A stretch of DNA of 32,000 nt from Polynucleobacter necessarius. GTDB taxonomy: Bacteria; Pseudomonadota; Gammaproteobacteria; Burkholderiales; Burkholderiaceae. Of the stretch, positions 1 through 32,000 are shown piece after piece (the first letter of the stretch is position 1; each line of letters starts with the position of its first letter). The translations under genes and the position numbers were made by a program. The notes under the pieces were generated by a model. The model was given only the letters and a program-made list of their open reading frames with translations, searched no databases and was not told the origin of the DNA. Where the stretch lies: positions 967,207 through 999,206 of the forward strand of contig NZ_LT606950.1 of NCBI RefSeq assembly GCF_900095195.1, written 5' to 3'.

Positions 1-12
1 CCGACAACCTGA

Positions 13-804
13 ATGACTAAGCAGGCAATTTTAACGCCGATTTGGTTTGTACCACTTCTGCCAATAGCGCTTGCTGCCACGATTTATTTTGGCGAATTTC
101 AAAGCAGCACTTTTTTATTTATTAATCGCTTTACGCAATCTTTACCAGACACTCTTTGGGCATGTCTAACCTTTTTGGGTAACGGCTGGGGAGCGTTTGC
201 GATTGCTTTTCCGCTACTTTTATTAGCGCCTCGCTTAATAACGGCCGGAATTTTTGGGGGCGCTATCTCTGCGATTGCAAGCACCGTTCTTAAAAATATC
301 TTTGATCTTCCTAGGCCTGCAGGCTTGCTGGAGAGTGGAAGTTTTTATCGCATCGGCGACGTATTGCTTCATAAAGCTTTTCCATCGGGTCATACACTGA
401 CTGCATTTGCGATTACAAGTGCCTTGTATTTCGCGTCTAGCCCCACTAAACGTAGACCGTTAATCATTCTTTTTGTAATAGCTTCATTGGTGGGCTTATC
501 GCGCAATGCTGTGGGAGCACATTGGTTTACCGATGTCTTAGCTGGTGCTGGCGTGGGTATTTGGTGCGGCATGATTAGTGCACTTTTTGCCAATAAGCTT
601 CCAGAATCGGCTCTTTTACCCAATAGCCTATGGTCCCGAATCATTGCTCTGGGAGGCATCGCCGCCATCTATGCTCATTTCACCCAAACCATAGATCTAG
701 AGCTCAATTTGCCACTGCAGTATGCATCCATTGCGATTATTGCCATCACATTAGCAGTGTTTGTCAAAACGCAATTTGATCACTCGACTGGCACTTCGTC
801 GTAA
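13..804 (+). CDS. PAP2-family membrane lipid phosphatase
   Basis: 263-aa ATG ORF with several hydrophobic helices. All three PAP2 motifs are visible: KNIFDLPRP (KX6RP), PSGH, and SRNAVGAHWFTD (SRX5HX3D). Confidence 0.8.
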   Translation: MTKQAILTPIWFVPLLPIALAATIYFGEFQSSTFLFINRFTQSLPDTLWACLTFLGNGWGAFAIAFPLLLLAPRLITAGIFGGAISAIASTVLKNIFDLPRPAGLLESGSFYRIGDVLLHKAFPSGHTLTAFAITSALYFASSPTKRRPLIILFVIASLVGLSRNAVGAHWFTDVLAGAGVGIWCGMISALFANKLPESALLPNSLWSRIIALGGIAAIYAHFTQTIDLELNLPLQYASIAIIAITLAVFVKTQFDHSTGTSS

Positions 805-810
805 TTTCAC

Positions 811-1677
811 ATGTTTAGCTATCGACACGCCTTTCACGCCGGTAGTCATGCTGACATTCTGAAACACCTCACCTTAATTCATCTCGTCGAATACTTACAA
901 GAAAAGCCTGTTGCCCTGACGATGGTCGACACACATGCCGGAGCAGGCATTTATAGCCTGCAGGATGGATTTGCAGCTGTCAGTAAAGAGGCTGAAAACG
1001 GCATCTATCGTCTTCTCGAATTCAAAGAGGAAGGGAACGCGATCCCACCAAGCATTCAAAAATATCTTGATTGCATAGGGTCTGAAAATTCCGGAGATCT
1101 TGCAACCTACCCTGGCTCTCCCTTTATTTTGGCAAGAATGCTGCGTCCGCAAGATCGCTTGAAGTTATTTGAGCTACACCCTAAAGAGATTGATATTCTG
1201 CACCACAACATCGAGCAACTCGATTGCACCAAACAAATTGATGTGTATGCAGCCGATAGCTTTAGCAGACTCAAAGGCCTGCTACCCCCACCAAGTCGAC
1301 GGGGCCTAGTGCTCATTGACCCCTCCTATGAGGATAAACAAGACTATCGCTACTTAGAAATTACTCTTGAAGAGGCGCTGCAACGCTTTGTTACCGGCTG
1401 CTATGCCGTCTGGTACCCAATACTTTCCAGGAGGGAATCTGCTGCTTTACCGGACAGAATGAAAAAGCTCGCCGCGACTCATAAACGCTCTTGGCTTCAT
1501 GCCGAACTTCGGGTAGAAAACGCTCCGGGCGAACGACGCCTTCAAGCAAGCGGAATGTTTATTATTAATCCACCCTGGACGCTAGAAAAACATCTAGCCG
1601 AGGCGCTTCCCATTCTCACTCAAGCCTTGGCTATTAATAGTGGTGCGCAATACCTTCTGAAAAGCATGGAGGCGTAA
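811..1677 (+). CDS. rlmJ: 23S rRNA (adenine2030-N6)-methyltransferase RlmJ
   Basis: 288-aa ATG ORF. The N-terminus MFSYRHAFHAGSHADILKH is the characteristic RlmJ/YhiR signature, and the length is typical. Confidence 0.85.
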   Translation: MFSYRHAFHAGSHADILKHLTLIHLVEYLQEKPVALTMVDTHAGAGIYSLQDGFAAVSKEAENGIYRLLEFKEEGNAIPPSIQKYLDCIGSENSGDLATYPGSPFILARMLRPQDRLKLFELHPKEIDILHHNIEQLDCTKQIDVYAADSFSRLKGLLPPPSRRGLVLIDPSYEDKQDYRYLEITLEEALQRFVTGCYAVWYPILSRRESAALPDRMKKLAATHKRSWLHAELRVENAPGERRLQASGMFIINPPWTLEKHLAEALPILTQALAINSGAQYLLKSMEA

Positions 1678-1681
1678 ATGC

Positions 1682-3081
<1,400 letters not shown>

Positions 3082-3546
3082 TTACTGAGAATGAACATCA
3101 GCCCAACAATTTGGCGTTTCATATAAACGAATTGCCGAAAGTTCAAGACGTTCACCGAATGCTTTAGCAAAAACGGGTTGCAAAATCGCGAATGCAGCAT
3201 TTGCGAGATTTTCTACGGTGGGCACATGCTCTAGGATGACGGTCTTATGGTTTGGCAAACTTGCCAGAAACGCAACCAAGCCCTCATCTTCTTTAGCCAC
3301 TAAAAACGCATGGTCCCATTGATCCACAACATACTGATTGGTCAGCTTTTTGATGTCGCCAAAATCGAGCACCATGCCGTCATCCGCTTTACCAGGATGA
3401 TCCGCAACCTCACCGGTTAAAGTGACCTCAATTGCATAACGATGTCCATGGAGATGTTTGCATTGGCCGTCGCGATTTGGAATACGGTGCCCAGAGTCGA
3501 ACTCGAGGCGGCGAGTAATGGAGATTGCAGGTTATTTGCTGGTCAT
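3082..3546 (-). pseudogene. queD: 6-carboxy-5,6,7,8-tetrahydropterin synthase QueD with premature stop at codon 5 (no usable start for the conserved body)
   Basis: My translation of the minus strand from 3525 gives ISITRRLEFDSGHRIPNRDGQCKHLHGHRYAIEVTLTGEVADHPGKADDG, joining the tracked ORF at MVLDFGDIKK (3375) in one open frame. There is no ATG, GTG or TTG in that frame between 3375 and 3525. An in-frame ATG at 3546 is followed by ACC AGC AAA TAA (TAA at 3532-3534). Confidence 0.6.
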
Positions 3547-3569
3547 TTGGCGCTTTAATTATTTACTCT

Positions 3570-4225
3570 CTATCGAATACCGATCAGTTTATGCGATTGA
3601 ATGCTTAATCTCCATAACGGGCGTTTTTGGCATAGACTTACGGCTAACTCAGTATTACTTTTAAGATTGGGGCCATCCATTGGCTGCAGGAATCGATTGC
3701 GATAGTCCATCTTCTCAAATCGAGACATCAATTGCTCAACTGAATCATGACCTACTTGAGGAATGACGAGTTTCAGCTCATTTGCTTGAAACACGATTAG
3801 TTCGGATCCCGCTTTATGGCTGACACAAACCCAATCAACCCCCTTGGGGACTTTGATCGTACCGTTTGTTTCAATGGCCACCTCAAATCCTTTTTGATGG
3901 AGTGCATTGATCGGTGGCTCATCCAACTCTGTAATAGCGGCTCACCACCTGTGAAAACAACATAGCGCTGTTGGGGTCCTGCTGAGGTACTTTTTCAAGA
4001 GGCCTCGATCGCATCGGCTAAATCCCCTGCAGTCTCAAATTTGCCACCGCCAGCACCGTCACTACCAACAAAATCAGTATCGCAAAATTGGCATACTGCA
4101 GTTGCTCGATCTTCCTCGCGACCGCTCCAGAGATTGCAGCCACTAAAACGACAAAATACCGCGGCACGTCCAACATGAGCGCCTTCACCTTGCAAGGTGG
4201 GGAAAAGTTCTTTAACGGTATACAT
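3570..4225 (-). pseudogene. queE: 7-carboxy-7-deazaguanine synthase QueE (radical SAM), nonsense plus frameshift
   Basis: The N-terminal part MYTVKELFPTLQGEGAHVGRAAVFCRFSGCNLWSGRE ends at an in-frame TGA (3995-3997). The same frame continues KSTSAGPQQRYVVFTGGEPLLQ. Two surplus nucleotides at 3927-3928 then shift to the frame encoding LDEPPINALHQKGFEVAIETNGT...WRLSIQSHKLIGIR. Confidence 0.85.
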
Positions 4226-4234
4226 AGCAATACA

Positions 4235-4980
4235 CTATTTTAAGCGCATTGCTTGCTTCCAAGAAATTAGCTCCCATTGCCAATAATCCTCCCAGAAGGC
4301 ATTGGACCAAAAGACTCCAGGGGTGATGTAGCGACCACTCCCCCGCGGATAATCCAACGCCCAACCCCTGGCGAGAACCAAACATCTTCCCATCAAGAAT
4401 TTAATATTCGAAAGAGATCATTGCTAATGAAATACGGATTTTCGTTATGAAAATGTAAGGTTTGAAATTTTCCAGCCGGAGAGTCAATTTGCTCTCATCC
4501 AAGAGCAGTCATACTCAAACCCCAATAATAGCTACCGTCGGGATAGCTTGGTACTTGATATTGGGTTTTATAAAACTGGCTCCATCCTGCTTGAAGCTGC
4601 GCCGGCCACAGAGGGATTGCAGGCTGGAATTTTTGGGGAGGACTCCAGTGTGGATCTTGCAGCACAAAACCCCATGGAGATTAGATTTCATCAGGAAGCG
4701 GACCTGATTTAACTCCCGATCCAGTAATTCGGATTTCCGCCCCGACTGAAACAACTTTTTCTGTAACCGTATCAATGATTTCTTGATTGAAAACGTTGCG
4801 AACTTGGTATACCCACTCTTGACCAACGCGGGGAGCACGAACTGTTGGAGGCGACAGGGGTTGCGAAAGTTTTATTCCCTCCGGAAAGGGTTGAGAGGAA
4901 ATACATCCCGTCAGTATGACCGACAGGCTAATTGCCAATAACTTACGCAAATAATTTATTTGAATGAACTCAGCTGCCAT
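4235..4980 (-). pseudogene. Uncharacterised lipoprotein, paralog B, three in-frame stops plus one frameshift
   Basis: ATG at 4980 and signal peptide with lipobox LTGC. In-frame stops are TAA 4681-4683, TGA 4495-4497 and TGA 4393-4395. A frame change at the C5 run 4340-4344 is needed to recover the paralog-like C-terminus YWQWELISWK. It aligns along its length with paralog A (VGQEW.Y, WGFV..DP.W, PLWP, WF.P..GRW). Confidence 0.6.
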
Positions 4981-5582
4981 TGGTAACTGCCTTCGTTAAT
5001 TACCCCACCTATCTGACATTGTATTTGGTAGGGGCCTGATGTCTCGCGCGCCACCCATCTACCAATTTGCGGCGCGAACCAGATAGTTTCTTTACGAGTG
5101 CAGTTGACCTTATTGGCGTCCTCATTCTCATAGTTAATGAATGTTTGGAACTTCAGCGCAATAAATTCACCAGCGAGAACAGTAATCTTTTCCCACCCAT
5201 TAGCGCTCATATATTCTTGCTAACTCAAGAGGCCACAATGGCAATGGAGAATTAAAACTCAATAATTTTGGCCACTGTGGATCCAAGGTAACAAATCCTC
5301 AAGAGGACTGAATCTCACTTGGCAAAGCAATACCATCTTCCGAACGTTCAATCGTAATACTTGAATCCATACTGGCAACGCGCTCGCGAATCACCCCTAA
5401 TGTTTTCCCGCTGAACACATCTTTCTTAATATAGGTCCACTCTTGGCCAACTTGAGGAGCCCGAGCCTTAGGCAAGGGATTGGGTTGAGCAACTGGAGTA
5501 CCTTGCTCATACCCAAGGGGACACCACAGGCAACTGGTGCTAGAGCAGCCGATACGATAAAGGTTCGACGCGTTATATTCAT
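4956..5582 (-). pseudogene. Uncharacterised lipoprotein, paralog A, two frame changes plus one nonsense codon
   Basis: ATG at 5582 preceded by GGGAGG (5587-5592); signal peptide MNITRRTFIVSAALAPVAC. The frame changes shortly after the lipobox (about 5500-5530) to PLPKARAPQVGQEWTYIKKDVFSG. There is an in-frame TGA at 5299-5301. The frame changes again around 5205-5225, with about 20 codons missing relative to paralog B, before ANGWEKITVLAGEF...YQWQLSSFK. Confidence 0.6.
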
Positions 5583-5611
5583 ATAACCTCCCGAATTAAG
5601 CTTTGACTGGA

Positions 5612-6401
5612 TCAATATACCTCAAGCAGATACAACTCTTCATCGGTAAATCCGGCCTGTCTACGAGCAGCCAAATTGAATGGGGCCCGTAACTTTGGAG
5701 CTCGATATTGCCTAACGAGTTCACGGTACGCTGTAATTGGCGATAGATGATTTTTTGTGCATAAGAAATTAAACCAATGATTGCCGATCGCAACATGGCC
5801 AATCTCATCGCGCAGAATAATCTCTAATATTTCTACAGCGGCAATATCTTTTACTTGCTTAAAACGATCGCGAATTGCTGGAACTGCGTCCAACCCTCTC
5901 GCCTCCATTGTTCTGGGCACCAAATCCATTCTGGCAATTACAGAGTCAACCGTTCTCTCTACCATTTCCCATAAACTGTTATGCGCATCAAAATCACCAT
6001 AAGAAAAACCATGGGATTGAAGATAGCCACTCACAAGACTGAAGTAATATGCCTCTTCTTTGGAAACCTGGAGCCAGTCCTCATAATATTACTCGGGCAT
6101 ATCTGGAAAGCGCCAAATCGCATCTAGAGCAAGGTTGATGGCATTAAATTCGATATGAGCAAGCGAGTGCAGTAACGAAGCTCGTGTCCATCTTTCTTCT
6201 TGGAACATCCAGAGGTGGCACCAGTATTGGCTTTTCTGGGCGCCCAGGGAGGCAATGATTTTGAGTAGCTAGAGCCTGAGTACGATTTACGCGAATGCTC
6301 CCTTGATGGTATGCGTCAAATAACTCAAAGACTTGGCTGACCTTAGCTGCAGGTTCAGTAAGCGCTAAAATCTCTAAGGCGGCTTCGCGTAGCTCGGTCA
6401 T
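5612..6401 (-). pseudogene. DUF455 ferritin-like family protein, frameshift plus nonsense
   Basis: The N-terminal ORF (6144-6401) leaves the family frame around 6175-6200. The alternative frame reads RASLLHSLAHIEFNAINLALDAIWRFPDMPE, then TAA (6089-6091), then YYEDWLQVSKEEAYYFSLVSGYLQSHGF, joining ORF 5612-6034 (RDEIGHVAIGNHWF). Confidence 0.7.
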
Positions 6402-6419
6402 TAAAAAAGGTGCGGGGAA

Positions 6420-8027
6420 TTATTCCCACTCAATCGTTGCTGGAGGTTTGCCGCTAATGTCGTAGACAACGCGATTAATGCCACGGACTTCATTGATGAT
6501 GCGGTTCGATACTTTACCAAGTAACTCATGGGGTAAATGAGCCCAATGTGCAGTCATGAAATCCTGAGTTTGCACTGCTCTAAGTGCAATAACATACTCA
6601 TAGGTTCTACCATCGCCCATGACGCCAACGGATTTCACTGGCAAGAATACAGCGAATGCCTGACTAGTCAGGTCATACCAAGACTTCTGACTTACCTCAT
6701 CAATGGTGTTGCGCAACTCTTCAATAAAAATAGCATCGGCTCGATGTAGGAGATTTGCAAATTCAGCTTTCACCTCACCTAAAATGCGCACGCCCAGACC
6801 AGGACCTGGGAATGGGTGGCGATACACCATCTCGCGAGGCAAGCCTAATGCGACGCCAAGCTCACGTACCTCATCTTTGAATAATTCACGCAATGGCTCA
6901 AGCAACTTGAGATGCATATCTTCAGGCAGGCCACCAACATTATGATGACTCTTGATTGCGCGCGCGCCCTTCTTGCCTTTACCAGCAGACTCAATCACAT
7001 CTGGATAAATCGTTCCCTGCGCTAACCACTTTGCATTTTTAATCTTGCCAGATTCAGCCTGAAAAATCTCAACAAACTCTTTACCAATAATCTTGCGCTT
7101 TGCTTCAGGATCGGCAACGCCAGCCAATTTACTCATGAAGACATCTTTAGCATCGACCCGAATCACCCTGACACCCAGATTACGCGCAAACATTTCCATC
7201 ACCATATCGCCTTCATTCAAGCGAAGTAAGCCATGGTCAACAAATACACACGTTAACTGATCGCCAATCGCACGATGAATCAGGGCTGCAGCAACGCTAG
7301 AGTCCACACCACCGGATAAACCGAAGATGACTTCTTCATTACCAACTTGTTTACGAATATTCTCAACGGCTTCAGCAATGTAGTCGCCCATCACCCAATC
7401 CGGCTTGCATTGGCAAATCTCATGAACAAAACGCTCAAGAATTGTGGTGCCTTGAATCGTATGGGTTACTTCCGGATGAAATTGAAAAGCATAAAAACGG
7501 CGCTCCTCATCTGCCATACCCGCAATCGGACACGATTCTGTAGAAGCCATTAACTTGAATGAGGGTGGCATGGCCGTTACAGAATCTCCATGGCTCATCC
7601 ACACTTTCAGAATGCCATGGCCCTCACTGGTCGAGAAGTCCTGAATCCTTTTAAGCAAATTCGTGTGGCCATGAGCACGCACTTCCGAGTAACCAAATTC
7701 GCGTGCCTGACCCAAGGATTCCGCTGAAGCAACAGCACCACCCAATTGGGTTGCCATCGTTTGCATACCATAGCAAATGCCCAATACGGGAACACCTAAT
7801 TCAAATACAATTTGTGGGGCACGTGGACTACCCGCTTCTGTGACAGAACTGGGACCACCAGAGAGAATAATCCCTTTACCGCCTTGCTCTTGAATGAATT
7901 GACGGATGAATTCCGGATCACAGTCATAGGGATGTATTTCAGAATACACCCGCGCATCACGAACGCGTCTAGCAATTAATTGGGTTACCTGTGAACCAAA
8001 GTCGAGAATCAGTATTTTGTCGTGCAC
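6420..8027 (-). CDS. guaA: GMP synthase (glutamine-hydrolysing)
   Basis: 535-aa ORF starting [13 protein letters not shown], with a GATase domain, the PP-loop SGGVDSS and C-terminal IEWE. The start codon is GTG at 8027. Confidence 0.95.
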
Positions 8028-8082
8028 GAAACGGTCAATCTAAATTTCAGTATTTACTTTTGATGTAGCTCTTGTTGAAGTC

Positions 8083-9911
<1,829 letters not shown>

Positions 9912-9922
<11 letters not shown>

Positions 9923-10346
9923 ATAACTTTTCTGCGCGTTTCACAAAACAATCCACAAACGTACCTGCAATGTGCCCAAACACTGGACCAATGATCTTAT
10001 CCAAGATGACGCTCTTGAATTCCCAATGCAATTTAAATTCCACTTTGCAGACATCTTCGCGCAAGGGAATAAAATTCCATTGGCCAGAAAAATGTTTGAA
10101 GGGTCCATCCACAAAAACCATATCGATCGTTTCTGGACGATGGTTGATATTACGCGTATGAAAAAATTGATTAATACCCTTAAAGCTAATCTTGATTTTG
10201 GCATCCAAAACCGTTTCAGTTTGCTCGAAAATCTCCACACCACCACACCATGGCAAAAACTCTGAATAACGTGCTACATCCGTCACTAAACCGTACATTC
10301 GGTCGGCGGATTGACTAATTAATACAGTCTTATAGACGTCTGCCAT
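9912..10346 (-). CDS. ratA: SRPBCC-family protein RatA (ribosome association toxin / CoQ-binding COQ10-like)
   Basis: 144-aa ATG ORF with YSEFLPWC near the N-terminus. It lies divergent from smpB, as in many proteobacteria. Confidence 0.75.
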
Positions 10347-10371
10347 AATCGATCTTGGAAGCTAAATAAAT

Positions 10372-10824
10372 ATGAGTATCGTCGATAACAAAAAAGCCTT
10401 CTTTGATTATTTTATCGAGGAGCGCTTTGAGGCGGGATTGGTTCTGGAGGGCTGGGAAGTCAAAGCTATCCGTGCTGGTCGCGTGCACATTAAAGAAGCG
10501 TATGTTGTCATACGCAAGGCGGAGCTTTTCCTGATCAGATGCCATATTACCCCCCTACTTTCCGCCTCTACTCACATTGCTCCTGACAGTGTTCGAACCC
10601 GCAAACTGCTTCTCAATGCCATTGAGGTTCGCACGCTGATTGGTAAAGTGGAACAAAAAGGCTACACCCTAGTCCCATTGAATCTGCATTTCTCCAAGGG
10701 AAATGTGAAATGCGAAATTAGTCTAGCTCGTGGCAAGAAACAGCATGACAAGCGCGCTGCCACCAAAGAGCGTGAATGGGAAGTGCAGAAGGGTCGTATC
10801 GCTCGAGGCGACCTGAACGCCTAA
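10372..10824 (+). CDS. smpB: SsrA-binding protein SmpB
   Basis: 150-aa ATG ORF with [25 protein letters not shown] and a basic C-terminal tail; full length. Confidence 0.95.
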
Positions 10825-10937
10825 TCCGCTTCAGTCAGTTTCTTCATAGGCTGTATTGCACCTTTATGGTGCATAACGGCACCAATCTGCTTCAACTCCC
10901 AATTTCAGGAGAACAGAAAGGCTTTAGTTTTATCCAT

Positions 10938-12349
10938 ATGAAACTGCCTTTTGATGAAATGCTAGACGCCGCAGGCAAAGCGCGTCCCAACTACGAAATT
11001 TTTCATACCTGGTTAAAGCAGCAAAGCGATACCCTCATGGGTCTCAAACGGGCTGAAGCAGACCTCATTTTCCGACGAGTGGGCATTACATTCGCGGTCT
11101 ACGGCGATGATCTTGGCTCAGAGCGAACCATACCGTTTGACCAGGTTCCGCGCATCTTTACTACGAAAGAGTGGGCACAACTCGAAGCAGGATTGCGTCA
11201 ACGCGTCAAAGCACTCAATCGCTTTATTTATGACGTGTATCACGAAGAAGAAATCATCAAAGCAGGAATTGTTCCGGCCGAGCAAATTTTTAACAATGTG
11301 CAATATCACCCAGAGATGCGTAACGTTAATGTGCCTCGAGATATCTACGCACAAATTGCAGGGATTGATACTGTGCGAGCAGGCGAAGGTGAGTTTTATG
11401 TCTTAGAGGATAACCTGCGCGTTCCTTCCGGCGTTTCTTACATGGTCGAGGACCGCAAGATGATGATGCGCCTTTTCCAGGACCTCTTTCAAAAATACCG
11501 CGTCGCCACCGTAGAGCACTATCCAGATTTACTACTGGAGTGTCTCAAGTCCGTTAAGCCCGACGATGTTAAGAAACCAAATGTCGTGGTTCTCACACCC
11601 GGCATGTATAACTCCGCATATTTTGAGCACAGCTACCTTGCTAAGCAAATGGGTGTGGAGTTAGTAGGGGGTAAGGACTTGTTTGTCAAAAATGAGCAAG
11701 TCTTTATGCGAACCACTCAGGGCCCAGAACGCGTGGATGTCATCTATCGGCGCGTTGATGATGATTTTTTAGACCCGCTCGCATTTCGCTCAGACTCAAC
11801 TTTAGGTGTAGCAGGGCTCTTAGCAGCACATCGAGCTGGAAATGTAACTTTGGCTAACGCGATTGGTACCGGCATTGCCGATGACAAATCAATCTATCCC
11901 TATGTTCCTGAGATGTTGAGTTTTATCTCGGCGAAAAACCGATCCTTAATAACGTTCCCACCTTCCAATGTCGCAAGCCAGAGGATTTGGCATGCACACT
12001 AGCGAATCTTGAAAAACTGGTTGTTAAATTGACGCATGGTGCTGGCGGATACGGCATGCTAGTCGGCCCCACTTCCACCAAAGCTAAAGTTGAAGAATTT
12101 AGAGTGCACCTCATTGCCAATCCTGATAAGTACATAGCCCAACCCACTTTAGTGCTATCCACCTGCCCTACCTTTGTGGAGTCGGGGATTGCGCCACGCC
12201 ATATTGATTTGCGTCCCTTTGTTCTCTCCGGAAAAACCATCAAGATGGTTCCCGGCGGCCTCACACGAGTTGCTCTTAAAGAGGGTTCGCTAGTGGTGAA
12301 CTCCTCGCAGGGTGGCTGCACAAAAGACACCTGGGTTCTCGAAGCGTAA
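10938..12349 (+). pseudogene. Circularly permuted ATP-grasp type 2 protein (COG2308), single frameshift
   Basis: ATG at 10938 after AGGAG. The frame is good through IADDKSIYPYVPEM, then a 1-nt loss around 11915-11921. The continuation FYLGEKPILNNVPTFQCRKPEDLACTLANLEKLVVK...HGAGGYGMLVG...VVNSSQGG.TKDTWVL is in another frame (tracked ORF 11987-12349). Confidence 0.8.
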
Positions 12350-12363
12350 GAGGAATAAGAAAA

Positions 12364-13119
12364 ATGTTAAGCCGCACTGCCGATTGTCTCTACTGGATGG
12401 CTCGCTACACAGAACGCGCAGAAAATACTGCTCGCATGTTAGTGTCAATCACCAAACCTCGCTCTTACCTCAACCCTCTGACGTCTTAGAGCAAAGTTGG
12501 AAAAAACTGTTGACCATCTCAAAATTAGAGGGCGCATTCTTAAGCAAATATGATGTGATTAATTGTGAAAATGTGTTGGATTTGATGATTTATGAAACGA
12601 GCAATCCGTCCAGCATTGTTTCCTGCCTTTATGCAGCCCGTGAGAATGCCAGAGTGATGCCAGAGTGATTCGTGGAAAGATTACCTCCGAAGTCTGGGAG
12701 ACTCAAAATACAACTTGGCTGGAATTGCAACGCATTTTGCAGACCCGCCACCAATCAGACCAAAGCTGATTGCTTGAGTGGGTGAAGCGCCGTTGCCATT
12801 TATTCCGGGGCGTGATGTACGGAACCATGCTGAAAAATGAATCTTTCTACTTTATTAATGTCGGAACACTACTAGAGCGCGCCGACAACACTGCTCGTAT
12901 CTTGCAGACCTTATTCCATTGGTTTCCGAAGTTAAAAACCAACAATCCAAGGAAATTGAGCGCTTACTCGGAAAACTCAAGGCGAACTTAGATTACTCAG
13001 ACATCGATGAAGTCTTTGCGCAGGGTCTGGAGGAATATATTGAAAACTTCCTTGAGCGCATCAACCATATCGCAGATGAAGTCAGTAGCGCCTACCTGAT
13101 TCCATTGGCAGTAGCATAA
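12364..13119 (+). pseudogene. Alpha-E domain protein (DUF403), multiple lesions
   Basis: ATG at 12364 (MLSRTADCLYWMARYTERAENTAR). Lesions: a 1-nt loss near 12442, an 11-bp tandem duplication at 12648-12669, an in-frame TGA at 12767-12769, and a further frame change near 12900-12960. The total span is only 252 codons, so the middle of the protein appears deleted. The C-terminus LGKLKANLDYSDIDEVF...YLIPLAVA is retained. Confidence 0.75.
12648..12669 (+). repeat. Perfect 11-bp tandem duplication GCCAGAGTGAT x2 inside the alpha-E gene
   Basis: Read directly: 12648-12658 equals 12659-12669. Removing one copy restores ENARVIRGKITSEVWETQNTTWLE in frame. Confidence 0.9.
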
Positions 13120-13135
13120 AAACCGAAAAGAAGAT

Positions 13136-13934
13136 ATGCATTTAAAGATCCGCCATCGCACCGAGTATCGCTACGAAACTCCAGTGCGCTATTCCATTCA
13201 AGAATTGCGCTTGACGCCACCCAGTTACAGCAGGGCAAGACATTGAGCGCTGGAAAATTAGCACCCCAATTAAAGCAAGCAATTCGATTGATACTTTTAA
13301 CAACGTGTGCAGCGTTTTTGTGCAAGAGGCCTCCTACACCTCAATGATGATTGAGGCAGAGGGAGAAGTAATCACGCAGGATGCTTATGAGTACATAGAC
13401 GATGCTAAAGCGGTATCGCCCTATTTTTTACTTCAGCAAACTCATCTAACAGAACCCTCTGAGGCGATGTTGGAATATTTTGCGGATTCGCTACAAAAAA
13501 AGAATTCAATCAATGCCATTTTGAAACTTGCCTCAGCAGTTCAACAATCCATTGAATATGCGCCGGGACAAACAAACTTTGCCACAACTGCTGCTCAGTC
13601 ATTTGCTATGAAATCGGGTGTTTGCCAAGATCATGCCCACATCATGTTGAGCCTATGTAGAGCCACACAAATACCAGCACGGTATGTCAGCGGATACTTC
13701 TTTGCAGAAGAATCCCCCAATCTAGTGAGTCATGCATGGATTGATTTTTGCAGTGATATCGAAAAAGGGGTTTGGGTTAGCGTTGATATTACTCATGCAT
13801 GTTTAATTGACGCGCGGCACATTCGCCTTGCCATCGGTCGCGACTACTACTCTGCGGCGCCTGTCAAAGGTGTGCGTACTAGCGGTGGCGGCGAAGAATT
13901 GACAGCGAATATCTCGATTCAACAGCTTGCCTAG
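13136..13934 (+). pseudogene. Transglutaminase-like cysteine protease family protein, single frameshift
   Basis: ATG at 13136 (MHLKIRHRTEYRYETPVRYSIQELRLTPPS) runs into TGA at 13244-13246. The family sequence continues in another frame from about 13230 (AGQDIERWKISTPIK...DTFNNVCSVF) into tracked ORF 13305-13934, which has the catalytic Cys motif GVCQDHAH and SHAWIDF. Confidence 0.8.
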
Positions 13935-14035
13935 AGCCCTAGGCACCCCCCTCTGGTAGCCCATGGAATATTTCAGGGATAATCTCAGGCAATGATTGCA
14001 TCAGAAGCATAGAAAGCACTTAAGGATTAGGTTAT

Positions 14036-14859
14036 ATGACGTATTGCGTTGGGCTTTGCCTAAAAGATGGTATCGTATTTTTATCGGATACCCGCACGAA
14101 TGCTGGAGTAGACCAAATTGGTACCTTCAGAAAAATGACCTTATTTCAAAAGGACAAAGATCGTTTTTTTGCTTTAATGAGTGCCGGCAACCTGGCTATT
14201 ACTCAGTCCGTTAAGGAAATCCTGTTGCAGGGTCAATCCATCAACGGCAAGAATCTGTGGACCGCTAAAAACTCCTATGAAGCCGCCGTTGTTGTTGGTG
14301 ATGCTATTAAGCAAGTTTACGAACGCGATCATGAGGCTTTAACTAAGGCAGGGCTAGATTTCAATTGCAACATGATTTTGGTGGCCAAGTCAAAGGCGAA
14401 AAACCTCGCCTGTTTAATATTTATTCAGCCGGTAACTTTATTGAAGCTACTCCTGAGACGTGTTACTTCCAAATCGGCGAATCCAAATATGGAAAACCGA
14501 TTCTCGACCGAGTATTAAATTTCTCGACCCCATTAAATTTGGCTACCAAGTGCGTCTTAATCTCCATGGGCTCTACTCTTAAGAGTAATATTTCTGTAGG
14601 GGCTCCACTGGATATGGTGATTTATGAAAAGGATGCGTTAAAGGCCTCTAAGCTTGTCACACTACTTGATGAAGAGAACCCCTACTTTGCCATGATTCAT
14701 CGTCTTTGGGGCGAGAAATTGCGCGAGGCGTTTAACTCTATTGCCGAACCCAGTTGGAGTGGAGCCAATAAGTCTGCTGCCATCTCCATGCCTGCTAAGA
14801 AAATGGGTGGCGTTCCCATTAATCGCCCACCTGTCGCAAAGCAAGCAAATCGCCGATGA
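14036..14859 (+). pseudogene. Proteasome-type protease (COG3484), single frameshift
   Basis: The N-terminus MTYCVGLCLKDGIVFLSDTRTNAG is good through LDFNCNMIL. One G is missing at about 14379-14381 (TTGGTGG where TTGGGTGG is expected). The continuation GGQVKGEKPRLFNIYSAGNFIEATPE is in tracked ORF 14365-14859. Confidence 0.75.
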
Positions 14860-14896
14860 CTAAGGCAAGCAAGCCGGTTAAAAAGATAGCGGCCAA

Positions 14897-14928
14897 GAAA
14901 AAGCCTAGGTTGCTTTCTAGGCTTTTTG
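14897..14928. terminator. Bidirectional rho-independent terminator between convergent genes
   Basis: The sequence AAAAAGCCTAG-gttgcttt-CTAGGCTTTTT forms a perfect stem flanked by an A-run and a T-run. It sits between the + strand protease pseudogene and the - strand ppsA. Confidence 0.6.
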
Positions 14929-14962
14929 TTACAGCTGAACTGCAGGGAATTGATACTGTAAG

Positions 14963-17367
14963 TTAGGCGTTTAAGTTTTTGCCCAGCATTTCCCAAGTCT
15001 CAACCACGCTATCAGGATTGAGGGATATTGAAGTAACGCCCTTCTCTACCAACCAACGCGCGAAGTCTGGATGATCTGAAGGCCCCTGACCGCAAATACC
15101 AACGTATTTATTTTGTTTGCGACATGCTTCTATTGAGCGAGCAATCATAAATTCAACTGCTGGATCACGATCATCAAAGTCGATCGCAAGCAACTCCATG
15201 CCCAAGTCACGATCTAGGCCCAGCGTGAGCTGTGTCATATCGTTCGAGCCAATCGAGAAGCCATCGAAATACTCTAGGAACTGGTCTGCCAAAATTGCAT
15301 TTGATGGAATTTCGCACATCATGATGAGGCGCAAGCCATTCACACCGCGCTTGAGACCAAACTTCTCCATCATGGCGATCACGCGCTGAGCCTGAGGAAT
15401 GGTCCGCACAAAAGGCACCATGATCTCGACATTATCTAAGCCCATGTCTTCGCGAACCCGCTTCATTGCAGAACACTCTAATGCGAAAGCTTCACCAAAT
15501 TCTTCCGAAATATAGCGCGAAGCACCGCGGAAGCCCAACATTGGATTTTCTTCATCGGGCTCATAGCGTGAACCATCGATCAACTTCTTATATTCATTCG
15601 ATTTGAAGTCTGATAGACGGACAATGACTGCCTTTGGATAAAAGGCGGCCGCAATAGTAGCAACACCTTCCACCAATTTATCCTCATAAAACTGACGTGG
15701 GCTTGCATAACCACGAGCCACACTTTCTACTGCCCGCTTCAAGTCAGGGTCAATGTTTGGATACTCCAGAACTGCGCGTGGATGAACACCAATGTAATTG
15801 TTAATGATAAATTCCAAGCGAGCCAATCCAACGCCCGCATTTGGGATTTGGCAAAAATCAAAAGCCAACTGCGGATTACCAATATTCATGGTGATCTTGA
15901 CTGGAATCTCAGGTAATACACCACGAGACACCTCGGTTACTTCGGTTTCAATCAAGCCGTCGTAGATATGGCCTTCATCACCCTCAGCACACGAGACTGT
16001 CACCACCATACCGTCTTGCAACTGTTCTGTAGCATCGCCACAACCCACTACGGCTGGCACACCCAATTCCCGAGCAATAATCGCCGCATGACAGGTACGA
16101 CCCCCCGGTTAGTCACAATCGCCGAAGCGCGCTTCATAACAGGCTCCCAGTTCGGGTCCGTCATCTCCGCAACCAACACATCCCCAGGCCGAACCCGATC
16201 CATCTCGCTCGGATCACGAATGATACGAACTGGACCAGCGCCAATCTTTTGACCAATCGCACGGCCTTTTGCTAGAACCTTTGAGCCACCTTTTAACTTG
16301 TAGCGCATCTCCACCTGACCAGCCGCCTGACTCTTTACGGTCTCAGGGCGAGCCTGGAGGATATAAATACGACCATCTTGACCATCTTTACCCCACTCGA
16401 TGTCCATTGGACGGCCATAGTGTTTTTCAATGATGACCGCATATTTGGCTAACTCAGCTATGTCGGCATCTTTTAATGAGAAACGATTACGTTTCTCAGG
16501 AGATACATCCACAGTTTGCACTTTCTCAGCAGATCCTTTGGGTGCAAATTGCATTTGAATTAACTTAGAGCCAAGCGCACGACGAATGATAGCTTTTTTG
16601 CCTTGGGCTAAAGTGGTCTTGAATACATAAAACTCATCAGGGTTCACGGCTCCTTGCACTACCGTCTCGCCCAATCCATAGCTCGACGTAATGAAAACCA
16701 CATCTTCAAATCCAGATTCAGTATCCAGAGTGAACATCACACCAGCAGCGCCCAAATCAGAACGCACCATCCGCTGAATACCAGCAGAAAGTGCTAATTC
16801 AGCATGGGCAAAGCCTTTATGAACACGATACGAAATGGCTCGATCGTTATACAAAGAAGCAAATACTTCACGAATTTTCTTTAAAACGTCTTCAATACCT
16901 TCAACATTCAGAAAAGTCTCTTGTTGACCAGCAAAAGAGGCGTCTGGGAGATCCTCTGCAGTAGCAGATGAACGTACCGCAAAAGATCCTTTGCCGGAAT
17001 CGTCCAACGTTGCAAATGCTTTGCGAATCTCTTCCTCAAGTCTCGGTTGAAATGGAGCAGTTTCAATCCAATTGCGAATCTCGGCGCCCGCCTCCGCTAG
17101 AGCACGCACATCATCAATATTGAGACCTTCTAAACGTTGTTGAATGCGTTCAGTCAAATTGTTATGCTTTAAGAAATCCCGAAAGGCTAATGCGGTGGTA
17201 GCAAAACCTGTTGGCACGCGAACCCCAGTAGAGGCCAACTAGGAAATCATCTCGCCTAAAGATGCATTTTTACCGCCGACAGATTCCACATCTGTCATGC
17301 GAAGTTGCTCAAAAGGCAATACATAGGCATTTGCCACACTGCTGCTTTGTTGCTGTTGATTGGGCAT
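14963..17367 (-). pseudogene. ppsA: Phosphoenolpyruvate synthase, nonsense plus homopolymer frameshift
   Basis: ATG at 17367 ([42 protein letters not shown]), then an in-frame TAG at 17239-17241, then [16 protein letters not shown]. At the C6 run 16101-16106 (G6 on the coding strand) one G is missing, so TNRG is followed by VVPVMRR... and a stop instead of [22 protein letters not shown]. The correct continuation is tracked ORF 14963-16066. Confidence 0.9.
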
Positions 17368-17473
17368 AAAATACTCTCTAAAGATAAGGAAACTGGTATT
17401 GCGGTCGCCCAAAATGCGACTTCATTTAATATGATCCTATTGTATTGCTGACCCCCTCTTTTAGGCCAAACTG

Positions 17474-18301
17474 ATGTCCACCGAATCCCGCATTGTTTTT
17501 ATCGTCTCAGACGGTACTGGCATTACCGCTGAGAACTTTAGCCAGTCGATTTTGGCGCAATTTGAGGCCAGTTTTAAGCACATCCGCATTCCCTTTGTGG
17601 ATAGCTTCGATAAGGCCCATGATGCCGTTAAGAGCATTAATCAAGCGGCAAGCAAGTATGACTACAGCCAATCGTTTTCACTACTCTGGTGAATTTTGAG
17701 CTCAATTCGATCGTAGCCAAAGCAAATGGTCTGATCTTGGACATGTTCCAAACGTTCGTCACTCCTCTTGAAGAAGCCTTGGGCATGAAATCAACCCATG
17801 CCATGAACCGTCTGCACCACAACGCTGATACCGAAGCCTATAAAAACCGTATCGAAGCGATTAACTACTCCCTCGCCCATGATGATGGGCAGTCGAATCA
17901 AAACCTGGCTGAAGCCGATGTCATTTTGGTGGGCATCTCACGTGTCGGCAAAACGCCAACAAGTTTGTACTTGGCCATGGCAATATGGTCTGAAGGCTGC
18001 AAACTACCCCCTCATTCCAGAGGATTTTGAACGTGGTCAACTCCCTAAGGACTTAATTCCATTTCGCCAAAAAATCTTTGGCCTCATGATTGATGCGGAG
18101 CGTTTATCCGAAATTCGAAATGAACGCTGGCCAGGGAGTAATTACGCCAAACTCGAGAACTGTCGTTATGAAATTAATGAAGCGACGGCGATGATGAAAA
18201 AACAGTCGATTCCTTGGGTACTGACGACTAGCAAATCGATTGAAGAAATCGCTACAACAGTTTTACAAGCCATCAAATCCGATAAAACGATCTTAGGCTA
18301 G
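17474..18301 (+). pseudogene. ppsR: PEP synthase regulatory protein (bifunctional kinase/pyrophosphorylase, DUF299), two frameshifts
   Basis: The sequence occupies three frames. MSTESRIVFIVSDGTGITAENF... changes frame around 17655-17667. [14 protein letters not shown]...[17 protein letters not shown] changes frame through an extra G at 17979/17980. The last segment is [19 protein letters not shown]...SIEEIATTVLQAI. Its TAG stop (18299-18301) overlaps the convergent neighbour's stop in a CTAG. Confidence 0.85.
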
Positions 18302-19146
18302 CCACTATTAAATTGGCTGACCCAGGCGCGACGTACGCGCACCGTCTCAAATAGGCAAATGGCTGCTGCAGTAGAGACATTTAAAGACTCTACCCGCGGA
18401 TCAATTGGTATCGACACCCCTTTGGCCTGCGCCAAAATATCTTCGGATACTCCCTGCCCCTCACTACCCATTACCCAGGCAATTGGATTTTGCAGTTCAT
18501 CACTTAATGAGTAGAGATCGCATTCTGCATCTGCAGTGGCTGCCAGCATAGGGGCAGTAACAGCACTCAACAGCTGTTGAGTAGACCACCCCTCATAAAG
18601 ATCTAGGAGACGATGCGCCCCCATGCCCGCGCGCAATACCTTCCCTGACCACAAATGCGCACAACCAGAAAGAGCTAACATTTGAGTAAAACCTGCCGCT
18701 GCAGCAGTTCGCAAGATAGAGCCTATGTTTCCAGCGTCTTGAATACGATCCAAGATCAGCAGATCACCATTAAGCGTAGAAATGGATTGTGGCGCAGTAA
18801 GACTGGAAGGCGGCAATGTCAGAAGACCCGCAATGTGTGGAGCATTGACCAAGTCACTCAGCAAATCCCATAAAGCAGGATCAAGTTGAAATACCTTGGT
18901 ATCAGGACAGTACTCAAGATGCTCGTAAGCAACCTGAGAAATTTCGGGATTTCGCAGACCAACCTCTGAAGTAATCAAGGTTTTCAGCGCCGGGTCACCC
19001 ACCCAGGTTTGAATCAGATGAATTCCCTCTAACAAGGTATGCCCGCCGGCAAGGCGCGCTTTCTGACCTTTTGCGCCAGTAGCTTGCAAGAGTCGAATTT
19101 CCTTGATTAAAAGATTCTCTTTTGAGGTAATGAGATCAAAGTTCAT
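18298..19146 (-). CDS. TrmH/SpoU-family RNA 2'-O-methyltransferase
   Basis: 282-aa ATG ORF with SpoU motifs DRIQDAGNIGSILRTAAAAG, WVMGSEGQGV and IPI...ESLNVSTAAAICLFE. Confidence 0.8.
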   Translation of the reverse strand: MNFDLITSKENLLIKEIRLLQATGAKGQKARLAGGHTLLEGIHLIQTWVGDPALKTLITSEVGLRNPEISQVAYEHLEYCPDTKVFQLDPALWDLLSDLVNAPHIAGLLTLPPSSLTAPQSISTLNGDLLILDRIQDAGNIGSILRTAAAAGFTQMLALSGCAHLWSGKVLRAGMGAHRLLDLYEGWSTQQLLSAVTAPMLAATADAECDLYSLSDELQNPIAWVMGSEGQGVSEDILAQAKGVSIPIDPRVESLNVSTAAAICLFETVRVRRAWVSQFNSG

Positions 19147-19149
19147 AGC

Positions 19150-19731
19150 TTATTTCGCAGCTGACTCGAGAACCTTGCGCACCGGTGAAAAACTTCTGCG
19201 ATGTTGATCGTAAGCGCCATATTGCTTTAAGGCTGCCAAGTGTGCTTCAGTAGGATGGCCCATTTGCTGAGCAAAACCGTATTCAGGATGACGCTCATGC
19301 AGAATTTGCACGCGTAACCTTAGCCAGAATGGACGCTGCTGAGATAGCTGGCTCCTTTGCATCGCCCTTCACGATAGCTTCGGCGGCAATAGGTAGTTCT
19401 GGGCAACGATTGCCATCGATTAATACCTTATCGGGCATTGCACCTAAACGTGTTGATAAATCCTCTACGGCACGACGCATTGCTAACATGGTTGCCTGCA
19501 AAATATTGATTGCATCAATCTCCGATGAACTAGCCTCACCAATTCCCCAGGCCTTCGCCTTTTCAATGATCTGCTCATACAAAAATTCGCGCTTGGCAGG
19601 CGTTAATTTCTTAGAATCTTTCAGACCCTCAATTGGCTGGTTTGGATCAAGAACTACCGCCCCCGCTACTACAGAACCGACAAGGGACCACGCCCGGCCT
19701 CATCCACGCCACAAATCCAAATAATGCTCAT
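19150..19731 (-). pseudogene. rnhB: Ribonuclease HII, two frame-disrupting lesions
   Basis: ATG at 19731, in an ATGA overlap with the lpxB stop. [17 protein letters not shown] is followed by a 1-nt loss at about 19678-19681 and stops TAG TAG at 19666-19671. The frame-shifted continuation is [39 protein letters not shown]...[10 protein letters not shown] short out-of-frame deletion around 19305-19318 comes before [20 protein letters not shown]. The usual HKGY motif reads QMGH. Confidence 0.85.
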
Positions 19732-20933
19732 AGGCCAGGTTGCGTCTTGCGCTGATTCGCAATCGCTTGCTCCACAGCTTGTGCAACCAATAAGCCTGTG
19801 GGACGACGCAAGGTTGCATGCATTTGCGCAAATCGCTCCTGGAGTTTTGCCACCTTTTGCGGATGATTTAACCAATCCTGAAGAGCGGATACAAAATTAG
19901 CAGGCGTCGCGTCATCTTGCAACAACTCCGGAACAACAAACTCCCCGCATAAAATATTAGGCAAGCCAACATAGGGTAAGTATCCTTGGCGCTTCATAAT
20001 TTGCGCCGTTAACCAAGGCACCTTATAGGAGATCACCATGGGTTTTTTCCATAGAGCCGCTTGCAAGGCGGCAGTACCGCTCGCAATTAGTACAACATCT
20101 GCGGCTTCAAGCACATCATCGGCCATACCATCAAGCAAATGTATCTGAATGTCTGGATTATTGAGTTTAGCTTTTAGCAATAATTGCTCAAGAGGTGTAC
20201 GCAATTTAGGTGTAGCTACTGGAATCAAAAAATGGAACTTCTGACCCTTTACTTGATCGACAAGCATTTGCATCGTCTCAAAAAAGACTGGGGCAATCAG
20301 TTCAATCTCCGAACCCCTACTCCCAGGCAAGACAGCTATAACAAGGCCATCGAAATGATCGTTAGTAAGTTGTAAGGTCTTGGCGACTCTCTGTCGCGCC
20401 TGTTGCGGATTGGGCTCAAGCGGTATCTCGCTGGCGAGCGGATGCCCCACATAAGTAGAAGCTATACCTGCGCGATCATAAATTTCTGTTTCAAATGGAA
20501 AGATACAGAGCATCCGATCAACCGCCTGTGCAATTTTTTTGATGCGGCCTGCTCTCCATGCCCAAATCGATGGCGATACTAAATGCAAGGTTGGTATTTT
20601 GGCTTTACGTAATTGGAGCTCAGCTCCCAAATTAAAATCCGGCGCATCCACACCCAAAAAAACATCTGGGCGACCCTCACCCAAAAGATTGGCAATCAAT
20701 TCTTTGCGTAATTTCAGAATAGTGGGAAGCTGCTTGATGGCCTCCACGTAACCACGAACACTTAATGTATCCATCGGCCAGTCGGAGCGCATTCCTTCTG
20801 CTTGCATGCGGGGGCCACCAATACCATACACCTCCAACCCAGCCATATCCGGAATTTGATTTAATGCACTTAGGACTGGCGCAGCAAGTAAATCACCTGA
20901 AGGTTCGCCAGCTACACAAGCTAACTTTGGCAA
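19728..20933 (-). CDS. lpxB: Lipid-A-disaccharide synthase
   Basis: 401-aa ORF with the N-terminal motif VAGEPSGDLLAA. The only start that keeps this motif is TTG at 20933, preceded by AGGA with 5-nt spacing. It ends with TGA at 19728. Confidence 0.9.
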   Translation of the reverse strand: MPKLACVAGEPSGDLLAAPVLSALNQIPDMAGLEVYGIGGPRMQAEGMRSDWPMDTLSVRGYVEAIKQLPTILKLRKELIANLLGEGRPDVFLGVDAPDFNLGAELQLRKAKIPTLHLVSPSIWAWRAGRIKKIAQAVDRMLCIFPFETEIYDRAGIASTYVGHPLASEIPLEPNPQQARQRVAKTLQLTNDHFDGLVIAVLPGSRGSEIELIAPVFFETMQMLVDQVKGQKFHFLIPVATPKLRTPLEQLLLKAKLNNPDIQIHLLDGMADDVLEAADVVLIASGTAALQAALWKKPMVISYKVPWLTAQIMKRQGYLPYVGLPNILCGEFVVPELLQDDATPANFVSALQDWLNHPQKVAKLQERFAQMHATLRRPTGLLVAQAVEQAIANQRKTQPGL

Positions 20934-20947
20934 AGTATTCCTATCTA

Positions 20948-21745
20948 TTAACGAATGATGCCGCGTGTGGAGGCAGCAATGAAATCGTGAAATTGGGCTA
21001 GCTTTTCAGCAGTAGCTTGATCGGCGGCATGAGCAGCAACCATTTTTTGTATTCCAGATTTGGCATCCTCAAAACTCAATCCATCCTTGTAAAGGACCTT
21101 ATAAGCTTGACGTAATGCAGAAATGGTCTCGCTTGAAAAACCGCGTCGCTTCAAGCCTTCAACATTAATACCATGCGGAGAGACTTTACCGCCTGCGGCA
21201 ATGACAAAGGGCGGGATATCTTGACCCAAGGCAGATGCTCCGCCTAACAACGCATGCTGACCAATTCGTACGAACTGGTGGACGCCAGACATACCACCCA
21301 TAATTGCCCAATCCTCTACCTTTACATGTCCTGCAATTTGGGCGTTGCTTGAAAAAATGGTGTGATTGCCAAGTTGGCAATCATGTGCAATATGCACATA
21401 GGCCATGATCCAGTTATCGTTGCCGATTCGCGTAATGCCCTCATCTTGAGACGTACCAGTATGAATGGTCGTAAATTCACGAATGGTATTGCGATCACCA
21501 ATAATGAGCTGAGTTGGTTCACCGCGATATTTCATATCTTGTGGAGGCCCACCTATTGCGGCAAAGTGAGCGAAATTATTATTTGCGCCAATTGTCGTGT
21601 AGCCCTCTATCACGGCGTGGGAACCTACTTTGGTGCCTGCGCCAATTTTGACGTTTGGCCCGATGACAGAATACGGACCAACCTCAACGTCACTAGCCAA
21701 TTCAGCTTTGGGATCAACTACAGCGGATGCATGAATCCGTGTCAT
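20948..21745 (-). CDS. lpxA: Acyl-ACP--UDP-N-acetylglucosamine O-acyltransferase
   Basis: 265-aa ATG ORF with hexapeptide repeats, the N-terminus [16 protein letters not shown] and the motif [13 protein letters not shown]. Confidence 0.95.
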
Positions 21746-22194
21746 TACGCGCCTTTCGTACGAACGGCACAGGTAATGTTTGCCTCAGCGGCAATATCAC
21801 CGTCAACCGTTGCCCGCACTGCATACTTACAAATACCAGCGCGACCACGCTCCAACTTCGCAGTCATTATTAACTGATCACCAGGCAGAACCAGCTTTTT
21901 AAAACGTGCTCCATCGATACCAGCAAAGTAATAAATAGCATTCTCAGCACGCTCCTCGGAGAATGTCAACAATGCAGCAGTTTGAGCCAGCGCTTCAATA
22001 ATGAGTACGCCTGGCATTACTGGAAACTCTGGAAAATGCCCCTGAAAGAATGGCTCATTCATAGTGACATTCTTTAATGCCGTAATGGTTTCGCGAGGGG
22101 TAATTTCAAGCACCCGATCTACCAATAAAAAAGGATAGCGATGCGGCAACAATTTCAAAATCTTGTTGATATCAATCGCAATGGGTATACCCAT
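21745..22194 (-). CDS. fabZ: 3-hydroxyacyl-ACP dehydratase FabZ
   Basis: 149-aa ATG ORF with [13 protein letters not shown] and FFQGHFP.PVMPGVL motifs. It has a TAATG junction with lpxA. Confidence 0.95.
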
Positions 22195-22239
22195 AAATTA
22201 CCCACTCAAAATGAATATAAATTGAAAGCTAAAACGGAT

Positions 22240-23307
22240 TTATGACTCTGAATTCTTGCGTTTATCCAATAAACGCAGGCGCTGTCGTATTTTATCTAGA
22301 CCGCGCAATATAGCGGCATTTTTCTCCCAAGCCGCATGTAGCATTGACGGATAAATACCCGTGAAATGCTGTCCCGGCTCGGTAATGGAGCGACCAATCG
22401 AGGTATCACCCGATACGGTTGTCCGATCTGCAATGCTTAAGTGGCCTGCAAAATTAGCGGATCCACCAATAATGCAGTAGTTACCGATTTTGGTACTACC
22501 CGATATGCCAGCACAACCAGCAATAACGCAACATTGCCCTATGACGACGTTGTGCGCAATTTGAACCTGATTATCAATTTTTGTCCCGGCGCCAATGATG
22601 GTGTCACTCATTGCACCACGATCGATGGTGGTTGAAGCCCCAATCTCAACATCATCGCCAATAATGACATTTCCAGTTTGCGGAATCTTGACCCATTCAC
22701 CACCCTCTGCTGAAAAGTCGGGCGCAAAACCAAATCCATCTGCCCCTATCACTGCGCCGCTATGAATGATGCAACGAGCACCGATTTTTGATCCTTGGTA
22801 AATCGATACGGATGGGTAAATAAGAGCATCGTCAGCAATAGCAGTGTTTCGAGCAATCGTGCTATTACCCAAAATACAAACACGCTCACCCAGCTTTACG
22901 CCAGACTCAATATTGATGAAAGGACCGATGTAGCAGGTCGAGGGAATGGTTACAGATTGGTCTATTACAGCGCTTGGATGAACTCCGGGAGCATGCTTTG
23001 GCGTATTTTGCTTTGCAAAATGTTGTGCCATTCTCGCAAAAATAGCATACGGATTTTTGGAAACAAAATAGATGCGCTTGGAGTCAATATTAACCTGACA
23101 TCCTTGCAAGAAATCGTAGTCCGCTTGACTAACGATGAGCGCACCCGCTTTACTCTCTGCAGCCTGCTGACGGTACAAAGGATTAGACAAGAAGGAGATG
23201 TGCTCTTTCTGAGCAGTCTCCAAGGGAGCAAGCCCGGTAAATCTTGGGGAGCCCTCCCCCATCAGGCTTGCTTGAAACTGTTCGGCCAGCTCAATGGCGG
23301 TAGACAT
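22240..23307 (-). CDS. lpxD: UDP-3-O-(3-hydroxyacyl)glucosamine N-acyltransferase
   Basis: 355-aa ATG ORF with an extended left-handed beta-helix hexapeptide region and a typical N-terminal domain. Confidence 0.95.
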
Positions 23308-23312
23308 AAAAC

Positions 23313-23837
23313 TTATTTATGACTATTTAAAGTCTTGATGACATCGTCAGTAATGTCAGCCTTAGGGCTTGCAAAAGCTGCTTCTTGGACAATAATGTCG
23401 AGTTTTCTTTGCTCGGCGATTTGGCGAAGGACAGCATTCGCTTTTTCAGCAATCTTGGCGCGCTCTTCGAGGGTACGCTGATTCAAATCCTCAGTAAATT
23501 CGCGTTGTTTGCGTTGTAATTCACGATCTTGATCAGCCAATTCTCTCTGACGACGTACCCGCTCAACCTCACTCATTACAGCGGAATCACGATCGAGCTT
23601 TTCAGCTGCTGTCTGTATTTTTTGAGCGCTATCACGCAATTCCTTCTGGCGCTTTGTAAACTCATTCTGAAGGCGAGTCTGCATCGCCTTTGCCAAGTTG
23701 GACTCATTAAATACTTTTTCAGAATTGACTACTGCCACACGAGTACCAGCGTCTTGAGCAAAAGCTTTGGCAGATAAAAAAGCCAAAAAAGCTATAGCCA
23801 AGCCAACTTGAATCCATCTCGAAAAATGCAACTTCAT
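23313..23837 (-). CDS. skp: Periplasmic chaperone Skp (OmpH family)
   Basis: I chose the ATG at 23837 ([28 protein letters not shown] signal peptide). It is 174 aa, with a charged coiled-coil body, and sits between bamA and lpxD. Confidence 0.8.
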
Positions 23838-23853
23838 AAATTTCCTTAAACTA

Positions 23854-26202
23854 TTAAAACGCAGTACCAACCTGAAACTGCAATCTTTGTACGTTAGCGG
23901 TTGGGTATGGCTTGTAAGGTATGCCATAGCTAAATTTTAGCGGACCCAACGGCGATATCCATGATACACCCAAACCATAGGAATAGCTCAATACCAGATT
24001 CATGTTTTGACCGAACGCGTTACCACCATCCACAAACGCAAAGGTTCGCAAGGTTTTATCAACGCCCGATCCAGGTACGGGGATGGTGTACTCCACATTC
24101 GTTACGATTTTAGATCGTCCGCCTGTTGGCTGGTAATCCCCAATTACCGAGTTATAGTACTGAGGACCCAAGGAACCTGGAGCATATCCACGCACGGAGC
24201 CAATGCCACCGACGTAGTAATTCTTGGTAATCGGGAACGAATGGTTTCCATAGGATTGACCATATCCAACCTCACCATTGAAGGACAAAATGTTACCCTT
24301 CGAGAATGAGTGATACTTCTGGTACTGACCATACATGCGATAAAAAGTCATATTACCGACAGGTGTACCAGCCTCTGCAGATAACTGCTGCAAAGAACCA
24401 TCGGAAGGTATCAGAGCGCTATCGCGACCATCTCGAGACCAGCCGACAGTAATCGGCACGTTATAGGTGGTTAATGTCGCTGGATATCCTGGATAAGCCA
24501 TGCCGTAACTTTGCGCATAATTTAAGTAAGGTACTGGCGTGTTGTATGTTGTCTGAATCTGAAATGTTTCAAGCCCGGTACCGAAGAATACGCGGTCAAC
24601 TTCTGTGTATGGAACACCAAACTTAATATTAGAACCAACAGATTTAATTTGATAATCTGGGTCGCCAACATAATACAGTGGCTTTGAAGATCGGTAGTAC
24701 AAATCGGCATAACGACTAATGCCCTCTTCCGTGAAATATGGATCGTAATTTGACAAAGTTAGGTTTTGATTAATCTTGCCTACTGAAAAATTCAAACCAA
24801 CTGCCGTTCCTGTACCAAAAGCATTTTCTTGATTAATACCTGCAGAGAGAATAAGTTTTTCTGTTGAAGAAAAACCTGCGCCAACGTTAATGGCGCCAGT
24901 AGGTTTTTCTGTGACCTTGACATTTACATCTACCTGATCTGATGATCCTGGAACATCGGTGGTGGTTATGTCTGTTTCCGTAAAATACCCTAAACGACCT
25001 AACCTCTTTTTTGACAATTCAATTTTGTCGCCATCAAACCATGAGCTTTCAAACTGTCGCATCTCACGACGAATGACCATATCGCGGGTTTTTGCATTTC
25101 CTGTAATATCGACCTTGCGCACATAGATGCGACGACCTGGATCGATCACCAATGTTAAATCCACCTCAGCGAGTTCTCGACGAATATCGGGCTGAGGATT
25201 GATTGTTGCAAAAGCATAGCCATAATTACCCAGAACTTCTGCAATCGCTTTGGTGCTTTCGGTCAATTTGGCTGATGAGAACGTGTCGCCCGGTTTTAAA
25301 ACTAAAAGCCGTTTAAATTCCGCTTCCTTGCCCAATAACTCCCCAGCAAAACGAATATCTTTAACAGTGAACTTTTTCCCCTCACGAATGCTAATGGTGA
25401 GATAAATTCCTTTTTTATCTGGTGTGATTGAAACTTGAGTGGATTCAATAACAAACTCTAAATAACCGCGATTTAGATAATAGGAACGAATCGTCTCCAA
25501 GTCAGCAGTCAGTTTTTGCTTGGAGTAAAGGTTGTCTTTGCTGTACCAAGAGAGCCAGCCGCCAGTCTTCAACTGCATTTCACCCTTGAGGGTCGACTCA
25601 CTAAAAGCTTCGTTACCAATAAAGTTAATTTCTTGGATTTTCGCAACGAAACCCTCATCGATATTGAAATAAATAGCGACTTGGTTTCTTTCTACGGGAG
25701 TAACGGTGGCAACAATTTCGGAGGCAAATAAGCCTTTACCTAAATACTGGCGTTTTAACTCTTGCTCTGCTTTATCGATGAGCGCCTTGTCGTAAAAGCG
25801 TGCTTCTGCTACACCAACGGTCCTTAATGACTTACGTACCACTTCAACATCAAACTCCTTCATTCCCGTAAACTCGATACGAGAAATAGTTGGGCGCTCT
25901 TTTACGATCACGATCAACACATCACCCTGAGCCTGAATTTGAACGTCTCTGAAAAATCCAGTGCTATACAGCGCCTTGATAGCCTCAGCACCCTTTTCTT
26001 CGGTGAATTTATCACCCACCTGAACAGACAAGTAACTAAATACCGTTCCCGGTTCGACGCGCTGTAGACCCTCGACACGAATATCCTTAACAACGAAAGG
26101 ATCAGCAGCGTAAGCATTCAAAGCAAGGCCGATAGCGATCGTCATCAGCAACTTCGCAATCTTGCGAACATATGAGATAGGGCTCAGAGAGAGAAAATTC
26201 AA
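23854..26202 (-). CDS. bamA: Outer membrane protein assembly factor BamA
   Basis: 782 aa with a signal peptide ending NAYAA, POTRA repeats and a C-terminal beta-barrel ending QFQVGTAF. The start is TTG at 26202, in a TTGA overlap with the rseP stop. The nearest in-frame ATG (MTIAIG...) would leave a signal peptide without a basic n-region. Confidence 0.9.
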   Translation of the reverse strand: MNFLSLSPISYVRKIAKLLMTIAIGLALNAYAADPFVVKDIRVEGLQRVEPGTVFSYLSVQVGDKFTEEKGAEAIKALYSTGFFRDVQIQAQGDVLIVIVKERPTISRIEFTGMKEFDVEVVRKSLRTVGVAEARFYDKALIDKAEQELKRQYLGKGLFASEIVATVTPVERNQVAIYFNIDEGFVAKIQEINFIGNEAFSESTLKGEMQLKTGGWLSWYSKDNLYSKQKLTADLETIRSYYLNRGYLEFVIESTQVSITPDKKGIYLTISIREGKKFTVKDIRFAGELLGKEAEFKRLLVLKPGDTFSSAKLTESTKAIAEVLGNYGYAFATINPQPDIRRELAEVDLTLVIDPGRRIYVRKVDITGNAKTRDMVIRREMRQFESSWFDGDKIELSKKRLGRLGYFTETDITTTDVPGSSDQVDVNVKVTEKPTGAINVGAGFSSTEKLILSAGINQENAFGTGTAVGLNFSVGKINQNLTLSNYDPYFTEEGISRYADLYYRSSKPLYYVGDPDYQIKSVGSNIKFGVPYTEVDRVFFGTGLETFQIQTTYNTPVPYLNYAQSYGMAYPGYPATLTTYNVPITVGWSRDGRDSALIPSDGSLQQLSAEAGTPVGNMTFYRMYGQYQKYHSFSKGNILSFNGEVGYGQSYGNHSFPITKNYYVGGIGSVRGYAPGSLGPQYYNSVIGDYQPTGGRSKIVTNVEYTIPVPGSGVDKTLRTFAFVDGGNAFGQNMNLVLSYSYGLGVSWISPLGPLKFSYGIPYKPYPTANVQRLQFQVGTAF

Positions 26203-27326
26203 AGCGATAAATAGCGTTGTAAATCGTTAAACATAGCTAGAAACGAGAGAGCAATCAACAACAGAAAGCCCACTTTTTGGAACTGTTCCTGCGCTGAGGC
26301 TGAAATTCGCTTTCCAGCAACTAACTCCCATGCATCATACAGGAGCTGGCCCCCATCCAACATGGGAAAAGGCAGCAAATTGAGCATCCCAATGCTGATA
26401 CTAATAAGCGCTAAAAATGCCAAAAACGCTTGCCAGCCTACTTGGGCGGACTTGCCTGCCATATCAGCGATACTGAGGGGCCCTCCCAGCTGCCTTAAGG
26501 AGGTCTTACCAGTAAACATTCCCAGCATCAAACGAATGGATACCTTCGTAATTAACCACACCCGCCTGGAGGCGAAAACTAAGGCCTCAAGGGGGTCTAA
26601 CTTTAGCTCCGTCCATCTAGTGGGTGAACTTACCGCGGGAAGCAAGCCTAGCTCGCGCATAGGGTCGCCATTAGACTCAATTTTGGGAAGATCCTGGACG
26701 CCAAAAACTTTGATAAATCGCCCACCATTAAGGCTCTCTATTTTGAGTGCAAAACCAAATTCGCCAGTCAAGGCATCCATTAAGTCCCAACGCAATGCAT
26801 TCCAACTTGGTACCGAGTCAAATGCCCCGGAAATTGGTGCGGCTTCTGGAGAAAGTACTTGCCATCCGACGACCTTGTCTCCTTGAATAACGCCCAACCG
26901 GGCTGCTACAGAATGCTCAGGCGGGCTTTGCAAAACTGCTGGAAGTTGCGGGACGCCAGAAATGTAAATAAAAGAAAAGAGGGCAATCGCCAAAATGAAG
27001 TTGGCAAATGGTCCCGCAGCAACAATGAACGAACGCTGCCAAAGTGGCTTTTGATCAAATGCTTGAAAATTCTCTACCGCGGATAGTTGTTGTGAGCGAT
27101 CGCGAGCATCCAGTAGTTTTACATAACCACCCAATGGAATAGCAGCAATCACCCATTCTGTTTTATTTTTGGCATGGTAAGCAAAAAGCGGCTTACCGAA
27201 ACCGATCGCAAATCGCAGCACCCTGACGCCACACGCCCTCGCTGCAACAAAATGACCGAATTCATGAAAGCTAACCAAAACTCCAAGAGTCAATAAAAAG
27301 GCGCTGATGGTAATAAGCACTTGCAT
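26199..27326 (-). CDS. rseP: RIP zinc metalloprotease RseP (site-2 protease)
   Basis: 375-aa ATG ORF with HEFGHF at residues 21-26 and NLLPFPMLDGG near the C-terminus. Only one PDZ-like segment is recognisable between the membrane parts. Confidence 0.85.
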   Translation of the reverse strand: MQVLITISAFLLTLGVLVSFHEFGHFVAARACGVRVLRFAIGFGKPLFAYHAKNKTEWVIAAIPLGGYVKLLDARDRSQQLSAVENFQAFDQKPLWQRSFIVAAGPFANFILAIALFSFIYISGVPQLPAVLQSPPEHSVAARLGVIQGDKVVGWQVLSPEAAPISGAFDSVPSWNALRWDLMDALTGEFGFALKIESLNGGRFIKVFGVQDLPKIESNGDPMRELGLLPAVSSPTRWTELKLDPLEALVFASRRVWLITKVSIRLMLGMFTGKTSLRQLGGPLSIADMAGKSAQVGWQAFLAFLALISISIGMLNLLPFPMLDGGQLLYDAWELVAGKRISASAQEQFQKVGFLLLIALSFLAMFNDLQRYLSL

Positions 27327-27344
27327 GAACTGTAGCGACTGAAT

Positions 27345-28544
27345 CTACTGCTGTATACTGCGGATACAGTTGTGCGCAACTGCTCTAGCTTGCGCATCAA
27401 TATCCAAAATAGAATCGAGAGAATCTGCACTCTCTACAGGCAACTGATTTAATACTCTCTCTACTACTTGCGGGATATGTAAATACGGTAGGCCTGTTTC
27501 TAAAAACGCTGCCACCGCCACCTCATTCGCTGCGTTCAATACTGCCGGGGCTGAGCCCCCTGCCTTTGCTGCAGCAAAGGCTAAACTAAGGCAAGGAAAG
27601 CGTGAGAGCTCAGGCTCTGAAAAATTTAAGTTCGCCAACTGCATCAAATTCAATGGCGCCACACCCGAAACAATTCGCTCAGGCCAATCCAATCCATAAG
27701 CAATCGGTGTACGCATATCCGGCTGACCCAACTGCGCCAGTACAGAGCCGTCGCAATAACGTACTAGTGAATGCACAACACTTTGCGGGTGAATAATGAC
27801 TTTAATTTTTTCAAGGGGTAAGCCAAACAACCAATAAGCCTCAATCACTTCAAGACCTTTATTCATCATAGTCGCAGAATCGACGGAAATTTTTCTACCC
27901 ATCACCCAGTTCGGATGAGCACATGCTTGCTCGGGCGTAATTTCAGCCAATTGATTAAGTGGTGTATTACGAAAGGGGCCGCCCGATGCGGTAAGCCACA
28001 ATTCTTCAACGCCATCATGTTGCGTTTCTGAACTCGAGGATCCTGTAAAAAATTGATAAGGGAGGCACTGAAAAATAGCATTGTGTTCGCTATCAATAGG
28101 CAATAGTGCGCCGCCGCCCACTTTCATGGCCTGCATAAATAAATTGCCTGACATCACTAGCGCCTCTTTGTTTGCTAAGAGGACGCGTTTGCCGGCCTTC
28201 GCAGCAGCTAAAGTGGGCATTAGGCCTGCTGCTCCCACAATTGCCGCCATAACGGTATCGCATCCAGAATCCAATACTGCCGTTACCAGGGCTTCAGGAC
28301 CATACAACACTCGTGTCTTGAGATTTTTATTCTGCAGTACTTTTTCTAAACGGGATGCATCTGTCGCACTAGTAACCACTGCAATTGATGGGGCAAACTC
28401 AACACACTGCTCCGCGAGTTTCTCGACCTGCTTGCCAGCGGTTAAGGCAGTTACCTGAAAACGGTCTGGATTCGAGCGAATTACATCCAGTGTATTGGCC
28501 CCAATAGAGCCTGTGGAACCCAGAATGGCAACTTTACGAACCAT
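27345..28544 (-). CDS. dxr: 1-deoxy-D-xylulose-5-phosphate reductoisomerase
   Basis: I prefer the ATG at 28544 ([15 protein letters not shown]), which forms a TGATG junction with the cdsA stop. The tracked start at 28547 is a TTG one codon upstream. 399 aa. Confidence 0.9.
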
Positions 28545-29371
28545 CAAACTAAACCTGCAAGTAACGCTGCAATCGGCATCGTTGGGATTAATGCATCAAC
28601 GCGATCCAAGACTCCACCATGCCCAGGCAATAAATGGCTACCGTCTTTTACGCCAGCCAAGCGCTTCAATTGCGACTCAAAAAGATCACCAAAAATACTA
28701 AAAGCAGTTAATACAGCAACCATCAGAAACATGGGGACCCAACCAAAACGAATAGCCCAGGCTCCAAAGAGAGTCGATTCAAACGGCAAAAAGAAAACAC
28801 ATGCTAATGCATAGACGCAACACAGAACCAGGCCGCCCAGCGCACCCTCTACCGACTTACCAGGGCTAATCTGTGCTGCTAGTTTGCGCTTACCGAAAGC
28901 CTTGCCGACAAAATAAGCACCAATATCAGCCACCCACACTAATGCCATTGTTGTTAATAAAAACACCAATCCGAGCTCGCGTAAAAATGCCAAGGCAAAC
29001 CAAGTGGCTGGCAACAAAATCAAACCAAGCACTACGTAAAACGAACGCAACCTGTCTAACGAAAGATGCATTCCCCTTGCTAGAATAAATGGAGCCACCA
29101 AAAACCAAAAGAGAACCGCTAGAAGCAATAAGCCAAATTGCCAACTAACATTTTGGGTTGCTAGCAAAAATACGATGATAGCCAAACAAAAAACTGCATA
29201 AAGATACGCTGCACGCCCTGCTTCAGGCGCTAACAAAAGACTCCATTCCCAAGCACCTGCGAGTAAGGCAATTAAGAAAAATCCACCGATATACACCGGC
29301 GGCAGAAAAAATAAAATCGGCAAGAGCACTGCCAACAGAACAAGGGCAGTAATCACTCGGGTTTTTAACAT
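28544..29371 (-). CDS. cdsA: Phosphatidate cytidylyltransferase
   Basis: 275-aa ATG ORF, polytopic membrane protein, with the signature [27 protein letters not shown]. Confidence 0.9.
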
Positions 29372-29389
29372 GTCGGGGAATTCGAATAT

Positions 29390-30163
29390 TTAGACTGCAT
29401 CGCTTAATGCCGGCGATGCAAGCTGAGCACTAGTGCGGCCAAAGCGGCGCTCGCGCTGACTAAACCAATCAAACGCTTTATGCAGTTCAGCCTCATCAAA
29501 ATCAGGCCATAGAACGTCTGTGAAATACAGCTCTGTATAGGCTAACTGCCAAAGCAGAAAGTTACTAATGCGCTGCTCGCCGCCAGTACGGATGAATAGA
29601 TCAGGCTCCGGTGCGTAGGCCATGGATAGGTGCGGTTGCAAGAGATCCTCGTTCACATCTTCTGGCTTCAAATTGGGGCTGACTGCCAAACAACGCTGCA
29701 TCGCCTGCAAAATATCCCAGCGACCGCCATAGTTAGCTGCAATCGTAAATGTCAAAGCTTTACATCCGGCCGTCCTCTTTTCAGAAAACTCCACCATCTC
29801 CTGAATAGCACCATCAAAACGACTGAGATCGCCAATCAATCGCAAGCAGATATCGTTTTCTGCAAGCCGCGATACTTCACCTTTGAGGGATTTTAGAAAG
29901 AGTTTCATTAAAAAGCCCACCTCTTCTGGTGGGCGTCGCCAGTTTTCCGAACTGAATGCAAATACCGTAAGGTACTCAACCCCAATACGACGGCACTCTT
30001 GAACAATTTTGCGTACTGCACCCAAACCTTCAGAGTGCCCCACTACGCGAGGCATCATGCGCTTACTTGCCCAACGACCATTGCCATCCACGATGATTGC
30101 CACATGGCGAGGGATAGCGGTGACCTCAGGTATAGATTGCGTCGAACTAAGGTGTTGGGTCAT
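29390..30163 (-). CDS. uppS: Undecaprenyl-diphosphate synthase (di-trans,poly-cis)
   Basis: I prefer the ATG at 30163; the tracked start at 30175 is TTG. Motifs HVAIIVDGNGRWA and RTGGEQRISNFLLWQ.AYTELYF are present. Confidence 0.9.
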   Translation of the reverse strand: MTQHLSSTQSIPEVTAIPRHVAIIVDGNGRWASKRMMPRVVGHSEGLGAVRKIVQECRRIGVEYLTVFAFSSENWRRPPEEVGFLMKLFLKSLKGEVSRLAENDICLRLIGDLSRFDGAIQEMVEFSEKRTAGCKALTFTIAANYGGRWDILQAMQRCLAVSPNLKPEDVNEDLLQPHLSMAYAPEPDLFIRTGGEQRISNFLLWQLAYTELYFTDVLWPDFDEAELHKAFDWFSQRERRFGRTSAQLASPALSDAV

Positions 30164-30192
30164 GTAATTAATCAAGTGAAAGCGAGCAGACC

Positions 30193-30753
30193 TTAAACGG
30201 TCATGATCTCTTTTTCTTTTTCAGAGATGATTTTGTCAATATCTACAACTACTTTATCCGTCATCTTCTGAATATCATCGGTTGCACGACGCTCTTCGTC
30301 TTCAGAAATCTCTTTATCTTTCGTTAAGCGCTTGAGATGTTCGTTCGCATCACGACGCAGATTACGCACTGCGATCTTGGCATCTTCACCTTCACTCTTC
30401 ACTACCTTTGTCAGCTCGCGACGACGCTCTTCCGTCAAGGCAGGCATCGGCACACGGATCACCGTTCCTTGCGAAGCAGGATTTAAACCTAAGTCGGAGT
30501 CACGAATCGCTTTCTCAACCGCTGCAACCATGGTCTTCTCAAAAGGCTGAACATTGATCGTGCGAGCGTCGGCCAGACCCAAGCTAGCTACCTGACTTAA
30601 TGACGTTGGATTACCGTAATACTCCACCTGAATATGCTCCAAGATGCCTGGGTTAGCGCGCCCAGAACGAATCTTTGCCAAATTGGATTTCAAAGCCTCT
30701 AGAGACTTCTCCATTTTTTGCTGAGTGGTTGTTTTAATTTCTGCTGCAAACAT
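30193..30753 (-). CDS. frr: Ribosome recycling factor
   Basis: 186-aa ATG ORF with typical RRF sequence ([26 protein letters not shown]). Confidence 0.95.
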
Positions 30754-30764
30754 CTGGCCTCCTA

Positions 30765-31475
30765 TTAAACGTGCACCAAAGTACCCTCAGACTCACCCTG
30801 CACGACACGCATCAGCGCGCCTGGCTTGAGGATTGAAAATACTTTGATGGGTAATTTGCGATCACGGCACAAAGCAAAAGCCGTAGCGTCCATGACTTGT
30901 AAGTTCTTAATTAATGCTTCATCAAAGGTGATGGTTTTATAAAGCGTCGCGCTGGGATCTTTTACCGGATCTGCGCTGTAAATGCCGTCCACTTTGGTTG
31001 CTTTGAGCATCACCTCTACACCCATTTCAGCGCCGCGCAGAGCGGCTGCGGTATCCGTAGTAAAGAACGGATTACCAGTACCTGCCGCAAAAATGACGAC
31101 CTTGCCTTCGCTTATGGCACGAATCGCACGAGGACGAATGTAAGGCTCAACTACTTGATCCATACGCAAGGCAGATTGCACACGCGCCTCAACGCCTTTT
31201 TGACGTAAAGCATCCTGTAATGCCAATGAGTTCATCATGGTGGCCAACATGCCCATGTAGTCTGCAGTAGCACGATCCATGCCCGCTGCGCCACCTGCAA
31301 CACCGCGGAAAATATTTCCGCCACCAATCACGATAGCCAGCTCTACGCCGCTATTTACGACTTGTGCAATCTCAGAAACCATGGAGTCAATGGTGACCGG
31401 ATTAATGCCAAAAGCATCATCCCCCATCAGGGCTTCACCAGATAATTTAAGGAGGACGCGTTTGTAGCCTGGCAT
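30765..31475 (-). CDS. pyrH: UMP kinase
   Basis: I chose the ATG at 31475 ([16 protein letters not shown]), giving 236 aa. The tracked start at 31499 is an upstream TTG. Confidence 0.95.
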
Positions 31476-31583
31476 ATTTTTATTTTCCGTAATTTGCAAA
31501 GTATTTTCGTACTTAGCTTATTGATCTTTAAGCACTTTTTAATATCTCCGCCAAATTATAAAGGGCTTGGGAAAGATCAAAGA

Positions 31584-31617
31584 AAAGGGCACAGAAACTA
31601 AGGTTTCTGTGCCCTTT
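31584..31617 (-). terminator. Rho-independent terminator downstream of tsf
   Basis: Perfect 15-bp stem AAAGGGCACAGAAAC / GTTTCTGTGCCCTTT with a 4-nt loop, 43 nt after the tsf stop, followed on the minus strand by T-rich sequence. Confidence 0.6.
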
Positions 31618-31659
31618 CAGGTGCTATACGCATCTCGGGGACTTGCCCCAAAACGCTAA

Positions 31660-32000
31660 TTAAGCAGTTGCTTTAGAAGCTGCGGCAACCTGCGCTGCCA
31701 CTTCAGCCGCAAAGTCATCCTGACGCTTCTCGATGCCTTCGCCAACAACAAACATTGTGAATGCTTTCACATTGGTATTGGCAGCCTTAAGCATTTGCTC
31801 AACGGTTTGCTTGTCATTCTTGACGAAGGTTTGGTTCAACAAAGACACCTCTTTGAGGTACTTCTGAATAGAACCCTCAACCATCTTCTCGACAATTTCT
31901 GGTGGCTTACCAGATTCAGCAGCTTTTTGAACAGCAACACTACGCTCAACAGCAATCTTCTCAGCCGGCACATCCGCAGTAGAAAGCGCAACTGGTTTCA
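31660..32000 (-). CDS. tsf: Elongation factor Ts, C-terminal part (gene continues beyond the window edge)
   Basis: The frame is open to position 32000 ([20 protein letters not shown]...[21 protein letters not shown]), typical of the EF-Ts C-terminus. It lies upstream of pyrH as usual. Confidence 0.9.

Follow-up and report, generated by a model that had tools for sequence, protein, structure and literature searches.

The reading frames of this locus are interrupted in many places, which raises the question of whether its genes are truly inactive and, if so, in what kind of bacterium they were lost. The window, the whole stretch of 32,000 nucleotides that was analysed, is filled by 35 genes or pseudogenes with a largest gap of 160 bp between them. 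All of its sequence was assigned to these 35, and no transposase or other mobile element was found in the whole window. Lesions were called by aligning the window to codon alignments of the intact orthologs from 8-11 free-living Polynucleobacter loci. Twelve of the 35 genes carried disabling lesions (34% local density) and the other 23 had none, in agreement with an earlier note on this DNA that had described 12 near-full-length pseudogenes among about 35 genes with intact neighbours. We counted 25-27 lesions where the note had given 'about 26'; of these, 9-10 are nonsense codons and 16-17 are indels that shift the frame. Each pseudogene has 1 to 4 of them, with 2-4 of mixed types in nine genes. 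The lesion types that had been named (frameshifts, nonsense codons, an 11-bp duplication and short deletions) were all found; apart from the 11-bp tandem duplication, the larger lesions are deletions, two of 11 bp and one each of 71 and 232 bp.

Table 1. Pseudogenes and intact features of the window, with the lesions of each gene and their state in a second strain (strain B)
Feature	Position	Strand	Lesions and remarks	Strain B
queD (6-carboxytetrahydropterin synthase) pseudogene	3082..3546	-	TAA at codon 5 (3534), sole lesion; next in-frame start only at codon 58; orthologs are 154 aa PTPS proteins	
queE (radical-SAM 7-carboxy-7-deazaguanine synthase) pseudogene	3570..4225	-	Two: TGG>TGA at codon 77 (3997); 2-bp insertion (3930)	
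Lipoprotein pseudogene (246 aa in relatives)	4253..4980	-	Three in-frame stops (4683, 4497, 4395); 1-bp deletion (4340); ancestral stop codon gone	4395 and 4340 shared
Paralogous lipoprotein pseudogene (233 aa in relatives)	4956..5582	-	1-bp deletion (5521); 71-bp deletion (5229); TGA (5301); possible TAG (5222), call uncertain; 3-bp in-frame deletion (5341)	5521, 5341 and 5301 shared
DUF455 pseudogene	5612..6401	-	11-bp deletion (6184); CAA>TAA (6091)	6184 shared; 6091 private to window strain
guaA, guaB, rnfH, ratA, smpB	6420..10824		Zero lesions; intact island within the decayed region	
Circularly permuted ATP-grasp pseudogene	10938..12349	+	1-bp deletion at codon 327 (11915), sole lesion; gene 1 in four-gene operon; orthologs carry Pfam CP_ATPgrasp_1/2	
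alpha-E domain pseudogene	12364..13119	+	Four: 1-bp deletion (12442); 11-bp tandem duplication, ATGCCAGAGTG x2 (12646-12667); TGA (12767); 232-bp deletion (after 12909)	
Transglutaminase-like pseudogene	13136..13934	+	1-bp insertion at codon 30 (13224), sole lesion	
Proteasome-type (Ntn-hydrolase-like) pseudogene	14036..14859	+	1-bp deletion at codon 114 (14376); shortened C-terminal tail, poorly conserved there and of uncertain alignment	
ppsA (phosphoenolpyruvate synthase) pseudogene	14963..17367	-	Two: CAG>TAG at codon 43 (17241); 1-bp deletion at codon 421 (16106)	Both shared
ppsR (PEP synthase regulatory kinase/phosphorylase) pseudogene	17474..18301	+	Two: 1-bp deletion (17659); 1-bp insertion (17979)	17979 shared; 17659 private to window strain
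SpoU-family RNA methyltransferase	18298..19146	-	Intact; between the ppsR and rnhB pseudogenes	
rnhB (RNase HII) pseudogene	19150..19731	-	Two: 1-bp deletion (19682); 11-bp deletion (19311)	19311 shared; 19682 private to window strain

The broken genes have kept most of their former structure. The ancestral ATG is present in all twelve and the ancestral stop codon in ten, and together they retain 10,872 of 11,265 bp (96.5%). All twelve could be aligned over 77-100% of the ortholog length, with a nucleotide identity of 66-82% except in the fast-evolving lipoprotein genes. The ATGA overlap of lpxB and rnhB, the 25-nt overlap of the lipoprotein genes and the abutment of tadA and queD are as in the free-living loci. 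Length, start codons and overlaps are thus retained as the note had stated, whereas its claim for the ribosome-binding sites is weakly supported, with a Shine-Dalgarno-like motif recognisable in 4-5 of the 12. The alignments confirmed the twelve genes as what, judged from the sequence, would be recently inactivated, near-full-length unitary pseudogenes.

Whether the lesions are real was examined with a sister strain, strain B, which shares 98.7% identity with the window and was recovered from the public assemblies ERZ27248707, SRR32119647 and SRR8208349 (mutual identity 99.97-100%). If the lesions had arisen through faulty sequencing or assembly of the source genome, for instance as homopolymer miscalls, the genes would in truth be intact. 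About 3-4 of the 11 single-base indels do lie in or beside runs of at least 4 identical bases, and a frameshift in the essential guaB of the free-living MAG L006 demonstrates that such artefacts occur in public assemblies. However, the stop-creating substitutions, the duplication and the four larger deletions are atypical of read errors, and ten of the 14 comparable lesions, in six genes, were found again in the independent assemblies of strain B, which rules out sequencing error for at least these ten. For another 13 lesions, those of queD, queE, the ATP-grasp, alpha-E, transglutaminase and proteasome-type genes and two of the lipoprotein lesions, the comparison did not apply because their DNA is deleted in strain B. 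The distribution also argues against errors. The lesions are grouped by functional module, and the intact genes nearby are lesion-free over about 20 kb. Had 27 lesions fallen at random on the 35 genes, a mean of 17.9 genes would have been hit, whereas the observed number is 12 (P = 0.0015 for 12 or fewer). Error as the source of the lesions is therefore highly improbable.

The comparison of the two strains also showed how the broken genes evolve. Strain B has lost 733 + 685 + 237 + 2934 + 26 + 32 bp, a loss of 4.6 kb that falls entirely within pseudogenes. Its queE is entirely gone, as are alpha-E, the transglutaminase gene, half of the ATP-grasp gene and most of the proteasome-type gene. Thirty small indel differences separate the strains, 26 in pseudogenes, 4 in intergenic DNA and none in 20.2 kb of intact genes (P = 2e-18). 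Substitution divergence was 1.75% in the pseudogenes versus 0.82% in the intact genes (2.1-fold; p = 2e-9) and equals the pS of the intact genes (0.0175), and the pN of the pseudogenes was 2.3 times that of the intact genes (p = 3e-6). In the ancestral frame, the pN/pS was 0.44 for the pseudogenes, which remains below 1, and 0.315 for the intact genes, a difference in the expected direction that is not significant on these small counts (Fisher p = 0.16). The indel distribution and the divergence at the synonymous rate support that the pseudogenes evolve without constraint, and the value of 0.315 indicates that purifying selection on the retained genes is weakened. Polarised substitutions in the pseudogenes ran 60 times from GC to AT and 24 times from AT to GC, and the indels of the window lineage were 13-15 deletions (about 390 bp) versus 4-5 insertions (about 18 bp). 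Decay proceeds by point mutation and deletion, with a deletion bias and a GC-to-AT bias.

These data bear on the proposal that the interrupted genes still function, either in split form or because programmed frameshifting or readthrough of stop codons restores their products. The intact start codons and most of the operon overlaps would fit this, and the ATP-grasp, transglutaminase and queD genes each have a single lesion, so that a truncated product may keep residual function. On the other side, nine genes combine two to four mixed lesions, including the 71- and 232-bp deletions, and the loci take up all the indels found in genes and change at the synonymous rate between the closely related strains, one of which has discarded several of them outright. 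The lesion sites, moreover, differ in a second symbiont, LT615227.1, which argues that there is no conserved recoding site. Continued function is accordingly given hardly any weight.

LT615227.1, with 80% identity to the window, represents an unrelated symbiont lineage rather than a sister one. Six of the window's pseudogenes (ppsA, ppsR, the ATP-grasp gene, alpha-E, queD and the gene of the 246-aa lipoprotein) are broken in this genome as well, with lesions at other codons. The loss of ppsA/ppsR, of queD and of the ATP-grasp operon is convergent between the two lineages.

Next to these symbionts, the syntenic loci of free-living Polynucleobacter (L007 and L081-L090) had none of the 12 genes broken. 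The alignment with free-living orthologs that had been proposed as a check thus found the genes intact, and the same interruptions do not occur there. A ppsR break in L082 was only apparent and corresponds to a scaffold gap of Ns. Some free-living loci lack the radical-SAM gene, some a SOUL gene and some the ATP-grasp operon, which is missing for example from L088. The gene set is therefore partly variable in free-living strains, and the loss of some genes need not be specific to symbiosis. This favours the view that the window shows ordinary accessory-gene turnover in a free-living Polynucleobacter strain, unrelated to host restriction. Against it stand the absence of broken copies in the free-living loci, the weakened purifying selection on the retained genes, the breaks of the same genes in LT615227.1 and the loss of the housekeeping genes rnhB, ppsA, queD and queE besides accessory ones. 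A further argument is the identity of the window proteins. RnfH and RseP match the RefSeq proteins WP_114662698.1 and WP_114662719.1 of P. necessarius (taxid 576610) at 100% identity. The next-best matches among 5.8 billion proteins reached 86% for RnfH and 82% for RseP, and 241 million metagenome records yielded no RnfH above 80% identity. With this identity the attribution to the Polynucleobacter endosymbiont lineage, which the note had offered as an inference, holds. Turnover in a free-living strain is very unlikely, though by a shade less so than the two preceding alternatives.

We conclude that the window comes, with high probability, from the chromosome of P. necessarius, the obligate endosymbiont of Euplotes, at an early stage of reductive genome evolution. 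This stage had been recognised correctly from the sequence alone, without tools, and is borne out by the neutral evolution of the broken genes, the inherited lesions and the convergent loss in LT615227.1. The inactivation is recent, as had been suspected: on the window branch relative to the reference branches, dN was 0.9-1.9x in the broken and 1.2-2.5x in the intact genes, with no excess in the broken ones. From the stop-codon count, a rough age corresponds to about 1.5-2% neutral divergence. That deletion lags behind inactivation, also claimed earlier, follows from the 4.6 kb lost from strain B, which affected pseudogene DNA only. We infer that host restriction was the cause and that functions supplied by the host made each gene dispensable. 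Inside the host, selection would be relaxed on the de novo synthesis of the queuosine precursor (queD, queE), on PEP synthase and its regulator (ppsA, ppsR), on the accessory operon of the ATP-grasp, alpha-E, transglutaminase and proteasome-type genes, which has no assigned function, and on the two lipoproteins, DUF455 and RNase HII. The shared lesions are older than the private ones, which gives the order of events. Each gene would first receive one disabling hit, a nonsense substitution or a small indel. Neutral drift would then add more stops and indels under the GC-to-AT and deletion biases, and kilobase-scale deletions would now be beginning to clear the remains.

Early-stage reductive evolution after recent host restriction is known from Sodalis, Serratia symbiotica and Mycobacterium leprae. 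The window resembles these in its near-full-length pseudogenes, the deletion bias, the GC-to-AT bias, the elevated dN/dS and deletion after inactivation, but differs in having no insertion-sequence expansion, only point mutations and small indels. Genome decay in Polynucleobacter necessarius STIR1 was reportedly the subject of a 2013 paper by Boscaro et al. in PNAS 110:18590. The species has been described with a 'large number of pseudogenes' (PMC5018217), and STIR1, in which mobile elements have not proliferated, has 1,279 coding genes and 231-460 pseudogenes (PMC4285135), where the contrast in insertion-sequence expansion is also made for P. necessarius. Its free-living relatives have genomes of about 2 Mb (PMC4285135, PMC5018217). 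The window agrees with STIR1 in the species name and in pseudogenes that arose by point mutation without insertion-sequence proliferation, but its local density is higher than the published genome-wide range of about 15-26%, and it probably comes from a different symbiont strain that has been sequenced. Parallel reduction in independently acquired Polynucleobacter symbionts was reportedly described in 2017 by Boscaro et al. in Nat Ecol Evol 1:1160 (cited in PMC9539572 and PMC11253213), and the six genes broken by different lesions in the window and LT615227.1 match this parallelism. Pseudogene-rich genomes and parallel reduction in P. necessarius are thus already published and no new question is opened. 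The value of the window is confirmatory, as a clean and locally dense case of the first step of reductive evolution, inactivation before deletion, in a model system whose free-living relatives are very close.

The two strains differ in how far the erosion has gone since their split. In that time about 26 small indels arose in the pseudogenes of strain B, which also underwent six deletions (26-2,934 bp), an inversion of 92 bp and an inverted transposition of 25 bp. The pseudogenes of the window strain gained about 2 indels and 2 nonsense codons, whereas substitutions differ only about 2-fold between the two lineages. One tentative reading, which we consider possible but rather doubtful, is that the pair provides a time-resolved view of pseudogene erosion at very different speeds, with a lineage-specific jump in the rate of indels and rearrangements. 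A jump of this kind in a symbiont line may not have been described before. If true, it could come, for example, from a repair or replication-fidelity function lost in one symbiont line.

The twelve suspect genes were compared with syntenic loci of free-living Polynucleobacter, which were obtained by a genome-collection scan with SmpB and by looking up a member of the SmpB cluster. At the nucleotide level these loci are 79-83% identical to the window, and wherever the twelve genes are present in them (L007 and L081-L090) they are intact open reading frames. An apparent break of ppsR in L082 was rejected, as it was a scaffold gap of Ns. Protein-guided codon alignments were built with 8-11 reference orthologs per gene, the window DNA was added, and indels and stops in the ancestral frame were read off. 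All twelve genes carried lesions. The earlier note had put their number at about 26 and we counted 25-27, made up of 9-10 nonsense substitutions and 16-17 frameshifting indels. The nonsense changes included CAA to TAA in queD and DUF455, TGG to TGA in queE and the lipoprotein genes, and CAG to TAG in ppsA. The indels included 1-bp and 2-bp events, two 11-bp deletions, deletions of 71 bp and 232 bp, and an 11-bp tandem duplication (ATGCCAGAGTG x2) at 12646-12667 in the alpha-E gene, whose junction had zero exact matches in metagenome contigs. Two lesions are uncertain because of poor alignment, the TAG at 5222 and a C-terminal deletion in the proteasome-type gene. On the window lineage 13-15 deletions stood against 4-5 insertions, a deletion bias.

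The broken genes had been described as nearly full-length, with their start signals and overlaps preserved. The alignments showed that 96.5% of the ancestral length is retained, with the ancestral ATG in all twelve genes and the ancestral stop codon in ten. The lpxB/rnhB ATGA overlap, the 25-nt overlap between the lipoprotein genes and the abutment of tadA and queD are kept as in free-living relatives. The claim held only weakly for the ribosome-binding sites, since a recognisable Shine-Dalgarno-like motif was found in 4 or 5 of the twelve genes.

Lesions of the window strain that were testable in strain B, and the lengths of the twelve genes in relatives
Gene	Length in relatives (aa)	Shared with strain B	Private to the window strain
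queD	154-161		
queE	217		
lipoprotein (246 aa)	246	TGA 4395; 1-bp deletion 4340	TGA 4497
lipoprotein (233 aa)	233	1-bp deletion 5521; TGA 5301; 3-bp deletion	
DUF455	266	11-bp deletion	TAA (strain B CAA)
ATP-grasp	470		
alpha-E	325		
transglutaminase	265		
proteasome-type	294		
ppsA	798-801	TAG 17241; 1-bp deletion 16106	
ppsR	275	1-bp insertion 17979	1-bp deletion 17659
rnhB	197	11-bp deletion 19311	1-bp deletion 19682

The 32 kb have a G+C content of about 46-48% and are covered entirely by 35 genes or gene remnants, with a largest gap of at most 160 bp. The order is PAP2, rlmJ, ldcA and tadA; queD, queE, the two paralogous lipoprotein genes and DUF455; guaA, guaB, rnfH, ratA and smpB; the operon of the ATP-grasp, alpha-E, transglutaminase and proteasome-type genes; ppsA, ppsR, a SpoU methyltransferase gene and rnhB; and finally lpxB, lpxA, fabZ, lpxD, skp, bamA, rseP, dxr, cdsA, uppS, frr, pyrH and a partial tsf. 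The window contained no mobile elements, and neither RNA genes nor riboswitches turned up in Rfam and tRNA scans. The remaining 23 genes match their families from end to end, in agreement with the view that the neighbours are intact. RseP, with 375 aa short against E. coli-based models, was considered as a further lesion and rejected, as this is its native length throughout Polynucleobacter. The true start of guaB is the ATG at 9546, and the longest mechanical ORF (8083-9666) is too long. The ancestral ATG of the ATP-grasp pseudogene lies at 10938, and a 408-aa ORF starting at 10776 (10776-12002), which runs from within smpB into this pseudogene, is a frame artefact. In many relatives a B12-binding radical-SAM gene (630 aa) separates the lipoprotein genes from DUF455, and in some a SOUL-domain gene adjoins ldcA. 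Neither gene left any remnant in the window (5582-5612 and 1677-1682, compared with L081-L087, L088 and L177). Each is likewise missing from some free-living strains, and their absence here is compatible with loss as well as with never having been present.

Sequencing errors could in principle produce such lesions. The free-living-type MAG L006 (JBGAIU010000008.1; 7710-9174, 11996-12685) was considered as an example of error-type lesions and left out as a control. Reliable lesions in it were limited to a stop in alpha-E, a 1-bp insertion in guaB, an essential gene, and 2 bp inserted into a G-run of a lipoprotein gene; probably they are assembly errors, a reminder that broken ORFs by themselves are no proof of pseudogenes. 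In the window, the kinds of lesion seen and their restriction to twelve genes argue against such errors. If 27 lesions were placed randomly, about 18 genes would be hit (P = 0.0015 for 12 or fewer), and among the twelve the lesion density did not differ significantly (P = 0.10).

The lesions were checked against strain B, a sister lineage of the window. A search with RseP led to a 99% identical protein and from there to contigs in the ENA assembly ERZ27248707 and in the Logan assemblies SRR32119647 and SRR8208349. Among themselves these contigs are 99.97-100% identical, and their identity to the window is 98.7%. Strain B still has DNA at 14 window lesions, and 10 of these 14 were also found in strain B (see table). 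The 13 lesions that strain B cannot verify lie at 3534, 3997, 3930, 4683, 5229, 5222, 11915, 12442, 12646-12667, 12767, 12909, 13224 and 14376. Since the shared lesions were inherited in an independently assembled second strain, sequencing error is excluded for them. For the rest it is implausible, given the kinds of lesion and their restriction to twelve genes. The shared lesions are also older than the split of the two strains. At the ancestral Trp codon TGG at 4495-4497, in the pseudogene of the 246-aa lipoprotein, the window has TGA and strain B has TAG, showing two independent G-to-A hits in a gene that was already dead.

The DNA missing from strain B bears on the proposal that deletion lags behind inactivation. 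Compared with the window, strain B has deletions of 733, 685, 237, 2,934, 26 and 32 bp, and all six lie inside pseudogenes, in support of this proposal. The queE, alpha-E and transglutaminase genes are entirely gone, together with the 3' half of the ATP-grasp gene and most of the proteasome-type gene. In the ATP-grasp pseudogene strain B has an exact inversion of about 92 bp (window 11306-11399, strain B contig L173 8526-8617), and the independent run SRR8208349 (L175) shows it too. At the 5' end of ppsA, 25 bp are gone from 17316-17340 and reappear, reverse-complemented, 90 bp away at 17226, with the DNA in between unaltered, a pattern suggestive of a template switch or a double inversion. 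At both sites the window and the free-living relatives are collinear, which makes the rearrangements derived in strain B. Polarised substitutions over 1263-32000 (comparison loci L171, L173 and L174) numbered 63 in strain B versus 29 in the window for pseudogenes, and 24 versus 12 for intact genes. The strain B branch has about twice the substitutions, about ten times the private small indels and all six large deletions. Its faster evolution may stem from a loss of fidelity in replication or repair that is specific to this lineage, and this asymmetry of decay between two near-identical strains may be the one new element here. In the smpB/ATP-grasp spacer upstream of the dead operon, 8 bp are tandemly duplicated in strain B (TTCAGGAG x2, at 10903), and the pyrH-tsf spacer differs between the two strains in length by 1 bp and 2 bp (31619, 31653).

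The same pair of strains was used to assess selection. A dN/dS analysis against free-living relatives was unusable because the synonymous sites are saturated (pS 0.66-0.89), leaving the dN branch lengths alone informative, and the strain B comparison (pS 0.0175) was substituted. Of 30 small indels between the window and strain B, 26 were in pseudogenes, 4 were intergenic and none was in 20.2 kb of intact genes (P = 2e-18). At the level of substitutions the pseudogenes had diverged by 1.75% and the intact genes by 0.82% (p = 2e-9); the former figure is the same as that for synonymous sites of the intact genes (pS 0.0175). In pseudogenes, read in the ancestral frame, non-synonymous divergence was 2.3 times that of intact genes (p = 3e-6); the pN/pS ratios, 0.44 for pseudogenes versus 0.315 for intact genes, did not differ significantly. 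The intact-gene ratio, taken over 22 genes, is high for bacterial housekeeping genes and is consistent with weakened purifying selection in the symbiont or with deleterious changes awaiting purge. Polarised pseudogene changes were biased from GC to AT, with 60 in this direction versus 24 in reverse. It could be argued that the broken genes still work as split genes or through recoding. This is contradicted by the multiple mixed lesions per gene, by the neutral evolution of the loci, by their outright deletion in strain B and by lesion positions that are not conserved.

The inactivation appears recent. On the window branch, dN relative to the reference branches was 0.9-1.9x for broken and 1.2-2.5x for intact genes; with no excess in the broken genes, the neutral phase was too short to register at the free-living scale. 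As a rough estimate, 10 ancestral-frame stops in about 3,600 codons would correspond to about 1.5-2% neutral divergence. This would be a few times the age of the window/strain B split, which fits the finding that most testable lesions are shared.

The earlier note had also linked the DNA to a Polynucleobacter endosymbiont, and this attribution was correct. The window RnfH is identical to WP_114662698.1 and RseP to WP_114662719.1, both of Polynucleobacter necessarius (taxid 576610), the obligate endosymbiont of Euplotes. Exact-sequence look-ups with GuaA, SmpB and LpxA gave no match in an index that apparently lacks the gene calls of this genome; the identity came from RnfH and RseP. The next-best database proteins were 86% (RnfH) and 82% (RseP) identical, and among 241 million metagenome records none had an RnfH more than 80% identical. 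Ordinary turnover of accessory genes in a free-living strain is contradicted by this species identity, by the loss of housekeeping genes and by the intact orthologs in the free-living loci L007 and L081-L090, where the one apparent exception, ppsR in L082, is the gap of Ns.

The observation is thus confirmed, and its reading as early reductive evolution is supported. Genes were inactivated first by point mutations and then drifted neutrally; the decay was deletion-biased, and the remains were progressively excised with mobile elements not involved. The cause would be relaxed selection inside the host. The losses follow modules (queD with queE, ppsA with ppsR, the entire four-gene operon), a pattern suggesting that whole pathways were no longer needed. 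That rnhB was lost agrees with a reported loss of repair functions in the P. necessarius symbiont (PMC4285135). For strain STIR1 of this species, 1,279 protein genes and 231-460 pseudogenes are listed in a review, without proliferation of mobile elements (PMC4285135). The window is a faithful local view of this already published and known phenomenon.

LT615227.1 (GCA_900096755.1), another P. necessarius genome, shares only 80% identity with the window and is no nearer to it than the free-living strains are. Its ppsA, ppsR, ATP-grasp, alpha-E, queD and 246-aa lipoprotein genes are broken at other codons than in the window, showing that these functions were lost independently. Independent parallel loss in Polynucleobacter symbionts has been reported in reviews (PMC9539572, PMC11253213). 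The queE, 233-aa lipoprotein, transglutaminase and proteasome-type genes are intact in LT615227.1, rnhB is apparently intact in its visible part, and the radical-SAM gene, absent from the window, is broken.

Follow-up and report, generated by a model that had tools for sequence, protein, structure and literature searches.

Introduction

For the Anbu operon, crystal structures of Anbu have been published and its proteins have been assayed biochemically (PMC5666114, Fuchs et al. 2017; PMC6376114, Piasecka et al. 2018). Its predicted ancestral function in the literature is an ATP-dependent peptide/amide ligation carried out by the ATP-grasp protein together with Alpha-E, and the transglutaminase-like protein and the Ntn-hydrolase Anbu are cast, also by prediction, as processing or peptidase components. 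Peptidase activity of intact Anbu proteins was not seen in vitro (PMC6376114), the operon is non-essential (PMC5666114), and Anbu is reportedly induced under nitrogen starvation in Pseudomonas. For the period from 2018 onward, our search of the literature on Anbu function found a bioinformatic survey alone (PMC8665760). An earlier note on this DNA had described the module as devoid of experimental characterisation; this is right for its physiological role but overlooks the published structures and assays.

As for the genome, about 18% pseudogenisation with 269 pseudogenes is given for P. necessarius in PMC5632650, and the free-living strain of highest ANI to the symbiont STIR1 is MWH-JaK3 (PMC5018217). 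The locus described here lies in a window of 32,000 nucleotides (the whole stretch of DNA that was analysed) and represents a known operon caught in a known process, massive pseudogenisation in symbiotic Polynucleobacter being already documented.

Results

Positions 10938-14859 carry, in this order on the plus strand, a circularly permuted ATP-grasp gene, Alpha-E, a bacterial transglutaminase-like gene and Anbu, a proteasome homologue (Table 1). The two halves of ATP-grasp, the operon's gene 1, match the Pfam models CP_ATPgrasp_1/2 (PF14403/PF04174; E = 6e-121 and 1.7e-27). Directly 3' of it, four Alpha-E fragments match PF04168 (Pfam, E from 4e-9 to 4e-16) and span profile positions 1-172 and 241-294, and gene 3 matches Bact_transglu_N (PF08379, E = 1.7e-9) and Transglut_core (PF01841, E = 1.6e-18) in Pfam. 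For the Anbu pseudogene, no match above cut-off was obtained in Pfam or NCBIfam. Membership in the Anbu family rests on comparison with the PDB, because the Pfam Proteasome model stays below its cut-off with an intact Anbu orthologue (20.5 versus 22.4 bits) and NCBIfam assigns no family to any of the four proteins, broken or intact. Once frame-repaired, Anbu aligns end to end with its crystallised counterparts (phmmer; 5loy, E = 3.8e-80; 5nyw, E = 3e-74), and its N-terminal half alone matches the PDB Anbu structures with an E-value of 1e-27 (phmmer). The catalytic residues listed in PMC6376114, Thr1, Asp17 and Lys32, are all retained (M-T-YCVG..., SD-T-R and FRK-M, aligned with 5loy and 5nyw). 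The operon is flanked by smpB and ppsA, and its flanks hold no AAA+ gene. The family placement and conserved order that the earlier note had proposed from the reading frames are thus borne out by Pfam for genes 1 to 3 and by the PDB Anbu structures for gene 4. The locus at 10938-14859 is the published Anbu operon with all four of its members decayed.

When the operon was compared with that of free-living Polynucleobacter, as the note had suggested, the four genes were found intact there, with their order and their smpB...ppsA surroundings unchanged (L002-L010, L014 and L017). Base-by-base alignment with nine intact orthologous Polynucleobacter operons located seven lesions in the module, four in Alpha-E and one in each of ATP-grasp, transglutaminase and Anbu, and confirmed that every gene has a lesion of its own. 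The positions first read from the window itself compare with this map as follows: the 1-nt loss placed at 11915-11921 in ATP-grasp falls between 11915 and 11916, the at least four lesions expected in Alpha-E became four, the transglutaminase frameshift is a +1 nt event inside precisely the interval 13215-13232, and the 1-nt loss placed at 14379-14381 in Anbu maps to the T-run 14376-14379.

Table 1. Features of the decayed operon and of the adjacent pps genes (window coordinates)
Feature	Position	Strand	Evidence and remarks
ATP-grasp pseudogene (type-2, Anbu-operon amidoligase)	10938..12349	+	Pfam, both halves; tblastn frames 10938-11960 and 11921-12343
ATP-grasp 1-nt deletion, codon 327 (A lost; ATG ATT -> ATG TT)	11915..11916	+	Nine-orthologue alignment
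Alpha-E pseudogene	12364..13119	+	PF04168 on four fragments; four tblastn HSPs in three frames
Alpha-E lesion 1: 1-nt deletion, codon 27 (GAT -> G-T)	12442..12443	+	Orthologue alignment
Alpha-E lesion 2: 11-nt tandem duplication, ATGCCAGAGTG x2	12646..12667	+	Single copy in all orthologues
Alpha-E lesion 3: in-frame TGA for Arg, codon 132	12767..12769	+	Orthologue alignment
Alpha-E lesion 4: junction of a 232-244-nt deletion, about codons 178-259 gone	12903..12910	+	Orthologue alignment
Transglutaminase-like pseudogene	13136..13934	+	PF08379 at 13136-13219, PF01841 at 13305-13934; tblastn in two frames
Transglutaminase +1-nt insertion interval, frameshift after codon 28	13215..13232	+	Orthologue alignment
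Anbu pseudogene (proteasome-beta/HslV homologue, Ntn-hydrolase), TGA at 14857-14859	14036..14859	+	phmmer against PDB
Anbu 1-nt deletion in short T-run, codon 114	14376..14379	+	Orthologues read ATCTTT or ATTTTT
ppsA (PEP synthase) pseudogene, directly downstream of the module	14963..17367	-	tblastn/alignment context
ppsR (PEP synthase regulator) pseudogene	17474..18301	+	Two frameshifts, near 17650 and 17979

The ATP-grasp gene starts with ATG at 10938, ends with its original TAA (12347-12349; orthologues of 470 aa) and shows 93-95% identity to intact proteins of Polynucleobacter; its shifted frame terminates at a TAG (12000-12002). In Alpha-E, 756 nt are left, read successively in frames 1, 3, 2 and 1 (orthologues of 325-335 aa), and lesion 4 appears in tblastn as a jump from residue 189 to residue 260. 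The transglutaminase orthologues have 265 aa. The motifs of this protein presumed to hold the Cys/His/Asp triad show no replacement among the invariant residues scored; the invariant residues replaced are P120Q, S177T and G249S. The shifted frame of Anbu terminates at 14516-14518. Most in-frame stops flagged in the genes of relatives proved to be the natural stop codon at the end of the alignment.

Since three of the four 1-nt indels of the module (ATP-grasp, Alpha-E and transglutaminase) lie outside homopolymers, and multi-nucleotide events and stop codons are not base-calling slips, these lesions are real. Sequencing or assembly errors in truly intact genes could be suspected from the fact that three genes are broken by one 1-nt indel alone, which in Anbu falls in a short T-run. 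Such spurious frameshifts are most improbable given those same non-homopolymer sites, the 11-nt duplication, nonsense codon and >230-nt deletion that Alpha-E accumulates, the nonsense codons and multi-nucleotide indels of neighbouring genes, and the absence of such lesions from the essential genes of the window. We give even less credence to genes that would still work, be it as split proteins or by recoding, whether through transcriptional slippage or through programmed frameshifting. The catalytic residues kept in Anbu, the lack of replacements in the presumed triad motifs of the transglutaminase and the overall conservation of the amino acid sequences would fit this possibility, but recent inactivation explains conservation equally well, Alpha-E is interrupted by an in-frame stop and is about 80 codons short, and one operon would demand four different recoding events. 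Rescue by slippage generally requires a long homopolymer, and none of the lesions lies within one. Recoding by homopolymer slippage was rejected on this basis.

Decay is not confined to the module. In the syntenic stretch of the window, 11 of the 22 ancestral genes are pseudogenes and two are absent; besides the module, the dead genes include its unrelated neighbours ppsA, ppsR, rnhB, queD and queE, together with a DUF455 fragment and two genes for hypothetical proteins. In ppsA, codon 43 reads TAG (17241-17239), and the frame is shifted by -1 at about 16105. Essential genes of the window are intact, among them guaA/B, smpB, lpxA/B/D, fabZ, bamA, rseP and dxr. Indels and stops initially seen in rnfH, SpoU and lpxB were compensating alignment artefacts, as the list of open reading frames gives essentially full-length open frames for these genes. 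Against such a local background, four adjacent dead genes are no excess.

Invariant residues are replaced at 23 of 707 sites in the module (3.3%) and at 18 of 603 in intact neighbours (3.0%; P = 0.87), and the dN ratio (window versus free-living over free-living versus free-living) ranges from 1.35 to 1.66 in the module and from 1.09 to 1.84 in intact neighbours, these tests being weak for short neutral drift with dS to the nearest available relatives saturated (pS 0.6-0.8). Within this saturation, no raised amino acid change at conserved residues was detected in the four genes compared with their intact neighbours. Amino acid change that is not faster than in the neighbours argues that the four genes were inactivated recently. 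Exact look-up of two fragment products encoded in the window gave no match, nor did exact patterns across the 11-nt duplication and across the ATP-grasp frameshift in metagenome contigs; the genome-contig scan yielded no relative above 95% amino acid identity and the protein search no second strain.

The uneven spread of the lesions raises the question of their order. The earlier note held that Alpha-E died first and that its partners then drifted, i.e. that ATP-grasp, transglutaminase and Anbu became useless after the loss of Alpha-E and took one lesion each. Four of seven lesions do fall in a gene that makes up 24% of the module length, Alpha-E is paired behind ATP-grasp in 64 of 66 loci, which makes co-dependence very probable, and in L013, a MAG of a free-living Polynucleobacter, Alpha-E is interrupted by a single in-frame TAA with its three partner genes intact. 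However, the probability of at least four lesions out of seven in Alpha-E is 0.063 and rises to 0.19 when post-hoc choice of the gene is allowed for (0.074 conditional on at least one lesion in every gene), so that the excess is not significant. Neither do substitutions single out Alpha-E: invariant residues are replaced at 5 of 134 sites compared with 18 of 573 in its three partners (P = 0.79), and its relative dN of 1.38 is not above the 1.66 of ATP-grasp. Moreover, the unrelated ppsA and ppsR, with two lesions each, decayed alike and a trigger internal to the module is unneeded. The priority of Alpha-E is therefore not upheld by lesion counts or by substitutions, and a domino-like decay starting from it appears doubtful. 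As a separate observation, the clustering of four of the seven lesions in Alpha-E is a borderline case (P 0.06-0.19) that uniform random decay does not explain in full.

Joint inactivation had also been put forward as indirect evidence that the four genes form one functional unit. This argument is not supported: the run of dead genes continues past the module into the next two genes, ppsA and ppsR, and where every second ancestral gene of the neighbourhood is inactive, losing four together does not mark them out as a functional unit. The dispensability of the module in this lineage, which the note had also stated, is supported. We also surveyed 66 betaproteobacterial loci having enough flanking DNA (Alpha-E threshold 1e-8). 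All four genes are present in 41 of them; Anbu is missing from ten, ten have ATP-grasp and Alpha-E alone, three are without an adjacent transglutaminase and two without an Alpha-E match. The four genes are therefore not an obligate unit, and the ATP-grasp/Alpha-E pair alone (Alpha-E following ATP-grasp in 64 loci) is nearly invariable. Relatives that routinely lose single members, which the note had named as speaking against its view, are thus found in part.

Discussion

The P. necessarius contig has 1.55 Mb, which is reduced compared with the 2.0-2.3 Mb of free-living strains, and a G+C content of about 46%; the nearest free-living relative is P. yangtzensis MWH-JaK3, with 95% amino acid identity, the strain that is also closest to STIR1 by ANI. 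No rRNA gene lies in the window. Being small, rich in pseudogenes and close to a free-living relative, this genome looks like that of the obligate Polynucleobacter symbiont type, and a symbiotic lifestyle is presumably indicated by the combination of similarity, reduced size and pseudogene load.

Taken together, our results very probably reflect the recent inactivation of a known Anbu operon in a Polynucleobacter genome under genome-wide reductive decay. A shift to host-restricted life would have relaxed purifying selection on many accessory functions at roughly one time. Lesions of several kinds (small indels, duplication, nonsense mutation, deletion) would then have gathered at random in every gene that was no longer needed, the Anbu operon as well as unrelated neighbours, and the locus is very probably without function now. 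Relaxed selection would be the likely cause. Alternatively, the module could have been harmful inside the host, for instance through a tagging/proteolysis activity, and selected against. All four genes are hit, and a 1.34-Mb Oxalobacteraceae chromosome (L036) keeps all four genes intact, showing that genome reduction alone does not automatically entail loss. Adaptive loss is nevertheless very unlikely, since nothing sets the locus apart from neighbouring genes that decay neutrally and a single lesion in the first gene or promoter would have sufficed.

Under recent neutral decay, purifying selection probably acted on the module as usual up to a short time before the host transition, which fits a role in free-living stress or nutrient limitation. 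A bolder and rather improbable scenario combines a decay that started at Alpha-E, as the linchpin partner of ATP-grasp, with the loss of the module as a recurrent early step when Polynucleobacter turns intracellular. If it were true, the lone nonsense codon in Alpha-E of L013 would show this first step under way, and a recurrent loss on going intracellular would link the function of the module to stresses of free life, for example starvation for nutrients or nitrogen. The Anbu gene neighbourhood was already the ground for regarding the four genes as a unit. To this, the locus adds one data point, namely that the module is presumably dispensable within a eukaryotic host cell. It says little on how the four genes cooperate, its decay being ordinary genome decay, and it could become useful only if several strains from independent symbiont lineages were compared.

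Among the papers available, we found no published mention of the decay of the P. necessarius Anbu operon. The process itself resembles the one reported for P. necessarius, an obligate endosymbiont of Euplotes with a pseudogene-rich genome (Boscaro et al. 2013, cited by PMC5018217, PMC5632650 and PMC4285135). Contig size, G+C content, the nearest free-living strain and the mode of decay are common to the window's genome and P. necessarius, the decay showing many frameshifted or nonsense genes and no involvement of mobile elements. In the domino effect of endosymbionts (e.g. Blattabacterium, PMC8382890), selection on a pathway is relaxed once one of its members is lost, which is the idea behind the note's order of events; unlike this, relaxation here reaches unrelated neighbour genes, and the lesions give no order of loss. 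Finally, the Anbu operon (Valas & Bourne 2008; Iyer et al. 2009; PMC5666114; PMC6376114) comprises these four families in an identical order. The present locus has the same architecture and differs in that all of its genes are pseudogenes.

Results

On the plus strand, positions 10938-14859 carry the remnants of four co-directional genes that together are the Anbu operon, whose conserved order is ATP-grasp, Alpha-E, transglutaminase-like and Anbu (PMC6376114, PMC5666114). In Pfam, the first two ORF fragments matched the circularly permuted ATP-grasp (PF04174/PF14403; E 6e-121, and 1.7e-27 for the C-terminal piece), four small fragments matched Alpha-E (PF04168), and the third gene matched Bact_transglu_N and Transglut_core. 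The fourth gene gave nothing above cut-off in Pfam or NCBIfam; its N-terminal half matched crystallised Anbu proteins (E 1e-27) and, after a one-base frame repair, the protein aligned end to end with 5loy (E 3.8e-80) and 5nyw (E 3e-74), retaining Thr1, Asp17 and Lys32 as candidate catalytic residues. A mechanically called ORF at 10776-12002 (408 aa, database entry P0001) was rejected as a gene-calling artefact of the pseudogene; it takes in 162 extra nucleotides before the true ATG (10938) and shares sequence with the end of smpB.

Intact 470-aa ATP-grasp orthologues were found in Polynucleobacter by protein search (93-95% identity). The reference locus L002 is fully syntenic with the window (...guaA, guaB, rnfH, ratA, smpB, ATP-grasp, Alpha-E, transglutaminase, Anbu, ppsA, ppsR, SpoU methylase, rnhB, lpxB, lpxA), and a scan of species-representative genomes yielded eight further intact Polynucleobacter operons, the closest in P. 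yangtzensis MWH-JaK3 (95% aa). Base-level alignment with the intact operons placed the module lesions listed in the table. Since multi-base events occur and only the Anbu indel, among module indels, lies in a short homopolymer, a sequencing artefact is very unlikely to be their cause. The earlier note had named the same four families and reported a separate lesion in each gene: Pfam (three genes) and the Anbu structures (the fourth) bear out the former, and the base-level alignments the latter, with coordinates agreeing within a few bases.

Lesions of the module and of neighbouring genes (window positions)
Feature	Position	Strand	Detail
ATP-grasp, one A deleted	11915/11916	+	ATG ATT to ATG TT
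Alpha-E, one base deleted	near 12442/12443	+	
Alpha-E, 11-nt tandem duplication	12646-12667	+	ATGCCAGAGTG x2
Alpha-E, Arg codon to TGA	12767-12769	+	
Alpha-E, 232-244-nt deletion	junction near 12903-12910	+	
Transglutaminase, one base added	within 13215-13232	+	
Anbu, one T deleted from run	14376-14379	+	
ppsA (PEP synthase) pseudogene			directly downstream of module; TAG at codon 43 (17241-17239), -1 frameshift near 16105
ppsR (PEP synthase regulator) pseudogene			frameshifts near 17650 and 17979
rnhB (RNase HII)	19153-19731	-	several frameshifts; lies between intact SpoU methylase and lpxB
queD and queE, queuosine-precursor pseudogenes	3094-4225	-	
queD	3534	-	TAA stop at codon 5
queE		-	+2 insertion at 3930, TGA at 3997
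Two paralogous hypothetical genes and DUF455 remnant	4256-6034	-	
DUF455 gene	5612-6034	-	C-terminal half alone left

Comparison of each L002 gene with the window, its ORFs and Pfam revealed that decay extends beyond the module into neighbouring genes. Conversion of pyruvate by PEP synthase has apparently been lost; ppsA and ppsR together span 14963-18301. Damage to rnhB comprises a -1 shift at codon 18, an 11-nt loss around codons 142-145 and more indels toward the 3' end, and the two hypothetical paralogues, which in L002 encode 245 and 232 aa, carry 4-10 lesions each. The glycosyltransferase and polysaccharide deacetylase of L002 are missing from the corresponding position. Frames remain open for ldcA, a deaminase, guaA, guaB, rnfH, ratA, smpB, SpoU, lpxB and lpxA, as well as for fabZ, lpxD, skp, bamA, rseP, dxr and genes beyond. 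Overall, 11 of the 22 ancestral genes in the syntenic stretch are pseudogenes and two are missing.

Codon alignments, in which the window was compared with six to nine free-living relatives, covered the four module genes, four intact neighbours and ppsA. Nei-Gojobori dN ratios (window versus free-living over among free-living) were 1.35-1.66 for the module and 1.09-1.84 for intact neighbours, and residues invariant in all relatives had changed at similar rates (23/707 versus 18/603, P = 0.87). No drift beyond the disabling lesions was visible in either measure, although synonymous sites are saturated (pS 0.6-0.8), which leaves low power to detect a short neutral phase.

Module composition was surveyed in 66 betaproteobacterial loci in which 5 kb or more of downstream sequence followed the ATP-grasp gene. 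All four genes are adjacent in 41; ten lack Anbu only, ten hold ATP-grasp and Alpha-E only, three have ATP-grasp, Alpha-E and Anbu without an adjacent transglutaminase, and two have no Alpha-E match at threshold. ATP-grasp and Alpha-E thus form a nearly invariable core, with transglutaminase and Anbu optional; gene loss may not explain every incomplete locus, some being possible paralogous systems. Single-gene lesions within an otherwise intact operon are rare, occurring in 2 of 80 loci, each from a MAG. In the free-living Polynucleobacter MAG_MBR_H125.56 (L013:7417-8391), Alpha-E has a lone in-frame TAA at codon 230 next to intact ATP-grasp, transglutaminase and Anbu genes, which may be an authentic first step of decay or an error in the MAG consensus. 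In the other (L015:2801-3512; ATP-grasp 83% aa versus the window), transglutaminase lies in two frames with ~30 codons missing, and the three other genes are apparently complete.

Discussion

Because dN and invariant-residue change match those of intact neighbours, the module was under ordinary purifying selection through almost all of the divergence, and its death was recent. It had been proposed that Alpha-E died first. This gene does hold four of the seven module lesions in 24% of the length, but the excess is borderline (P = 0.063 on lesion counts alone, 0.074 given at least one lesion in every gene, and 0.19 after correction for after-the-fact gene choice), and its invariant residues changed no faster than those of the other three genes (5/134 versus 18/573, P = 0.79). 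The order is possible, not demonstrated, and has no support beyond what general genome decay explains.

The same note read the joint inactivation as a sign that the four genes work as one functional unit. It has no support beyond what general decay accounts for: half of the ancestral genes in the syntenic stretch are dead, and the run holding the module counts six genes, not four, as it continues into ppsA and ppsR. At a genome-wide pseudogene fraction of ~0.16, chance alone would give about one run of four dead genes, even if genes died independently, and the window alone contains two runs of at least four. In other genomes Anbu or an adjacent transglutaminase may be absent, which would speak against such a unit where it reflects loss; single-gene lesions are rare. 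The proposed dispensability of the module in this lineage holds.

The nearest relative, the G+C content (~46%), the 1.55-Mb source contig and the reported pseudogene load fit the obligate Euplotes endosymbiont P. necessarius or a close relative. Among free-living strains, P. yangtzensis MWH-JaK3 also has the highest ANI to symbiont STIR1 (PMC5018217), and ~18% pseudogenes (269) are reported for the endosymbiont (PMC5632650). In the strongly reduced genome of Oxalobacteraceae bacterium GE-M3 (OZ239425.1, 1.34-Mb chromosome), each of the four Anbu-operon genes is retained with full coverage, so a small genome is not by itself a predictor of module loss.

Most likely, host restriction would have relaxed selection on accessory functions, after which small indels, a duplication, a nonsense mutation and a deletion would have built up at random. 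The locus is without function today. The ancestral function is a prediction only: ATP-dependent ligation of amides or peptides by a system that also has peptidase-like components. In published experiments, the ATP-grasp protein hydrolyses ATP, structures of Anbu were obtained, peptidase activity was undetectable and the four proteins form no stable complex; the operon is described as non-essential, and induction under nitrogen starvation is reported (PMC6376114, PMC5666114). Plausibly, such a system would be useless in a stable, nutrient-rich intracellular niche, as would the neighbouring PEP synthase and its regulator. The Anbu operon itself is already known, and its decay here is a known process.
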